Sequence record: MT446417.1
DNA length: 41,043 bases
Strand: one strand, 5' to 3'
Origin: Escherichia virus TH49
The notes under the pieces: generated by a model
Seen by the model: only the letters and a program-made list of their open reading frames with translations
Told to the model about the DNA's origin: nothing
The model's database searches: none
Made by a program: the position numbers and the translations under genes
Shown here: in pieces, positions 1 through 41,043 of the stretch
Position numbering within the stretch: the stretch's first letter is position 1
How the letters are laid out: each line of letters begins with the position of its first letter

Positions 1-98
1 AACCATAGGCCACCCCTAACCGAAGGTTAAACCTTAGGTGGTACCGATGGGAAACCTTAGGTGATACTATATGTTGTGGTGAGGGTGACCTGAGGATA
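1..98. repeat. Left direct terminal repeat (DTR), at least 98 bp
   Basis: Positions 1..98 are identical to 40946..41043 by direct reading. T7-like genomes carry direct terminal repeats; the true repeat may be longer if the record was trimmed. Confidence 0.85.
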
Positions 99-210
99 CT
101 ATATGTTGATGTCCCTGTGTCCCTATCTGTTGGTACTCATTAAGTCACACCTTAGGACCTCCTGAGGTAACCACCTGAGGTTAGACCTGAGACCATATAC
201 CTTAGGTTAA
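30..210. repeat. Array of short CCTNAGG repeats (CCTTAGG / CCTGAGG) at the left end
   Basis: At least seven copies (about 32, 55, 89, 150, 161, 174, 200) within 180 bp. Analogous in position to the CCTAAAG repeats next to the T7 terminal repeat. Confidence 0.7.
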
Positions 211-259
211 CCGTGAGTCATCACTATAGGACTATTGGGTAGTCATTGTCAATTCATTC

Positions 260-282
260 TATTAGGGCCCACTATAGGGAGA
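260..282 (+). promoter_or_regulatory. Phage RNAP promoter (phiOL-like), tattagggcccactatagggaga, +1 near 277
   Basis: 22 of 23 match to the internal consensus derived from 13 copies in this window. Confidence 0.8.
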
Positions 283-495
283 CACTTAGAGTATTACTTA
301 GAGACCATAACCAATAAGAACACTATCACTATAGGTCTAACTAAAAGTTTAACTTTAAGTGTTGACATTCAGATTCCGTTATGAGACATTAGCAACCGTT
401 GAGAGACACAACGTCACCAACAACCAGACAATACCACGAGTTATCTGGTTAGACTGAGGGTCTCAAGTAGTCATCAACCGGACATACGAAAATGG

Positions 496-524
496 TTGAC
501 TCAACGGATAACATGAAGTAACAT
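496..524 (+). promoter_or_regulatory. Candidate host sigma70 early promoter (T7 A2-like): TTGACT, 17-bp spacer, TAACAT
   Basis: The sequence ttgactcaacggataacatgaagtaacatgcag resembles the T7 A2/A3 early promoters (TTGACAACATGAAGTAACATGCAG) as I recall them. It lies in the non-coding leader upstream of the early genes. Confidence 0.4.
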
Positions 525-705
525 GCAGTCTCAGTAACACGCAGTACCTAGCAGCACCGCTCTTTAACAATATGGATTAGTCAAGCTGATATGTACACCA
601 TGACAATAGTGTTTAACTAGTGGTTACATTCAGGTCTCTGGCAAGGTACGTCCTGTCACCCTGAGAGTAGCCACACCGATAACCACTAACTGAAGGATAT
701 ACATC

Positions 706-894
706 ATGATTTACACCAAAGAGCCAGCTAACAAGGTATTCGTGTTCGTTACCGCTTATCGTGGCCATGAGTCGCAGGAAGTAAACGAGAAGATGCTCAA
801 GGAGGTGTCATTAGGTGGCACGCTGCAACGAGTGGACGCTCCTAAGGGTGAATGCTATTCAGTCATCAACGGGCAGTACTGGGAGGTGGTGTGA
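706..894 (+). CDS. Hypothetical early protein (62 aa)
   Basis: ATG with an upstream AAGGA ribosome-binding site; first ORF after the leader. Stop overlaps the next start (ATGA). No similarity recognised. Confidence 0.5.
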   Translation: MIYTKEPANKVFVFVTAYRGHESQEVNEKMLKEVSLGGTLQRVDAPKGECYSVINGQYWEVV

Positions 895-1094
895 TGAGTA
901 AGCTACTAGCAATATCCAAAATAACAGGGCAATGCACTGTAACATTACGGGAGTACCCACACGGTGAAATGGGGAGTACCTACATTGTGCGATATGGTAA
1001 GCAGGTAAAACACTGGGTCAACGAAGTACTAGCTCAGGAGGATTATCAATCATGCGTCGCACATCAATCAACTTGCGCTGGGTGGAATGACTAA
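894..1094 (+). CDS. Hypothetical early protein (66 aa)
   Basis: ATG at 894 preceded by GGAGGTGG; translationally coupled to the ORFs on either side. Confidence 0.5.
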   Translation: MSKLLAISKITGQCTVTLREYPHGEMGSTYIVRYGKQVKHWVNEVLAQEDYQSCVAHQSTCAGWND

Positions 1095-1333
1095 TGAAGC
1101 ATTACGGAATCACGCAGCAGAATCTCAAGAGCACTCGCAAGGCCATGAAGGTGGCCCTAATGTGTGTCAACCAGTCACCTGAAGATATGAACGCATGGCA
1201 CGGCTACTACATGGCCCAACTGGCCCAAACTTATCGCACACGCAAGGTAATGTATAATGTCACTCCCTCTCGTAATCATAGCGCTCCTGGGATATTCGCT
1301 CATCCTTATGGTGTTCGTGAAAGACTTTCATAA
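1094..1333 (+). CDS. Gene 0.6-like early protein (79 aa)
   Basis: The N-terminus MKHY... resembles the recalled T7 gp0.6 start (MMKHYVMP...). ATG overlaps the upstream stop. The 3' part overlaps ORF 1257..1463 in another frame. Confidence 0.45.
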   Translation: MKHYGITQQNLKSTRKAMKVALMCVNQSPEDMNAWHGYYMAQLAQTYRTRKVMYNVTPSRNHSAPGIFAHPYGVRERLS

Positions 1334-1463
1334 GGGTCTCAAGGTGCACAAAGCATCATTAAGTTACATGAAGTGGGGCTTCTTGCCTCGCTTTACTGTA
1401 CGGCTACCAAATGGCCGCTTTAAGGCAAACAAAGTGGGGATATTCTATGTCGCAACGCACTAA
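1257..1463 (+). CDS. Hypothetical small membrane protein (68 aa), overlapping the 0.6-like ORF
   Basis: Hydrophobic N-terminal stretch (LPLVIIALLGYSLILMVFV) and an AAGG motif 9 nt upstream. It is in the +1 frame relative to 1094..1333; it may be a separate gene or a frameshift partner. Confidence 0.35.
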   Translation: MSLPLVIIALLGYSLILMVFVKDFHKGLKVHKASLSYMKWGFLPRFTVRLPNGRFKANKVGIFYVATH

Positions 1464-1680
1464 CCTGAAGAAAGCCTTCAAGATTGCACGGATGGTGATG
1501 CCATACGGTGCCGGGGAGAAGCGCACAAAGCGGATACTTGCGGCAAGGGCTGGGAGATTACCAGCTCGGCAGCGCAAATGGGTAATGCAGCAAGTTTATA
1601 CAGAGCTTTACCATCCTGAGCGAATACCAGATGGCTACATACGGTCGCCTATAGGCTGGAAACGAGTAGCAACTAACTAA
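1447..1680 (+). CDS. Hypothetical basic early protein (77 aa)
   Basis: ATG at 1447 preceded by GTGGGGA; Arg/Lys-rich product; last ORF before the kinase gene. Confidence 0.5.
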   Translation: MSQRTNLKKAFKIARMVMPYGAGEKRTKRILAARAGRLPARQRKWVMQQVYTELYHPERIPDGYIRSPIGWKRVATN

Positions 1681-1713
1681 ACCACTAACACACACACTTA
1701 AGGAAACAACCTA

Positions 1714-2730
1714 ATGAACTACTTAGACATGCAAGACCGCTTAGACGTCATCCATCACCTGCCAATCTGTGAACTCGACAAGCGCCAGCCACTGCTGGTA
1801 GCACTCATTGCGGACATTGTGAACGCTGAGACGTCCAACGGTGACGATACGGATAGCGATTGGAGTCTGGAAAGTCAGGACTATTGGCAAACCCTGAAGA
1901 TTAAGGCCAAAGACGCTGGGTTTAACCTACTGGGCAATGGTCACTTCAGCGCAGCGTTTAAGCACGAGCTGCTACCGGGTAAGGTCATTAAGGTTGGCTT
2001 TAAGAAAGAAGACTCAGGGGCCGCCTACGTGGCTTTCTGCCGGATGCATCAAGGCCGGGTAGGGATTCCTAACGTCTATCACGTAGCGCGCCACGCTGGC
2101 TGCTATACGGTGGTATTGGACGAGCTGGAACCATGCAATCGCAGCGGTAACCACTTGCACGACCACTATGCAGACCTCGCGTATTACTTTGTCGAGTGTG
2201 ATTATGCACCTGAGGAGCACCACCAGAAGGACTTACCATTCATTGAGACGTGCCAGATGATTCGGGACTTCTTCTGTGGGATTGCGTCATTCGATATGCA
2301 CAGCGGTAACATCATGTTCACCAAGGACGGTAAGCCAGTGATTACCGACCCGGTGTCATTCTCAGCGGACCGGGACCGCGAGCCTTTCTCGCTGGAACCT
2401 GAGGAGCTACTTGCTGAGATTGAGCAGATAGCGCACGCCAAGATGATTGAACGCTGTAAGCGCAACAAGGCAAAGCGTGACCCGAACGGGGAGATGCGCA
2501 TCGCACGCCGGAAGGCCAATAAGGAACGTCGAGCACGCCGGAAGGCACACGCTCGGTGGCGTGAGGAGCGCGAACGTGAGCGCGAGCAGTATCACGTAGA
2601 CGCCCTAAAGGCAGACCTAGCGAGTATTGAGGTGCGCGTTCTAGCGTGGCAAATGGGACCCGGCCTAGCAATACAGCAGGGCAAGCCATTGCCAATCGAC
2701 AACTACCTTCAGGGTAGACTTATGGGTTAA
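1714..2730 (+). CDS. gp0.7: Serine/threonine protein kinase and host shutoff protein (T7 gp0.7 homolog)
   Basis: 338 aa. Long conserved blocks match the recalled T7 gp0.7 (LPICELDKRQ, GNGHFSAA, VIKVGFKKEDSGAAY, FCRM.QGR.GIPNVY, HAGCYTVVLD, ASFDMHSGNIMF, ITDPVSFS). Arg-rich C-terminus. Confidence 0.92.
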   Translation: MNYLDMQDRLDVIHHLPICELDKRQPLLVALIADIVNAETSNGDDTDSDWSLESQDYWQTLKIKAKDAGFNLLGNGHFSAAFKHELLPGKVIKVGFKKEDSGAAYVAFCRMHQGRVGIPNVYHVARHAGCYTVVLDELEPCNRSGNHLHDHYADLAYYFVECDYAPEEHHQKDLPFIETCQMIRDFFCGIASFDMHSGNIMFTKDGKPVITDPVSFSADRDREPFSLEPEELLAEIEQIAHAKMIERCKRNKAKRDPNGEMRIARRKANKERRARRKAHARWREEREREREQYHVDALKADLASIEVRVLAWQMGPGLAIQQGKPLPIDNYLQGRLMG

Positions 2731-2801
2731 CGAGGTGTATCTTAGGTGTCTCCGAACGGTGAGGCACCAATAGATAAACTTTATTCACAAAGAGGCACAC
2801 A

Positions 2802-5522
2802 ATGAACGCATTAAACATTGCACGTAATGACTTCTCAGAGATTGAACTAGCCGCTATTCCGTACAACATCCTCAGCGAGCACTACGGGGACAAGCTGGCA
2901 CGCGAGCAGTTAGCACTGGAGCATGAAGCGTACGAGCTGGGCGAGCAGCGTTTCCTGAAGATGTTAGAACGTCAGGTGAAAGCTGGTGAGTTCGCTGACA
3001 ACGTGGCCGCTAAACCGCTGGTCTTGACGTTGCACCCACAGTTAACCAAGCGTATTGACGACTGGAAGGAGGAGCAATCAAACGCTCGCGGTAAGAAGCC
3101 TCGCGCATACTACCCGATTAAGCACGGCGTTCCCTCAGAGTTGGCCCTTAGTATGGGCGCTGAGGTGCTCAAGGAGAAGCGCGGAGTGTCCAGTGAGGCA
3201 ATCGCACTGCTCACCATTAAGGTAGTCTTAGGGACGCTCACAGACGCCTCAAAGGCCACCATCCAGCAGGTATCCTCTCAGTTAGGCAAGGCGCTTGAGG
3301 ATGAGGCCCGCTTCGGGCGTATCCGTGAGCAGGAGGCCACCTACTTCAAGAAGAATGTAGCGGACCAGCTGGACAAGCGCGTGGGGCACGTGTACAAGAA
3401 GGCTTTCATGCAGGTTGTTGAGGCCGATATGATAGCCAAAGGGATGCTGGGCGGAGACAACTGGGCGAGCTGGAAGACCGACGAGCAGATGCACGTAGGG
3501 ACAAAGCTGCTGGAGCTGCTCATTGAGGGCACCGGTCTGGTGGAAATGACCAAGAACAAGATGGCCGATGGCTCCGACGATGTGACCAGTATGCAGATGG
3601 TCCAGCTGGCTCCGGCCTTCGTGGAACTCCTGAGCAAACGAGCGGGCGCACTCGCGGGTATCAGCCCGATGCACCAGCCGTGCGTAGTCCCTCCGAAACC
3701 TTGGGTCGAAACCGTAGGTGGTGGCTACTGGTCAGTCGGTCGTCGACCGCTGGCACTGGTTCGTACCCACTCCAAGAAGGCGCTTCGCCGCTATACTGAC
3801 GTGCACATGCCTGAGGTATACAAGGCGGTAAACCTCGCGCAAAACACACCGTGGAAGGTGAACAAGAAGGTGCTGGCGGTAGTCAACGAGATTATCAACT
3901 GGAAGCACTGCCCGGTTGCTGACGTCCCAGCGATTGAACGCGAAGAGTTACCACCACGCCCGGACGATATCGACACCAACGAGGTGGCACGTAAGGCGTG
4001 GCGTAAGGAGGCCGCAGCGGTCTACCGTAAGGACAAGGCCCGCCAGTCCCGCCGATTGTCGATGGAGTTCATGGTCGCACAGGCCAACAAGTTCGCTAAC
4101 CACAAGGCCATCTGGTTCCCGTACAACATGGACTGGCGCGGGCGTGTGTACGCTGTGAGCATGTTCAACCCACAGGGTAACGACATGACCAAGGGTATGC
4201 TGACGCTGGCCAAAGGTAAGCCAATCGGTCTCGATGGGTTTTACTGGCTGAAGATTCACGGTGCAAACTGTGCAGGCGTCGACAAGGTTCCCTTCCCTGA
4301 GCGCATCAAGTTCATCGAAGAGAACGAGGGCAACATTCTGGCGAGCGCAGCGGACCCACTGAATAACACTTGGTGGACTCAGCAGGATTCGCCGTTCTGT
4401 TTCTTAGCGTTCTGCTTTGAGTATGCAGGCGTTAAGCACCACGGACTGAATTACAACTGCTCACTACCGCTGGCATTCGATGGGTCATGCTCTGGGATTC
4501 AGCACTTCAGCGCGATGCTCCGCGATTCCATCGGTGGTCGTGCGGTTAACCTGCTGCCTTCTGATACCGTGCAGGATATCTACAAGATTGTGGCCGACAA
4601 GGTTAACGAGGTACTCCACCAGCACGCTATCAACGGGTCTCAGACGGTGGTCGAGCAGATTGCTGACAAAGAGACTGGCGAGTTTCACGAGAAGGTAACT
4701 CTGGGTGAGTCCGTACTGGCTGCGCAGTGGTTGCAGTATGGAGTGACCCGCAAGGTCACTAAGCGTTCGGTAATGACGTTGGCGTACGGTTCCAAAGAGT
4801 TCGGCTTCCGCCAGCAAGTTCTGGAAGATACCATTCAGCCTGCTATTGACAACGGCGAGGGCCTGATGTTTACGCACCCTAACCAAGCGGCTGGCTACAT
4901 GGCTAAGCTGATTTGGGACGCTGTGACCGTGACCGTAGTGGCCGCTGTCGAGGCAATGAACTGGCTGAAGTCTGCCGCTAAGCTGCTGGCTGCTGAAGTC
5001 AAGGACAAGAAGACCAAAGAGGTGCTGCGTAAGCGCTGCGCAATCCACTGGGTAACACCAGACGGCTTCCCGGTGTGGCAAGAGTACCGCAAGCAGAACC
5101 AAGCCCGCCTGAAGCTGGTCTTCCTCGGTCAGGCCAACGTCAAGATGACGTACAACACCGGGAAGGACTCCGAGATTGACGCGCACAAGCAGGAATCTGG
5201 CATCGCTCCCAACTTTGTACACTCACAGGATGGCAGCCACCTGCGCATGACCGTAGTGCACGCCAACGAGGTCTACGGGATTGACTCCTTCGCACTCATT
5301 CACGACTCCTTCGGGACCATTCCGGCTGACGCTGGGAATCTCTTTAAGGCAGTCCGCGAGACGATGGTCAAGACCTATGAGGACAACGATGTAATCGCCG
5401 ACTTCTACGACCAGTTCGCTGACCAGCTGCACGAGTCTCAACTGGACAAGATGCCAGCGGTCCCGGCCAAAGGTGACCTGAATCTGCGCGATATCTTAGA
5501 GTCTGACTTCGCGTTCGCATAA
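2802..5522 (+). CDS. gp1: Single-subunit DNA-dependent RNA polymerase (T7/T3 gp1 family)
   Basis: 906 aa, near-collinear with the recalled T7/T3 RNAP (AGISPMHQPCVVPPKPW, RRPLALVRTHSKK, FPYNMDWRGRVYAV, FDGSCSGIQHFSAML, MTLAYGSKEFGFRQQ, IHDSFGT, C-terminal ESDFAFA). Confidence 0.98.
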   Translation: MNALNIARNDFSEIELAAIPYNILSEHYGDKLAREQLALEHEAYELGEQRFLKMLERQVKAGEFADNVAAKPLVLTLHPQLTKRIDDWKEEQSNARGKKPRAYYPIKHGVPSELALSMGAEVLKEKRGVSSEAIALLTIKVVLGTLTDASKATIQQVSSQLGKALEDEARFGRIREQEATYFKKNVADQLDKRVGHVYKKAFMQVVEADMIAKGMLGGDNWASWKTDEQMHVGTKLLELLIEGTGLVEMTKNKMADGSDDVTSMQMVQLAPAFVELLSKRAGALAGISPMHQPCVVPPKPWVETVGGGYWSVGRRPLALVRTHSKKALRRYTDVHMPEVYKAVNLAQNTPWKVNKKVLAVVNEIINWKHCPVADVPAIEREELPPRPDDIDTNEVARKAWRKEAAAVYRKDKARQSRRLSMEFMVAQANKFANHKAIWFPYNMDWRGRVYAVSMFNPQGNDMTKGMLTLAKGKPIGLDGFYWLKIHGANCAGVDKVPFPERIKFIEENEGNILASAADPLNNTWWTQQDSPFCFLAFCFEYAGVKHHGLNYNCSLPLAFDGSCSGIQHFSAMLRDSIGGRAVNLLPSDTVQDIYKIVADKVNEVLHQHAINGSQTVVEQIADKETGEFHEKVTLGESVLAAQWLQYGVTRKVTKRSVMTLAYGSKEFGFRQQVLEDTIQPAIDNGEGLMFTHPNQAAGYMAKLIWDAVTVTVVAAVEAMNWLKSAAKLLAAEVKDKKTKEVLRKRCAIHWVTPDGFPVWQEYRKQNQARLKLVFLGQANVKMTYNTGKDSEIDAHKQESGIAPNFVHSQDGSHLRMTVVHANEVYGIDSFALIHDSFGTIPADAGNLFKAVRETMVKTYEDNDVIADFYDQFADQLHESQLDKMPAVPAKGDLNLRDILESDFAFA

Positions 5523-5532
5523 GGTCTCAGGC

Positions 5533-5555
5533 AATTAGGGCACACTATAGGGAAC
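5533..5555 (+). promoter_or_regulatory. Phage RNAP promoter (phi1.1A-like), aattagggcacactatagggaac
   Basis: Near-consensus 23-mer directly after the RNAP gene. Followed by a 5' hairpin (gggaacc...gggttcc) and three ACTTAAAG repeats. Confidence 0.8.
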
Positions 5556-5620
5556 CTTCGAATGACCGAGGGTTCCATTACTTAAAGTCTTAACTTAAAG
5601 AATACTTAAAGAGGCATGCC

Positions 5621-6181
5621 ATGACTTACTCAATCGTTGTAACCATCTTGTTAATCATCACCGTAATTCTCCTCATCATGAGCCTAGGTGATGCAGCGGG
5701 CGATAAAGAACGCTTGGAACGTAAGGTACTGGAGGCAAACTCCCAGTTTAACAATGAGTCCTGCAAGGTCCTACGACTGGCGGACAAGGCTGACTCCCTG
5801 AGTAGACAGGTGCGATGGCTTGAGTCCATACTTGAGGAAGAAAAGCAGAATGTGCGCGATGTGAACGCACTCCGGGAGCACCAGCGTGAGCGCATGAAGT
5901 TTCTGCGCAAGTCCCTCAAGGAAGCACAAGACGAGCTGATGATGGTCTCCGACCTGATTCACGTTAAGTTCACCGCTGTGTTGCCGGACGGTACCCACTC
6001 TAAGACGCTCTTTAAGTTAGGGCTTGGGCCGTGTGGTCTCCACGTTAAGTCCCTCCGCTGGACCGAGCTGGATGACCGCTATCTGATAGACCAGCTGTGC
6101 ACCAACGGTGAGCGCAAGCAGTTCGTCTACTACAAGAGTGAAGTGGTAGGGCGTATTGAGTTCCGCCACGGTAAGATTTAA
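5621..6181 (+). CDS. Hypothetical membrane-anchored coiled-coil protein (186 aa)
   Basis: ATG with AAAGAGG upstream. N-terminal hydrophobic helix (IVVTILLIITVILLIM), then a charged heptad-like region, then a Cys-containing C-terminal part. No T7 counterpart recalled at this position. Confidence 0.6.
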   Translation: MTYSIVVTILLIITVILLIMSLGDAAGDKERLERKVLEANSQFNNESCKVLRLADKADSLSRQVRWLESILEEEKQNVRDVNALREHQRERMKFLRKSLKEAQDELMMVSDLIHVKFTAVLPDGTHSKTLFKLGLGPCGLHVKSLRWTELDDRYLIDQLCTNGERKQFVYYKSEVVGRIEFRHGKI

Positions 6182-6202
6182 TTAGGGCACACTATCAGGA
6201 AC
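6180..6202 (+). promoter_or_regulatory. Variant phage promoter-like sequence (phi1.1B-like), aattagggcacactatcaggaac
   Basis: The upstream 16 nt are consensus, but the initiation region is altered (CACTATCAGGAAC instead of CACTATAGGGAGA). It may be weak or inactive. Confidence 0.45.
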
Positions 6203-6205
6203 ATA

Positions 6206-6237
6206 CTCAAGGTCATCACGTTTGGTGGCCTTCATGA
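6206..6237 (+). promoter_or_regulatory. Putative RNase III processing hairpin (R1.1-like)
   Basis: Conserved element CTCAAGGTCAT-loop-GTGGCCTT(C/T)ATGA; the stem AAGGUCA / UGGCCUU has G-U wobbles. It is one of four copies at positions syntenic with T7 RNase III sites. Confidence 0.5.
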
Positions 6238-6270
6238 ATGTCCCTTACTATCACAATCAGGAGCAACACC

Positions 6271-6447
6271 ATGTATCAGAACACAATCAACTTCGAGCGC
6301 AACCGTGAACGTCAGCAGACCGAGGGTTATATCCCTAAGGGCCGCAAGTTGAACAAGACGCAGCGCGGTGGCGGCGTGAAGGGTTCCTTCCGTAACGCAA
6401 AGGGTGACAGCGTTGTTAACCAAGAGAAATACTTCGTAGGAGCGTAA
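6271..6447 (+). CDS. gp1.1: Gene 1.1 protein homolog (58 aa, basic)
   Basis: The motif KGRKLNKTQRG matches the recalled T7 gp1.1 (KGRKLNKTKRD). ATG at 6271 with AGGAG 9 nt upstream. Confidence 0.7.
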   Translation: MYQNTINFERNRERQQTEGYIPKGRKLNKTQRGGGVKGSFRNAKGDSVVNQEKYFVGA

Positions 6448-6450
6448 CAA

Positions 6451-6708
6451 ATGGCTACGGAAAAAAGATGGCTTTTCGATGGGAGCACCTCACAATGGTC
6501 TCGTTTAGGAGCAGCGGAGCGTAGACTGCTGGATACGACAGGACTGCACGTGGTCATGCTTGACGACCCATTCACTAACACCGTGCTGTTCAATGTGTTC
6601 GAGCCACGCGGTTCACTTCTAATAAGCAAGCGGTTCAGCCACTGGTCGATTGACTCAGCGTCAGACTGGCTGGCAAAACTCGCCGCAGACTACTCAAGCT
6701 GGAAGTAA
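6451..6708 (+). CDS. gp1.2: Gene 1.2 homolog (inhibitor of host dGTP triphosphohydrolase), 85 aa
   Basis: Same length as T7 gp1.2 (85 aa), with the C-terminal DWL...WK signature and the syntenic position after gene 1.1. Confidence 0.65.
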   Translation: MATEKRWLFDGSTSQWSRLGAAERRLLDTTGLHVVMLDDPFTNTVLFNVFEPRGSLLISKRFSHWSIDSASDWLAKLAADYSSWK

Positions 6709-6729
6709 TTAGGTCACACTATAGGCAGA
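6707..6729 (+). promoter_or_regulatory. Phage RNAP promoter (phi1.3-like), aattaggtcacactataggcaga
   Basis: 20 of 23 match to consensus, upstream of the ligase gene. Confidence 0.7.
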
Positions 6730-6762
6730 CTCAAGGTCATCGGATTCCGGTGGCCTTTATGA
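6730..6762 (+). promoter_or_regulatory. Putative RNase III processing hairpin (R1.3-like)
   Basis: Second copy of the CTCAAGGTCAT...GGTGGCCTTTATGA element. Confidence 0.5.
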
Positions 6763-6808
6763 TTGCTTATTGCACACTAAATGAACACTACACTTCGGAG
6801 ACATCATC

Positions 6809-7840
6809 ATGAAGAACATTAAGACTAATCCATTTAAGGCCGTATCGTTCGTTCGCTCTGCTATCGAGAAGGCGCTGGAGACTTCCGGTTACCTTATCGC
6901 AGACACTAAGCACGATGGTGTACGCGGGAACATTTGCGTAGACAACACGGCCAACGCAGCGTGGCTCAGCCGGGTCTCTAAGACCATTCCGGCCCTTGAG
7001 CATCTCAACGGTTTCGACCAGCGCTGGCAGAAATTACTGAAAGATGACCGATGGATTTTCCCTGATGGATTCATGCTTGATGGGGAACTCATGGTCAAAG
7101 GCGTGGACTTTAACACCGGGTCTGGCCTGCTGCGTACCAAGTGGCTCAAGGGTACAAACTTCCAATACAGCTACAAGTACCACCCGTGGGAGAAGGGCAT
7201 GAAGAATAAAGCGCCATTCCGTTTAGACCAAGCGAAACTGCAAGTTGTCCTCTACGATATCATTCCGCTCGACATTATCGAGTCCGGCGATGACTACAAC
7301 GTGATGACCCTCCTCCGCCTTGAGCACGTCAAGGTTGCCTTACCAGTCCTGCAAGACCACTTCCCTGAAGTCGAGTGGTGCCTCTCGGAGTCCCATGAAG
7401 TTTACGACATGGACGAACTCGATGCGCTGTACCGACAGAAACGAGAAGAAGGTCACGAAGGTCTGGTGGTTAAGGACCCTCGCGGTATCTACAAGCGCGG
7501 TAAGAAGTCCGGCTGGTGGAAACTGAAGCCAGAGAATGAGGCTGACGGTATCGTTGTGGGACTCAACTGGGGAACTCCGGGTCTTGCCAACGAGGGCAAG
7601 GTGATTGGCTTCGAGGTTCTCCTTGAGTCCGGTCGAGTGGTATCCGCAAACAACATCTCTCAGGCACTTATGGAGGAGTTCACAGCTGAGGTTAAGCGTC
7701 AGGAGGACGAAGAGGTTAATCCATACCACGGCTGGGCGTGCCAAATCAAGTACATGGAGGAAACTCCAGACGGCTCTCTGCGTCACCCGTCGTTCGACAA
7801 ATGGCGTGGCACTGAGGCTGACCCGACCATCAAGATGTAA
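6809..7840 (+). CDS. gp1.3: ATP-dependent DNA ligase (T7 gp1.3 homolog)
   Basis: 343 aa. N-terminal MKNIKTNPFKAVSFV and the adenylation motif K-x-DG (KHDGVRGN); long blocks match the recalled T7 ligase (MLDGELMVKGVDFNTGSGLLRTKW, KRGKKSGWWK.KPENEADGI, YMEETPDGSLRHPSF). Confidence 0.96.
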   Translation: MKNIKTNPFKAVSFVRSAIEKALETSGYLIADTKHDGVRGNICVDNTANAAWLSRVSKTIPALEHLNGFDQRWQKLLKDDRWIFPDGFMLDGELMVKGVDFNTGSGLLRTKWLKGTNFQYSYKYHPWEKGMKNKAPFRLDQAKLQVVLYDIIPLDIIESGDDYNVMTLLRLEHVKVALPVLQDHFPEVEWCLSESHEVYDMDELDALYRQKREEGHEGLVVKDPRGIYKRGKKSGWWKLKPENEADGIVVGLNWGTPGLANEGKVIGFEVLLESGRVVSANNISQALMEEFTAEVKRQEDEEVNPYHGWACQIKYMEETPDGSLRHPSFDKWRGTEADPTIKM

Positions 7841-7861
7841 TTAGGACCCACTATAGGAGAC
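7839..7861 (+). promoter_or_regulatory. Phage RNAP promoter (phi1.5/1.6-like), aattaggacccactataggagac
   Basis: Consensus-like with a GG instead of GGG at the start site; overlaps the ligase stop codon. Confidence 0.7.
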
Positions 7862-7866
7862 ACCAA

Positions 7867-7953
7867 ATGTCTATCAACCTGATTCTAATCATCGCGTTCA
7901 TTCTCGCGGCTATCGTGTGGTCGATGAACGACGAGCCACCAAAAGGAGCATAA
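7867..7953 (+). CDS. Putative small hydrophobic peptide (28 aa)
   Basis: ATG 5 nt after the AGGAGA of the promoter. The product MSINLILIIAFILAAIVWSM... is a single transmembrane helix. It is below the ORF-track cutoff and was found by reading. Confidence 0.3.
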   Translation: MSINLILIIAFILAAIVWSMNDEPPKGA

Positions 7954-7956
7954 ACC

Positions 7957-8229
7957 ATGCGCTTACACTTCAATAAATCCAACGGTATCTTCTCGGTTCG
8001 CCGGGAGGACCGCAGCACTGTAGCAGCCACTGAGCGCCACGGTAAGATTCCACGCATCGGCGACACCTTCGAGCTGGCACCTCGTGTGCACATCTTGGTT
8101 ACTCGCGGTCTCTACGAATTGGCTCAAAATAAGAGCCGTCCTTTCGTACCCGTAGTGGTAACCAAGTGGCCACGCCTTCGCCTGTTCTGGGAGCGCTTCA
8201 AGGAGGTGTTCGATGACGGCCAAGAGTAA
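7957..8229 (+). CDS. gp1.6: Gene 1.6 protein homolog (90 aa)
   Basis: Matches the recalled T7 gp1.6 along its length (RLH.NKS, VRR.DRS.V...ER..KIP.IG.T..LAP.VHI..TRG, KEVF). Confidence 0.75.
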   Translation: MRLHFNKSNGIFSVRREDRSTVAATERHGKIPRIGDTFELAPRVHILVTRGLYELAQNKSRPFVPVVVTKWPRLRLFWERFKEVFDDGQE

Positions 8230-8569
8230 CTTAGAAGTTAACGGTCACGAGATTTACTGCGCATCCCTGCACGGGCCTTCTCACTGTAACTGCTCGCTAC
8301 GCGGGCGGATGGAATCCATCGTAAAGGATGATGGCGTTAAGCAGCCAAGTCACTACCAGCTGTTCGAAGGTGTCGAGGCCATCGAGGTGATTGCTCGCAG
8401 CATGACCCAAGAGATGTTCAAAGGGTATTGCCTCGGGAACATCCTCAAGTACCGACTTCGAGCCGGGAAGAAGTCCGAGCTGGCTACCTTAGAGAAAGAC
8501 ATGGCGAAGGCCGCTTTCTATCTGGAGCTGTATACCAAGCACAAGGTTCTGTGTTATGACGCCAAGTGA
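8213..8569 (+). CDS. gp1.7: Gene 1.7 homolog (nucleoside monophosphate kinase family), N-terminally shortened (118 aa)
   Basis: The C-terminal 70 aa match the recalled T7 gp1.7 (PSHY.LF...EAIEVIARSMT.E.FKGYC.GNILKYRLRAGKKSEL..LEKD.AKA.FY.EL). Cys/His cluster near the N-terminus. RBS AGGAGGTG. Confidence 0.75.
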   Translation: MTAKSNLEVNGHEIYCASLHGPSHCNCSLRGRMESIVKDDGVKQPSHYQLFEGVEAIEVIARSMTQEMFKGYCLGNILKYRLRAGKKSELATLEKDMAKAAFYLELYTKHKVLCYDAK

Positions 8570-8646
8570 GTGGGCAAGAAAGATGTACGAGAAGACGCTC
8601 GACCCTGCGTACATCACCCTGTATAACATGTGGAAGGAGCGAGAAG

Positions 8647-8796
8647 ATGCAAAAGTTCGTCGTAACGGTCGAGACAGCTAACGCATCGTACGAACTCCCG
8701 GTACACGCTGGGTCTCTTGAGGAGGCCCTCGAAGTTGCCGAGGCGGAGTACGAAGAGTTAGGCCAAGTGACTCGGGTACGCCCGGATAGTCATTAG
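8647..8796 (+). CDS. gp2: Inhibitor of host RNA polymerase (T7 Gp2 homolog)
   Basis: ELPVHAGSLEEALEVAEAEYEELGQVTRVRP matches the recalled T7 Gp2 ([20 protein letters not shown]...EVTRVRP). ATG at 8647 follows GGAAGGAG; an in-frame GTG at 8566 would give a longer product. Confidence 0.85.
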   Translation: MQKFVVTVETANASYELPVHAGSLEEALEVAEAEYEELGQVTRVRPDSH

Positions 8797-8813
8797 GACA
8801 CACTATAGGGACA
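8791..8813 (+). promoter_or_regulatory. Phage RNAP promoter (phi2.5-like), cattaggacacactatagggaca
   Basis: Consensus-like 23-mer upstream of the SSB gene; the transcript starts with a GGGACA...TGTCCC hairpin. Confidence 0.75.
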
Positions 8814-8855
8814 CAGGTTGTCCCTCTTTCTGTTATAAACCAAAGGAGATTCATC

Positions 8856-9554
8856 ATGGCATTCGCTAAGAAGAAGATTTACACCACCAAGATTGGTACC
8901 TGTGAGCCGTACGCTTACTTCAACAAGCCGGACTATGGCGGTGAGGGTTTTGAGAACCCACGCGGTACCTACAAGGGTTCCGTAACGTTCAAGAACGAAG
9001 ACTGTCAGGACCTAGTAGACCTCATCGTTAAGACCCACGAGGAAAACTACGCTGCTCGTCTGGAAGCGCACGAAGCGAACCCGCCTAAGGTTCAGAAGGG
9101 TAAGAAACCTCTGAAGCCGTATGAAGGCGACATGCCGTTCTTCGACAACGGCGATGGTACCACCACGTTCAACTTCAAGTGCTATGGTTCGTACGAGGAC
9201 AAGAAGACTGGCGAGACCAAGAAGATTGTTCTGGGCGTAGTAGACGCGAAGGGCAAGCGCATCCAAGACGTTCCGATTATCGGTGGCGGCTCCAAAGTGA
9301 AGATTCGCTTCTCGCTGGTACCGTACGGCTGGTCAGCTGTTGCTGGTGCCTCCGTCAAGTTGCAGCTGGAAGGCGTGATGCTGGTCGAACTGGCTACCTT
9401 TGGTGGTGGCGAAGACGACTGGGCTGACGAAGCCGTAGAAGGCGGTTACGAAGCGGACGAATCTCGCAGCCGTAAACCTCAGGAAGACCCGGAAGACTGG
9501 TCTGGCGAGGAAGAGGCGGACGAGGGCGAAGCCGAAGAAGACGATGACTTCTAA
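8856..9554 (+). CDS. gp2.5: Single-stranded DNA-binding protein (T7 gp2.5 homolog)
   Basis: 232 aa, the same length as T7 gp2.5. Long identities (KPLKPYEGDMPFFDNGDGTTTF.FKCY, VPIIGGGSK, SVKLQLE.VMLVELATFGGGEDDWADE) and an acidic C-terminal tail ending in F. Confidence 0.96.
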   Translation: MAFAKKKIYTTKIGTCEPYAYFNKPDYGGEGFENPRGTYKGSVTFKNEDCQDLVDLIVKTHEENYAARLEAHEANPPKVQKGKKPLKPYEGDMPFFDNGDGTTTFNFKCYGSYEDKKTGETKKIVLGVVDAKGKRIQDVPIIGGGSKVKIRFSLVPYGWSAVAGASVKLQLEGVMLVELATFGGGEDDWADEAVEGGYEADESRSRKPQEDPEDWSGEEEADEGEAEEDDDF

Positions 9555-10003
9555 TGGCTGGCTACGGAGCCAAAGGGATTCGGAAGGTGGGTGCCTTCCG
9601 GTCTGGCCTTGAGGACAAGGTGTCCAAGCAGTTAGAATCAAAGGGCGTCACGTTCGACTACGAATTGTGGCGCATCCCTTACGTTATTCCTGCGAGTGAT
9701 CACCTTTACACTCCAGACTTCTTGTTGCCCAACGGTATCTTCGTGGAGACTAAGGGTCTCTGGGAAGCCGAGGACCGCAAGAAGCACCTACTGATTCGTG
9801 AGCAGCACCCGGAGTTAGACATCCGGTTAGTGTTCTCTTCGAGTCGCACTAAGATTTACAAAGGGTCACCAACCAGTTACGCTGAGTGGTGCGAGAAGCA
9901 TAACATCTTGTTTGCCGACAAATTGATTCCCGTAGACTGGCTGAAGGAGCCGAAGCGTGATGTACCGTTCGGCAAGTTCAAACAGAAGAAAGGAGCAAAG
10001 TAA
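9554..10003 (+). CDS. gp3: Endonuclease I, Holliday-junction resolvase (T7 gp3 homolog)
   Basis: 149 aa, nearly identical over the N-terminal 30 aa to the recalled T7 gp3 (MAGYGAKGIRKVGAFRSGLEDKVSKQLESKG) and collinear throughout. Confidence 0.97.
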   Translation: MAGYGAKGIRKVGAFRSGLEDKVSKQLESKGVTFDYELWRIPYVIPASDHLYTPDFLLPNGIFVETKGLWEAEDRKKHLLIREQHPELDIRLVFSSSRTKIYKGSPTSYAEWCEKHNILFADKLIPVDWLKEPKRDVPFGKFKQKKGAK

Positions 10004-10005
10004 GT

Positions 10006-10461
10006 ATGGCCAAAGTTCAATTCACTAAGCGCAAGGAGACCTCTCAGATTTTCGTTCACTGTTCCGCCACCAAGGCAACCATGGACGTAGGTGTCCGTGA
10101 GATTCGCCAGTGGCACAAAGAGCAGGGCTGGCTGGATGTAGGGTATCACTTCATCATCCGTCGTGATGGTACCGTAGAGGCGGGCCGCGACCAAGACGCT
10201 GTTGGTTCACACGTCAAAGGATACAACTCGACTTCTGTCGGCGTGTGTCTGGTGGGAGGTATCGACGCTAAGGGCAACCCTGAGGCAAACTTCACACCAG
10301 CCCAGATGCAGTCTCTGCGTTCGCTGCTGGTAGAACTGAAGGTGCAATACGCTGGGGCTGTGCTGATGGCACACCACGACGTAGCGCCTAAAGCCTGCCC
10401 GAGCTTCAACCTGAAGCGCTGGTGGGAGAAGAACGAACTGGTCACTTCTGACCATGGGTAA
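10006..10461 (+). CDS. gp3.5: Lysozyme / N-acetylmuramoyl-L-alanine amidase (T7 gp3.5 homolog)
   Basis: 151 aa, the same length as T7 lysozyme, with very high identity (IFVHCSATK, VGVREIRQWHKEQGWLDVGYHFII.RDGTVEAGRD, FTPAQMQSLRSLLV, HH.VAPKACPSF.LKRWWEKNELVTSD). Confidence 0.97.
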   Translation: MAKVQFTKRKETSQIFVHCSATKATMDVGVREIRQWHKEQGWLDVGYHFIIRRDGTVEAGRDQDAVGSHVKGYNSTSVGVCLVGGIDAKGNPEANFTPAQMQSLRSLLVELKVQYAGAVLMAHHDVAPKACPSFNLKRWWEKNELVTSDHG

Positions 10462-10462
10462 A

Positions 10463-10485
10463 CATTAGGGCACACTACAGGGAGA
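10463..10485 (+). promoter_or_regulatory. Phage RNAP promoter (phi3.8-like), cattagggcacactacagggaga
   Basis: Consensus with one substitution (CACTACAG); the transcript 5' end forms a GGGAGAC...GTTTCCC hairpin. Confidence 0.75.
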
Positions 10486-10524
10486 CAATCACGTTTCCCT
10501 GTTGTCGCTTGAGGAGATTACTTT

Positions 10525-10640
10525 ATGAACAACTTGAAAGACTTCGACATAATCCCGCTGCTGGCGTATGGCGTGCTCGGACTTTGGGGCGTGACATTCC
10601 TCATAGCGTTCTTCATGTCGTGTGTTGACGGGACGGCTTT

Positions 10641-10644
<4 letters not shown>
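10525..10644 (+). CDS. Putative small membrane peptide (39 aa)
   Basis: ATG with GAGGAGA 8 nt upstream. The product MNNLKDFDIIPLLAYGVLGLWGVTFLIAFFM... has one transmembrane helix. Its stop overlaps the HNH gene start (ATGA). Confidence 0.35.
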
Positions 10645-12699
<2,055 letters not shown>

Positions 12700-12797
12700 A
12701 CATGACGAGTGGTGCTCCTGTGAGCACTGCTGTCCAACACTCGAAGCATTCCGCATGAGAATGTATAGAGACTTCAATCGTAAATAGGAGAATCAAA

Positions 12798-13007
12798 ATG
12801 TTTAAACTCATCGAAACTTTAGGCCGTCTGGTCATCGCTCTGTACATCCGTGAAGCCAAGGCACTGGACAAAGCGTCCAAGGTGGAAGCGAAAGCAGCCG
12901 CCAAGCTGGCTAAAGCAGCCGACAAGGCACGTCAGGCATCTCTGGATGCAACCGCAGAGGCAGCTAAAGTTGCCGCTAAAGCCCAGAAACTTAAGGAGTT
13001 CTTCTAA
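12798..13007 (+). CDS. Hypothetical protein (69 aa), gene 4.3 position
   Basis: ATG with TAGGAGA upstream. Ala/Lys-rich, predicted helical product. Confidence 0.55.
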   Translation: MFKLIETLGRLVIALYIREAKALDKASKVEAKAAAKLAKAADKARQASLDATAEAAKVAAKAQKLKEFF

Positions 13008-13318
13008 TGACTACCAAAGCTAAATTCCCCGGCAATACCATTCAGCTGTCCGACACTGTAGACCAGTGGGGTCGCAAGGTTCACATCAACGTCCGCAACG
13101 ACAAGGTGACTCTGGTCTACCGCTGGAAGGCTAAGAGTGATAACCGTGCGCACACTCAGCGTGTTACCCTCGACGATACACAGGCAGCCCGCTTGCTGGC
13201 ATCCGCGGCTGTGGCCGCAACTGTGGCTATCGGTGAGGACAAAGTGCGTGAGGCCATCCTGAGCAAAGAGGTTGGCGAAACGTCCGTTCGTCTGGCTGAA
13301 GCGTCAGAAGTTAAGTGA
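13007..13318 (+). CDS. Hypothetical protein (103 aa), gene 4.5 position
   Basis: ATG overlaps the upstream stop (TAATG); AAGGAG upstream. Confidence 0.55.
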   Translation: MTTKAKFPGNTIQLSDTVDQWGRKVHINVRNDKVTLVYRWKAKSDNRAHTQRVTLDDTQAARLLASAAVAATVAIGEDKVREAILSKEVGETSVRLAEASEVK

Positions 13319-13322
13319 TAAA

Positions 13323-13357
13323 CTCAAGGTCATTACTATATGTAGTGGCCTTTATGA
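13323..13357 (+). promoter_or_regulatory. Putative RNase III processing hairpin (R4.7-like)
   Basis: Third copy of CTCAAGGTCAT...GTGGCCTTTATGA; the loop carries TACTATATGTAGTG. Confidence 0.5.
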
Positions 13358-13390
13358 TTATTACACACAACATATTGAGAGGACATTACC

Positions 13391-13783
13391 ATGCGTAAAC
13401 CTGAAGAGATTCGTAAAGAGATTGAAGAGCTGAACAAAGAGCTGGCTGAGGCCAAGACCTATGAAGCCAAGCGTGATGCTGCCGTTCATATCTTGGAGAA
13501 CCTTGGGTGGACCCACAGTGGTCACAAGGGCTGGCAGAAACCTAAGGATGGACCGAAAGTATCCGACTACAAGGCACCTCTGAAGGCTGGCGAGTTGGCA
13601 ACTTGGGAGGATGGGCACATTAGTGGCACAGTCTATATCCGCAGCGTTGGTGACGAATATGCTCAGGTGTCCCACGTTCGTGGTATTAGCAGGCTGGGCG
13701 CTGACGTACTGAATGGTAGCTTTGCCGTCAAGAAAAGTAAGTTAACCGTGCGTCCACGTGAGTATTTCATCGGGCGTCGTTAA
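13391..13783 (+). CDS. Hypothetical protein (130 aa), gene 4.7 position
   Basis: ATG with GAGAGGA upstream; syntenic with T7 gene 4.7, directly upstream of the DNA polymerase gene. Confidence 0.6.
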   Translation: MRKPEEIRKEIEELNKELAEAKTYEAKRDAAVHILENLGWTHSGHKGWQKPKDGPKVSDYKAPLKAGELATWEDGHISGTVYIRSVGDEYAQVSHVRGISRLGADVLNGSFAVKKSKLTVRPREYFIGRR

Positions 13784-13799
13784 GCAACAGGAGACCACT

Positions 13800-15914
13800 A
13801 TGTTAGTAACCGATATCGAGGCTAATAACCTCTTAGAGAAAGTCACTCAGTTCCACTGTGGGGTCATCTATGACTACAGCACGGACGAGTACGTATCGTA
13901 TCGACCTTGGGACTTCTCAGCGTATCTCGATGCGTTAGAAGCCGAGGTGGCTCGTGGTGGTCTCATCGTATTCCACAACGGTCACAAGTACGATGCCCCA
14001 GTGTTGACCAAGCTGGCCAAGCTCCAGTTAAACCGAGAGTTCCACCTGCCGCGTGAGAACGTAGTGGACACGTTGGTGCTCAGTCGTTTACTGTTTGCGA
14101 ACATTAAGGACTCCGACATGGCCCTGCTGCGTTCCGGTAAGTTACCCGGTAAGCGCTTCGGGTCTCACGCTCTGGAGGCGTGGGGTTACCGCTTAGGTGA
14201 GATGAAGGGTGAATACAAGGATGACTTCAAGAAGCTCCTTGAGGAACAGGGAGAGGACTATGTGGATGGTGCTGAGTGGATTAGCTTCAACGAGCCGATG
14301 ATGGACTATAACGTTCAGGACGTTGTGGTGACCAAGGCTCTCCTTGAGAAGCTGCTGAGCGACAAGCACTACTTCCCAGCTGGTATAGACTTCACGGATG
14401 TCGGCGAGACAACCTTCTGGTCAGAGTCCTGTGAGGCAGTCTGGTTGGAACACCGAGCCGCTTGGTTACTCGCTAAGCAGGAGCGCAACGGGTTCCCATT
14501 CAATACCAAGGCCATCGAGGAACTCTACGTTGAACTAGCTGGTCGCCGTTCTGAACTCCTTCAGACACTCACAGACACTTTCGGAACTTGGTATCAACCC
14601 AAGGGCGGCACTGAGTTATTCCTGCACCCACGAACCGGGAAGCCTCTAGGTAAATACCCACGAGTGAAGTACCCGAAGCAAGGTGCCATCTACAAGAAAC
14701 CCAAGAACAAAGCTCAGCGTGAGGGTCGTGAACCCTGCGAGCTGGACACTCGGGATTACGTGGAGGGCGCTCCGTACACACCAGTAGAGCACGTTGTGTT
14801 CAACCCCAGTAGTCGAGACCACATTGCGCTCAAGCTGAAGGAAGCCGGATGGGTACCTACAGAGTTCACCGATAAAGGTGCACCTAAGGTAGACGACGAG
14901 GTCCTTGAGCATGTACGTGTGGGAGACCCTGACAAGCAGCACTGTATCGACCTCATCAAAGAGTACCTGATGATACAGAAGCGTATCGGTCAGGCGGCTG
15001 AGGGCGACAAGGCGTGGTTACGTTACGTTCAAGAGGATGGTAAAATCCATGGAAGTGTTAACCCTAATGGTGCAGTTACAGGGCGAGCAACGCATAGCTT
15101 CCCTAACCTTGGTCAAGTTCCGGGCGTTCGTTCGCCTTATGGCGAGCCTTGTCGAGCAGCGTTCGGCGCTGAGCATCACTTGGATGGACTTACCGGACAG
15201 CCTTGGGTTCAAGCAGGCATCGACGCCAGCGGACTCGAACTCCGTTGTCTGGCACACTTCATGTCTAAGTACGACGGCGGGGCTTATGCGGATGTCATTC
15301 TCAACGGTGATATCCACACAGTCAACCAAACAGCGGCTGAGTTGCCAACACGTGATAACGCCAAGACATTCATCTACGGTTTCCTCTATGGTGCTGGAGA
15401 CGAAAAGATTGGACAGATTGTGGGAGCAGGTAAGGAACGCGGAAAGGAACTCAAGAAGAAATTCCTTGAGAACACCCCAGCAATCGCAGCGTTGCGTGAA
15501 GGAATCCAGCAGACCCTTGTCGAGTCATCTCGATGGGTTGCCGGAGAGCAGAAGGTCAAGTGGAAACGACGCTGGATTAAGGGACTGGATGGAAGAAAGG
15601 TACACGTTCGGTCACCACATGCCGCGCTCAACACACTACTTCAGTCAGCTGGTGCGCTCATTTGTAAGCTGTGGATTGTCGAGACTGAAGAGTTGCTTCT
15701 CAAAGCCGGCTTAAAGCACGGCTGGGATGGGGACTTTGCGTACATGGCGTGGGTCCACGATGAAATCCAAGTAGCGTGTCGTACCCCAGAGATTGCACAG
15801 CAGGTGATTGACACTGCGCAGCAAGCTATGCGTAACGTGGGAGAACACTTTAAGTTCCGTTGCCGTCTGGATACAGAAGGTAAGATTGGTCCGAACTGGG
15901 CCGTATGTCACTAA
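13800..15914 (+). CDS. gp5: DNA polymerase (T7 gp5 homolog, family A with 3'-5' exonuclease)
   Basis: 704 aa from the ATG at 13800 (AGGAGACCACT upstream), the same length as T7 gp5. Extensive identity (FHCGVIYDYST.EYVSYRP, LIVFHNGHKYD, IYGFLYGAGDEKIGQIVGAGKERGKELKKKFLENTPAIAALRE, MAWVHDEIQV). The track ORF starts 42 nt earlier at an alternative codon. Confidence 0.98.
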   Translation: MLVTDIEANNLLEKVTQFHCGVIYDYSTDEYVSYRPWDFSAYLDALEAEVARGGLIVFHNGHKYDAPVLTKLAKLQLNREFHLPRENVVDTLVLSRLLFANIKDSDMALLRSGKLPGKRFGSHALEAWGYRLGEMKGEYKDDFKKLLEEQGEDYVDGAEWISFNEPMMDYNVQDVVVTKALLEKLLSDKHYFPAGIDFTDVGETTFWSESCEAVWLEHRAAWLLAKQERNGFPFNTKAIEELYVELAGRRSELLQTLTDTFGTWYQPKGGTELFLHPRTGKPLGKYPRVKYPKQGAIYKKPKNKAQREGREPCELDTRDYVEGAPYTPVEHVVFNPSSRDHIALKLKEAGWVPTEFTDKGAPKVDDEVLEHVRVGDPDKQHCIDLIKEYLMIQKRIGQAAEGDKAWLRYVQEDGKIHGSVNPNGAVTGRATHSFPNLGQVPGVRSPYGEPCRAAFGAEHHLDGLTGQPWVQAGIDASGLELRCLAHFMSKYDGGAYADVILNGDIHTVNQTAAELPTRDNAKTFIYGFLYGAGDEKIGQIVGAGKERGKELKKKFLENTPAIAALREGIQQTLVESSRWVAGEQKVKWKRRWIKGLDGRKVHVRSPHAALNTLLQSAGALICKLWIVETEELLLKAGLKHGWDGDFAYMAWVHDEIQVACRTPEIAQQVIDTAQQAMRNVGEHFKFRCRLDTEGKIGPNWAVCH

Positions 15915-15932
15915 TAATACAGGAGATTTATC

Positions 15933-16220
15933 ATGGCTATTACCAAGCGTGTACGTGTAACATTTGACTCAAAGTTTGTAGCGAGTACGGACGACATCAA
16001 CGAGTTCACTAAGACCTTAGTGGGCTACTCTAAGCGCTTCATGGAGGGCGATAAGACCCTTAAGGGTGACGAGATGGCGCTTGCAGAGATGGCGGCCAAG
16101 GAAGGCGTAGAGGCTGCTGTGGCGCTGTCTATCAAAATGGCCTACTCAAAAGCTATCAAGAGCGAGCTGTCTGACGACTACGTGACAGTCTCCAACATCC
16201 GAGTGGAGATTAAACAGTGA
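15933..16220 (+). CDS. Gene 5.5-like protein (95 aa)
   Basis: ATG with AGGAG upstream. The N-terminus MAITKRVRVTFD resembles the recalled T7 gp5.5 start; the syntenic position is after gene 5. The assignment is tentative. Confidence 0.5.
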   Translation: MAITKRVRVTFDSKFVASTDDINEFTKTLVGYSKRFMEGDKTLKGDEMALAEMAAKEGVEAAVALSIKMAYSKAIKSELSDDYVTVSNIRVEIKQ

Positions 16221-16426
16221 GCGAGTACCTAAAAGTTCTGGCGGCCCTCAAGGGCTGCCCTAAGTCCTTCCAGTCGAACTACGTGCGCAACAATGCTGCG
16301 TTAGTCGCTGAGGCTGCGAGCCGTGGTCACATTTCGTGTCTGACCATGAGTGGTCGTAACGGTGGCGCTTGGGAAATTACAAGTGCCGGAGTGAAATTCC
16401 TTAAGACACATGGGGGTTGCTTATGA
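16217..16426 (+). CDS. gp5.7: Gene 5.7 protein homolog (69 aa)
   Basis: GTG start overlapping the upstream stop. Nearly identical to the recalled T7 gp5.7 along its length (SEYLKVL, KSFQSNYVRNNAALVAEAASRGHISCLT.SGRNGGAWEIT). Confidence 0.88.
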   Translation: MSEYLKVLAALKGCPKSFQSNYVRNNAALVAEAASRGHISCLTMSGRNGGAWEITSAGVKFLKTHGGCL

Positions 16427-16806
16427 GTAAGCTGTCCGATAACGTTAAAGGCTACGTAAAGGAGCTTGGAGAGCGGGAGACGGAGCACCGCAAGTATTCT
16501 TCGTTCTACCTGACGATATCCCTGAAGGTTACAGAGAGCGATGCTGAGAACGAAGAGGAGCTGCTACCATATGTCGGTAAAGAGATTGTCGCTACCGGAA
16601 TGTGGGACGACACTTGGGGTGATGAGATTTACGACTGGCGAGTATTCTCTGTGGAGACCTCTGAGGAAGACACTGAGGCTCGCTCAGAGTTCCGCGAACT
16701 ACTCTCACACCTCAACGCTGAGGATAACAGTATGGCTCTTGATTTCCTTGAGAAGCACCTTAAGCCGAAACAGGTGGAGGAGCGTGTGGAGGTTCACCAT
16801 GAGTAA
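16423..16806 (+). CDS. Hypothetical acidic protein (127 aa) at the gene 5.9 position
   Basis: ATG at 16423 overlapping the gp5.7 stop. Strongly acidic product (roughly a quarter D/E). It occupies the slot of T7 gp5.9 but is longer and shows no similarity to the recalled gp5.9. Confidence 0.6.
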   Translation: MSKLSDNVKGYVKELGERETEHRKYSSFYLTISLKVTESDAENEEELLPYVGKEIVATGMWDDTWGDEIYDWRVFSVETSEEDTEARSEFRELLSHLNAEDNSMALDFLEKHLKPKQVEERVEVHHE

Positions 16807-17704
16807 GCACACATTGTTATCCTTCAGCGACTACCGGGCAACCCAGAAGATTGCCAAGGGTGTCCTTGTAATGGATGGTGACTGGCTGGTGTTCCAAGCC
16901 ATGAGTGCCGCTGAGTTCGATGCCTCGTGGGAGGATGAGATTTGGCACCGTTGCTGTGACCACGCCAAGGCCCGTGAGATTCTGGAGAACTCCATCGAGT
17001 CCTACAAGGGCCGCAAGAAGGCATGGAAGAATGCAGACGTTATCCTAGCGTTCACCGACCGTGTCAACTGGCGCAAGCTGCTGGTTGACCCAACGTACAA
17101 AGAGAACCGCGCAGTCGTCAAGAAGCCTGTGGGATACTTCGAGTTCCTTGAGTACGTATTCGAAACCTACACGTGCGTCCTTGAGCCTCAGCTCGAAGGC
17201 GATGACGTGATGGGTATCATTGGGTCTAACCCTCTCGTGTACAACTACGAGAAGGCCGTACTGGTCTCCTGCGACAAGGACTTTAAGACCATCCCGTACT
17301 GCGACTTCCTGTGGTGTACGACTGGTAACATCCTCGTGCAGACTCAGGAGACAGCCGACTACTGGCACCTCTTCCAGACCATCAAAGGTGACATCACCGA
17401 CGGTTACGGTGGGATTCCCGGATGGGGAGATACCGCAGAGGACTTCCTCAAGGAGCCATTCATTGTGGAGCCTGTAACGTCCGTGCTGAAGTCCGGCAAG
17501 AACAAGGGCCAAGAGGTAACCAAGTGGGTGAAACGCGCTCCTGAGCCGGGAGAGACGCTCTGGGACTGCATCAAGTCCATTGGTGCCAAAGCAGGGATGA
17601 CCGAAGCGGAAGTAATCAAGCAGGGCCAGATGGCTCGCATCCTCCGTTCTGATGAGTACAACATCGAGACTGGGGAGATTACTCTATGGCAACCGGGCAG
17701 CTGA
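16799..17704 (+). CDS. gp6: 5'-3' exonuclease (T7 gp6 homolog)
   Basis: 301 aa from the ATG at 16799 (GGAGG 8 nt upstream). Near identity to the recalled T7 gp6 (VMDGDWLVFQAMSAAEFDASWE.EIWHRCCDHAKAR, KKPVGYFEFL, GDDVMG, CDKDFKTIP.CDFLWCTTGNIL, IKGDITDGY, GWGDTAEDFL, KSGKNKGQEVTKWVKR). The track ORF from 16541 is an upstream extension. Confidence 0.96.
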   Translation: MSKHTLLSFSDYRATQKIAKGVLVMDGDWLVFQAMSAAEFDASWEDEIWHRCCDHAKAREILENSIESYKGRKKAWKNADVILAFTDRVNWRKLLVDPTYKENRAVVKKPVGYFEFLEYVFETYTCVLEPQLEGDDVMGIIGSNPLVYNYEKAVLVSCDKDFKTIPYCDFLWCTTGNILVQTQETADYWHLFQTIKGDITDGYGGIPGWGDTAEDFLKEPFIVEPVTSVLKSGKNKGQEVTKWVKRAPEPGETLWDCIKSIGAKAGMTEAEVIKQGQMARILRSDEYNIETGEITLWQPGS

Positions 17705-17796
17705 TTCTCATCGTCCTGACCATGGGCTTAGTCGCTCGTGGTCTCTGGATGTTGGCCTTGATTATCAAGCAGATAGTCGAGCATAAAGCAGAGTGA
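17686..17796 (+). CDS. Putative small membrane peptide (36 aa), gene 6.3 position
   Basis: ATG overlapping the end of gene 6; the product MATGQLILIVLTMGLVARGLWMLALIIKQ... has one transmembrane helix. Found by reading; below the ORF-track cutoff. Confidence 0.3.
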   Translation: MATGQLILIVLTMGLVARGLWMLALIIKQIVEHKAE

Positions 17797-17811
17797 TAAA
17801 CTCATGGGCAC

Positions 17812-17834
17812 AATTAGGACCCACTATAGGGAAG
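17812..17834 (+). promoter_or_regulatory. Phage RNAP promoter (phi6.5-like), aattaggacccactatagggaag
   Basis: Consensus-like 23-mer followed by two TACTTAAAG repeats and the gene 6.5 RBS. Confidence 0.75.
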
Positions 17835-17881
17835 TGCCCATTATGATTATTACTTAAAGATTACTTAAAGAGGAGACTCAA

Positions 17882-18127
17882 ATGTTAAAACCTATAGAGC
17901 ACATCCTTAACAATCCTAATGACCTTCCTGACGTACCGCGAGCTGTCAAGGAATATCTACAGTCTCGCTTCAATGCTGACTTCCTGTATCAGTCAGAGGT
18001 CCGTAAGCTGCGTGAAGCTGGTCACAGTGAGGAGTTCATCTCCGGTGTACTGTACGGCCACTATATGGCTTCGCGTGTCCTTGATGAGATGGAGGGCCGT
18101 CAGCGTGCACTCAAAGAAGGAGATTGA
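17882..18127 (+). CDS. Gene 6.5-like protein (81 aa)
   Basis: ATG with AGGAG upstream; syntenic position after the phi6.5-like promoter. Confidence 0.6.
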   Translation: MLKPIEHILNNPNDLPDVPRAVKEYLQSRFNADFLYQSEVRKLREAGHSEEFISGVLYGHYMASRVLDEMEGRQRALKEGD

Positions 18128-18129
18128 TT

Positions 18130-18351
18130 ATGTGTTTCTCACCTAAGATGAAAGCACCTAAGGTTGACACAACGACTGTCCCTGAGCCAGCGCCACTAAC
18201 CGAGGAACCTAAGGGTGTCCAATATGGTGGTGACGAAGACTCAAACAGCACCACTCCTGAGGTGTCAGGGCGTAAGTCACTCAAGGTGGCCAAGACGACC
18301 GAGCCTACAGGCTCCGTCAGTAAAATCCGTAAGTCAGCTTTAGGAGGCTAA
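18130..18351 (+). CDS. gp6.7: Gene 6.7 virion protein homolog
   Basis: The ATG at 18130 gives MCFSPKMKAPK..., matching the recalled T7 gp6.7 (MCFSPKIKTPK, VSGRK.LKV, IRKSA.GG). The track ORF starts 6 nt earlier at TTG. Confidence 0.85.
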   Translation: MCFSPKMKAPKVDTTTVPEPAPLTEEPKGVQYGGDEDSNSTTPEVSGRKSLKVAKTTEPTGSVSKIRKSALGG

Positions 18352-18352
18352 C

Positions 18353-18613
18353 ATGGGACTGTTCAAGAAAATCAAGAAGGCTATCTCCAAGGTAGTCAAG
18401 GCACCACTCAAGGCCGTGGGTCTGGCAGCAGATGCGCCTAACGTGCAGACAGCCGCTGAGACACCTGTGGCAGCACCTCAGGAAGCACCGAAAGAGGTCG
18501 TGGAGGACGTTGAGTCTTCAGCAGACACCGAGTCTGGTAAGAAGAAATCGCGTGCGTCCGGTAAGAAGTCCCTCTCAGTTTCCCGCAGCTCAGGCGGTGG
18601 GATTAACCTGTAA
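18353..18613 (+). CDS. gp7.3: Gene 7.3 virion/tail-associated protein homolog
   Basis: 86 aa, Lys-rich N-terminus, with the C-terminal block SGKKSLSV.RSSGGGIN shared with the recalled T7 gp7.3. Confidence 0.85.
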   Translation: MGLFKKIKKAISKVVKAPLKAVGLAADAPNVQTAAETPVAAPQEAPKEVVEDVESSADTESGKKKSRASGKKSLSVSRSSGGGINL

Positions 18614-18624
18614 GGAGGTGACCC

Positions 18625-20232
18625 GTGGCAGAAGTTAAACTCGAAGGCTTCGCAGAGGAGGGAGCCAAGGCGGTGTATGACCGTCTGAAGAACGACCGTC
18701 AACCCTACGAGACACGAGCAGAGTCCTGTGCGCAGTACACTATTCCCTCGCTGTTCCCTAAGGACTCCGATAACGCCTCAACCGATTACACGACTCCGTG
18801 GCAATCCGTAGGTGCTCGCGGTCTGAACAACCTAGCGTCAAAGCTGATGCTGGCCCTGTTCCCGATGCAGTCATGGATGAAGTTGACCATTAGTGAATAC
18901 GAAGCGAAGAACCTTCTTGGTGACGCTGAGGGTCTCGCTAAGGTCGATGAGGGCCTCTCAATGGTAGAGCGAATCATCATGAACTACATCGAGTCCAACA
19001 GTTACCGCGTGACTCTCTTTGAGTGCCTGAAGCAACTGTGTGTGGCCGGGAACGCGCTGCTGTACTTACCGGAGCCTGAGGGTTATACCCCGATGAAGCT
19101 CTATCGACTGAACTCGTATGTGGTCCAGCGAGACGCTTTCGGTAACGTGCTCCAGATTGTCACTCTCGACAAGATTGCGTTCAACGCTCTCCCTGAGGAT
19201 GTCCGCGGTCAAGTGGAAGCAGCCCAAGGTGAGCAGAAGGAAGACGCTGAGATTGACGTCTACACCCACGTGTACCTGAATGAAGCCGGGGACGGCTACT
19301 CGAAGTACGAAGAGGTTGCCGAAGAGGTAGTTCCGGGTAGTGAAGCCGAGTACCCACTCGAAGAGTGTCCGTACATTCCGGTCCGCATGGTCCGCATCGA
19401 CGGTGAATCCTACGGTCGTTCCTACGTGGAAGAGTATCTTGGCGACCTCAAGTCCCTAGAGAACCTCCAAGAGTCTATCGTGAAGATGGCAATGATTACC
19501 GCTAAGGTTATCGGTCTGGTAGACCCGGCAGGCATCACTCAGGTCCGACGACTCACGGCAGCACAGTCTGGTGCGTTCGTACCGGGCCGTAAGCAGGACA
19601 TTGAGTTCCTCCAGCTGGAGAAGTCCGGCGACTTTACAGTAGCGAAGAACGTAAGCGACACCATTGAGGCTCGCCTCTCGTATGCCTTTATGCTCAACAG
19701 TGCGGTACAACGTACAGGTGAGCGAGTAACAGCCGAAGAGATTCGGTATGTGGCGTCAGAGCTGGAAGATACCCTTGGTGGTGTCTACTCGATTCTCTCG
19801 CAGGAACTCCAGCTGCCTCTGGTAAGAGTGCTCTTGAAGCAACTACAAGCCACGCAGCAAATCCCGGAGTTACCTAAAGAGGCCGTCGAGCCAACTATCA
19901 GCACTGGCCTTGAGGCTATCGGACGTGGTCAGGACCTTGACAAGCTGGAGCGGTGTATTGCCGCATGGTCAGCCCTTAAGGCCCTCGAAGGTGATGATGA
20001 CCTCAACTTGGCTAACCTCAAGTTACGCATCGCTAACGCTATCGGACTCGACACAGCTGGTATGCTTCTCACTCAGGAGCAGAAGAACGCCCTTATGGCA
20101 CAGCAGGGTGCTCAGATTGCTACACAGCAAGGTGCCGCAGCGTTGGGTCAGGGGATGGCCGCACAGGCTACTGCAAGTCCTGAAGCGATGGCCGCAGCCG
20201 CTGATTCAGTCGGTATGCAACCGGGCATGTAA
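18625..20232 (+). CDS. gp8: Portal (head-tail connector) protein (T7 gp8 homolog)
   Basis: 535 aa; GTG start with AAGGAGGT upstream. Collinear with very high identity to the recalled T7 gp8 (YETRA..CAQYTIPSLFPKDSDNASTDY.TPWQ.VGARGLNNLASKLMLALFPMQ, QRTGERVTAEEIRYVASELEDTLGGVYSILSQELQLPLVRVLLKQLQATQQIPELPKEAVEPTISTGLEAIGRGQDLDKLERC). Confidence 0.97.
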   Translation: MAEVKLEGFAEEGAKAVYDRLKNDRQPYETRAESCAQYTIPSLFPKDSDNASTDYTTPWQSVGARGLNNLASKLMLALFPMQSWMKLTISEYEAKNLLGDAEGLAKVDEGLSMVERIIMNYIESNSYRVTLFECLKQLCVAGNALLYLPEPEGYTPMKLYRLNSYVVQRDAFGNVLQIVTLDKIAFNALPEDVRGQVEAAQGEQKEDAEIDVYTHVYLNEAGDGYSKYEEVAEEVVPGSEAEYPLEECPYIPVRMVRIDGESYGRSYVEEYLGDLKSLENLQESIVKMAMITAKVIGLVDPAGITQVRRLTAAQSGAFVPGRKQDIEFLQLEKSGDFTVAKNVSDTIEARLSYAFMLNSAVQRTGERVTAEEIRYVASELEDTLGGVYSILSQELQLPLVRVLLKQLQATQQIPELPKEAVEPTISTGLEAIGRGQDLDKLERCIAAWSALKALEGDDDLNLANLKLRIANAIGLDTAGMLLTQEQKNALMAQQGAQIATQQGAAALGQGMAAQATASPEAMAAAADSVGMQPGM

Positions 20233-20253
20233 TTAGGGCACACTATAGGGAGA
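20231..20253 (+). promoter_or_regulatory. Phage RNAP promoter (phi9-like), exact consensus aattagggcacactatagggaga
   Basis: Perfect 23-mer; the transcript starts with a GGGAGACC...GGTTTCCC hairpin. Confidence 0.85.
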
Positions 20254-20295
20254 CCGATTGGTTTCCCTCTTAGTCTTAACTTTAAGGAGATTGAA

Positions 20296-21246
20296 ATGGC
20301 TGGCGAATCTAACGCAGACGTATACGCATCCTTCGGTGTTAACAGTGCTGTACTGACTGGTAGTACACCTGAGGAGCACCAAGAAAACATGTTGGCACTC
20401 GATGTTGCTGCCCGAGACCACGATGATGCAATCGAGCTGAACACCAACAGCGATGACCCGTATGGCTCCGATGTGGACCCGTTCGGTGAACCTGAAGAGG
20501 GCCGTATGCAGGTCCGTATCTCCGCTGACGGTGACGACCCTGAAGAAGAGGTTGCCGAAGAGGGAGAACAGCAGGGCGACGATGAGAGTCAGCCGGAGGA
20601 AGTAACCGACGATGGTGAACCTGAAGAGTTCAAACCGATTGGTGAAACTCCGGCTGACATCAACGAAGCCTCTCAGCAGCTGGAAGAACACGAAGCTGGC
20701 TTTAACGACATGGTTGCCACTGCAATCGAACGCGGTCTCTCACAGGATGCTGTGACCCGTATTCAGCAGGAGTACCAGAACGAGGACAGTCTGTCCGATG
20801 AGTCTTACCGAGAGCTGGCTGAGGCTGGCTACAGTAAGGCGTTCGTCGATGCGTACATTCGTGGTCAAGAAGCTCTGGTCAACCAGTACGTTGAGAAAGT
20901 GATGGACTTTGTGGGTGGCCGTGAGCGCTTCCAACAGGTCTATACCCACATGCAGACCAACAACCCTGAGGGTGCTGAGGCGCTCATCAAGGCCTTTGAG
21001 TCTCGTGATGTGGCCACCATGAAGACGATTCTGAACCTAGCGGGACAGTCTCGTGATAAAACCTTTGGTAAGAAAGCCGAGCGCTCTATTGCCAAGCGTG
21101 CAACCCCAGCGAAACCTGTGGCCCGTAAAGCTGAAGGCTTCGAGTCTCAGGCTGAGATGATTAAAGCAATGTCTGACCCGCGTTACCGCACCGACTCTAA
21201 GTATCGTCGTGAGGTGGAACAGAAGGTTATCGACTCTAAGTTTTAA
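20296..21246 (+). CDS. gp9: Capsid assembly scaffolding protein (T7 gp9 homolog)
   Basis: 316 aa; acidic. N-terminal AGESNADVYASFGVNSAV and C-terminal IKAMSDPRYRTD.KYRR.VEQKVIDS match the recalled T7 gp9. Confidence 0.93.
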   Translation: MAGESNADVYASFGVNSAVLTGSTPEEHQENMLALDVAARDHDDAIELNTNSDDPYGSDVDPFGEPEEGRMQVRISADGDDPEEEVAEEGEQQGDDESQPEEVTDDGEPEEFKPIGETPADINEASQQLEEHEAGFNDMVATAIERGLSQDAVTRIQQEYQNEDSLSDESYRELAEAGYSKAFVDAYIRGQEALVNQYVEKVMDFVGGRERFQQVYTHMQTNNPEGAEALIKAFESRDVATMKTILNLAGQSRDKTFGKKAERSIAKRATPAKPVARKAEGFESQAEMIKAMSDPRYRTDSKYRREVEQKVIDSKF

Positions 21247-21267
21247 TTAGGGCCCACTATAGGGAGA
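21245..21267 (+). promoter_or_regulatory. Phage RNAP promoter (phi10-like), aattagggcccactatagggaga
   Basis: Consensus-like 23-mer, followed by a structured leader of about 139 nt before the capsid ATG. Confidence 0.85.
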
Positions 21268-21400
21268 GGCTTAGACCCTGCGAAGTCTTCGTGTGCAGAC
21301 CTATCCAGATGGGATGCCTCTCAGAGTTACACAATGAGTATCACCTCGTTTCAAGTAGTACCTCAAAACATTTCGTATAAACAACATAAGGAGATTCAAC

Positions 21401-22447
21401 ATGGCTAACATGCAAGGTGGACAGCAGCTCGGTACTAACCAAGGTAAAGGTCAATCCGCATCAGACAAGCTGGCGCTATTCCTGAAAGTATTCGGCGGTG
21501 AAGTCCTGACCGCTTTCGCTCGTACCTCTGTGACCTCTAACCGTCACATGCAGCGTCAAATCAGCTCCGGTAAGTCCGCACAGTTCCCTGTGATTGGGCG
21601 CACCAAGGCTGCTTACCTGCAACCGGGCGAGTCTCTGGATGACAAACGTAAAGACATCAAGCACACTGAGAAGACCATTAACATTGATGGCCTGCTGACC
21701 GCGGACGTGCTGATTTACGACATCGAAGACGCGATGAACCACTATGACGTGCGCTCCGAGTACACCTCTCAGATTGGTGAATCTCTGGCAATGGCGGCTG
21801 ATGGTGCGGTTCTGGCCGAGCTGGCTGGTCTGGTTAACCTCGCGGATTCCGTCAACGAGAACATCGCTGGTCTGGGCAAACCGTCCCTGCTGGAAGTTGG
21901 CGCTAAGGCTGACCTGACTGACCCGGTCAAACTGGGCCAAGCGGTTATCGCTCAGCTGACCATTGCTCGTGCGGCTCTGACCAAGAACTACGTTCCGGCT
22001 AACGACCGTACGTTCTATACCACCCCGGACGTGTACTCTGCGATTCTGGCGGCTCTGATGCCAAACGCTGCGAACTACGCGGCTCTGATTGACCCTGAGC
22101 GTGGTTCTATCCGTAACGTGATGGGCTTCGAAGTCGTCGAGGTTCCGCACCTGACTGCTGGTGGTGCTGGTGGTGCTGGTGATGACCGCCCGGATGAAGG
22201 CGCAGAAGCGACCAACCAGAAGCACGCCTTCCCGGAAACTGACGGTAAAGTCAACAAAGAGAACGTTGTGGGCCTGTTCCAGCACCGTTCCGCTGTTGGT
22301 ACCGTTAAGCTGAAAGATCTGGCTCTGGAACGTGCTCGTCGTACCGAGTATCAGGCTGACCAGATTGTCGCTAAGTACGCGATGGGTCACGGCGGTCTGC
22401 GTCCAGAATCTGCTGGTGCGCTGGTTTTCAAGGCGGCCTCGGCGTAA
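21401..22447 (+). CDS. gp10A: Major capsid protein (T7 gp10A homolog)
   Basis: 348 aa; strong RBS AAGGAGA. Long identities with the recalled T7 10A (DKLALFLKVFGGEVLTAFARTSVT, SGKSAQFPV, KDIKHTEK.I.IDGLLTADVLIYDIEDAMNHYDVRSEYTSQ.GESLAMAADGAVLAE, SAILAALMPNAANYAALIDPE.GSIRNVMGFEVVEVPHLTAGGAG, DLALERARR). Confidence 0.98.
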   Translation: MANMQGGQQLGTNQGKGQSASDKLALFLKVFGGEVLTAFARTSVTSNRHMQRQISSGKSAQFPVIGRTKAAYLQPGESLDDKRKDIKHTEKTINIDGLLTADVLIYDIEDAMNHYDVRSEYTSQIGESLAMAADGAVLAELAGLVNLADSVNENIAGLGKPSLLEVGAKADLTDPVKLGQAVIAQLTIARAALTKNYVPANDRTFYTTPDVYSAILAALMPNAANYAALIDPERGSIRNVMGFEVVEVPHLTAGGAGGAGDDRPDEGAEATNQKHAFPETDGKVNKENVVGLFQHRSAVGTVKLKDLALERARRTEYQADQIVAKYAMGHGGLRPESAGALVFKAASA

Positions 22448-22719
22448 ATACCTTTAGTGCTCGGACGGTAACTCCGTCTGAGTATGAGGTACAGACTGTG
22501 GCCATTGCTGGTGATTCACTTAAGGTGACACTTGATGGGCTGGAGGGAGTAACGGACTGGTCAAGCCTTGAGGTAACCTATGGTACTTCTGGGATTGCCA
22601 GCCACACTCGCCGGACCAACACGCTGTACTTCAAAGGAATCGCTGTAGGCGAAACTATAGTGACTGTCAGCTTTGACGGGTCTGCAATGAAGTCCTTTAA
22701 GCTGGTCGTGACTAACTAA
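22423..22719 (+). CDS. gp10B: Putative gene 10B extension reached by a -1 frameshift at GGTTTTC; Ig-like domain
   Basis: The -1 frame relative to 10A is open from 22375 to 22719. GGTTTTC (22423..22429) lies six codons before the 10A stop on the conserved V-F-K codons. The roughly 96-aa extension has a Big_2-like pattern (GDSLKVTL...TVTVSFDG...FKLVVTN). The track lists only the 3' part (22498..22719). Confidence 0.6.
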   Translation, partial: GFQGGLGVNTFSARTVTPSEYEVQTVAIAGDSLKVTLDGLEGVTDWSSLEVTYGTSGIASHTRRTNTLYFKGIAVGETIVTVSFDGSAMKSFKLVVTN

Positions 22720-22726
22720 TAAGCCA

Positions 22727-22766
22727 AACCCCTTGGGGACCACTCACGGTCTCTGAGGGGTTTTTT
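22727..22766 (+). terminator. T-phi-like transcription terminator
   Basis: The hairpin aaccccttggggacc / ggtctctgaggggtt is followed by TTTTTT, resembling the T7 T-phi terminator (CCCCTTGGGG...GAGGGGTTTTTT) at the same position after gene 10. Confidence 0.85.
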
Positions 22767-22783
22767 CGTTAGGAGCTTACAAT

Positions 22784-23362
22784 ATGAACATGCAAGATGC
22801 TTATTTTGGGTCTGCCGCCGAGCTGGATGCAGTCAACGAGATGCTCGCAGCCATCGGTGAATCCCCTGTGACCACACTCGACGAAGATGGTAGCGCAGAC
22901 GTAGCGAACGCTCGTCGTATCCTCAACAGGATTAACCGCCAGATTCAGTCTAAAGGTTGGGCCTTCAATATCAACGAGTCGGCCACATTGACCCCGGACG
23001 TGGACACTGGGCTTATACCATTCCGTCCAGCATACCTGTCCATCCTTGGTGGCCAGTACGTCAACCGTGGTGGTTGGGTGTACGACAAGTCCACAGGGAC
23101 AGATACCTTCTCTGGGGCAATCACAGTGACCCTAATCACACTTCAGGACTACGACGAGATGCCTGAGTGTTTTCGCCAGTGGATTGTCACCAAGGCCAGT
23201 CGCCAGTTCAACTCTCGATTCTTCGGAGCGGAGGACGTAGAGAACTCGTTGGCACAGGAAGAGATGGAAGCACGGATGGCGTGCAACGAGTACGAGATGG
23301 ACTTCGGACAGTACAATATGCTTGACGGTGATGCATACGTTCAGGGTCTCATCGGTCGTTAA
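22784..23362 (+). CDS. gp11: Tail tubular protein A (T7 gp11 homolog)
   Basis: 192 aa. Collinear with the recalled T7 gp11 ([70 protein letters not shown]). Confidence 0.93.
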
Positions 23363-23384
23363 TCAGAAACTTAAGGAGGACCAA

Positions 23385-25760
23385 ATGGCTCTCGTATCGC
23401 AATCAATCAAGAACCTCAAGGGAGGCATTAGCCAGCAGCCTGAAATCTTACGATATCCCGAGCAGGGAACACTTCAGGTCAACGGTTGGTCCTCCGAGAC
23501 TGAGGGCCTCCAGAAGCGGCCACCTATGGTGTTCATCAAGTCCCTTGGCCCTCGTGGCTACTTGGGGGAAGACCCATACATCCACCTCATCAACCGTGAT
23601 GAATACGAGCAGTATTACGCTGTGTTCACAGGGAATGACGTGAGGGTGTTCGACCTGTCAGGCTATGAGTATCAGGTCCGGGGCGACCGCTCTTATGTGA
23701 CTGTCAATAACCCTAAGGATAACTTGCGGATGGTCACAGTGGCTGACTATACGTTCATCGTCAACAGGACCAGACAGGTGCGCGAAAGCCCGCTCCAAAC
23801 TAACGGAGGGGTATTCAGGGATAACGTGGACGGCATCATCAACGTTCGTGGTGGGCAGTATGGGCGTAAGCTCGAAGTGAATATTAACGGCGTGTGGGTT
23901 AGCCACCAGCTCCCTCCGGGTGACAACGCTAAGGATGACCCGCCCAAGGTCGACGCACAGGCCATCGCTGAGGCACTAGCGGTTCTTCTCCGGGCCGCTC
24001 ACCCTACGTGGACGTTCAACGTGGGAACAGGGTACATCCACTGCATCGCACCAGCTGATACCACCATTGACGTGTTTGAGACCAAGGATGGCTACGCCGA
24101 CCAGTTAATCAACCCAGTGACCCACTACGTCCAGAGCTTCTCTAAGTTACCGCTGAACGCCCCAGATGGTTACATGGTGAAGATTGTCGGGGACACATCC
24201 AAGACCGCCGACCAGTATTACGTTAAGTACGACAAGAGTCAGAAGGTCTGGAAGGAAACTGTCGGTTGGAACATATCAGTCGGCCTTGAGTACCACACGA
24301 TGCCTTGGACACTGGTTCGTGCAGCTGACGGTAACTTTGACCTGAGCTACCACGAGTGGAAGGACCGCCGAGCTGGTGACGATGATACAAACCCTCAGCC
24401 ATCCTTTGTGAACTCGACGATAACTGACGTGTTCTTCTTCAGGAACCGCTTAGGGTTCATCTCTGGGGAGAACATTGTGATGTCCCGTACCAGCAAATAC
24501 TTCGAGTTCTACCCACCATCGGTGGCCAACTACACGGATGATGACCCACTGGATGTTGCTGTGAGCCATAACCGAGTGTCGGTCCTGAAGTACGCTGTGA
24601 GCTTCGCTGAGGAGCTTCTACTGTGGTCTGATGAGGCACAGTTCGTACTGTCGGCCAACGGCGTGTTATCCGCTAAGACTGCACAGCTGGACCTGACCAC
24701 TCAGTTCGATGTGTCAGACCGTGCGCGTCCTTACGGTATCGGCAGGAACATCTACTATGCATCTCCTCGCAGCTCCTTTACGTCCATCATGCGCTACTAC
24801 GCGGTACAGGATGTAAGCTCTGTGAAGAACGCAGAGGACATGACGGCCCACGTCCCGAACTACATCCCGAACGGTGTGTATAGCATCAACGGGTCTGGTA
24901 CGGAGAACTTCTCGTGTGTGCTGACAAAGGGTGCACCGAGTAAGGTGTTCATCTACAAGTTCCTCTACATGGATGAGGACATTAGGCAGCAGTCGTGGTC
25001 CCACTGGGACTTCGGGGATGGTGTGGAGGTGATGGCAGCAAACTGTATCAACTCAACGATGTACATGCTGATGCGGAACGCCTACAACGTGTGGATAGCT
25101 GCTGTGGACTTTAAGAAGGAGTCGACTGACTTCCCATTTGAGCCTTACCGATTCCACGTGGACGCCAAGCGGTCTTACCACATCTCAGAGACTGCGTACG
25201 ACATTGAGACGAACCAGACGGTAGTGAACGTCAAGGACATCTACGGTGCGTCGTTCTCTAAGGGTACCGTGGCAATCTGCGAGAGTGACGGTAAAATCAC
25301 CGAGTATGAGCCTATGGGTTCCTCTTGGGATTCAACTCCAGACATCCGCATTAGCGGTGACATCTCCGGTAAGGATATCGTCATTGGGTTCCTGTACGAC
25401 TTCCAATATGTGTTTAGTCGGTTCCTCATCAAGCAGGAGCAGAATGATGGCACAACGTCCACTGAGGACTCTGGTCGTCTACAGCTGCGTAGGGCGTGGG
25501 TGAACTATCAGAACACCGGAGCGTTCACTGTGAGCGTCGACAATGGCAGCCGCGAGTTCAACTATCTGGTCAATGCCCGAGTGGGTTCTACTGGTCTACG
25601 TCTGGGCCAGAAGGCCACAACTACTGGTCAGTATCGTTTCCCGGTGACAGGTAACGCCTTGTACCAGAAGGTGTCCCTGAGTTCCTTCAACGCTTCCCCA
25701 GTGTCAATCATTGGGTGCGGCTGGGAGGGTAACTACAGCAGACGTGCCAACGGTATTTAA
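23385..25760 (+). CDS. gp12: Tail tubular protein B (T7 gp12 homolog)
   Basis: 791 aa from the ATG at 23385 (AAGGAGGA upstream). The N-terminus MALVSQSIKNLKGGISQQPE is typical of gp12; size and position are syntenic. Confidence 0.88.
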   Translation: MALVSQSIKNLKGGISQQPEILRYPEQGTLQVNGWSSETEGLQKRPPMVFIKSLGPRGYLGEDPYIHLINRDEYEQYYAVFTGNDVRVFDLSGYEYQVRGDRSYVTVNNPKDNLRMVTVADYTFIVNRTRQVRESPLQTNGGVFRDNVDGIINVRGGQYGRKLEVNINGVWVSHQLPPGDNAKDDPPKVDAQAIAEALAVLLRAAHPTWTFNVGTGYIHCIAPADTTIDVFETKDGYADQLINPVTHYVQSFSKLPLNAPDGYMVKIVGDTSKTADQYYVKYDKSQKVWKETVGWNISVGLEYHTMPWTLVRAADGNFDLSYHEWKDRRAGDDDTNPQPSFVNSTITDVFFFRNRLGFISGENIVMSRTSKYFEFYPPSVANYTDDDPLDVAVSHNRVSVLKYAVSFAEELLLWSDEAQFVLSANGVLSAKTAQLDLTTQFDVSDRARPYGIGRNIYYASPRSSFTSIMRYYAVQDVSSVKNAEDMTAHVPNYIPNGVYSINGSGTENFSCVLTKGAPSKVFIYKFLYMDEDIRQQSWSHWDFGDGVEVMAANCINSTMYMLMRNAYNVWIAAVDFKKESTDFPFEPYRFHVDAKRSYHISETAYDIETNQTVVNVKDIYGASFSKGTVAICESDGKITEYEPMGSSWDSTPDIRISGDISGKDIVIGFLYDFQYVFSRFLIKQEQNDGTTSTEDSGRLQLRRAWVNYQNTGAFTVSVDNGSREFNYLVNARVGSTGLRLGQKATTTGQYRFPVTGNALYQKVSLSSFNASPVSIIGCGWEGNYSRRANGI

Positions 25761-25785
25761 CTGAAGGAATCCTTATGGTGTGCTC

Positions 25786-25808
25786 AATTAGGGCACACTA
25801 TAGGGAGA
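25786..25808 (+). promoter_or_regulatory. Phage RNAP promoter (phi13-like), exact consensus
   Basis: Perfect aattagggcacactatagggaga, upstream of gene 13. Confidence 0.85.
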
Positions 25809-25833
25809 CCACACTAAGAGGGGGACTTAAAGC

Positions 25834-26244
25834 ATGTACATAAGAAACACTGTAAGTAATGACTTTGATTTGTTCGTCCCGGCCTACCATGACGTACTTG
25901 AGGCACAGGCCATGGGTATAGAACCATCGTTCCCAGCGGTTACCGAGTGTGTCACGTTAGACCACGATGGTTTTCCTTTGGCTATAGGTGGACACTGCGG
26001 AGACCAGTGCTGGTTCGTCACGAGCGACCAAGTGTGGAGACTCGACAGGGCTGGCAAGCTGGAGTTCCGTGAGAGAATCATGGAGTACAGGGACATGTTA
26101 TTAAATGTTTATCCATCCCTGTGGAACTTCGTGTGGGTCGGTAACGGTCCCCACAAGCGGTTCCTTAAGTCCATCGGTGCTGTATTCCACGAGGAGTACA
26201 CTCAGGGTGGGAAGTTCCAACTGTTCACCATAACGAGGAGGTAA
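25834..26244 (+). CDS. gp13: Internal virion protein A (gp13-like)
   Basis: 136 aa; assigned by synteny (between gp12 and gp14) and size similar to T7 gp13. No sequence recognised. Confidence 0.6.
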   Translation: MYIRNTVSNDFDLFVPAYHDVLEAQAMGIEPSFPAVTECVTLDHDGFPLAIGGHCGDQCWFVTSDQVWRLDRAGKLEFRERIMEYRDMLLNVYPSLWNFVWVGNGPHKRFLKSIGAVFHEEYTQGGKFQLFTITRR

Positions 26245-26246
26245 CT

Positions 26247-26837
26247 ATGTGCTGGATGGCAGCCATTCCTATCGCAATGACGGCAGTGCAAGCCATCGGT
26301 CAGTCACGCAGTGAAGCCAAGATGATTGGCCTCCAGAATGACCAGATGCGCCGACAGTCTGCCCAGATGATTAAAGAGTCAAACATTCAGAACGCTAACG
26401 CCAGCCTTGAGCAGAAGCAGAAGCTGGAAGAGGCCAGTGTGGACCTGACCGCAAAGAATCTCGATAAGGTTCAGGCCATGGGTACAATCCGTGCAGCAAT
26501 CGGAGAGGGAAACCTTGAGGGTAACAGCATGGACCGTATCAGTCGAATCGAGGAGGGCAAGTTCATTCGGGAGGCCAACGCGGTCACCGATAACTACCGT
26601 CGAGACTATGCGTCACTGTTCGCTCAGCAGCTGGGTAACTCAGAGTCGACTATTGACCAAGTCAAGTCCATGCAGAAGGCTGAGGGCAAAGGTAAGTCTA
26701 AGCTGGAGCAGGTACTGGACCCGCTGGCGCTGATGACCTCACAGGGTGCATCCGCGTATGCCTCTGGTGCATTCGACAGCAAGGGCACAAAGGCACCAAT
26801 CAGTCAGGCCAAAGGTACTAAGGTAGGAGGTAAATGA
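26247..26837 (+). CDS. gp14: Internal virion protein B (T7 gp14 homolog)
   Basis: 196 aa, the same length as T7 gp14. Matches the recalled T7 gp14 (MCW.AAIPIA, IQNA, KLEEAS.LT, GSSMDRI.R..EG.FIREAN.VT.NYRRDY, ASAYASGAFDSK). Confidence 0.85.
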   Translation: MCWMAAIPIAMTAVQAIGQSRSEAKMIGLQNDQMRRQSAQMIKESNIQNANASLEQKQKLEEASVDLTAKNLDKVQAMGTIRAAIGEGNLEGNSMDRISRIEEGKFIREANAVTDNYRRDYASLFAQQLGNSESTIDQVKSMQKAEGKGKSKLEQVLDPLALMTSQGASAYASGAFDSKGTKAPISQAKGTKVGGK

Positions 26838-29092
26838 TGGCCAGTAAATTAGAACAAGCATTAAGCCAACTACCACAGGCCGGGTCTACCCGTATCCGTG
26901 GTGGCTCAGCATCCATGCAGTATCGCCCAGTTACCATCCAACAGGAAGGGTTCCGTCAGTCCAACCTCGTGCAGTCCTTGGCGAAGTTTGGTACTGCGAT
27001 GGGTGAGGCAGCGGATGCCTACGACAAGCGTCAGCGAGACAAGGCTGATGAGCGGTCGGATGAGATTATCCGTAAGTTGACCCCAGAGCAGCGCCGGGAG
27101 GCAATCAAGAACGGGACCCTGCTGTATCAGGACGACCCGTACGCTATGGAGGCCCTACGGTTCAAGACTGGTCGTAACGCTGCGTTCCTCATTGATGACG
27201 AAGTGGCGCAGCGCGTTCAGAACGGTGAGTTCCGTACTCGTGCTGAGATGGAAGAGTATCGCCACAAGCGGTTGACCGAGGGTGCCAATGAGTTCGCTGA
27301 ACAGTTCATGATTAACCCTGAGGACTCTGAGTTCCAGAGAGGGTTCAACGCGAACATCACTGAGCGCAACATCTCGCTGTACGGTAAGCACGATACGTTC
27401 CTTAGTGAGCAAGCCCAGAAGGGTGCCATACTGGCCTCGAAGGTGGAGCTGTCAGGCGTGCTCAAAGACCCTGCCGTTCTGGCCCGTCCAGAGTCCGGTG
27501 AGTTCTTCCAGCGCTACATCGACAACGCACTTAAGACTGGGAGTATCCCTAGCGATGCTCAAGCACAGCAGGTCATCATTGGGTCCCTTAACGACGTCAT
27601 TCAGCGACCGGGTGCTACCAACTTTTTGCAGAGCCTTGAGGGCCGTCAGGTAACCCTTAATGGGAAGACCACGACCTATAAGGAGCTGATGGGTGAGGAG
27701 CAATGGAACGCCCTGATGGTCAAGGCCCAGTCGACTCAGTTCGACAATGACGCTAAGTTGTCCGAGGGTTTCCGCCTAGGGATTACCAGCGCGTTGAACC
27801 AAGACGACACCAGCAAGGGCTGGGAGATGCTTCAGGGTGCCAAAGCGGAACTCGACCGTCTACAGCCCGGTGAGCAGATGACCCCAGAGCGTGAGCGTTT
27901 GATTCAGGCTGAGGAGCAGATGCAGGCCCGTTTCCGTCAGGAGGCTCAAGCAGCAGCCAAGGAGATGGACAAGCGTCAGAAGACCATCAACAAGAATCAG
28001 GTAATCGACCAGCAGTTCACTAAGCGTATCAACGGTCAGTATGTGTCCACAAGCTACAAGGACATGCCGACCAACGAGAACACCGGAGAGTTCACGCACA
28101 GTGACATGGTGAACTACGCTAACGGTAAGCTGGCCGAGATTGACCAGATGCAGCTCACGGAGCAACAGAAGGACCGCATGAAGCTGAGCTACCTACGGGC
28201 AGACTCAGAGGGTGGAGCCTTCCGTACCGTTGTGGGCCAGATGGTCACCGACGCTGGGTCTGAGTGGTCTGCCGCTGTGATTAACGGTAAGTTACCGGAG
28301 GATACCACAGCGTTGAACAAGCTGCGCTCAATGCGTAATACCGACCCGGACCTCTTCGCTGCGCTGTACCCGGACAAGGCTGACTTGTTCCTGACGATGG
28401 ACATGATGGATAAGCAGGGGATTGACCCGCAGGTCCTAATCGACGCTGACCGTTCCCGCCGCAGCCTTACCAAAGAGATGCAGTACGAGGATGATAAAGC
28501 GTGGGCGTCCCTGAAGAACAACTCAGAGTCCCCAGAGCTGTCCCGCATCCCAGCAAGTCTGGATGGTATGGCCCGTAAGATTTACGACAGCTTCAAGTAC
28601 CGCACAGGTAACAGTGATGGTGCCATGCAGCAGGTTGACAAGTTTCTTAAGGAATCCACTGTGACCTTCAAAGGTGATGACATGGATGGTGATACCATTG
28701 GCATTATCCCTAAGAACGCCTTACAGGTCAGTGACGACCCTAAGAGCTGGGAGCAGGGCCGAGACATCCTCGAAGAAGCCCGTAAGGGAATCATCGCAGC
28801 TAACCCTTGGGTGACCAACAAGCAGCTGACGATGTACCAGCAGGGTGACTCTATCTACATGATGGACACCACTGGCACTGTGCGCATCCGCTACGACAAG
28901 GAGCTACTGACTCGCACCTATCAGGAACAGCAGCAGCGACTGGCCAAGGAAGCTGAAGAGAAGGCACTGAAGGAAGCCACCAAGCGTGCTCCTATCTCAG
29001 CAGCCACTCAGGCCCGTAAGGCAGCAGGCGAGCGTGTACGCGCTAAACGTAAAGCCACTCCGAAGTTCATCTATGGAGGTGGTGACCAATAA
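26834..29092 (+). CDS. gp15: Internal virion (core) protein C (gp15-like)
   Basis: 752 aa; size and position match T7 gp15 (747 aa). The start overlaps the gp14 stop. Confidence 0.8.
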   Translation: MMASKLEQALSQLPQAGSTRIRGGSASMQYRPVTIQQEGFRQSNLVQSLAKFGTAMGEAADAYDKRQRDKADERSDEIIRKLTPEQRREAIKNGTLLYQDDPYAMEALRFKTGRNAAFLIDDEVAQRVQNGEFRTRAEMEEYRHKRLTEGANEFAEQFMINPEDSEFQRGFNANITERNISLYGKHDTFLSEQAQKGAILASKVELSGVLKDPAVLARPESGEFFQRYIDNALKTGSIPSDAQAQQVIIGSLNDVIQRPGATNFLQSLEGRQVTLNGKTTTYKELMGEEQWNALMVKAQSTQFDNDAKLSEGFRLGITSALNQDDTSKGWEMLQGAKAELDRLQPGEQMTPERERLIQAEEQMQARFRQEAQAAAKEMDKRQKTINKNQVIDQQFTKRINGQYVSTSYKDMPTNENTGEFTHSDMVNYANGKLAEIDQMQLTEQQKDRMKLSYLRADSEGGAFRTVVGQMVTDAGSEWSAAVINGKLPEDTTALNKLRSMRNTDPDLFAALYPDKADLFLTMDMMDKQGIDPQVLIDADRSRRSLTKEMQYEDDKAWASLKNNSESPELSRIPASLDGMARKIYDSFKYRTGNSDGAMQQVDKFLKESTVTFKGDDMDGDTIGIIPKNALQVSDDPKSWEQGRDILEEARKGIIAANPWVTNKQLTMYQQGDSIYMMDTTGTVRIRYDKELLTRTYQEQQQRLAKEAEEKALKEATKRAPISAATQARKAAGERVRAKRKATPKFIYGGGDQ

Positions 29093-29108
29093 CCATTAAG
29101 GAGACAAC

Positions 29109-32100
29109 ATGAGCTACGATAAGTCCAAACCTAGCGATTACGACGGCATCTTCCAGAAGGCAGCAGACTCTCATGGGGTCTCCTATGACCTCCTGCGTAA
29201 GTTATCGTTTAACGAATCATCCTTCAACCCTAAGGCCGTCTCTAAGACTGGCCCTAAGGGCATCATGCAGTTCACCCGCAACACGGCCCGAGCGATGGGC
29301 CTTAACGTGACCGATGGTGACGACGATGGGCGCTACAACCCTGAGTTAGCCATTGACGCTGGCGCTAAGCTGCTTGCCAGTCTCGTTAAGAAGTACGACG
29401 GTGATGAGCTGAAAGCGGCCCTAGCGTACAACCAAGGGGAAGGCCCAGCGGGTGCTCCCCAGCTTCAAGCGTATGACAAGGGTGACTTCGGGTCGATCTC
29501 CGAGGAAGGTCGTAACTACATGCGCAAGCTGCTGGATGTGGCCAAGAGTCCGAACTCAGGCGCACTGGAGGCGTTCGGTGGTATCACCCCAAAGGGTAAA
29601 GGGATTCCCGCAGAGGATGCCTTCAAGGGCATCTCCAAGGCTGGCAAGGTCGGTACCGAACTGCCGGAGTCCCATGGGTTCGACGTAGAGGGTGTGGAGC
29701 AACCTGCACCCAACGTACCATACGCTAAGGACTTCTGGGAGAAGACCGGGACGACTCTTGACGAGTATAACGCTCGGTCCACCTTCTTCGGCTTCGGGGA
29801 CGCTGCTGAGGCTCAGATTCAGAACTCCACCTTGGGTGTGGCCTTCCGTGCTGCGCGTGCTGATGATGGGTACGATGTGTTCAAGGACACGATGACCCCT
29901 ACTCGCTGGAACTCCTATGTCCCCTCCAAGGAGGACTTGCAGAAGCTGCGCGACTCCGGGCTGCCTCCGAGTTACTACGGTGTGGTGACTGGAGGTGATG
30001 GTGAGAATTGGGATGCACTCATCAAGCTGGCCAAGGATAACTTCGAGGCCGACCAGCGGGCCGCTGAGGCTGGTACTGGGGCCAAACTCGCTGCTGGTAT
30101 CGTAGGCGCGGGTGTAGACCCACTCAGTTATGTACCTCTGGTCGGTGTGGCCGGGAAGGGACTCAAGGTGGTCAATAAGGCCCTGCTAGTGGGTGCACAG
30201 GCTGGGGCACTTAGTGTTGCCTCTGAGGGAATCCGTACGTCAGTAGCTGGCGGCGAAGCTCACTATGCTGATGCAGCACTTGGCGGGTTACTGTTCGGTG
30301 CTGGCATGTCGGCCCTCAGTGACGCTGTGGCTGCTGGTATCCGTAAGGCACGTGGCGTCGAGTCTGTGAATGAGTTCGCTGCGCCAGCACTACGCATGGA
30401 AGCCCGAGAGACTGCCATCAACACTGGTGGTCACGACACCTCGACACTGCCTCCAGAGAACTTCTCGTTCGAGCAGGACCACAGAGGTGTTCCGTTTGCT
30501 GACCACCCAACCGAAGAGGGCGCAGTGGTTTTGGCCAATGGTTCCATCCTGAGTGATACCAACCCGCTTAACCCAAGGACTCAACGTGACTTCGCAGAGA
30601 TTGACCCAGAGCGTGCAGCTCCCGGTATTAAGCTCGGTGGGTTCACTGAGATTGGCCTGAAGACCTTAGGGTCCAAGGATTCTGGTGTACGGGCAATCGC
30701 TCAGGACCTCGTGCGCTCCCCTACAGGGATGCAATCAGGGTCTAGCGGTAAGTTCGGTGCGACCGCTTCGGACATCCATGAGCGGCTCCACGCTACTGAC
30801 CAGCGGATGTACAATCAGCTGTATGACGCTGTAGACCGTGCCATGAAGGACCCAGAGTTCTCCGTGGGCGAGCAGAAGATGTCACGAAGAGCTATCCGTC
30901 AGGAAGTCTACAAGCGTGCAGCCTTGGCGATTGAGCGTCCAGAGTTACAGGCTGATTTGACCAAAGGTGAACGTGAGGTGATGGACCTGCTGAAAGAGCA
31001 CTTCGACACCAAGCGTGAACTGATGGAACAGCCGGGTATCTTCGGTAACGCTAACGCCGTGAGCATCTTCCCCGGTAGTCGCCACAAGGGTACCTACGTA
31101 CCTAACGTGTACGACAGGGGTGCTAAGGAGCTGATGACTCAGAAGCTGGGTGGACCTGAAGGACTCCAACAGGCAATCGCTCAGAGCTGGCTTACCAGTT
31201 ACCGAGTGCGACCTGAGGTCAAGGCACGTGTCGACGAGTACCTTATGGAACTCAACGGCTACAAGTCGGTTGACCAAGTGACACCTGAGGTGGTCCAGAA
31301 GCACGCCATGGATAAGGCGTACGGTATCAGCCACACTGAGGACTTCACGGCATCCAGTGTCATCGACGACAACATCACAGGGCTGGTCGGCATCGAGAAC
31401 AACTCGTTCCTTGAAGCCCGTAACATGTTTGACAGCGACCTCCCGGTTACATTGCCGGACGGGTCAGCCTTCAGCGTCAATGACCTGAGGGACTTCGATA
31501 TGGCACGGATTATCCCAGCGTACGACCGTCGAGTTAACGGCGATATCTCCATCATGGGCGGTAGCGGTAAGACCACGAAGCAGCTCAAGGACGAAATCAT
31601 GGCGCTGGACAAGAAGGCCGAACGTAAGGGACAGCTGAAGGGTGAAGTGGAAGCACTGAAGGACACCGTTAAGATTCTCACTGGTCGTGCTCGCCGTAAC
31701 AATGATACAGCCTTTGAGACGGCTATGCGCTCCCTGAATGACTTAGCGTTCTTCGCCAAGAACTTCTACATGGGTCCGCAGAACCTCACAGAGATTGCTG
31801 GGATGTTGGCCAAGGGTAACGTTAAGGCGATGCTCCACGGTATCCCGACGTTGCGAGACCTAGCCACCAGAACCTCTCCGGTGTCCGGCAGTGAACTCCG
31901 TGAACTCCATGGGGCACTGTTCGGTAAGGAACTAGACCAGTTAATCCGTCCGGGGCGTGAGGATATCGTACAGAGAATCCGTGAGGCTTCCGATACCAGT
32001 GGGGCCATGGCGTCAGTCATTGGTACCATCAAGTTCGGTACTCAGGAGCTGTCGGCTCGTTCTCCTTGGACCAAGATGCTGAACGGTACGGCTAACTACA

Positions 32101-33074
32101 TTCTGGACACTGCCCGTCAGGGTGTGCTTGGTGATGTGGCTGGTGCGGCCCTAGGCGGTAAGGGTTCCAAGTTTGGCAAAGAGAACTTCCTCAAAGCTGC
32201 CTCTATCAGTCCTGAGCAGTGGAAGGGAATCAAGCAACTTTTTGTCGACCACGCGACTCGTGACGCTAACGGTCAGTTCACCATCAAGGACAAGAAGGCT
32301 TTCAGTCAGGACCCGAGAGCGATGGACCTGTGGCGTCTTGCTGATAAGGTTGCCGACGAGACCATGCTGCGCCCTCACAAGGTATCACAGCAGGATTCCA
32401 AGGCGTACGGTGCTGGTGTCAAGATGGCTATGCAGTTCAAGAACTTTACCATCAAGTCACTAAACGCCAAGTTCATTCGGTCCTTCTACGAGGGCTACAA
32501 GAACAACCGCGCTATCGACATGGCGTTGACCCACGTGTTGTCTCTGGGTATCGCCGGGACTTACTTTGCGATGCAGGCCCACGTGAAGGCTTACGGCCTC
32601 CAAGAGTCTCAGCGCAAGGACTACCTGAAGAAAGCCCTGAACCCGACCATGCTGGGCTACGCAGCGTTGACTCGAAGTTCCCACACTGGTGCCCCGCTGT
32701 CCATCGTCTCGATGATTGCAGGTGCCGCTGGGTTCCAAGACGCCAACATGCTGCGCTCCACCATCTTACCGAAGGAGGAACAGTTCCAGAAGAAAGATGG
32801 GGCGTCAAAGGGCCGCGCAGAGTCGAGCAACCTTGCGGGTAACTTGGGGTCTCAGGTCCCAGCGCTGGGTTACGTAGGGAACGTCATTGCTACCGCTAAG
32901 AACGCTTACGGTGTCGCTACAGCACCTAATAAGCCGACTGAGCGTGACTACATGACTGGCCTGATGAACTCCACAAAGGAGCTTGTGCCTAACGACCCAC
33001 TTACCCAACAGCTAATCATGAAAATCTATGAGGCTAATGGCGTCACCATAAAGCAGCAGCCTAGACCCAACTAA
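29109..33074 (+). CDS. gp16: Internal virion protein D with N-terminal lytic transglycosylase domain (gp16-like)
   Basis: 1321 aa (T7 gp16 is about 1318 aa). The N-terminal lysozyme-like transglycosylase motif (NESSFNP...GIMQF) is typical of gp16. Confidence 0.88.
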
Positions 33075-33095
33075 TTAGGGCACACTATAGGGAGA
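33073..33095 (+). promoter_or_regulatory. Phage RNAP promoter (phi17-like), exact consensus
   Basis: Perfect 23-mer; the transcript begins with a GGGAGACC...GGTTTCCC hairpin. Confidence 0.85.
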
Positions 33096-33136
33096 CCAGC
33101 GCGGTTTCCCTTCTCATTCAACTAAAGGAGGTCACG

Positions 33137-35551
33137 ATGGACCAAGAAATTAAAACAGTCATCCAGTACCCCACAGGGTCCACTGAGTTCGACATCCCGT
33201 TCGACTACCTGTCCCGTAAGTTTGTCCGTGTGTCGCTGGTGTCAGACGACAACCGCAGACTGCTGAGCAACATCACTGAGTACCGCTACGTGTCTAAGAC
33301 CAGAGTGAAGCTCCTTGTGGACACGACCGGGTTCGACCGTGTGGAAATCCGACGGTTAACCTCAGCGTCTGAGCGTATCGTTGACTTCAGCGATGGCTCG
33401 GTTCTCCGCGCTGCTGACCTTAACGTATCTCAAATACAGTCGGCGCATATCGCAGAGGAAGCACGTGACGCGGCACTCATGGCCATGCCACAGGATGACG
33501 CTGGGAACCTTGATGCACGAAATCGGCGCATCGTTCGACTGGCTACGGGTATCGATGGCACTGATGCTGTCAACAAGGACCAGCTGGATAAGACCTTAGG
33601 TGACGCTGGTGGTATCTTGAGCGACATGAAGCAGACAGAGAAGGACGTCATGGACTACATCCAGAACTTCGCTGATGACTCCACTATGGTCAAGGGCGTT
33701 AGCTGGGTGTACAACAACGGGGCAGCGAACGGTGGTGAAACATCCTTCATAATCACTAAGACTGGTCCCGTATTCGCGGTACCTTTCATTGAGATTAACG
33801 GGAGCCGACAGCTTCGGAACTACCACTTCGAGTATGACCCTAAGACTAAGGTCGTCACTCTCGCTAAGCCGCTCCGCAAGGGAGACTTCGTTGTCTGCCA
33901 GACTGCTGAAGGCACGTTGCCAATCATTGAGCTTCTGTCCGGGGCTAATGGTGCCTCTGAGATTGGCGTTAAGGGTGGTGGTACCATTCAGGATGTTATA
34001 GATGCGCCAGCTGTAATCACGGGGCGTGTCAACATTCGAAACCCATACTGGAACGCTCCTCAGGATAATGCAGGAGACCCTGATGCGTCTATCGCCAACT
34101 CCCGAGCAATCAACAAGATGTTCAACTCTGGGGCACTCCATGTGGAGCTTGACGATAAAGCGCGTCACGTTAGCGAGCCTCTACTGTACACTTCCAGCCT
34201 TTCGATTCACGGGGCAGGGAGAAGCGCTCTGAGTCTTATCTGGAATGGCGGTGACCTTCCGATGATTGCTCGTAGCACCTACAGCGATAAGGACACCAGA
34301 GGGGCCAGTAACGTCCGACTAAAGGACCTTCGTGTATCCGACTTAGCACCTACTCGGGTGAAGTATTACACCATCGACCTATTCAACGGTAACAGTAATG
34401 GCCTCACCGATTGCTGGCTGGACTGTCCCGGTAGGTTCAACGCGGATGGTAGCAGGCAGATTACCTCTGACCGGTATGGGGTCGCTATTGGTGTGGCTCG
34501 AAACAGTACCCTTCCTGGTGACGCTGGGTTCGTATCCCACATGCGCTCATCAAGAATCACCAACGGTACACTCATGATTAACGGTACGGATTGGTACGTA
34601 AGCGGCTGTGAGCTTTGGGGGAGCTTCCGAAACAGGGCCGTTGAGATTAGCGGCGGTGGTACAATGGATGGTGGTACCCAGCTGGTTCCGGGCGCTGAGG
34701 CTGGAATCTTCCTGTTTAGCGATGTCGGCTTTAACATTGACACCCTCAAGGTGATTGGTGTGTATTTCGACGGTAGCACCGATAAGACGCTCAAGACTGG
34801 ATGGGGCATTAAGTCAGCTGCTGGAATCGGCCTACAGGGTGCACAGATTCTGGGGTGCAACTTCTGGCACATCAATGAGGGCGGTATCTTCGTTTCCAAG
34901 ATGTATTCCTCAACGGTCAGCTCTAACTTCCGTGATTGCGATAGTGACGATACAGGAGAGGATGACATCGTGTGTGACGATATGTATGGCTCTCGACTCC
35001 TCAGTAACCATCACCGAGGCCCAGCACCAAAGGCCTCCGACAGGGTTAACCTTGGGCGGCCCTTTAAGGTGACTGGACGTGCTGGGTTCCCACTATCAAC
35101 AGTAGGTGGTGAGATAGGTTTCGGTTCGGCATACATTCCGTGTTCCGTATCTGGAAGAGACACTGTGCGAAGCGTTGGGGGTTCCTCCCTTACTTCCTTC
35201 CAGTACTCCTCTCTGCCACCAGCAACCAACAGGGTGGGAGAAGTAATCGTAATGGCTGGTAGAACGTACATCTCAAATGGTACAGGGTGGGTTGATGCAA
35301 CAGGGGCTACCGCAGCGCTAGAGTCACCAACGGATTTAGACACTGCGACAGTCCTTCGGTCATACTACACGTCAGACCTGACCAAGCACACAAACATCCC
35401 TCCGGGAGTGACAGGAGGTGGTGTCCTCGACAACAAGATGGTGACGTCTCAGTACATCACTCAGATTCTAACCGTACTCAAAGCCTCTGGCGGAGTATAC
35501 TCAAGGTCTCTGACACCTTCTGGGTGGGGACAGTGGAGTAAGATAGCATAA
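33137..35551 (+). CDS. gp17: Tail fiber/tailspike protein with T7 gp17-like N-terminal adaptor domain and probable C-terminal capsule depolymerase domain
   Basis: 804 aa. The first 120 aa or so match the recalled T7 gp17 N-terminus (IKTV, FDIPF.YL.RKFV, RRLTS...[26 protein letters not shown]). The remainder is unrelated to the T7 fiber and rich in Gly/Asn/Thr, as in beta-helix tailspikes. Confidence 0.85.
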
Positions 35552-35561
35552 GGAGAACCAC

Positions 35562-37538
35562 ATGTTAGACAATCTTAATCAACCGCGCGGAAGTACCGCA
35601 GGTATACTGGAACCTAACCGCGCTCCAGCGGTAATCACTAGGTCTGTGGCCGACCTCCTCTTAGATGGGGAGGCAGGTCTCCGTAAGAACTTTGGGGCCA
35701 AGGGAGACGGGGTGTCTGACGATACTGCCGCATTCAACGACTGGTGGGCGTGCCTCATGGATGTTAACTACAAGCGAAGACCAGCCGAGGAAGATGAGTC
35801 AACGGTTCGATTCATGCTTCAGAAGGGTCCTCTACTTAAGTTGGAGCACGGTACCTTTGTATATAGCGGTAAGGGGTTAGATATCGCCACTTCGAATGCC
35901 TTCGTGTTCAACGTTGTTGGGGAGAGTGCCTTGTCCACAAAGGTTCTAATCACGGGCGGGTACTACCTATTCGACTTCGCTAATAACCCGGTCCATTCCC
36001 TCCTCGGGGACATGACAATACACGGTGGGCTAGGTGCGGTTCGGTACCGCTCTAAGTCCCGTAACGCCAGTGGGATGCACATATTCAAGGACCTAAGGGT
36101 CTCTCGGTATTCTGAATGTGCTATCAGCCACAACTCTGTGGACATGCCGTACTTCCGTGTGGAGCGTGGGATGTTCTATGGTCGAACCGATATGCAGACC
36201 ATTGGTGTGTGCGTGTCTGGTCTCGCCGCTGGTGGCTACATTAAGGACTGTGTGTTCAGTGATAACCGTTACGGGATTAAACTGGCGGTAGGTGACAATG
36301 GTATCGAGCGCACTGGGCCAGCCACTCCGTTCCTCATTGAGGGTAATGACTTCTACCGAACAGGTAACAGGGCACCTAAGGCATCCTATGACGTATGGGT
36401 AGAGCCGGGTTCAACTGCCCAGAACTCAGGAAGAAGCATTAAGTTCAGCCGCAATAAGTTTGGACAAGAGTTCCTAGTGTACCCGGATTGTCACATTCTG
36501 GTTGCTGACGCCTACCCTACAGGGAGTGGCGCGGGACTGAATGGTGACAGGCACCACACCGAGGAGCAGTCGTCTGGATTCTTCTCTGGCGCACGGTTCG
36601 ATGACAACGACGTTAACTCCGTCAACTCTGGGTATAGCGCTCCGTACATCAAGTCGTTCACCCCAAACATCGGCAACTTACGTATAGCTGACTCATATGA
36701 TAACGGGATGCCCTCGCGGTTCATTGAGTTCTCCGGTGGAATCCTTCAGTCGCAGGTTAATAACCTCACTCGTACAAACGTCCTTGACATTAGTCACTGC
36801 GTGTCCCTACAGAAAGGGGTTGAGCCATCACTACTGTCTAACCTTAACGATGTCATCAAGGTTGTAGACCCGCTACAGTTACTTGCAGGTCATCCACAAT
36901 CTACGGCAATCCCTACAGGTAACCAGCACGTTGACTTCACGAGTGTGTATGCTGGGCCTACTAGCTCCATAGCTGTGACAGGTGCATCCCGTACTGCGAT
37001 AAACAACTCCTACGGTGGTATTACGGAGGCCGCAGAGATTACCCTGAGTTCTCCAGACGGTCGGGCTGTTATTACCGCACCCGGTGGGGTTGCTGGGCGT
37101 CAGCACTGGATTGACTTCGAAGTTAGACGCGGGTCGACGAACCCTGTGAGGTCTGTAATCGTGGAGATACTTGACCAGTCAGGGGTATCCTTACAATTGC
37201 GTAGGGTTATCCTTATGGACTCGGCCCTTCGGTGGCAGAAGGTGGTACTGCCGTATGTACCAAACGAGTCAGGTAATATCGTGATTAGGTTTAGGTCTGG
37301 CACCTTCGTTGAGGGGACTGCGACAACATTTGCGGTAGGTAACGCAAACATCTACCAGAACCCTACTCCGATAAACACGGGCCACAACAGCGGACTGTCC
37401 ATGCGCTGGAGTACACAACATGAGGTGCGTGGGTCTCGGCACGTTTGGGTGGACTCCTTAGGGAACTTCCGCTCGAAGAACGGCCAGCCTACGTCAGAGT
37501 CTGACGGTGTAATCATTAGTGCCAACCCATCACCATAA
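35562..37538 (+). CDS. Second receptor-binding protein: putative tailspike/capsule depolymerase without a gp17-type anchor domain
   Basis: 658 aa; ATG with AAGGAGA upstream. The motif FGAKGDGVSDDTAAF is typical of pectate-lyase-like right-handed beta-helix tailspikes. The position directly after gp17 matches the two-depolymerase layout of KP32-like Klebsiella phages. Confidence 0.72.
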   Translation: MLDNLNQPRGSTAGILEPNRAPAVITRSVADLLLDGEAGLRKNFGAKGDGVSDDTAAFNDWWACLMDVNYKRRPAEEDESTVRFMLQKGPLLKLEHGTFVYSGKGLDIATSNAFVFNVVGESALSTKVLITGGYYLFDFANNPVHSLLGDMTIHGGLGAVRYRSKSRNASGMHIFKDLRVSRYSECAISHNSVDMPYFRVERGMFYGRTDMQTIGVCVSGLAAGGYIKDCVFSDNRYGIKLAVGDNGIERTGPATPFLIEGNDFYRTGNRAPKASYDVWVEPGSTAQNSGRSIKFSRNKFGQEFLVYPDCHILVADAYPTGSGAGLNGDRHHTEEQSSGFFSGARFDDNDVNSVNSGYSAPYIKSFTPNIGNLRIADSYDNGMPSRFIEFSGGILQSQVNNLTRTNVLDISHCVSLQKGVEPSLLSNLNDVIKVVDPLQLLAGHPQSTAIPTGNQHVDFTSVYAGPTSSIAVTGASRTAINNSYGGITEAAEITLSSPDGRAVITAPGGVAGRQHWIDFEVRRGSTNPVRSVIVEILDQSGVSLQLRRVILMDSALRWQKVVLPYVPNESGNIVIRFRSGTFVEGTATTFAVGNANIYQNPTPINTGHNSGLSMRWSTQHEVRGSRHVWVDSLGNFRSKNGQPTSESDGVIISANPSP

Positions 37539-37547
37539 GGAGGTAAC

Positions 37548-37751
37548 ATGTTGTCCCTAGACTTCAACAATGAAGTTATCAAGGCGGCTCCCATTGCGGG
37601 GGTCGCTGGGGCTGATGGCGTAGCGAGGCTCTTTTGGGGCCTCTCACTCAACGAGTGGTTCTACGTCGCGGCAATCGCCTACACAGTGGTTCAAATTGGT
37701 GCCAAGGTAGTCGACAAAATCATTGACTGGAAGAAAGCTAATAAGGAGTAA
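37548..37751 (+). CDS. gp17.5: Class II holin (T7 gp17.5 homolog)
   Basis: 67 aa, near identity to the recalled T7 gp17.5 (MLSLDFNNE.IKAAPI, LNEWFYVAAIAYTVVQIGAKVVDK.IDWKKANKE). Confidence 0.94.
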   Translation: MLSLDFNNEVIKAAPIAGVAGADGVARLFWGLSLNEWFYVAAIAYTVVQIGAKVVDKIIDWKKANKE

Positions 37752-37754
37752 CAT

Positions 37755-38012
37755 ATGGACCTGATTAAGTTCCTCGAAATGTTAGACACTGAGATGGCTC
37801 AGCAGATGCTCATGGACCTGAAGAATCCCGAGAAGCGAACCCCCCAGCTCTACAACGCCATTGGTAAACTACTGGAGCGCCATAAGTTCCAAATCTCTAA
37901 GCTGACCCCTGACGTTAACATCTTGGGCGGACTGGCTGAGGGCCTGGAGGCTTACAACTCAAAGGTTGGCGCTGATGGTCTGACAGACGACGATAAGTTC
38001 ACCCTACAGTGA
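37755..38012 (+). CDS. gp18: Terminase small subunit / DNA maturation protein A (T7 gp18 homolog)
   Basis: 85 aa. Matches the recalled T7 gp18 (FLEMLDT.MAQ.ML.DL, PQLYNAI.KLL.RHKFQI.KL.PDV.ILGGLA, GLTDDD..TLQ). Confidence 0.9.
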   Translation: MDLIKFLEMLDTEMAQQMLMDLKNPEKRTPQLYNAIGKLLERHKFQISKLTPDVNILGGLAEGLEAYNSKVGADGLTDDDKFTLQ

Positions 38013-38016
38013 TATA

Positions 38017-38050
38017 CTCAAGGTACTACTATATGTAGTGCCTTTATGGA
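38017..38050 (+). promoter_or_regulatory. Putative RNase III processing hairpin (R18.5-like)
   Basis: Fourth copy of the CTCAAGGT...TACTATATGTAGTG...CCTTTATGGA element, directly after gene 18 as in T7. Confidence 0.5.
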
Positions 38051-38108
38051 TGTCATTGCACTACGCTAGGCGTTCCTACGTGAAATCTGAGAAACAACGG
38101 GAGGCATT

Positions 38109-38555
38109 ATGCTTGAGTTCACAAAGAGAATCGTCCCGTACCTTGTGGCCATCATGGTGTTTGCCTTCGGGTGGCACTTGGGTTCGCAATCTACGGACGC
38201 TAAATGGAAGGAGGTAGTACAGAATGAGTACGTTAAGAAGCAAACGGCTAGAGCTGAAACTCAGAAAGCGATTGACGCAGTATCGGCTAAGTACCAAGCA
38301 GACCTTGAGGGGCTGGAGGGCAGCACTGATAGGATTATTGCTGATTTGCGTAGCGACAATAAGCGGCTGCGCGTCAGAGTCAAACCTACCAGTGTCGCCG
38401 CAGGACCAGACGGTAGATGCCTCGTTGATGGTTCCGTCGAACTACACGAAGCAACTTCTCGAAGTCTTATCGCAATAACCCAGAAGGCCGACCTCAAGGA
38501 GAAGGCCCTACAGGACACTATTCGTAAGCTGCAAGGGAAAGGAGGTGAACATTGA
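38109..38555 (+). CDS. gp18.5: Rz-like i-spanin (T7 gp18.5 homolog)
   Basis: 148 aa. N-terminal transmembrane segment and high identity to the recalled T7 gp18.5 ([60 protein letters not shown]). Confidence 0.9.
38224..38478 (+). CDS. gp18.7: Rz1-like o-spanin lipoprotein embedded in the +1 frame of Rz (T7 gp18.7 homolog)
   Basis: 84 aa. Lipobox and signal ([15 protein letters not shown]) identical to the recalled T7 gp18.7; the gene lies entirely inside the Rz gene. Confidence 0.88.
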   Translation: MSTLRSKRLELKLRKRLTQYRLSTKQTLRGWRAALIGLLLICVATISGCASESNLPVSPQDQTVDASLMVPSNYTKQLLEVLSQ

Positions 38556-40309
38556 GTAACTCTCAGCAAGCCAAGAACGCCTTAATCATTGCGCAACTGA
38601 AGGGTGACTTTGTCGCCTTTCTCTTCGTGCTCTGGAAGGCCCTGAACCTGCCGGAACCAACCAAGTGTCAAATCGACATGGCCAAGTGTCTGGCAGACCC
38701 CAAGAACAAGAAGTTTATCCTTCAGGCTTTCCGTGGTATCGGTAAGTCGTTCATCACGTGTGCGTTCGTAGTGTGGACCCTGTGGCGTGACCCTCAGTTA
38801 AAGATACTGATTGTCTCGGCATCAAAGGAACGTGCTGACGCTAACTCCATCTTCATCAAGAACATCATCGACTTGTTGCCTTTCCTGAGTGAGCTTAAGC
38901 CTCGCCCCGGTCAGCGTGACTCCGTGATTAGCTTTGATGTAGGCCCTGCCAAGCCTGACCACAGCCCGTCAGTTAAGTCTGTGGGTATTACGGGTCAGCT
39001 TACTGGTAGCCGTGCCGATATCATCATTGCGGATGACGTGGAGATTCCCGGTAACTCTGCAACCCAAGGTGCCCGAGAGAAACTCTGGACGTTGGTTCAG
39101 GAGTTCGCCGCACTGTTGAAACCTCTGCCGACTAGTCGTGTTATCTATCTGGGTACCCCTCAGACCGAGATGACGCTCTACAAGGAACTTGAGGACAACC
39201 GTGGGTACTCCACCATCATTTGGCCTGCGCAGTATCCTCGCTCCAAAGAGGAAGACCTGTACTATGGCGACCGTCTGGCTCCGATGCTCCGAAGTGAGTA
39301 CGATGAGGACAAAGAGGGTCTCGGTAGTCAACCTACTGACCCGGTTCGATTCGACTCCATGGACCTTCAGGAACGTGAGGTGGAATACGGCAAGGCTGGC
39401 TACACGCTCCAGTTCATGCTCAACCCGAACCTCAGTGACGCCGAGAAGTACCCGCTACGCCTCCGTGACGCTATCGTGTGCGGTCTACAGATGGACAAGG
39501 CCCCAATGCATTACCAGTGGTTGCCGAACCGTCAGAACCGCAATGAGGAGCTTCCTAACGTGGGTATGAAGGGTGACGAGATTTACTCCTTCCATACAGC
39601 CTCAAGTAACACTGGCGCATATCAGGGTAAGATTCTGGTCATTGACCCCAGTGGTCGCGGTAAGGATGAGACGGGCTGGTGCGTACTGTACACCCTCAAC
39701 GGTTACATCTACCTGATGGACGCTGGCGGTACTCGCGGTTACGAAGAGAAGTCCCTTGAGTTCCTCGCTAAGAAAGCCAAACAGTGGCAGGTGCAGACTG
39801 TGGTCTTCGAGAGTAACTTCGGTGACGGTATGTTCGGTAATGTATTCCAGCCTGTGCTCCTGAAGCATCACCCAGCGCAACTCGAAGAGATTCGTGCTCG
39901 TGGTATGAAAGAGGTCCGCATCTGCGATACCCTTGAGCCTGTACTGGCAAGTCACCGCTTGGTCATCCGTGATGAGGTTATCCGACAGGACTACCAGACG
40001 GCACGTGATGCAGACGGTAAGCACGCTCTGAAGTACAGCCTGTTCTACCAGATGACCCGTATGAGCCGTGAGAAGGGCGCTGTGGCACACGACGACCGAC
40101 TTGATGCATTAGCATTGGGTGTCGAGTTCCTACGCTCTACGATGCAGCAGGACGCTGTGAAGATAGAGGCTGAGGTACTTCAGGAGTTCTTGGAGCACCA
40201 CATGGAGAAGCCTCTGAGTAACATCTCCCAGTTCCGGGCCACCAGCAGCAACGGTGTGGACATCCGATGGGAAGACGATGGGGATGACACTATGTTCATC
40301 GCTTGGTAA
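38552..40309 (+). CDS. gp19: Terminase large subunit / DNA maturation protein B (T7 gp19 homolog)
   Basis: 585 aa; TTG start 5 nt after GGAGGT. Very high identity to the recalled T7 gp19 ([129 protein letters not shown]). Confidence 0.97.
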
Positions 40310-40389
40310 CTATGCAGGGATTGTGCATAAGGATTCATTAGGCCACGGAAGGCCACTTTGAGGAAACTCTATGTATAACAGACACTTGG

Positions 40390-40412
40390 AATTAGGGCAC
40401 ACTATAGGGAGA
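40390..40412 (+). promoter_or_regulatory. Phage RNAP promoter (phiOR-like), exact consensus
   Basis: Perfect 23-mer between gene 19 and the right end, as in T7. Confidence 0.85.
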
Positions 40413-40553
40413 GACCCTTGAAGACTTACTATAAGACTACTTAAAGTTTCATTCATATAGTTATGCACTATAAGTCTCCTCACAGGTAGAGGGTAGTGAT
40501 GGTAATATCACCCTCTCACCATAAGACACTAAGAGCCAACATAAGGAGGACCT

Positions 40554-40703
40554 ATGCGCTTATTGTTAACCTTACTGCGCCATAGGACTACTTGGCGATT
40601 TCTGCTGGTACTTGCTGGTGCCCTTGGGGCTTCACTGGTTACTCAGCAGCAACTCAGTGGACTGGAGACTCTCATGTGCTCTCTACTCACTTGTAGCGAT
40701 TAG
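40554..40703 (+). CDS. Gene 19.5-like small membrane protein (49 aa)
   Basis: ATG with AGGAGG 7 nt upstream; hydrophobic product (RFLLVLAGALGASLV); same size and position as T7 gene 19.5. Found by reading; below the ORF-track cutoff. Confidence 0.5.
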   Translation: MRLLLTLLRHRTTWRFLLVLAGALGASLVTQQQLSGLETLMCSLLTCSD

Positions 40704-40788
40704 GGTCTTCCTGACGCGCTAGGGATTCCGTAGTGATGCTTATCAGCATACACCACTCCATCCCTCTACAGTCAATACTTAAAGTTAA

Positions 40789-40849
40789 CCTTAGGTGATT
40801 CGCTGGGTCTACCTACGGGTCTATGCAATGACCTGAGGACTACCTGAGG
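40789..40849. repeat. CCTNAGG short repeats near the right end (CCTTAGG, CCTGAGG x2)
   Basis: Copies at about 40789, 40832 and 40843, mirroring the left-end array. Confidence 0.6.
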
Positions 40850-40945
40850 TTACCTTTAAGAATATTGCATAAAGTTCTGAGTGTACATCTCACAGTTTAC
40901 ACTTTTGGTTATCCCCCCCCGGTACCCTCCCAGTTCACCCAAAGT

Positions 40946-41043
40946 AACCATAGGCCACCCCTAACCGAAGGTTAAACCTTAGGTGGTACCGATGGGAAAC
41001 CTTAGGTGATACTATATGTTGTGGTGAGGGTGACCTGAGGATA
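40946..41043. repeat. Right direct terminal repeat (DTR), at least 98 bp
   Basis: Identical to 1..98 by direct reading. Confidence 0.85.

What the first reader, a model, noticed from the sequence alone, without database searches (positions are those of the whole stretch)
7867..7953. Three unannotated micro-ORFs encoding single transmembrane helices
Peptides of 28 aa (7867..7953), 39 aa (10525..10644) and 36 aa (17686..17796) each have a plausible RBS, each encode one hydrophobic helix, and each is translationally coupled to a neighbouring gene. They sit at positions where T7 has small genes (1.4/1.5, upstream of 3.8, and 6.3). Small membrane peptides in phages can modulate host membrane proteins or lysis timing and are usually missed by annotation.
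Basis: inference. Interest (0 to 1): 0.35.

Follow-up and report, generated by a model that had tools for sequence, protein, structure and literature searches.

The report
Three tiny membrane-peptide genes, one unannotated
All three tiny open reading frames in this T7-like Klebsiella phage are real, conserved genes for single-helix membrane peptides; two are already catalogued (one is T7 gene 6.3), and the third is the overlooked counterpart of T7/T3 gene 1.5, probably missed because it is 3 bases under the usual gene-caller size limit.

Summary
The window is a Przondovirus (K11/KP32-like relative of T7). The three ORFs exist exactly as described. Each has a Shine-Dalgarno site, one hydrophobic helix and tight junctions with its neighbours.

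**Coding evidence.** All three are under protein-level purifying selection in relatives. pN/pS is 0.12-0.14, against 0.05-0.16 for flanking genes, and variable sites are concentrated at third codon positions.

**Identity.**
- **orfC (17686-17796)** is T7 gene 6.3 (Pfam DUF5516) and is annotated in most relatives.
- **orfB (10525-10644)** belongs to PHROG 13077 and is usually annotated as "hypothetical protein". It is one allele of a variable chain of membrane micro-genes upstream of the primase-helicase gene.
- **orfA (7867-7953)** is the positional counterpart of T7/T3 gene 1.5, sharing its length and its helix-plus-acidic-tail-plus-proline layout. It occurs in about 380 phage genomes, is almost never annotated, and is absent from a 15-billion-protein collection. 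At 87 bp it falls below Prodigal's 90-bp floor.

**Function.** Function is unknown. T7 literature links 6.3 to lysis timing and 1.5 to ligase-deletion compensation and to conditional toxicity.

**Verdict.** Modest interest: this is an annotation correction, not a new kind of system.

The parts
7841..7860 (+). Phage-RNA-polymerase promoter directly upstream of orfA, equivalent to T7/T3/BA14 phi1.5. K11 RefSeq labels it 'phi1.6'.
   Evidence: One of 12 matches to the K11-type promoter consensus, with 0 expected by chance. Promoter, GGAG and ATG are conserved in all related loci. T7, T3 and BA14 annotations show phi1.5 directly before gene 1.5.
7867..7953 (+). orfA: 28-aa single-helix peptide, the unannotated counterpart of T7/T3 gene 1.5
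   Evidence: Translation. Found in 382 phage records and 50 fetched loci, 47 of them with the standard 87-nt ORF. pN/pS is 0.117, and 16 of 26 variable sites are third positions (P=3.6e-4). It has the same position, length and helix-plus-[DN]D[DEN]..P layout as T7, T3 and BA14 gp1.5. There is no PHROG or Pfam hit, and the exact sequence is absent from the protein collection.
7957..8229 (+). Gene 1.6 homologue (BC10 family), downstream neighbour; its RBS (AAAGGAG, 7942-7948) lies inside orfA
   Evidence: Pfam BC10, E=8.9e-15. Sequence. The stop-to-ATG spacer is 2 nt in about half of the relatives and 3 nt in the other half, so the two ORFs are not consistently in frame.
10465..10484 (+). Phage promoter upstream of orfB
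   Evidence: Exact match to the promoter consensus. K11 annotates the homologous site as a promoter.
10525..10644 (+). orfB: 39-aa single-helix peptide, member of phrog_13077
   Evidence: Translation. phrog_13077, E=1.4e-25. pN/pS is 0.121, and 27 of 47 variable sites are third positions (P=7e-6); 39- and 40-aa alleles differ by an in-frame codon. Found in 185 phage records, mostly annotated as a hypothetical protein. The exact sequence is in the protein collection. The family is narrow in a search of 1.84 billion representatives.
10641..11006 (+). HNH endonuclease (gene 3.8-like) lying between orfB and gene 4; its start overlaps the orfB stop (ATGA)
   Evidence: Pfam HNH_3, E=1.9e-15. In relatives without this gene, orfB overlaps the gene 4 start by the same ATGA.
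17686..17796 (+). orfC: 36-aa single-helix peptide, gene 6.3 (DUF5516); its start lies 19 nt inside the end of gene 6 (exonuclease, stop at 17704)
   Evidence: Translation. Pfam PF17637, 68.5 bits against a cutoff of 25, and phrog_5008, E=3e-22. K11 annotates the homologous ORF as gp6.3. It aligns with T7 and T3 gp6.3, sharing a GLW..A.I(I/V)(K/R) stretch. pN/pS is 0.139, and 18 of 29 variable sites are third positions (P=2e-4).
17814..17833 (+). phi6.5-type promoter marking the end of the middle-gene block just after orfC
   Evidence: Promoter match. K11, T7 and T3 annotate phi6.5 at the same place.

Best explanation
These are three genuine middle-period (class II) phage genes. Each encodes a 28-39 residue peptide that consists of little more than one membrane-spanning helix.

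**Identity.**
- orfA is the Przondovirus counterpart of T7/T3 gene 1.5.
- orfB is a member of PHROG 13077, a micro-gene normally joined to the start of the primase-helicase gene.
- orfC is gene 6.3 (DUF5516).

**Shown here.**
- The ORFs, their ribosome-binding sites and their junctions.
- Phage promoters directly upstream of orfA and orfB.
- Strong hydrophobicity.
- Protein-level purifying selection.
- Syntenic counterparts in other genera.
- The annotation status of each.

**Inferred.**
- The phage RNA polymerase transcribes them with the DNA-metabolism genes.
- They are translated from their own Shine-Dalgarno sites.
- They insert into the host inner membrane.
- They act as small modulators of host envelope or membrane physiology, not as enzymes.

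For gene 6.3 the most likely role is tuning lysis timing, based on T7 genetics. For gene 1.5 it is a dispensable host-directed function that is costly when DNA ligase is missing and toxic under nutrient limitation. For orfB it is a host-specific accessory function, because the locus is a variable cassette site.

orfA is probably missing from annotations because its 87 bp fall under the 90-bp minimum of Prodigal. I infer that this limit is the cause; I did not check which caller each genome used.

The confidence value applies to the gene identity and membrane-peptide part. I would put the specific functional roles at about 0.3.
For: **Existence and signals.**

**Selection.**
- pN/pS is 0.117, 0.121 and 0.139 in the claimed frames and 1.2-4.1 in four of the five other frames. 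The antisense wobble-sharing frame scores 0.25-0.35.
- Flanking accepted genes score 0.05-0.16.
- Third-position excess gives P=3.6e-4, 7e-6 and 2e-4, and most replacements are conservative, mainly I/V/L swaps.
- orfB has in-frame 39- and 40-aa alleles.

**Hydrophobicity.** The three are the top three of 92 same-size plus-strand ORFs.

**Family assignment.**
- phrog_13077, phrog_5008 and PF17637.
- K11 gp6.3.
- T7/T3 gp6.3 alignment.

**Gene 1.5 equivalence.**
- Small hydrophobic ORFs with a DD(N/D)..P tail sit between ligase and 1.6 in T7, T3, BA14-like, AP10-like and other loci.
- A promoter lies immediately upstream of them, as in T7, T3 and BA14.

**Annotation gap.**
- Among the annotated records in a 60-record sample, only 4 have a feature over orfA. 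The three I opened were an exact 90-nt variant, an N-terminally extended ORF and a 492-nt feature flagged as a pseudogene.
- The exact peptide is absent from 15 billion proteins, while orfB, orfC and T7/T3 gp1.5 are present.
- Prodigal scores only start-stop pairs above 90 bp (PMC2848648).
- The one exact annotation inspected is a 90-nt variant.

**Function leads from T7 and T3.**
- Gene 1.5 was knocked out in parallel in ligase-deleted T3 and T7 lines (PMC2696425).
- Gp1.5 toxicity in minimal medium was suppressed by stringent-like RNA polymerase alleles (bioRxiv 10.64898/2026.01.27.700999).

**Not explained by RNA.** There is no Rfam family. Fold z-scores are -0.66, +0.96 and -1.77.
Against: - There is no direct evidence of translation, membrane insertion or function for this phage or any Przondovirus. 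My literature searches found no ribosome-profiling or proteomic evidence for these peptides.
- Sequence-level homology of orfA to gp1.5 is weak. It has no hit to the T7 or BA14 gp1.5 PHROGs. hhalign gives P=6.6e-4 and probability 27%. The link therefore rests on synteny, size and layout.
- The last codons of orfA overlap the gene 1.6 RBS, the first six codons of orfC overlap gene 6, and the last codon and stop of orfB overlap the HNH gene start. Part of the conservation is therefore confounded.
- Sequences used for pN/pS are related, so site counts are not fully independent.
- orfB is present in only about half of the genus: 185 records against about 383 for the other two.
No dedicated predictor was used, and orfC carries an arginine inside its helix.
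Confidence: 0.8

Rival explanations
1. The micro-ORFs are only translational leader or coupling devices. Their translation delivers ribosomes to the downstream gene (1.6, HNH/gene 4) or terminates the gene 6 reading, and the peptides themselves have no function.
For: - The junctions are tight: ATGA overlaps, and the downstream RBS lies inside orfA.
- At the gene 4 site, unrelated micro-ORF alleles replace one another. The identity of the peptide is therefore not required for gene 4 expression.
Against: - A pure coupling ORF needs only an open frame. Here amino-acid sequence is conserved, with pN/pS of 0.12-0.14 and mostly conservative hydrophobic replacements.
- Every allele at the gene 4 site, and every gene 1.5 and gene 6.3 counterpart in other genera, keeps a hydrophobic helix despite sequence turnover.
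- orfC has no gene directly downstream to couple to.
- T7 gp1.5 alone is toxic when expressed, and a missense change in T7 gene 6.3 has a phenotype.
Confidence: 0.08
2. They are lysis-cassette components (holin, antiholin or single-gene-lysis-like peptides) that directly permeabilise the membrane or block cell-wall synthesis.
For: - They are single hydrophobic helices in the size range of the smallest known lysis peptides (own knowledge: phage M Lys is 37 aa).
- A T7 gene 6.3 missense change accelerated lysis (PMC2680503).
- T7 gp1.5 is growth-inhibitory in minimal medium.
Against: - The window has a complete canonical lysis set elsewhere: a T7-family holin at 37548-37751, spanins at 38109-38555 and 38224-38478, and the 3.5-type amidase at 10006-10461, whose T7, K11 and T3 homologues are annotated as amidase.
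- None of the three peptides hits a holin family.
- They lie in the middle-gene block, which is expressed long before lysis.
- Genes 1.5 and 6.3 are listed as non-essential in T7.
Confidence: 0.1
3. They are chance or recently born hydrophobic ORFs in promoter-containing spacers, conserved only because the DNA or RNA there has another role (promoter, RNase III site, RBS).
For: - They lie in spacers that carry promoters and RBSs.
- The orfC region folds slightly better than shuffles (z=-1.77, 3 of 200 shuffles). An inverted repeat flanks the phi6.5 promoter just downstream.
- Very short hydrophobic ORFs are prone to arise de novo.
Against: - Substitutions concentrate at third codon positions and are mostly synonymous or conservative.
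- Constraint equals that of neighbouring accepted genes.
- There is no Rfam hit and no significant fold for the orfA or orfB regions.
- Counterparts persist across genera with little sequence identity but the same layout.
Confidence: 0.03

Closest known systems
T7 gene 6.3 / T3 gene 6.3 / K11 gp6.3 (Pfam DUF5516, PF17637)
   Same: orfC matches the Pfam model well above its cutoff. It has the same length (36 vs 37 aa), and its start overlaps the end of the exonuclease gene in the same way. It is the last ORF before the phi6.5 promoter, and it shares the GLW..A.I(I/V)(K/R) stretch.
   Different: Nothing material; it is an ordinary member. Function is unknown in every member.
T7 gene 1.5 (29 aa), T3 gene 1.5 (25 aa), BA14/Kvp1 gp1.5 (26 aa)
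   Same: orfA occupies the same slot between the ligase gene and gene 1.6, directly behind a phage promoter. It has the same size and the same layout: an N-terminal helix followed by an acidic [DN]D[DEN] cluster and a proline.
   Different: - Sequence similarity is too low for PHROG models and is only weak by hhalign.
- The tail reads NDEPPKGA instead of DDNxWPDC or DDDMPDGHA.
- There is a single promoter, whereas T7 and BA14 have a phi1.5/phi1.6 pair.
- It is not annotated in the genus reference genome K11.
PHROG 13077 and the other micro-ORFs upstream of gene 4 (K11 'unknown product' ASC_0017; Berlinvirus-type phrog_25193)
   Same: orfB is a full-length member of phrog_13077. Like the K11 and Berlinvirus-type ORFs, it is a short hydrophobic ORF whose stop overlaps the next gene's start.
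   Different: - In this window an HNH endonuclease gene sits between orfB and gene 4.
- The K11 allele shares only the N-terminal MNKFKEHF with the 40-aa orfB alleles.
- T7 has nothing at this site, and T3 gene 3.7 is a non-hydrophobic, cysteine-rich peptide.
Small bacterial inner-membrane regulators (e.g. AcrZ, MgrB, MgtS, PmrR) and small single-helix phage lysis proteins (e.g. phage M Lys, 37 aa). This comparison is from my own knowledge, not tested here.
   Same: Size (about 30-50 aa) and a single hydrophobic helix with short tails. These act by binding larger membrane proteins, which is the working model proposed here.
   Different: There is no sequence relationship and no known partner. 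The three ORFs are expressed from phage middle transcripts. The comparison concerns how they may work, not family membership.

Membership tests
T7 gp6.3 family (Pfam DUF5516 / phrog_5008): orfC | Match to the family profile above the curated threshold | tested here: met
   PF17637: 68.5 bits against a cutoff of 25, E=3.6e-19, full length. phrog_5008: E=3.1e-22.
T7 gp6.3 family (Pfam DUF5516 / phrog_5008): orfC | Synteny: the start overlaps the 3' end of exonuclease gene 6, and it is the last ORF before the phi6.5 promoter and gene 6.5 | tested here: met
   Window 17686 lies inside gene 6 (stop at 17704). The promoter is at 17814-17833 and gene 6.5 at 17882. T7, T3 and K11 have the same layout.
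Gene 1.5 of T7/T3/BA14: orfA | Synteny: a small ORF between ligase (1.3) and gene 1.6, directly downstream of a phage promoter | tested here: met
   Ligase stop at 7840, promoter at 7841-7860, orfA at 7867-7953, gene 1.6 at 7957. Compare.
Gene 1.5 of T7/T3/BA14: orfA | 25-31 aa peptide with an N-terminal hydrophobic helix followed by an acidic cluster and a proline | tested here: met
   orfA is 28 aa, with its helix in residues 1-20, followed by NDEPP. T7 has DDDMP, T3 DDNIWP and BA14 DDNCWP. In the alignment of 12 counterparts, M1, one D and the P are invariant.
Gene 1.5 of T7/T3/BA14: orfA | Statistically supported sequence or profile similarity | tested here: inconclusive
   No hit to phrog_12128 (T7 1.5) or phrog_10145 (BA14 1.5). 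hhalign gives P=6.6e-4 and probability 27% over 19 columns. T3 and T7 gp1.5 are themselves reported as only 33% similar (PMC2696425).
PHROG 13077: orfB | Full-length match to the family profile | tested here: met
   E=1.4e-25, residues 1-39 on profile positions 2-40 of 40.
Holins / canonical lysis cassette | Match to a holin family and location in the late lysis cluster | tested here: not met
   None of the three hits a holin family. The T7-family holin is at 37548-37751 and the spanins at 38109-38555 and 38224-38478. The three ORFs lie in the middle-gene block.
Integral membrane peptide (general class) | Experimentally or predictor-supported membrane insertion and topology | not testable with these tools
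   Only hydrophobicity sums were computed: KD 17-residue maxima of 2.85, 2.10 and 2.06, and approximate Hessa-scale sums of -2.8, -1.0 and about -0.3 to +0.2 kcal/mol. No TMHMM/DeepTMHMM-type tool was available, and there is no fractionation data.

The most novel reading that the evidence does not exclude
T7-like phages may carry a conserved set of single-helix membrane micro-proteins. Each is physically joined to a DNA-metabolism gene: 1.5 next to ligase, the variable cassette chain at the start of primase-helicase, and 6.3 at the end of the exonuclease gene. These peptides could link the replication/recombination phase to the cell envelope, for example by tethering or timing, including the lysis clock. 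The site upstream of gene 4 would then be a fast-turnover hotspot for host-specific membrane-targeted modules, such as counter-defence or superinfection exclusion. In that case orfA would be a genus-wide, never-annotated component of this set.
Probability: 0.1. Interest if true: 0.6.

Novelty: new member of a known kind. Interest (0 to 1): 0.3.

Why it matters
**Practical value.**
- A 28-codon gene present in about 380 sequenced Klebsiella therapeutic-candidate phages is missing from essentially all annotations and from a 15-billion-protein collection. The likely cause is that it is 3 bases shorter than a gene-caller limit.
- Naming it as the gene 1.5 counterpart lets T7/T3 genetics be transferred to this genus. 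Those data are loss under ligase deletion and conditional toxicity tied to stringent-response physiology.
- The same applies to the T7 lysis-timing result for gene 6.3.

**Biological value.**
- Membrane micro-proteins appear to be a stable feature of the middle-gene block across several T7-like genera.
- The site upstream of the primase-helicase gene shows rapid turnover of such genes.

None of this changes how these phages are understood; it adds targets for small-protein functional work.

Tried and rejected
- **Word-index homology search.** That scan found a narrow family plus spurious hits in long proteins.
- **Sequence link from orfA to gp1.5.** PHROG and Pfam gave nothing for orfA. The profile-profile comparison with gp1.5 was weak, so the link cannot rest on sequence alone.
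- **Readthrough extension of gene 1.6.** I considered that orfA might be an in-frame N-terminal extension of gene 1.6, because in this window the two ORFs share a frame. I rejected this because half of the relatives have a 2-nt spacer instead of a 3-nt spacer.
- **RNA explanations.** There is no Rfam family in the window and no significant fold for the orfA or orfB regions.
- **Antisense genes.** The antisense ORFs at 7851-8093 and 10518-10742 share the wobble position with the sense genes, which explains the low antisense-frame ratio. The relatives I inspected annotate genes on one strand only. I did not pursue these further.
- **T3 gene 3.7 as the orfB counterpart.** Rejected because it is not hydrophobic.
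- **tRNA-like stretch in relatives.** ARAGORN found no tRNA in it, and the stretch is absent from the window.
- **Literature.** Searches for ribosome profiling or proteomics of these peptides found nothing usable.

Full report
**What the window is.** The window is a T7-like phage of the genus Przondovirus (K11/KP32 group). A 1-kb stretch is 100% identical to the unannotated record 'Escherichia virus TH50' and 85-95% identical to hundreds of Klebsiella phages. It carries 12 K11-type phage promoters, with 0 expected by chance, and the usual T7 gene order.

- The three ORFs translate as stated into 28, 39 and 36 residues.
- Each has a Shine-Dalgarno sequence 7-8 nt upstream of an ATG.
- orfA (7867-7953) starts 11 nt after the predicted transcription start of the promoter at 7841-7860. 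It ends 3 nt before gene 1.6, and the RBS of 1.6 lies inside orfA.
- orfB (10525-10644) lies about 40 nt behind the promoter at 10465-10484. It ends in an ATGA overlap with an HNH endonuclease gene.
- orfC (17686-17796) starts 19 nt inside the end of exonuclease gene 6 and ends just before the phi6.5-type promoter (17814-17833).
- They are the three most hydrophobic of the 92 plus-strand ORFs of 25-45 aa.
- They are the only ATG-started, SD-preceded ORFs of at least 25 aa in the intergenic gaps of my greedy ORF map.

**They are real genes.** I fetched 80 related loci that cover all three sites.

| ORF | Loci with ORF | pN/pS, claimed frame | Variable sites at 3rd position | P (3rd-position excess) |
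|---|---|---|---|---|
| orfA | 50 (47 with the standard 87-nt ORF; 3 differ only at the C-terminus) | 0.117 | 16 of 26 | 3.6e-4 |
| orfB | 38 (39- and 40-residue alleles, one in-frame codon apart, down to 50% identity) | 0.121 | 27 of 47 | 7e-6 |
| orfC | 44 | 0.139 | 18 of 29 | 2e-4 |

- The ORF counts come, the ratios, and the P values.
- Four of the five other frames give pN/pS of 1.2-4.1. The antisense frame that shares the wobble position gives 0.25-0.35, as expected for such a frame.
- Accepted neighbouring genes in the same loci give 0.05-0.16.
- Most replacements are conservative, mainly I/V/L swaps.
- RNA-level explanations are not supported. There is no Rfam family, and fold z-scores are -0.66, +0.96 and -1.77.
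- Caveats: the sequences are related, and a few codons overlap neighbouring genes or RBSs.

**What orfC is.** orfC is gene 6.3.
- It matches Pfam DUF5516 at 68.5 bits (cutoff 25) and phrog_5008.
- K11 RefSeq annotates the homologous ORF as gp6.3.
- It aligns with T7 and T3 gp6.3.
- Its exact sequence occurs on 350 contigs of the protein collection.

**What orfB is.** orfB is a full-length member of phrog_13077.
- It is annotated as a hypothetical protein in most sampled relatives and is present in the protein collection.
- It occurs in about half of the genus: 185 records against about 383 for the other two ORFs.
- A full HMMER scan of 1.84 billion representatives shows a narrow family.
- In relatives without the HNH gene, it overlaps the start of primase-helicase gene 4 by the same ATGA. 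Its natural partner is therefore gene 4, not gene 3.8.

**What orfA is.** orfA has no PHROG or Pfam match, but it occupies the gene 1.5 slot of T7, T3 and BA14.
- That slot lies directly behind a phage promoter, between the ligase gene and gene 1.6.
- The peptides share size and layout:
  - T7: MMYLMPLLIVIVGCLALHCSDDDMPDGHA
  - T3: MWLILFAIVATLGLMVADDNIWPDC
  - BA14-type: MLFLIAAAIFATFAFVIIDDNCWPDC
  - AP10-type: MDNIMFLYLFLILLMLITYPDDNWPEI
  - here: MSINLILIIAFILAAIVWSMNDEPPKGA
- Profile-profile similarity is only weak, with P=6.6e-4 and probability 27%. I therefore call orfA the positional and architectural counterpart of gene 1.5; homology is not proven.

**Annotation status.** This is where the finding is partly right.
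- orfA is present in 382 phage records. Among the annotated records in a 60-record sample, only 4 have a feature over it.
- The three I opened were an exact 90-nt variant, an N-terminally extended ORF and a 492-nt feature flagged as a pseudogene.
- The genus reference K11 leaves a 95-nt gap there, although the ORF is intact.
- Neither the window's peptide nor the genus consensus is in a 15-billion-protein collection. orfB, orfC and T7/T3 gp1.5 are all present.
- The likely reason is length. Prodigal scores only start-stop pairs above 90 bp (PMC2848648), and orfA is 87 bp. orfB (120 bp) and orfC (111 bp) clear the limit. That this limit is the cause is my inference.

**How they probably work.** This part is inferred and was not tested here.
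- The peptides are little more than one hydrophobic helix with short polar tails.
- They lie in the middle (DNA-metabolism) transcription block, and they keep the helix across genera while the sequence drifts.
- The most economical model is insertion into the host inner membrane and modulation of membrane or envelope proteins.

T7 and T3 genetics give leads:
[quoted passage not shown] The same change occurs in a lysozyme mutant (PMC2680503).
- Gene 6.3 was not recovered as removable in a genome-reduction screen, despite being listed as non-essential (PMC9825161).
- Gene 1.5 was destroyed in parallel in ligase-deleted T3 and T7 lines (PMC2696425).
- T7 Gp1.5 is toxic in minimal medium, and stringent-like RNA polymerase alleles suppress that toxicity. 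No consistent two-hybrid interaction with RelA, SpoT or RpoZ was seen (bioRxiv 10.64898/2026.01.27.700999).

The three ORFs are not the canonical lysis genes, which are present elsewhere in the window.

**Rivals.**
- A pure translational-coupling role is unlikely, given peptide-level constraint and the phenotypes seen in T7.
- A direct lysis-protein role is possible only as a minor variant for gene 6.3.
- Chance ORFs or DNA/RNA-only conservation are disfavoured by the codon-position data.

**Verdict.**
- Two of the three ORFs are already-known families. The third is a new, systematically missed member of the long-known gene 1.5 slot.
- Interest is modest at 0.3. The more interesting by-product is the variable chain of membrane micro-genes upstream of gene 4 in relatives.

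Noticed in passing
Related loci L004-L050, between the lysozyme gene and gene 4 (e.g. L010:9186-9664, L032:9490-9971); homologous to window 10462-10640: In relatives this gap holds a variable chain of 1-4 different single-helix micro-ORFs of 31-40 aa. Examples are MITQALIIFGLPILIVGTLYCINKEWFNDGQE, MNKVFDVFFMFVLTVAVITIAVLVGTIAIGVLHEVGLI, MSKEHIIDITVVIVTILSAMVLGATLMYSYLN and K11-type MNKFKEHFADSWPLYVYASAFIIGALRVLLP. They are often joined by overlapping stop/start codons. None of the five types tested matches a PHROG. The window has only orfB. It looks like a turnover hotspot for membrane micro-genes.
   Followed up: partly
L089 (K11) 4470-4545 and many relatives; absent from the window: There is a roughly 90-nt insert between the promoter and the micro-ORF upstream of gene 4. 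It ends in GGTTCGATTCCCGGACTGACCACACCA, which resembles a tRNA T-arm plus acceptor end. ARAGORN calls no tRNA there, and the motif is not in the window.
   Followed up: partly
window 10641-11006: An HNH endonuclease gene (Pfam HNH_3) sits between orfB and gene 4. Genomes that carry it have a different gene 4 N-terminus (MDNSLDS... instead of MSYGDS...). This is consistent with a mobile insertion that brought flanking sequence with it.
   Followed up: partly
window 17804-17841: A perfect 8-bp inverted repeat (ATGGGCAC / GTGCCCAT) brackets the phi6.5-type promoter core just after orfC. T3 annotates an RNase III site R6.5 overlapping its phi6.5 promoter at the same place. This may explain the slightly stable fold of the region (z=-1.77).
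   Followed up: partly
L087 (T7) 1209-1364: T7 gene 1.4 (51 aa, MFKKVGKFLAALAAILTLAYILAVYPQVALVVVGACYLAAVCACVWSIVNW) is also strongly hydrophobic and lies just upstream of gene 1.5. The window has no counterpart, because the ligase stop abuts the promoter.
   Followed up: no
window 7957-8229: The gene 1.6 homologue matches Pfam BC10 ('bladder cancer-related protein', E=8.9e-15), which is why RefSeq relatives are labelled 'BC10 family protein'. In T7, gene 1.6 substitutions contributed to faster lysis in evolved lines (PMC2680503).
   Followed up: no
window 7851-8093 and 10518-10742, minus strand: Antisense ORFs of 80 and 74 aa overlap orfA plus gene 1.6 and orfB plus the HNH gene. For the first I checked that it is in the frame sharing the wobble position with the sense genes. 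That frame gives the lowest of the alternative-frame ratios for both orfA and orfB. I take both to be by-products of the sense coding frames.
   Followed up: partly
window 33137-35551 and 35562-37538: Two consecutive large ORFs of 804 and 658 aa lie where T7 has a single tail-fibre gene. From my own knowledge, KP32-like phages carry two receptor-binding/depolymerase proteins here. I did not examine them.
   Followed up: no

What the first reader, a model, noticed from the sequence alone, without database searches (positions are those of the whole stretch)
16423..16806. Acidic 127-aa protein replaces gp5.9 (RecBCD inhibitor) between gene 5.7 and the exonuclease gene
Flanking genes 5.7 and 6 are highly conserved with T7, but the intervening ORF is about 2.5 times longer than T7 gp5.9, shows no similarity to it as far as I can recall, and is strongly acidic (clusters such as ESDAENEEELL and VETSEEDTEARSE). 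An acidic protein in this slot could be a DNA mimic or a different kind of nuclease/defence inhibitor.
Basis: partly seen in the sequence, partly recalled or inferred. Interest (0 to 1): 0.55.

Follow-up and report, generated by a model that had tools for sequence, protein, structure and literature searches.

The report
Two-module acidic protein in gp5.9 slot
A real, strongly conserved 127-residue acidic phage protein of unknown function sits where T7 keeps its RecBCD inhibitor; it is not a gp5.9 homologue, but it carries a short helical hairpin that is otherwise found on gp5.9-family inhibitors.

Summary
ORF 16423-16806 (+) encodes a 127-aa protein (pI 4.6, net charge -17) between gp5.7 (80% identical to T7) and the gene 6 exonuclease (78%). 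No gp5.9 homologue exists anywhere in the window. The window is Escherichia virus TH50, a Przondovirus.

The gene is real: dN/dS is 0.01-0.05 with dS up to 1. It belongs to phrog_4382, a small phage-only family of unknown function. The AlphaFold model is confident (pLDDT 89) but matches no solved structure, including known DNA mimics.

"Replaces gp5.9" needs qualifying. The 5.7-6 gap is a hypervariable cassette site that can be empty or hold at least six unrelated small genes, among them true gp5.9-family members (Pfam PF25708).

New here: the protein has two modules.
- Residues 85-114 (LLSHLNAEDNSMALDF) are homologous to the N-terminal hairpin of many gp5.9-family proteins (hhalign 97%).
- Residues 7-82 are homologous to the protein encoded directly downstream of those genes in Chaseviridae (hhalign 92%).

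I infer a stoichiometric binder of the host hub that gp5.9 proteins target, most likely RecBCD, working through a different blocking domain. This is untested; confidence is about 0.3.

The parts
16423..16806 (+). CDS of the 127-aa acidic protein (here called X), a phrog_4382 member
   Evidence: ORF and sequence. phrog_4382 match E=8.1e-42 over residues 1-126. dN/dS 0.01-0.05. AlphaFold2 pLDDT 89.3.
16441..16668 (+). N-terminal 'B domain' (residues about 7-82): helix 6-15, strands 17-24, 27-35, 53-62 and 66-82, with variable acidic helices 38-50. Conserved EHRKY (21-25), G52, G59 and G66.
   Evidence: Secondary structure; conserved columns. Homologous to Chaseviridae gp59-like proteins: hhalign 91.6%, E=8.4e-7; profile hits of 28-31 bits; Foldseek BFVD hit to Erwinia phage Y2 Gp59.
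16675..16764 (+). 'SHLN' helix-loop-helix module (residues 85-114, EARSEFRELLSHLNAEDNSMALDFLEKHLK): helix 85-96, loop LNAEDN, helix 103-112
   Evidence: Hit to phrog_6163 positions 5-28, E=3.9e-5. blastp to ST32 gp48: 54% over 35 aa, E=7.5e-9. hhalign against 40 gp5.9-family proteins: 97.2%, E=2.9e-11, 53% identity. Same helix-loop-helix boundaries in the model of ST32 gp48. Most conserved region among SHLN-bearing members: 43% against 26-30% elsewhere.
16765..16803 (+). C-terminal strand and tail (residues 115-127); its codons carry the Shine-Dalgarno sequence (GGAGG, 16788-16792) and start codon (16799) of gene 6
   Evidence: Sequence. Strand 116-123 in the model. Least conserved region of the family.
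16217..16426 (+). gp5.7 homologue, the upstream conserved flank of the cassette site; its stop overlaps the start of X (ATGA)
   Evidence: 79.7% identity to T7 gp5.7; phrog_1334.
16799..17704 (+). Gene 6 exonuclease, the downstream conserved flank; 8-nt overlap with X
   Evidence: 77.7% identity to T7 gp6; phrog_107 exonuclease, E=9.5e-78.
15933..16220 (+). gp5.5-like H-NS-binding protein, part of the same tightly packed gene run
   Evidence: phrog_1452, E=6.4e-19; weak Pfam PF11247 hit.

Best explanation
X is a middle-gene accessory protein carried as one of several alternative cassettes between gp5.7 and the gene 6 exonuclease. It is built from two portable modules:
- a beta-rich acidic 'B domain' with a fold not seen in solved structures;
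- a conserved helix-loop-helix ('SHLN hairpin') that otherwise forms the N-terminal end of many gp5.9-family (Pfam PF25708) RecBCD-inhibitor-like proteins.

My proposal is that X acts without catalysis, as a stoichiometric binder of the same host DNA-end-processing hub that gp5.9-family proteins target, most likely RecBCD. The SHLN hairpin would serve as the docking element, and the acidic B domain would serve as a blocking surface in place of the gp5.9 coiled coil.

Shown: the gene is real and under strong purifying selection; it has two modules; it has homology links to gp5.9-family proteins and to their downstream neighbour; the site is hypervariable; the family is restricted to phages.

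Inferred: that it binds a host protein, that the target is RecBCD, and that the hairpin is the docking element.
For: (1) Position. X occupies the T7 gp5.9 slot, translationally coupled to gp5.7 and gene 6. The window has no gp5.9-family gene of either type.

(2) The slot is an accessory hotspot. Alternative occupants include true PF25708 members. Przondovirus genomes with 97-99% identical flanks differ in slot content.

(3) Shared module. X residues 85-114 match the N-terminal hairpin of PF25708 proteins (hhalign 97.2%, E=2.9e-11). H-L-N-x-E-x-N-x-x-A is invariant in 40 diverse gp5.9-family proteins and is retained in X. In T7 gp5.9 the N-terminal end contacts the RecB/RecC core (PMC9836394).

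(4) Gene neighbourhood. In six Chaseviridae loci, from three named genera plus one unclassified Aeromonas phage, an SHLN+gp5.9-family gene is followed, with overlap, by a gene homologous to the X B domain. Fusion in one lineage and adjacency in another together suggest a shared pathway.

(5) Character of the family. Conserved net negative charge. No enzyme-like or any Pfam, NCBIfam or PADLOC match. Found only in phages of Enterobacterales and relatives. Absent from 185,579 bacterial and archaeal genomes, apart from one phage-like contaminant scaffold and one chance match.

(6) Selection. dN/dS of about 0.02 fits a conserved target.
Against: - There is no experimental datum on any family member.
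- X shares no module with T7 gp5.9 itself. The link runs through a module, the SHLN hairpin, that is outside the part of the family shown to bind RecBCD.
- RecBCD inhibition has been demonstrated only for T7 gp5.9 (T3 Gp5.9 is also used experimentally as a RecBCD inhibitor in PMC13192584). It has not been shown for the GVDNW-type PF25708 proteins.
- gp5.9 also inhibits MukBEF (PMC7617805), so the hub need not be RecBCD.
- Co-occurrence of the B domain with a gp5.9-family gene in Chaseviridae shows that B is not simply redundant with gp5.9.
- The best-conserved B-domain residues are basic/aromatic (EHRKY) and glycines rather than acidic.
- No fold similarity to any known inhibitor was found.
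- Mutual exclusion of X and gp5.9-family genes in T7-like slots (0 of 80 loci with both) is not significant, since only about 1.5 were expected.
Confidence: 0.3

Rival explanations
1. Classical DNA mimic. The acidic surface of X imitates the DNA backbone and competitively blocks the DNA-binding site of RecBCD or of another nuclease or restriction system, making it functionally redundant with gp5.9.
For: 25% D+E, pI 4.6, net -17. Negative charge is conserved across the family, concentrated in helices 37-51 and the beta3-beta4 region. It sits in the same slot as gp5.9. DNA mimics have very diverse folds (PMC9836394), so lack of a fold match does not exclude mimicry.
Confidence: 0.2
2. The SHLN hairpin is a B-domain-binding element rather than a host-binding one. 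In Chaseviridae, gp58 (SHLN+gp5.9 domain) would recruit gp59 (B domain) into a complex. In X the two are fused in cis, and the B domain has its own, different target. One possibility is a host guard system that senses RecBCD inhibition; another is a second defence protein.
For: The A|B gene pair is conserved and overlapping. In the X model the hairpin is confidently placed with the B domain (pLDDT 90-93, pTM 0.66). B-only proteins exist (L085, P0014, P0018, P0037).
Against: The SHLN motif is invariant in gp5.9-family proteins of phages in which no B gene was found next to it (ST32, phiEa21-4, T7-like L059/L077). The window has X but no gp5.9-family protein to protect or to partner.
Confidence: 0.15
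3. X is an accessory factor of the phage's own DNA or nucleotide metabolism, not a host inhibitor. For example, it could modulate the gene 6 exonuclease, ligase or nucleotide-pool enzymes.
For: Family members always lie in DNA or nucleotide metabolism blocks:
- upstream of the exonuclease in T7-likes;
- between nrdD and nrdG in Mooglevirus;
- next to DNA ligase in L010;
- after dUTPase and ligase in Chaseviridae.
Very low dN/dS also resembles a housekeeping gene.
Against: The gene is present in only about 16% of otherwise near-identical Przondovirus genomes, and the slot can be empty, so it is dispensable for the core machinery. The neighbouring enzymes differ between phage families. gp5.9 itself lies in the same blocks simply because it is a middle gene.
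Confidence: 0.15
4. X is a small-molecule sponge or a small enzyme. For example, it could sequester an immune signalling nucleotide, using the conserved EHRKY / G-x-W-x-D-x-x-G-x-E residues as a ligand pocket.
For: The invariant or near-invariant residues are K24, G52, G59 and G66, with conserved H/R/Y/W/E around them. The size (about 110-150 aa) is typical of phage sponges.
Against: No fold or sequence match to Tad, Acb or other sponges, or to any enzyme. A net charge of -17 is unfavourable for binding anionic nucleotides. The genetic links are to a protein-binding inhibitor family.
Confidence: 0.07

Closest known systems
T7 gp5.9 / Pfam PF25708 (Phage_T7_Gp5_9), the RecBCD (and MukBEF) inhibitor
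   Same: Same genomic slot between gene 5.7 and gene 6. Both are small and acidic (pI 4.1 against 4.6). Middle-gene context. X shares its SHLN helix-loop-helix with many PF25708 members.
   Different: X gives no PF25708 match. It is 2.4 times longer. Its predicted fold is alpha/beta, not a parallel coiled-coil dimer (PMC9836394). The shared hairpin is absent from T7 gp5.9 itself. The target is unproven.
SHLN+GVDNW gp5.9-family proteins (phrog_6163; e.g. Escherichia phage ST32 gp48, Erwinia phage Y2 gp58)
   Same: The N-terminal hairpin is homologous to X residues 85-114, with the same secondary-structure boundaries. They occur in the same T7-like slot (L059, L077).
   Different: They are 57-85 aa and all-helical, and they carry the PF25708 domain and an acidic tail. 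X carries the B domain instead.
Chaseviridae gp59-like proteins (Erwinia phage Y2 gp59 and homologues)
   Same: Homologous to the X B domain (hhalign 91.6%; Foldseek BFVD hit). Similar length of about 130 aa.
   Different: They have no SHLN hairpin and a different C-terminal half (VEQVTETITVTKWKP...). They are always encoded directly after an SHLN+gp5.9-family gene. Function is equally unknown.
Lambda Gam and P22 Abc2 (other phage RecBCD modulators)
   Same: Small phage proteins that act by binding RecBCD. This is the kind of mechanism proposed for X.
   Different: No sequence or fold similarity was detected.
Alpha/beta DNA mimics (Ugi, AcrIIA4, Arn, ArdA and similar)
   Same: Small and acidic, combining a beta-sheet with helices.

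Membership tests
Pfam PF25708 Phage_T7_Gp5_9 (gp5.9 RecBCD inhibitor family) | Sequence match to the family profile at or above the gathering score (24.5 bits) | tested here: not met
   No PF25708 hit for X at E<=1. Controls pass: T7 gp5.9 27.8 bits, ST32 gp48 44.1, Y2 gp58 52.5, the Przondovirus 54-aa protein 62.3.
Pfam PF25708 Phage_T7_Gp5_9 (gp5.9 RecBCD inhibitor family) | All-helical, coiled-coil architecture of about 50-85 residues | tested here: not met
   The X model has five strands and five helices over 127 aa. A family member (ST32 gp48) is modelled as three helices. gp5.9 is a parallel coiled-coil dimer (PMC9836394).
Pfam PF25708 Phage_T7_Gp5_9 (gp5.9 RecBCD inhibitor family) | Binds RecBCD and blocks DNA binding | not testable with these tools
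   Needs biochemistry or multimer prediction; neither was available.
DNA mimic proteins (functional class) | High density of surface carboxylates and low pI | tested here: met
   25% D+E, pI 4.59, net -17. The family ranges from -9 to -19. This is composition only; surface exposure was not examined.
DNA mimic proteins (functional class) | Structural resemblance to a known mimic, or charge spacing that matches the DNA backbone | tested here: not met
phrog_4382 (phage proteins of unknown function) | Full-length profile match | tested here: met
   E=8.1e-42, residues 1-126 against profile positions 5-129 of 130.
SHLN hairpin module (N-terminal part of phrog_6163 / many PF25708 proteins) | Motif L-[LM]-S-H-L-N-x-E-[ED]-N-x-[ML]-A in a helix-loop-helix | tested here: met
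   X has LLSHLNAEDNSMA at residues 93-105. hhalign 97.2%, E=2.9e-11. The motif residues are invariant in 40 family members. Helix boundaries match in both models.
Chaseviridae gp59-like 'B domain' proteins | Profile-profile homology over the beta-rich N-terminal domain | tested here: met
   hhalign 91.6%, E=8.4e-7, over X residues 7-82. Profile hits of 19-31 bits to four of five proteins. Foldseek BFVD hit to Y2 Gp59: E=1e-2, probability 1.0, TM 0.44. Support is moderate, not strong.

The most novel reading that the evidence does not exclude
The SHLN hairpin may be a portable docking module that virulent phages of Enterobacterales graft onto different 'warheads'. One warhead is the gp5.9 coiled-coil DNA mimic; the other is the new-fold B domain. 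Both would then attack the same host DNA-end-processing hub. Under this reading X is a structurally new RecBCD (or MukBEF or other hub) inhibitor, and the Chaseviridae gp58/gp59 pair is the same two-part system in unfused form.
Probability: 0.2. Interest if true: 0.7.

Novelty: new variant of a known kind. Interest (0 to 1): 0.48.

Why it matters
RecBCD is a central immunity and repair hub. Inhibiting it is sensed by guard systems such as retron Ec48, and it shapes the outcome of Gabija, Druantia and Zorya defence (PMC12407980, PMC13192584).

Most Klebsiella T7-like therapeutic phages lack T7-type gp5.9 (0 of 187 gp5.9-positive records are Klebsiella phages). Their gp5.7-gp6 slot differs between near-identical isolates. 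Knowing what each cassette does would therefore help explain host-range differences between isolates.

The modular link found here turns an anonymous hypothetical protein into a specific, cheap hypothesis to test. It also suggests that the large gp5.9 family (at least 2,377 clusters) has a second conserved functional element that has not been studied structurally.

Tried and rejected
Searches that found nothing:
- Sequence searches of Pfam, NCBIfam, PADLOC and PDB chains gave nothing meaningful.
- Literature searches for the family, for gp5.9 analogues in Klebsiella phages and for accessory-gene screens found no study of this protein.
- The sigma-70 promoter and terminator scan around the gene was at background.

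Tests without enough power or detail:
- Mutual exclusion of X and gp5.9-family genes: 0 of 80 loci carry both, but only about 1.5 were expected, so the test has no power.
- Contexts of distant homologues in large phage contigs are arrays of small unknown genes and were uninformative.
- A profile too divergent for the search for related loci failed. A narrower one recovered only 9 IMG/VR loci, all already seen.

Ideas rejected:
- Host-motif mimicry. The SHLN motif pattern is absent from 185,579 reference genomes, apart from one chance match and one phage-contaminant scaffold.
- A metal-binding site. Cysteines near the EHRKY motif are not conserved.

Full report
**1.

The region is 100% identical to Escherichia virus TH50 (MT446418). 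It is 92-96% identical to many Klebsiella Przondovirus genomes, which are T7-like.

The ORF at 16423-16806 (+) is as described: 127 codons plus TAA.
- Its ATG overlaps the stop of gp5.7 (ATGA).
- It is preceded by GGGGG six bases upstream.
- Its last 8 nt overlap the ATG of gene 6, and the gene 6 GGAGG lies inside the ORF.

The three genes are therefore tightly packed, as translationally coupled genes usually are.

The protein has 32 D+E against 15 K+R, pI 4.59. I fetched T7 itself (NC_001604) for comparison:
- gp5.7 is 79.7% identical.
- gp6 is 77.7% identical.
- T7 gp5.9 has no match in the window better than E=1.5.

The ORF is a real gene. Among Przondovirus copies dN/dS is 0.011-0.047 while dS reaches about 1.0.

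**2. What family it belongs to**

X matches phrog_4382 (unknown function) end to end, E=8e-42. It has no Pfam, NCBIfam, PADLOC or PDB-sequence match.

The family is small and phage-only:
- 14 clusters at 50% identity among 1.8 billion proteins.
- 34 clusters at 90% identity with a profile search.
- 167 GenBank phage records.

It occupies the same gp5.7-gp6 slot in three genera:
- Przondovirus, 95-100% identical.
- Kayfunavirus, about 45%.
- Elunavirus, 29%, where the record annotates an ORF on the wrong strand.

It also occurs in other phage types:
- In Mooglevirus and Suspvirus myoviruses, where it lies between nrdD and nrdG in the Mooglevirus examined.
- In 64-180 kb phage contigs, among arrays of small unknown genes.

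**3. Structure**

AlphaFold2 with an 18-sequence alignment gives a confident model: pLDDT 89.3, pTM 0.66. The elements in order are helix 6-15, strands 17-24 and 27-35, two short acidic helices at 38-50, a long hairpin at 53-62/66-82, helices 85-96 and 103-112, and strand 116-123.

Fold searches found no relative of known function:
- Foldseek against the PDB has nothing below E=0.4.
- BFVD returns only uncharacterised phage proteins.

So no relative with a solved structure was found. The conserved residues are EHRKY (21-25), G52, G59, G66 and W61/E68. They are not the acidic clusters, which lie in the most variable, indel-rich segment. Net negative charge is nevertheless conserved across the family, at -9 to -19.

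**4. The slot is a cassette hotspot**

I collected 80 Studiervirinae loci through gp5.7 and measured the gp5.7-gp6 gap. Even where both flanks are 97-100% identical to the window, the gap takes many values: -3 (empty, 16 loci), 154-205, 274-275, 320, 373 (X alone), 529, or 542 nt (X plus a 58-aa ORF).

The occupants fall into at least six unrelated families:
- X.
- A 54-58 aa protein (phrog_12303).
- A 70-90 aa protein (phrog_2251).
- A 117-aa protein (phrog_18166).
- A 44-aa Cys-rich peptide.
- Small acidic proteins ending in an acidic tail and carrying the motif GGVDNW.

In GenBank, 65 of 398 Przondovirus-like records that have both flanks carry X. "X replaces gp5.9" is therefore better put as [quoted passage not shown].

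**5. The GGVDNW proteins are true gp5.9-family members**

Pfam PF25708 (Phage_T7_Gp5_9) scores all of the following above its gathering threshold, over the whole profile:
- The 54-aa Przondovirus protein: 62 bits.
- A 60-aa T7-like form: 71 bits.
- ST32 gp48: 44 bits.
- Erwinia phage Y2 gp58: 52 bits.
- T7 gp5.9 itself: 28 bits.

The family is large, with at least 2,377 clusters at 90% identity. The 120 best-scoring members listed are all 57-85 aa. T7-type gp5.9 itself is absent from Klebsiella phages: 0 of 187 positive records.

**6. The key finding: X is built from two modules, each linked to the gp5.9 family**

*(a) The SHLN hairpin.* Residues 88-111 of X hit phrog_6163 (E=3.9e-5). That family turns out to be gp5.9-family proteins with an N-terminal extension...LLSHLNAEDNxMAxEF....
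- X against ST32 gp48: 54% identity over 35 residues, E=7.5e-9.
- X-family profile against a 40-member gp5.9-family profile: hhalign 97.2%, E=2.9e-11, 53% identity over 30 columns.
- H, L, N, E, N and A of the motif are invariant in those 40 proteins.
- The helix-loop-helix boundaries are the same in the two independent models.
- Within the X family this hairpin is the best-conserved segment, at 43% against 26-30% elsewhere.

*(b) The B domain.* The N-terminal domain of X (residues 7-82) is homologous to Erwinia phage Y2 gp59 and its relatives.
- Foldseek BFVD hit.
- Profile hits of 19-31 bits.
- hhalign 91.6%, E=8.4e-7.

In six Chaseviridae loci this B gene directly follows the SHLN+gp5.9-family gene, and the two reading frames overlap. 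The loci are Loessnervirus Y2, Berlingot and SSEM1, Suwonvirus PP101, Faunusvirus, and an unclassified Aeromonas phage. ST32 has the first gene but not the second.

Four arrangements therefore exist:
- A alone (SHLN+gp5.9 domain).
- B alone (e.g. L085, P0014).
- The A|B gene pair.
- B fused to SHLN, which is X.

X shares nothing with T7 gp5.9 itself. The connection runs through the hairpin and through gene neighbourhood.

**7. Mechanism**

What follows is inference. The following points all fit a non-enzymatic protein that binds a conserved host component:
- The slot.
- The patchy presence among near-identical genomes.
- Restriction to phage genomes. A degenerate DNA pattern for the motif found only one chance match and one phage-like contaminant scaffold among 185,579 reference genomes.
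- The conserved acidity.
- The lack of any enzyme signature.
- The very low dN/dS.

The double link to the gp5.9 family points to the hub those proteins target. For T7 gp5.9 that hub is RecBCD, and the N-terminal end of the dimer contacts the RecB/RecC core (PMC9836394). MukBEF is a second known target (PMC7617805).

The SHLN motif stays invariant in gp5.9-family proteins of phages where no B gene was found beside it. For that reason I favour the hairpin being a host-docking or bracing element rather than a B-binding element. X would then dock to the same hub and block it with the B domain. I put this at about 0.3.

The rivals are:
- A plain DNA mimic: 0.2.
- The hairpin binds B, and B has its own target: 0.15.
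- A phage DNA-metabolism accessory factor: 0.15.
- A sponge or enzyme: 0.07.

The A|B co-occurrence argues against B being merely redundant with gp5.9. The window has no gp5.9-family gene of either type, so X acts without one here.

**8. Novelty and verdict**

The gene is annotated only as hypothetical, or mis-annotated, in public records, and I found no paper on it. As an acidic accessory protein in a known anti-RecBCD slot it is unsurprising in kind.

What appears to be new is its fold, its two-module construction, and the hairpin shared with a large inhibitor family. Together they give a concrete, cheap hypothesis to test. I rate it a new variant of a known kind, with interest about 0.5.

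Noticed in passing
L001:2400-2576 (Klebsiella phage IME321); also L017, L024, L051: In a subset of X-carrying Przondovirus genomes a further 58-aa ORF (phrog_12303, unknown function, not acidic) sits between X and gene 6, giving a 542-nt slot. The window lacks it.
   Followed up: partly
L003:2498-2947, and slot proteins of L063, L081, L085 (Kayfunavirus and relatives): Unrelated slot proteins end in a similar tail: ...P-A-T/M-x-x-M-A-x-x... (LMPATVTMATGGLDDGF, PLPATLAMAKVGQHDER, VPAMSVAKAASHE, VPVAMSTAKELS). The likely cause is that different cassettes read into the same conserved junction DNA just upstream of gene 6, which would mark the recombination boundary of the cassette site.
   Followed up: no
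P0006 (Klebsiella phage vB_Kpn_K42PH8, 91 aa): A natural in-frame deletion variant of X lacks residues 47-82 (the beta3-beta4 hairpin) but keeps the N-terminus and the SHLN hairpin. UniRef labels it 'Rho-GAP domain-containing protein', which looks like an annotation artefact.
   Followed up: partly
MG835568 (SH-Kp 152410) and L005:2492-2869 (Pantoea phage SK1, MN450150): Annotation errors in public records. The X homologue is called 'baseplate hub assembly protein' in MG835568. In SK1 the record annotates a 92-aa ORF on the opposite strand, whereas the X homologue (125 aa, + strand) is the conserved gene.
   Followed up: partly
L109:354-391 (Flammeovirga aprica JL-4, NZ_JABANE010000306.1, 1074-bp scaffold): A 1-kb scaffold in a Bacteroidota genome assembly encodes a near-identical Przondovirus-type X C-terminus (DTEARSEFRELLSHLNAEDNSMALDFLEKHLKPKLVGNRVE). 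This is almost certainly Klebsiella-phage contamination of the assembly.
   Followed up: partly
L004:4001-4393 (Citrobacter phage Mordin) and L063 slot protein (117 aa): The Mooglevirus X homologue lies between the anaerobic ribonucleotide reductase genes nrdD and nrdG. Another T7-like slot occupant (phrog_18166) also hits phrog_2294, which is labelled 'ribonucleotide reductase'. The same small accessory genes seem to move between the T7-like 5.7-6 slot and the nrd region of Ounavirinae, and the 'reductase' label is probably guilt by location.
   Followed up: no
L007:5761-6249 and L009:7217-7774: In two unrelated large phage contigs that carry X homologues, a small (162-185 aa) protein with a GmrSD_N (PF03235) hit lies one to five genes downstream. 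I do not know whether this is coincidence.
   Followed up: no
L102:3001-3168 (Erwinia phage phiEa21-4, NC_011811 6480-6647): An SHLN+gp5.9-family ORF is present but unannotated in the reference record, between gp8 and a terminator.
   Followed up: partly
window 16217-16220: gp5.7 starts with GTG, overlapping the TGA stop of the gp5.5-like gene (GTGA). This is the same tight junction at which T7 is annotated with a possible 5.5-5.7 fusion product, and several Przondovirus records annotate a 'fusion protein 5.5/5.7'.
   Followed up: no

What the first reader, a model, noticed from the sequence alone, without database searches (positions are those of the whole stretch)
22375..22719. Probable programmed -1 frameshift at GGTTTTC giving a capsid protein 10B with an Ig-like C-terminal domain
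The -1 frame is open from 22375 to 22719 across the 10A stop (22445..22447). The heptamer GGTTTTC at 22423..22429 sits on the conserved V-F-K codons six codons before that stop; I recall the same heptamer as the T7 gene 10 shift site. A shift there would fuse 10A residues 1-343 to a roughly 96-aa extension whose sequence pattern (GDSLKVTL, TVTVSFDG, FKLVVTN) resembles bacterial Ig-like (Big_2) domains. This would be a minor capsid variant displaying an Ig-like domain on the head surface, possibly for adhesion to capsule or mucus.
Basis: partly seen in the sequence, partly recalled or inferred. Interest (0 to 1): 0.55.

Follow-up and report, generated by a model that had tools for sequence, protein, structure and literature searches.

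The report
Frameshifted capsid protein with Ig-like tail
This T7-like Klebsiella/E. coli phage almost certainly makes a second, longer capsid protein by letting ribosomes slip back one base near the end of the capsid gene. The slip adds a flexible linker and a small immunoglobulin-like domain to the head surface; this trick is already known from phages T7 and T3, though the domain here is an unnamed sequence family.

Summary
Gene 10A is 21401..22447. The -1 frame is open from 22375 to 22719. GGTTTTC (22423..22429) lies in phase as G GTT TTC on Val342-Phe343. This is the same heptamer, at the homologous position, as the annotated 10A/10B frameshift site of T7.

The frameshift reading is well supported by comparison. 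In 54 relatives from at least four genera the downstream domain is always in the -1 frame. That frame is always open back to N GTT TTY. The 10A stop and the linker length vary, no start codon is conserved, and pN/pS is 0.24-0.30 only in the -1 frame.

The 96-aa extension is a disordered linker of about 20 residues followed by a confident seven-strand beta sandwich. Its best structural matches are phage Ig-like domains (lambda gpV C-terminal domain, N4 decoration protein, Big_2 modules). It fails the Pfam Big_2 model, whereas the T3 10B extension passes it, so it is Ig-like in fold but a separate sequence family (PHROG 7473, function unknown).

There is no direct protein evidence, and the efficiency and function are unknown. 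Verdict: a new member of a known kind that is often mis-annotated as a separate hypothetical ORF. Interest is modest.

The parts
21387..21393 (+). Shine-Dalgarno sequence TAAGGAG of gene 10, 7 nt before the ATG
   Evidence: Read from the sequence; SD scan.
21401..22447 (+). Gene 10A, major capsid protein (348 aa, 36.9 kDa), zero frame, stop TAA at 22445..22447
   Evidence: ORF list. Pfam Gp10A-like E 1.6e-102 and PHROG 267 major head protein. 77% identical to T7 10A and 97% to KP32 10A.
22423..22429 (+). Slippery heptamer G GTT TTC (Val342-Phe343), the proposed -1 shift site
   Evidence: In phase. Identical to the heptamer at the homologous place in T7 V01146, where 10B is annotated as a two-piece join. 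GTTTTC is invariant in 46 of 46 close relatives; the first base is G in 44 and C in 2. It is A or T in more distant lineages, with TTT replacing TTC in one.
22426..22719 (+). -1 frame segment of gene 10B: Phe re-read as TTT, then 96 new residues and stop TAA at 22717..22719. The full 10B is 21401..22426 joined to 22426..22719 (439 aa, 46.6 kDa)
   Evidence: Translation. Open in all 46 close relatives and in 8 distant ones. pN/pS is 0.24-0.30 in this frame and above 1.7 in the other two.
22429..22485 (+). Linker of 10B (QGGLGVNTFSARTVTPSEY), predicted disordered
   Evidence: AF2 pLDDT is below 50 for extension residues 1-11 and 13-16. Linker sequence and length differ among lineages (10B extension 88 to 104 aa in all) while the frame is kept.
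22486..22716 (+). Ig-like beta-sandwich domain of 10B (extension residues 21-97, seven strands); PHROG 7473, no Pfam family
22449..22491 (+). Conserved 18-bp RNA hairpin (loop UAACU) within the linker-coding region. It may stimulate frameshifting or occlude the internal GAGGT/GTG; its role is unproven
   Evidence: RNAalifold consensus with two covarying pairs. 98.7% of cells are paired, against at most 52% when partners are slid; 20 double-change cells against 8.5 +/- 2.5 in shuffles. Single-sequence z-score is -3 to -4. No Rfam family.
22486..22500 (+). GAGGT plus GTG (22498): a possible internal start that gene callers use for a stand-alone 73-aa ORF
   Evidence: ORF list and SD scan. The GTG is present in 27 of 46 close relatives. 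The GAGGT lies in the 3' arm of the hairpin.
22726..22768 (+). Tphi-like intrinsic terminator (AAACCCCTTGGGG...GAGGGGTTTTTT) directly after the 10B stop
   Evidence: Terminator scan. Same order and near-identical stem sequence as T7 Tphi after 10B.

Best explanation
Gene 10 of this Przondovirus-type T7 relative encodes two capsid proteins from one mRNA.

Most ribosomes read 21401..22447 and make 10A. A minority pause with tRNA-Val on GUU in the P site and tRNA-Phe on UUC in the A site of G GUU UUC (22423..22429). They slip one base towards the 5' end, so that tRNA-Phe re-pairs with UUU and tRNA-Val partly with GGU, and they continue in the -1 frame.

These ribosomes pass the 10A stop out of frame. 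They read a flexible linker of about 20 residues and then a 77-residue Ig-like beta sandwich, and they stop at 22717..22719 just before the Tphi-like terminator.

The 439-aa 10B co-assembles with 10A through the shared HK97-fold body. It displays the Ig-like domain on the outside of the head, where it most likely makes weak, multivalent contacts with surface polysaccharide.

**Shown here:** the site, the phase, the open frame, their conservation, purifying selection in the -1 frame, and the predicted fold.

**Inferred:** that slippage really occurs, how efficient it is, that 10B enters the capsid, that the domain faces outwards, and what it binds.
For: 1. **Orthologous site.** The window's 10A aligns to T7 10A at 77% identity up to ...AGAxVFK. 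T7 V01146 has GTGGTTTTCAAA there, with 10B annotated as a join. Atkins et al. 2016 (PMC5009743) list G_GU U_UUC of T7 gene 10 as a bacterial -1 site.
2. **Close relatives.** In 46 sequences GTTTTC is invariant. The -1 frame is open for 97 codons in all of them, while the zero-frame stop moves (VFTAA*, VFKAASA*, VFTAAQA*).
3. **Distant lineages.** Kayfunavirus IMM-002, ST53, pO2 and Pkp-1, Pektosvirus PP81, and metagenomic L046 and L047 have domains only 45-56% identical to the window's and linkers unrelated in sequence. All keep the domain in the -1 frame, open back to N GTT TTY.
4. **No conserved start.** Candidate starts sit at four different codons; none is present in more than 27 of 46 close relatives, and L014 has none ahead of the domain. 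27 of 54 sequences have no start with an SD of 4 nt or more.
5. **Selection.** pN/pS in the -1 frame is 0.24 for the domain and 0.30 for the linker upstream of the GTG. It is 1.8-2.3 in the other two frames.
6. **No in-frame fusion.** Across 112 clusters at 90% identity and a search of 1.8 billion representatives, the domain is never found fused in frame to a capsid protein. It appears only as 55-85 aa fragments with inconsistent starts.
8. **Precedent.** T3 10B is annotated as a -1 join and carries a Big_2 extension. The literature states that frameshifting adds Ig-like domains to phage capsid proteins, T3 included.
9. **Existing annotation.** The KP32 RefSeq note already says a minor capsid protein arises from gene 30 by a -1 shift.
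Against: - No protein-level evidence was found for any phage that carries this domain.
- A gel-band mass spectrometry study of the 96%-identical phage Kp11 did not list the downstream ORF product (Kp11_38) among virion proteins and said Kp9 and Kp11 lack minor capsid proteins. This is weak negative evidence.
- An icosahedrally averaged cryo-EM map of Przondovirus H5 reported only gp10. A sub-stoichiometric tethered domain would be averaged out.
- The first base of the heptamer is not conserved outside the close clade (C, A or T), so P-site re-pairing is weak in those lineages.
- No canonically spaced stimulator lies 5-9 nt downstream. The conserved hairpin starts 19 nt after the site.
- In the window itself GTG 22498 has a GAGGT at 7 nt, so some free 73-aa product is conceivable.
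- The linker region is nearly invariant at all three codon positions. This could reflect RNA-level rather than protein-level constraint.
Confidence: 0.85

Rival explanations
1. The downstream ORF is a separate small gene. Its 73-aa product, translated from GTG 22498 using the GAGGT at 22486..22490, acts as a free decoration or assembly protein. The GGTTTTC is simply inherited Val-Phe coding sequence.
For: GTG 22498 has a 5-nt SD-like match at 7 nt spacing, and the same holds in 27 of 54 relatives. GenBank annotators and gene callers routinely call a stand-alone ORF here. Free Ig-like capsid decoration proteins exist in other podophages, such as N4 and Peru-2.
Against: - The GTG is GTA or GTC in 19 of 46 close relatives. 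Alternative starts sit at different codons, lack an SD in half the sequences, and are absent in L014.
- Starting at 22498 would cut off most of predicted strand 1, residues 21-26.
- The GAGGT lies inside a conserved hairpin stem.
- The frame relation to 10A (-1) and an open path back to GTTTTY are kept across lineages whose linkers differ in length and sequence. An independent gene does not need this.
- The stretch upstream of the GTG shows pN/pS of 0.30 in the -1 frame.
Confidence: 0.08
2. The -1 ORF is a decaying remnant. The ancestral 10B extension is no longer expressed in this lineage, or only at noise level, and the region persists because it holds RNA elements (the hairpin and the terminator) needed for gene 10 mRNA stability and termination.
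For: Virion proteomics and cryo-EM of close relatives did not report the extension. The linker region is nearly invariant at the nucleotide level and holds a conserved hairpin. One metagenomic relative, L041, carries a deletion that removes the last strand and the stop.
Against: The domain shows clear purifying selection in the -1 frame only (pN/pS 0.24, against above 1.7). There is no stop or frameshift in 53 of 54 sequences across several genera. The AF2 fold is confident. A dead ORF would not stay intact at 45-50% protein identity between genera.
Confidence: 0.04
3. The extended product arises by slippage of the phage RNA polymerase on the T run, which would make -1 mRNAs, rather than by ribosomal slippage.
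For: The site contains a homopolymeric T4-T5 run. The sequence alone cannot tell the two routes apart.
Against: By established knowledge, productive transcriptional slippage needs runs of roughly 7 or more A or T. Here the run is 4 (5 in L046). The homologous T7 event is treated in the literature as ribosomal frameshifting on G_GU U_UUC.
Confidence: 0.03

Closest known systems
Bacteriophage T7 gene 10A/10B programmed -1 ribosomal frameshift (Condron, Atkins and Gesteland 1991, as cited in PMC5009743 and PMC4283147)
   Same: The capsid protein is orthologous (77% identity). The heptamer G GTT TTC is identical and sits on the homologous Val-Phe codons a few codons before the 10A stop. The junction VF|Q is the same. 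The extension ends immediately before a Tphi-type terminator that contains the CCCC run.
   Different: The T7 extension is 56 residues and is not Ig-like according to the literature. Here it is 96 residues with a folded beta-sandwich domain. The T7 extension shares no similarity with it beyond the first residues. The 10A stop is 3 codons after Phe in T7 and 5 here.
Bacteriophage T3 (and T7M, phiYeO3-12 type) minor capsid protein 10B with a Big_2 Ig-like extension made by -1 frameshifting
   Same: The logic and outcome match: a -1 shift near the end of gene 10A appends a linker plus one Ig-like domain of about 80-90 residues to a fraction of capsid subunits. T7M gp10B is among the structural neighbours of the model.
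   Different: The slippery site differs (C CCA AAG on Pro-Lys). T3 has a stem-loop close to the site. Its domain is a bona fide Pfam Big_2 (E 4.5e-10), whereas the window's domain hits no Pfam family and has no BLASTP similarity to it. This suggests independent acquisition of different Ig-like modules at the same locus.
C-terminal Ig-like domain of the lambda tail tube protein gpV (PDB 2L04) and other phage accessory Ig-like domains (N4 decoration protein 9E99, Hoc-like proteins)
   Different: They sit on different carrier proteins (a tail tube, or a separate decoration protein). Sequence identity is only 21-24%. There is no frameshift in gpV.
PHROG 7473 and GenBank 'minor capsid protein' or 'hypothetical protein' ORFs downstream of the capsid gene in Przondovirus, Kayfunavirus and Pektosvirus
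   Same: This is the same protein family (E 4.4e-42 to PHROG 7473; 88-96% identity to Klebsiella phage ORFs) at the same locus.
   Different: Databases treat it as a stand-alone gene of 55-85 aa with unknown function and inconsistent starts. The evidence here indicates that it is the C-terminal part of 10B.

Membership tests
T7-type gene 10A/10B -1 programmed ribosomal frameshift | Carrier is an orthologue of the T7 gp10A major capsid protein | tested here: met
   Pfam Gp10A-like E 1.6e-102; 77% identity to T7 10A over the full length.
T7-type gene 10A/10B -1 programmed ribosomal frameshift | Slippery heptamer G GUU UUC in the X XXY YYZ phase near the 3' end of 10A, at the position homologous to T7 | tested here: met
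   22423..22429 is in phase on Val342-Phe343. T7 carries GTGGTTTTCAAA on the aligned VVFK.
T7-type gene 10A/10B -1 programmed ribosomal frameshift | The -1 frame is open from the site past the 10A stop, and this is conserved among relatives | tested here: met
   Open in 46 of 46 close relatives and in 8 of 8 distant sequences. pN/pS is 0.24-0.30 in the -1 frame only.
T7-type gene 10A/10B -1 programmed ribosomal frameshift | A longer capsid protein with the trans-frame junction is made and incorporated into virions | not testable with these tools
   This needs proteomics or a western blot. No positive report was found; Kp11 virion mass spectrometry did not list the ORF.
T7-type gene 10A/10B -1 programmed ribosomal frameshift | A 3' stimulatory element (in T7, a long-range element that includes CCCC in the Tphi terminator) | tested here: inconclusive
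   A Tphi-like terminator with CCCC lies about 300 nt downstream. A conserved hairpin starts 19 nt downstream. Neither is shown to stimulate shifting. The T7 element is known to me only from the review.
Pfam PF02368 Big_2 (bacterial Ig-like domain, group 2) | Match to the Big_2 profile HMM at or above the gathering score | tested here: not met
   No hit at E <= 10 for the window's extension or any of 24 relatives. The positive control, the T3 10B extension, scores 39.8 bits, E 4.5e-10.
Ig-like beta-sandwich fold (phage accessory Ig-like domains in the sense of Fraser et al. 2006) | Seven-strand two-sheet sandwich of about 80 residues that is structurally similar to known Ig-like domains | tested here: met
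Ig-like beta-sandwich fold (phage accessory Ig-like domains in the sense of Fraser et al. 2006) | Exposed on the virion surface and binding carbohydrate or mucin | not testable with these tools
   Surface exposure is inferred from the external C terminus of T7 gp10, which is the basis of T7 display (my own knowledge). Binding is untested.

The most novel reading that the evidence does not exclude
The extension could be a previously unrecognised family of phage Ig-like adhesion modules, absent from Pfam and found only in some Studiervirinae. It would be displayed on Klebsiella and enterobacterial podophage heads only through an obligatory -1 shift. A lineage-specific, unusually distant RNA hairpin (22449..22491, 19 nt from the slip site) would set the output. 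That hairpin would also mask an internal start, so that the 10A:10B ratio, and with it capsule or mucus adherence, is tuned at the RNA level.
Probability: 0.2. Interest if true: 0.5.

Novelty: new member of a known kind. Interest (0 to 1): 0.3.

Why it matters
- **Annotation.** Hundreds of therapeutic-candidate Klebsiella, E. coli and Salmonella podophage genomes list this stretch as an unrelated hypothetical gene, as 'major head protein', or even as an antisense regulator. It should instead be the 3' part of a frameshifted capsid gene. Correcting this changes the predicted virion surface.
- **Biology and use.** A surface Ig-like domain on a minority of capsid subunits could affect adherence to capsule, biofilm or mucus, and also pharmacokinetics and immunogenicity. 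It also marks a natural permissive site for capsid display in Przondovirus.
- **Evolution.** T7, T3, K1F and this group carry unrelated extensions behind the same gene. This makes the locus a clear case of module swapping downstream of a conserved recoding site.

Tried and rejected
- **Pfam scans** of the extension and of 24 relatives found no Big_2 and nothing else significant.
- **A profile search of PDB sequences** with alignment A1 found no meaningful hit, so no solved relative exists.
- **BLASTP** of the window's extension against the T3 extension gave no alignment.
- **An Rfam scan** of 22300..22800 found no family.
- **A canonically spaced stimulator.** The hairpin is 19 nt away. Comparable hairpins in other lineages sit at 36-48 nt or are not significant (T7 z -1.0, IMM-002 z -1.0, L046 z -0.3), so no conserved position emerged.
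- **In-frame capsid-domain fusions ('Rosetta stone').** None was found in 5.8 billion clusters or 1.8 billion representatives.
- **Literature.** Searches for protein evidence of 10B in KP32-type phages found none. The original Condron 1991 paper is not held, so T7 details rest on the GenBank record and the Atkins review.
- **Second GGTTTTC at 25969.** Rejected as out of phase.
- **Stop-codon readthrough.** Rejected because the domain is in the -1 frame, not the zero frame.
- **Structure of the fused 439-aa protein.** I did not attempt it. A fused sequence is not a contiguous translation of the window, and a monomer model would not show how the domain sits on the capsid.
Full report
**What the window is.** The 1.38-kb stretch around the finding is 100% identical to Escherichia virus TH50 (MT446418) and about 96% identical to several hundred Klebsiella phages of the genus Przondovirus (the KP32 group, subfamily Studiervirinae). 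The ORF at 21401..22447 is the major capsid protein 10A. It matches Pfam Gp10A-like at E 1.6e-102 and PHROG 267. It is 97% identical to KP32 gp30 and 77% identical to T7 gp10A over its whole length.

**Checking the observation.**
- The -1 frame has a TAA at 22372..22374 and is then open to the TAA at 22717..22719.
- GGTTTTC occupies 22423..22429. The zero-frame codons are GTT (Val342) and TTC (Phe343), so the motif is in the X XXY YYZ phase.
- The 10A stop is at 22445..22447.
- A shift there gives a 439-aa protein of 46.6 kDa, against 348 aa and 36.9 kDa for 10A. The junction is ...SAGALVF|QGGLGVN... and 96 residues are new.

The heptamer by itself is not statistically remarkable. The window holds two copies against 3.8 +/- 1.9 expected, and the other copy (25969) is out of phase with its gene. 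The significance comes from context.

**Homology of the site with T7.** In the T7 record V01146, gene 10B is annotated as a two-piece join. The sequence at the end of 10A is GCA GTG GTT TTC AAA GTG GAG TAA. The window's Val342-Phe343-Lys344 align with T7 Val-Phe-Lys, so this is the same heptamer at the orthologous codons, and the trans-frame junction VF|Q is the same. The review by Atkins et al. (PMC5009743) lists G_GU in T7 gene 10 as a bacterial -1 site. It also notes a long-range dependence on a CCCC in the transcription terminator. The window has a Tphi-like terminator with that CCCC at 22726..22763, directly after the 10B stop, as in T7.

**Comparative evidence for translation through the junction.** I collected 45 related loci and aligned the region.
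- GTTTTC is invariant in all 46 sequences. The first base is G in 44 and C in 2.
- The -1 frame is open for 97 codons in every one. The zero-frame stop sits at three different places (VFTAA*, VFKAASA*, VFTAAQA*).
- Candidate start codons for a stand-alone ORF are not conserved. ATG or GTG occurs at 22465 in 19 of 46, at 22489 in 14, and at 22498 in 27. One sequence (L014) has none ahead of the domain. This explains why gene callers return products of 55, 73, 76 or 83-85 aa for the same DNA.

An exhaustive HMMER search and tblastn then found more distant copies of the domain, 45-56% identical. They occur in Kayfunavirus (IMM-002, ST53, pO2, Pkp-1), in Pektosvirus PP81 and in two metagenomic contigs. 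In all of them the domain is again in the -1 frame relative to the capsid gene, and the frame is open back to G/A/T GTT TTC/T. Their linkers are unrelated in sequence and differ in length, with the whole extension ranging from 88 to 104 aa.

An independent gene would have no reason to keep this frame relation through repeated indels. Nei-Gojobori counts over the 45 close sequences give pN/pS of 0.24 for the domain and 0.30 for the linker upstream of the window's GTG when read in the -1 frame. The other two frames give 1.8-2.3. Finally, the domain is never found fused in frame to a capsid protein in either large protein collection. That fits an obligatory recoding event that sets a ratio.

**What the extension is.** Pfam gives no hit at E <= 10 for the window's extension or for any of 24 relatives. 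PHROGs places it in family 7473, function unknown. AlphaFold2 with a 25-sequence alignment gives a mean pLDDT of 81.7. Residues 1-20 are disordered, and residues 21-97 form a seven-strand all-beta domain with pLDDT of about 90.

Structural comparisons agree on an Ig-like fold:
- Foldseek against the PDB puts the C-terminal Ig-like domain of the lambda tail tube protein (2L04) first, at E 9e-4 and TM 0.57-0.60. The phage N4 capsid decoration protein follows, and a Big_2-CBM56 module appears further down.
- BFVD returns the PP81 'minor capsid protein' (same family), several BIG2-domain phage proteins, T7M gp10B and capsid decoration proteins.

At the sequence level the only cellular relative is a 405-aa lipoprotein with three Ig-like repeats (E 2.9e-5). 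Those repeats weakly match Big_3, Big_3_5 and other sandwich families. So 'Ig-like' holds at the fold level, on a predicted model. 'Big_2' does not hold as a family assignment.

The contrast with T3 is instructive. T3 10B is annotated as a -1 join. It uses C CCA AAG, and its extension matches Big_2 at E 4.5e-10, yet it has no BLASTP similarity to the window's extension. K1F has a 44-codon extension, and the T7 extension is not Ig-like. The locus behind the capsid gene therefore carries different modules in different lineages.

**Mechanism.** The best-supported reading is tandem or A-site slippage on G GUU UUC. tRNA-Phe re-pairs from UUC to UUU, and tRNA-Val re-pairs partly from GUU to GGU. Translation then continues in the -1 frame through a Gly/Ser/Thr/Pro-rich linker into the Ig-like domain.

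By analogy with T7, the C terminus of gp10 is external; this is the basis of T7 display and rests on my own knowledge. The domain should therefore project from the head on a tether of about 20 residues. The efficiency is unknown; the 10% figure for T7 is from memory.

A conserved RNA hairpin lies at 22449..22491. It has 18 bp and a UAACU loop.
- 98.7% of cells are paired, against at most 52% for slid controls.
- Two pairs covary (A-U to G-C in 11 sequences and C-G to U-A in 9), with G-U intermediates.
- The single-sequence z-score is -3 to -4.
- The covariation couples the amino-acid changes T/V and S/P in the linker.

The hairpin starts 19 nt after the slip site, too far for a canonical stimulator. 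Comparable hairpins in other lineages are at other distances or absent. Its 3' arm contains the GAGGT that could serve GTG 22498. I can only list it as a candidate stimulator or as an occluder of internal initiation. Rfam has no match.

**Rivals.**
- *Independent initiation at GTG 22498* is physically plausible in this genome, with a 5-nt SD-like match at 7 nt. It cannot be the conserved route, it would truncate strand 1, and its SD is sequestered in the hairpin. I give it about 0.08 as the main route.
- *A non-expressed relic* is contradicted by frame-specific purifying selection across genera (0.04).
- *Transcriptional slippage* is unlikely on a T4 run (0.03).
- *Readthrough* is excluded by the frame.

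**Evidence against, and gaps.** No protein-level evidence exists in the literature I could search. A gel-band mass spectrometry study of phage Kp11 (96% identical here) did not list the ORF product. An icosahedrally averaged map of Przondovirus H5 shows only gp10. Both are weak negatives for a sub-stoichiometric, flexibly tethered domain. The function, adhesion to capsule or mucus, is an analogy with T4 Hoc and with T3 10B as described in the literature. Nothing here tests it.

**Novelty.** The 10A/10B frameshift is textbook for T7 and T3. The use of frameshifting to append Ig-like domains to phage structural proteins is established. The KP32 RefSeq note already mentions a -1 product. Three things are modestly new:
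- The extension of the KP32, Kayfunavirus and Pektosvirus type is a folded Ig-like domain of a sequence family absent from Pfam.
- It is systematically mis-annotated as a stand-alone gene.
- It comes with a conserved hairpin.

I rate it a new member of a known kind, interest about 0.3.

Noticed in passing
window 22449..22491: An 18-bp RNA hairpin (CTCGGACGG-TAACT-CCGTCTGAG extended by TACCTT/GAGGTA) lies inside the 10B linker-coding region. It is conserved, with two compensatory pair changes and several G-U intermediates across 31 distinct relatives. It starts 19 nt after the slip site and 2 nt after the 10A stop, and it buries the GAGGT upstream of GTG 22498. Its function is unknown and it has no Rfam family.
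   Followed up: partly
window ~22159..22179: The window's 10A has a 3-residue insertion (GGA, in TAGGAGGAGDD) relative to KP32 10A. It is made by a tandem copy of GGTGGTGCT, in the surface-loop region where T7 and Przondovirus capsids differ.
   Followed up: no
window 21476..22390 (- strand): A 304-aa antisense ORF spans almost all of gene 10A. It is most likely a by-product of the strong codon bias of the capsid gene, not a gene.
   Followed up: no
L041 (IMGVR_UViG_3300045988_007064), aligned to window ~22690..22727: This metagenomic relative carries a deletion of about 38 nt that removes the last beta strand and the stop of the domain, so the -1 frame runs into the terminator (extension ends ...DGSEMTNPLGTTHGL). 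It is either a natural loss-of-domain variant or an assembly error.
   Followed up: no
L050 1534..1764 (MF630921.1, Escherichia phage IMM-002): The GenBank record annotates an antisense 'XRE family transcriptional regulator' exactly over the domain-coding stretch and has no forward-strand feature there. This is probably a misannotation. Other records label the same ORF 'major head protein', 'putative capsid assembly protein' or 'similar to tail protein'.
   Followed up: partly
protein P0024: A 90%-identical copy of the phage domain is deposited as a partial hypothetical protein of Flammeovirga agarivorans on a 562-nt contig. This is probably phage contamination of a bacterial assembly.
   Followed up: no
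protein P0116: The only cellular protein with significant similarity to the domain (E 2.9e-5, 29% identity) is a 405-aa lipoprotein. It has a mollicute-style signal peptide and three near-identical Ig-like repeats separated by (EA)n linkers. It hints at the wider family from which the phage module derives.
   Followed up: partly
window 25969..25975: This is the only other GGTTTTC in the window. It lies inside the gene 13 homologue (25834..26244) but out of the X XXY YYZ phase, so it is not a candidate shift site.
   Followed up: yes

What the first reader, a model, noticed from the sequence alone, without database searches (positions are those of the whole stretch)
33137..37538. Two consecutive receptor-binding proteins: anchored tail fiber/depolymerase plus a second anchor-less tailspike
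The first gene has the T7 gp17 N-terminal adaptor followed by an unrelated C-terminal region. The second, 11 nt downstream, has no gp17 adaptor but carries a pectate-lyase-like FGAKGDGVSDDTAAF motif near its N-terminus. This matches the branched dual-depolymerase arrangement known in KP32-like Klebsiella phages, where the second enzyme docks on the first. It implies recognition of two capsule or O-antigen types; the C-terminal enzymatic domains are typically the most mosaic part of these genomes and may be new specificities.
Basis: partly seen in the sequence, partly recalled or inferred. Interest (0 to 1): 0.55.

Follow-up and report, generated by a model that had tools for sequence, protein, structure and literature searches.

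The report
Branched two-tailspike set of a Klebsiella-type podophage
This T7-like phage, isolated on E. coli, carries the standard KP32-type pair of receptor-binding tailspikes, one anchored to the tail and one docked on the first; the layout is well known, and each enzyme part is 65-69% identical to an enzyme shown to digest Klebsiella capsule K32 or KL127.

Summary
ORF1 (33137-35551, 804 aa) has a T7 gp17-type anchor, then a conserved branching domain, then a beta-helix module. ORF2 (35562-37538, 658 aa) starts 10 nt after ORF1's stop and carries FGAKGDGVSDDTAAF at residues 44-58.

One correction: ORF2 is not anchor-less. Its first ~20-24 residues (MLDNLNQPRGSTAGIL...) are the conserved docking peptide of KP32-type second receptor-binding proteins. 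Published KP32 engineering shows this peptide and the branching domain of the first protein are both required to mount the second protein.

The window matches phages TH49/TH50 (isolated on E. coli PS40, deposited unannotated). Klebsiella phage MT09 is 97% identical. So this is a new member of a known, structurally solved arrangement.

Specificities are not tested here. ORF1's module is 65% identical to a K32-active prophage enzyme and ORF2's is 69% identical to a KL127-active one (over the parts of those sequences available).

Outside the window there are two side findings. The same two modules are alternative ends of one tail-fibre gene flipped by a Gin-type invertase in Klebsiella/Raoultella prophages. 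Signal-peptide versions of both are encoded inside capsule-synthesis loci.

The parts
33073..33095 (+). Phage RNA-polymerase promoter (phi17 type) that drives both tailspike genes. It overlaps the stop codon of the upstream gp16-like gene.
   Evidence: 22 of 23 bases match the annotated phi17 promoters of K11 and K30 at the same position. The core TTAGGGCACACTATAGGGA occurs 12 times in the window with up to 3 mismatches, all on the + strand, against 0.01 expected.
33137..35551 (+). RBP1: primary tailspike gene (804 aa), made of anchor, branching domain and enzymatic module.
   Evidence: ORF list. The Shine-Dalgarno sequence AAGGAGG lies 5 nt upstream of the ATG. 100% identical to TH50 and 97.4% to MT09 at DNA level across 33137-37538.
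33137..33598 (+). RBP1 residues 1-154: T7 gp17-type anchor that attaches the fibre to the tail.
   Evidence: Pfam PF03906, E 1.2e-37. Sequence matches to solved T7 gp17 N-terminal structures (7boz, 8e4g, 8dsp; E ~1e-35).
33614..34003 (+). RBP1 residues ~160-289: branching domain, the inferred docking platform for RBP2.
   Evidence: Residues 1-289 are 72-78% identical to KP32 gp37, K11 gp17 and K30 gp17. ORF1 residues 1-346 match solved Kp9 type I fibre gp42, 7xy1 (E 5.6e-142). Residues ~185-258 match N-terminal domains of other tailspike and fibre chains (9d80, 7rej). R224, a predicted contact residue in KP32, is invariant.
34004..35548 (+). RBP1 residues 290-804: exchangeable enzymatic module, a right-handed beta-helix (about 313-692) followed by a C-terminal knob-like domain (about 693-804).
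   Evidence: AlphaFold model pLDDT 91.4. Foldseek hits to Dettilon, APK16, CBA120 TSP3 and HK620 tailspikes, and a 112-column match to the R-pyocin fibre C-terminal fragment. 65% identical over 389 aligned residues to the K32-active enzyme 914_77. The module boundary is fixed by P0059, where the same module follows a docking peptide.
35550..35556 (+). Shine-Dalgarno sequence AAGGAGA of RBP2, overlapping the RBP1 stop codon. The two genes are co-transcribed.
   Evidence: Sequence read directly. No promoter or credible terminator lies between the two genes.
35562..37538 (+). RBP2: secondary tailspike gene (658 aa).
   Evidence: ORF list. 99.5% amino-acid identity to MT09. Followed directly by the holin gene, as in KP32, K11 and K30.
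35562..35633 (+). RBP2 residues 1-24: conserved docking peptide MLDNLNQPRGSTAGILEPNRAPAV.
   Evidence: Aligns with the N-termini of KP32 gp38, the K11 tail spike protein (ASC_0043), K30 gp17.3 and KP32i196 gp36. tblastn finds it in 188 phage records. Disordered in the monomer model: residues 1-22 have pLDDT below 50. Homologues with other adaptors begin to align only at residue 10-20.
35691..35735 (+). FGAKGDGVSDDTAAF motif (residues 44-58), at the N-terminal end of the predicted beta-helix region.
   Evidence: Partial PF12708 match at residues 42-60, 23.6 bits, below the cutoff of 27. Weak sequence hits to solved pectin-lyase-like proteins 7b7a and 8ikx.
35634..36896 (+). RBP2 residues 25-445: right-handed beta-helix enzymatic module.
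   Evidence: Model pLDDT 85.8. Foldseek hits to K2-2 TSP, Depo32, Kp7 type II fibre gp52, DpK2 and CBA120 TSP4 (E 1e-8 to 1e-7). 69% identical over 264 aligned residues to the KL127-active enzyme 319_37.
36897..37535 (+). RBP2 residues 446-658: C-terminal beta-sandwich domains resembling carbohydrate-binding modules.
   Evidence: Foldseek matches to CBM4, CBM6 and CBM29 modules (TM on target 0.5-0.7). DepoCatalog classes the homologue 319_37 as 'classical depolymerase - double C-domain'.

Best explanation
The region is the receptor-binding cassette of a Przondovirus (KP32/K11/K30-like, T7-type podophage). A phi17-type phage promoter transcribes both genes as one unit. RBP1 trimers attach to the tail through the gp17-type anchor (residues 1-154). 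They present a branching domain (about 160-289) and end in a beta-helix polysaccharide-degrading module (290-804). RBP2 has no tail anchor. Its first ~24 residues dock onto the RBP1 branching domain, so each fibre position would carry two enzymes; its residues 25-658 form a second, unrelated beta-helix enzyme with C-terminal carbohydrate-binding-like domains. Each enzyme most likely recognises and cleaves a different Klebsiella-type capsular polysaccharide: K32-like for RBP1 and KL127-like for RBP2. This would give the virion two alternative entry routes. SHOWN here: the genes, domains, module boundaries, promoter, predicted folds and homologies. TAKEN FROM published KP32 work: that this peptide and domain pair mounts RBP2. 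INFERRED: enzymatic activity, the actual substrates, and which protein serves the E. coli isolation host (weakly, RBP2).
For: Anchor. Branching domain: 72-78% identity to KP32, K11 and K30 over residues 1-289, and E 5.6e-142 to solved Kp9 gp42. Docking peptide: shared with KP32 gp38, the K11 tail spike protein and K30 gp17.3, and present in 188 phage records. Gene order and promoter are identical to annotated relatives. KP32 experiments: deleting RBP2 residues 1-29, or using an RBP1 without a branching domain, abolishes growth on the RBP2 host, and a non-cognate K11 branching domain still works (PMC13352976). Beta-helix tailspike folds are predicted for both modules. Experimentally active homologues exist: 914_77 on K32 (65% identity) and 319_37 on KL127 (69% identity). 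In prophages the two module types are mutually exclusive alternatives on one fibre gene, flipped by a Gin-type invertase. This implies each alone is a sufficient receptor-binding end. MT09, with 97.5% and 99.5% identical proteins, is recorded with K. pneumoniae as host, while TH49/TH50 were isolated on E. coli. ORF2's module has distant relatives in 4 of 5,426 complete E. coli genomes and in coliphages; ORF1's has none.
Against: No activity, virion composition or host-range data exist for this phage; the genome announcement has none. Of the four KP32 gp37 residues predicted in silico to contact RBP2, only R224 is kept here: position 227 is R, 261 is L and 275 is E. In the peptide, L2, D3 and N6 are kept and F5 is L. 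The identities to the characterised enzymes were computed on only the first 399 residues held in the supplement. In that literature sequence similarity does not reliably predict specificity. Foldseek TM-scores are low (0.22-0.49), so the fold class is supported but no catalytic mechanism or residues can be assigned. Neither Klebsiella-type capsule locus examined occurs in any complete E. coli genome, so the E. coli receptor is unexplained.
Confidence: 0.8

Rival explanations
1. The two enzymes are not alternative host keys but work together on one host. For example, one strips the capsule and the other the O-antigen, or one debranches and the other cleaves the backbone of the same polymer.
For: The same two module families recur together in five contexts: TH49/TH50/MT09, adjacent genes in jumbo phage YC1, and Gin segments in two prophage backgrounds. 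Signal-peptide homologues of both lie in similar wbaP, pyruvyltransferase and rml capsule loci.
Against: In the invertible prophage segments only one module can be fused to the fibre gene at a time, so each must suffice alone. Characterised homologues act on different K-types, K32 and KL127. Either module also occurs without the other: L010, L015 and L016, and among the 13 phage records with a near-full-length ORF2-like gene only TH50, MT09 and YC1 also have the ORF1C-like module.
Confidence: 0.12
2. One or both proteins are binding-only fibres, or carry a modifying activity such as an esterase, rather than being depolymerases.
For: The only Pfam enzymatic hit is a 19-residue sub-threshold match. 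NCBIfam gives nothing. No catalytic residues are known even for the characterised homologues; the mechanism columns in DepoCatalog are empty. Capsule modification is reported as common among prophage RBPs.
Against: Homologues at 65-69% identity are listed in DepoCatalog, a catalogue of recombinantly produced, activity-tested depolymerases, with K-type targets K32 and KL127. Both models are long beta-helices of the tailspike depolymerase type, not SGNH folds.
Confidence: 0.06
3. ORF2 protein is made but not mounted on the virion. It would be released at lysis as a free enzyme.
For: Free, non-incorporated RBP2 giving halos was seen in an engineered KP32 that lacked the branching domain. Three of the four in-silico predicted RBP1 contact residues differ here.
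Against: The docking peptide and the branching domain are both intact and conserved. A non-cognate branching domain (K11, which also lacks two of those residues) still mounts KP32 RBP2.
Confidence: 0.04

Closest known systems
Klebsiella phage KP32 gp37/gp38 (Przondovirus dual-RBP system; Latka et al., PMC13352976)
   Same: Same genus-level genome context and gene order. RBP1 has anchor and branching domain (72% identity over residues 1-289). RBP2 begins with the conserved peptide (MLDNFNQPKGSTIGVL in KP32, MLDNLNQPRGSTAGIL here). The holin gene follows.
   Different: Both enzymatic modules are unrelated to KP32's, which target K3 and K21/KL163. RBP1 here ends in a pyocin-knob-like domain. No C-terminal chaperone or peptidase family (as described for KP32 gp37) was detected by Pfam. 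Predicted contact residues V227, H261 and R275 are not kept.
Solved Klebsiella podophage fibres: Kp9 type I fibre gp42 (7xy1), Kp7 type I gp51 (7y5s) and Kp7 type II gp52 (7xyc)
   Same: ORF1 residues 1-346 match 7xy1 at E 5.6e-142. The ORF2 model matches the Kp7 type II fibre at Foldseek E 1e-7. The type I / type II nomenclature corresponds to the same two-fibre architecture.
   Different: Only the N-terminal structural part is closely related. The catalytic parts share fold class only (about 10-12% identity).
Escherichia phage K30 gp17 / gp17.3
   Same: A Przondovirus named as an Escherichia phage (no host is written in the record). It has the closest annotated RBP1 N-terminus (78% over residues 1-289), the same docking peptide and the same phiP17 promoter.
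   Different: Different enzymatic modules in both genes.
DepoCatalog prophage depolymerases 914_77 (K32) and 319_37 (KL127) (PMC13385381; PMC13123978)
   Same: They belong to the same module families as ORF1 residues 290-804 (65% identity) and ORF2 residues 25-658 (69% identity). Both are listed with experimentally determined K-type targets.
   Different: They come from prophages and have other or no N-terminal adaptors. Identity was measured on truncated sequences. Substrate identity with the TH49 proteins is untested.
Phage Mu G segment / P1 C segment (Gin/Cin invertible tail-fibre switches)
   Same: Klebsiella and Raoultella prophages carry homologues of these two modules as inverted alternatives. 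The layout is: constant N-terminus, module A, a small gene, an inverted small gene, inverted module B, then a recombinase matching solved DNA-invertase chains 4m6f/3uj3 at E 7e-70 (Mu Gin, from memory). Inverted repeats of 42-44 nt lie at the junctions, and both orientations are seen in databases.
   Different: The window itself has no invertase, no inverted repeats of this kind and none of the small accessory genes. It would display both modules at once instead of alternately.

Membership tests
KP32-type (Przondovirus) branched dual-RBP system | RBP1 begins with a T7 gp17-like anchor domain | tested here: met
   PF03906 at residues 1-154, E 1.2e-37. Sequence matches to solved T7 gp17 N-terminal chains.
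KP32-type (Przondovirus) branched dual-RBP system | RBP1 has a branching domain between the anchor and the enzymatic domain | tested here: met
   72-78% identity to KP32 gp37, K11 gp17 and K30 gp17 over residues 1-289. E 5.6e-142 to solved Kp9 gp42 over residues 1-346. Direct comparison with T4 gp10 was not run.
KP32-type (Przondovirus) branched dual-RBP system | RBP2 lacks the anchor and begins with the conserved docking peptide | tested here: met
   Q7, P8, G10, S11, T12 and G14 are invariant across eight sequences. The peptide is found in 188 phage records including KP32 gp38. No PF03906 hit in ORF2.
KP32-type (Przondovirus) branched dual-RBP system | Gene order: gp16, phi17 promoter, RBP1, RBP2, holin (gp17.5), small terminase | tested here: met
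   ORFs compared with the annotations of K30, KP32i196, KP32 and K11. Promoter alignment.
KP32-type (Przondovirus) branched dual-RBP system | Residues predicted to form the RBP1-RBP2 interface in KP32 (gp37 R224, V227, H261, R275; gp38 L2, D3, F5, N6) | tested here: inconclusive
   R224, L2, D3 and N6 are kept. Positions 227, 261 and 275 differ, and F5 is L. The residues come from in-silico modelling, and H261 and R275 are also absent in K11, whose domain is functional.
KP32-type (Przondovirus) branched dual-RBP system | RBP2 is physically incorporated into the virion through RBP1 | not testable with these tools
   Needs virion proteomics, cryo-EM or peptide-deletion genetics. Only monomer structure prediction was available.
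Beta-helix (pectate-lyase-like) tailspike depolymerases | Right-handed parallel beta-helix central domain | tested here: met
   High-confidence models. Top Foldseek hits have probability 1.0 and are tailspikes or depolymerases: K2-2 TSP, Depo32, DpK2, Dettilon, APK16, CBA120 TSP2-4 and HK620. TM-scores are modest (0.22-0.49).
Beta-helix (pectate-lyase-like) tailspike depolymerases | Curated family-model match (Pfam PF12708 / PF13229) above threshold | tested here: not met
   ORF2 scores 23.6 bits on PF12708 against a cutoff of 27, over 19 residues only. ORF1 has no such hit. NCBIfam finds nothing.
Beta-helix (pectate-lyase-like) tailspike depolymerases | Demonstrated polysaccharide-degrading activity and known catalytic residues | not testable with these tools
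   Homologues are listed with K32 and KL127 as targets, but mechanism and catalytic residues are blank in DepoCatalog.
Gin/Hin-type invertible tail-fibre switch | Serine invertase gene plus inverted crossover sites flanking alternative fibre ends | tested here: not met
   Met in prophage loci L004, L005, L011-L014, L017 and L018. The window has no hit to the invertase or to the small accessory genes, so the window is not a member.

The most novel reading that the evidence does not exclude
The two enzymatic modules of this phage are not a random mosaic pair. They form a recurrent linked pair of capsule specificities (K32-like and KL127-like) that Klebsiella/Raoultella phages deploy in two ways. 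They are used simultaneously on the branched podophage fibre here and as adjacent genes in jumbo phage YC1. They are used alternately in siphovirus-like prophages, where a Gin-type invertase flips one fibre gene between them. Both module families also have signal-peptide-bearing relatives encoded inside host capsule-synthesis loci, immediately upstream of gnd. If the pairing is selected, it would indicate that host populations move between these two capsule types and that phages of unrelated architecture track that switch with the same two keys. It could also explain why some prophage depolymerases act on a K-type other than their host's.
Probability: 0.35. Interest if true: 0.6.

Novelty: new member of a known kind. 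Interest (0 to 1): 0.36.

Why it matters
The cassette itself adds one more example to a well-described and structurally solved architecture, so it changes little conceptually. Its practical value is threefold. First, it annotates two deposited but unannotated genomes (TH49/TH50). Second, it gives testable substrate guesses, K32 and KL127, for two tailspikes of a Klebsiella-type phage that grows on E. coli. Third, it defines exact module boundaries (RBP1 residue 289/290; RBP2 residue ~24/25) that natural recombination has used and that can be used for fibre engineering. The side findings could matter more. A Gin-flipped depolymerase pair in Klebsiella prophages, and depolymerase-like genes inside capsule loci, bear on how capsule specificity is predicted from prophage genomes.

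Tried and rejected
- **PDB sequence search with ORF2:** only sub-significant 20-residue motif hits.
- **NCBIfam:** no family for either protein.
- **PHROGs for ORF2:** only marginal hits, E 7e-4 and 2e-3.
- **Genome-contig scan with the ORF2 family alignment:** only two loci, a Methylotenera MAG contig and a Paenibacillus homologue. This was useless for testing co-occurrence, so I used exact-protein contig look-ups instead.
- **Literature:** a search for 'type I/type II tail fiber' found nothing. DepoCatalog's main text mentions neither K32 nor KL127; the information was only in its Supplementary Dataset 3.
- **Naming the capsule loci that encode the signal-peptide homologues:** not possible. 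Pan et al. 2015 list 'tail fiber' cps genes only for K30/K69, K34 and K36, and a unique hypothetical protein for K32. Wyres et al. 2016 mention none.
- **Klebsiella-type capsule locus in E. coli as an explanation of the host:** neither locus (L021, L022) has a megablast match in 5,426 complete E. coli genomes. That idea is unsupported for these particular loci.
- **Strict co-inheritance of the two modules as one unit:** rejected. Identities to the window do not run in parallel: L011 58% and 66%, L004 58% and 52%, YC1 45% and 57%.
- **Sigma-70 promoter and terminator scans:** no more hits than in shuffled sequence.


Full report
**Origin of the window**

The region 33137-37538 is 100% identical to Escherichia virus TH50 (MT446418) and 97.4% identical to Klebsiella phage MT09 (PV610698). 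Both records are unannotated. The window length, 41,043 bp, equals the published genome size of TH49, the sibling of TH50. Both were isolated from sewage on E. coli strain PS40. The genome announcement contains no analysis of tail proteins.

More than 200 Klebsiella przondoviruses share only the first ~760 nt of the region. This is the usual pattern of a conserved structural N-terminus followed by a mosaic receptor-binding part.

**Observation check**

Two + strand ORFs lie exactly as described: 33137-35551 (804 aa) and 35562-37538 (658 aa).

- Ten nucleotides separate them. The Shine-Dalgarno sequence of the second gene overlaps the stop codon of the first.
- ORF1 residues 1-154 are a T7 gp17-type anchor (PF03906, E 1.2e-37).
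- ORF2 carries FGAKGDGVSDDTAAF at residues 44-58. The corresponding Pfam model (PF12708) matches only those 19 residues and falls below its curated threshold.
- Upstream of ORF1, overlapping the stop codon of the gp16-like gene, is a 23-nt phage RNA-polymerase promoter (33073-33095). It matches the annotated phi17 promoters of K11 and K30 at 22 of 23 bases.
- The promoter core occurs 12 times in the window, all on the + strand, against 0.01 expected.
- There is no promoter or convincing terminator between the two genes.
- Downstream come the holin, small terminase, Rz-like spanin and large terminase genes, as in KP32, K11 and K30.

**Anatomy of RBP1**

Alignment with KP32 gp37, K11 gp17, K30 gp17 and KP32i196 gp35 is nearly gap-free, with 72-78% identity, up to residue ~289 (...[11 protein letters not shown]). 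It then breaks down completely. The conserved part therefore holds more than the anchor. Residues ~160-289 correspond to the branching domain defined in KP32.

ORF1 residues 1-346 match the solved Kp9 type I tail fiber gp42 (7xy1) at E 5.6e-142.

Residues 290-804 model confidently (pLDDT 91.4) as a right-handed beta-helix.

- The best Foldseek matches are phage tailspikes: Dettilon, APK16 gp47, CBA120 TSP3 and HK620.
- The last ~110 residues resemble the R-pyocin fibre C-terminal fragment.

**Anatomy of RBP2**

ORF2 has no gp17 adaptor, but it is not anchor-less. Its first ~20 residues, MLDNLNQPRGSTAGILEPNR, align with the N-termini of KP32 gp38, the K11 tail spike protein (ASC_0043), K30 gp17.3 and KP32i196 gp36. 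A tblastn search with the peptide finds it in 188 phage records, essentially all Klebsiella przondoviruses.

In the AlphaFold model (pLDDT 85.8) residues 1-22 are disordered. Residues ~90-440 form a beta-helix and the C-terminus forms beta-sandwich domains.

- Foldseek's best hits are Klebsiella depolymerases (K2-2 TSP, Depo32, DpK2), the Kp7 type II tail fiber gp52 and CBA120 TSP4.
- The C-terminal part matches CBM4/6/29-type modules.
- Homologues in other phage genera start to align only at residue 10-20, directly after the peptide. Examples are Raoultella phage RP180, Gamaleyavirus, Vectrevirus and jumbo phage YC1.

**Mechanism**

Latka et al. 2026 (PMC13352976) showed the following in phage KP32.

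- Deleting the first 29 residues of RBP2 abolishes growth on the RBP2-specific host.
- Replacing RBP1 by a protein without a branching domain has the same effect.
- A non-cognate K11 branching domain still mounts KP32 RBP2.

The TH49 proteins have both elements, so the same docking mechanism is the best-supported explanation.

There is one caveat. Of four gp37 residues predicted in silico to contact RBP2, only R224 is conserved here. Positions 227, 261 and 275 differ. In the peptide, L2, D3 and N6 are kept and F5 is L, as in K11 and K30. H261 and R275 are also absent in K11, whose branching domain works, so I treat this test as inconclusive rather than negative.

**What the enzymes may cut**

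Neither module matched any solved PDB chain significantly at the sequence level. Both belong to sizeable uncharacterised families found mainly in Klebsiella and Raoultella, with 72 and 54 database clusters respectively.

DepoCatalog (PMC13385381, Supplementary Dataset 3) contains one tested member of each family.

| Enzyme | Length and source | Listed target | Identity to the window protein |
|---|---|---|---|
| 914_77 | 536 aa, siphovirus prophage | K32 | 65% to ORF1 over 389 aligned residues |
| 319_37 | 794 aa, prophage | KL127 | 69% to ORF2 over 264 aligned residues |

Only the first 399 residues of each enzyme are held in the supplement. The source study lists KL32 and KL127 among the 11 K-types for which active prophage enzymes were obtained. 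It also warns that sequence similarity does not reliably predict specificity.

K32-like and KL127-like substrates are therefore good first guesses, not conclusions. The mechanism (hydrolase or lyase) is unknown even for the tested homologues.

**The E. coli host**

MT09, whose two proteins are 97.5% and 99.5% identical to TH50's, is recorded with K. pneumoniae as host.

E. coli strains with Klebsiella-like group 1 capsules are known hosts of phages with Klebsiella-type tailspikes, for example E. coli HS with a K47-like capsule. However, the two capsule loci I could link to these module families have no match in 5,426 complete E. coli genomes.

ORF2's module has distant relatives in coliphages (IME11, 24-32N). 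It also has them in 4 complete E. coli genomes, mostly under prophage genes annotated as phage head-binding domain-containing proteins. ORF1's module has none. I infer weakly that RBP2 serves the E. coli host.

**Beyond the window: a recurrent pair**

Jumbo phage YC1 encodes homologues of both modules in adjacent genes.

A Raoultella prophage (L004) has the following layout:

1. An 814-aa ORF2-like gene.
2. An 83-aa gene.
3. An inverted 88-aa gene.
4. An inverted 537-aa gene that is 57% identical to ORF1 residues 281-804.
5. A resolvase-family gene.

That recombinase matches the solved DNA-invertase chains 4m6f and 3uj3 over its full length at E 7e-70. From memory these are Mu Gin.

A 42-nt inverted repeat lies at codon ~140 of the fibre gene and again just upstream of the inverted ORF. 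Its core is TTCGCCAAAACCTGGGTTCAGGCGAA, which from memory resembles gix/hix crossover sites.

K. pneumoniae loci L011-L014 show the same segment in the opposite orientation, with repeats at the same positions. There the ORF1C-like module is fused and the ORF2-like module is inverted.

In the protein database the same two constant N-termini (MAEVPLPTPTK... and MSTYKTKNPLGS...) are found fused to either module. About 13 different adaptor types carry both families.

P0072, a database protein with the same MSMTTI start and 536-aa length as the K32-active 914_77, sits in the unfused position next to the invertase. The source paper never mentions inversion.

Only one module can be expressed per orientation. 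The two are therefore alternatives, which argues that in TH49 they are two independent keys rather than two steps on one substrate.

The pairing holds at family level only. Identities do not co-vary, and each module also occurs alone.

**Beyond the window: natural position swap**

In przondovirus contig L010 the ORF1C-like module sits behind the docking peptide as RBP2, next to a different RBP1. Its junction reads MLDKLNQPKGSTIGVLRDGRTIQETFDA|[10 protein letters not shown]... This is the natural counterpart of the engineered relocation of RBPs in PMC13352976.

**Beyond the window: capsule-locus homologues**

Versions of both modules with an N-terminal RRxF signal-like sequence are encoded as the last variable gene of Klebsiella/Raoultella capsule loci, directly upstream of gnd.

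- **ORF2-like (P0045, P0042):** wbaP, GT2, wzy, an unassigned gene, pyruvyltransferase, GT1, [ORF2-like], gnd, rmlBADC, ugd.
- **ORF1C-like (P0116):** wbaP, GT2, an unassigned gene, pyruvyltransferase, wzy-like, GT2, WbsX, [ORF1C-like], gnd, rmlB.

Pan et al. 2015 recorded 'tail fiber' genes in a few reference cps loci (K30/K69, K34, K36), so the phenomenon is annotated but unexplored. I could not assign K-types to these loci.

**Verdict**

The cassette is a new member of a known, mechanistically and structurally characterised kind. Its specificities are unproven but have close tested relatives. Interest is moderate to low for the cassette itself. The invertase-linked pairing and the capsule-locus homologues are the more unusual leads, and they lie outside the window.

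Noticed in passing
L004:8001-13268; L011:8001-13263; also L005, L012-L014, L017, L018: Klebsiella and Raoultella prophages carry homologues of the window's two enzymatic modules as inverted alternatives of one tail-fibre gene, next to a Gin-type DNA invertase (E 7e-70 to 4m6f/3uj3). Inverted repeats of 42-44 nt lie at the junctions, and both orientations are present in public assemblies. The study that tested the K32-active enzyme 914_77 does not mention inversion. P0072, which has the same MSMTTI start and 536-aa length, sits in the unfused position beside the invertase.
   Followed up: yes
L019:6001-8055; L022:7001-9076; L021:7001-8959: Homologues of both modules with an N-terminal RRxF signal-like sequence are encoded inside capsule-synthesis loci of K. 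variicola, R. ornithinolytica and K. quasipneumoniae. They are the last variable gene, immediately upstream of gnd, in wbaP / pyruvyltransferase / rml-type loci. The K-types of these loci were not determined.
   Followed up: partly
L004:10455-10706 (+) and 10738-11004 (-); L011:10088-10354 and 10387-10638; L006:2586-2813: In prophages each module is followed by its own small gene: 83 aa after the ORF2-like module and 88 aa after the ORF1C-like module. Neither has a Pfam hit. Neither has a homologue in the window, so the podophage versions apparently fold without them.
   Followed up: partly
L010:720-5196: A przondovirus-like contig carries the ORF1C-like module in the second-RBP position, behind the docking peptide and next to a different 942-aa RBP1. 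This is a natural relocation of a module between the RBP1 and RBP2 positions.
   Followed up: yes
L003:3540-7560 (Klebsiella jumbo phage YC1): YC1 encodes homologues of both modules in adjacent genes (57% and 45% identity), with related short N-termini. This is a third architecture in which the two families co-occur.
   Followed up: partly
window 33970-34003 and 35622-35660; compare L008, L001, P0059: A similar short motif, G-x-T-[IV]-Q-[DE]-x-x-D, precedes the exchange point in RBP1s (after the branching domain) and in most RBP2s (after the docking peptide). ORF2 of the window has a more divergent RSVADLLLD there. It may be a shared recombination joint.
   Followed up: no
window 262, 5535, 6182, 6709, 8793, 10465, 17814, 20233, 21247, 25788, 33075, 40392 (+ strand): Twelve copies of the phage RNA-polymerase promoter core TTAGGGCACACTATAGGGA (0-2 mismatches), all on the + strand, against 0.01 expected by chance.
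   Followed up: partly
whole window: The window length, 41,043 bp, equals the published size of TH49 (MT446417). Its sibling TH50 (41,778 bp) holds the same region at 11236-15637, so that record is permuted relative to the window. The TH50 and MT09 records carry no annotation.
   Followed up: partly
L006 (Methylotenera MAG contig, 3.5 kb) and L007:10001-11812 (Paenibacillus agaridevorans T-3040): An ORF2-like gene (56% identity) followed by an 83-aa-gene homologue sits on a short contig binned as Methylotenera; this is possibly a mis-binned phage fragment. A 35%-identical homologue exists in a Paenibacillus genome.
   Followed up: no
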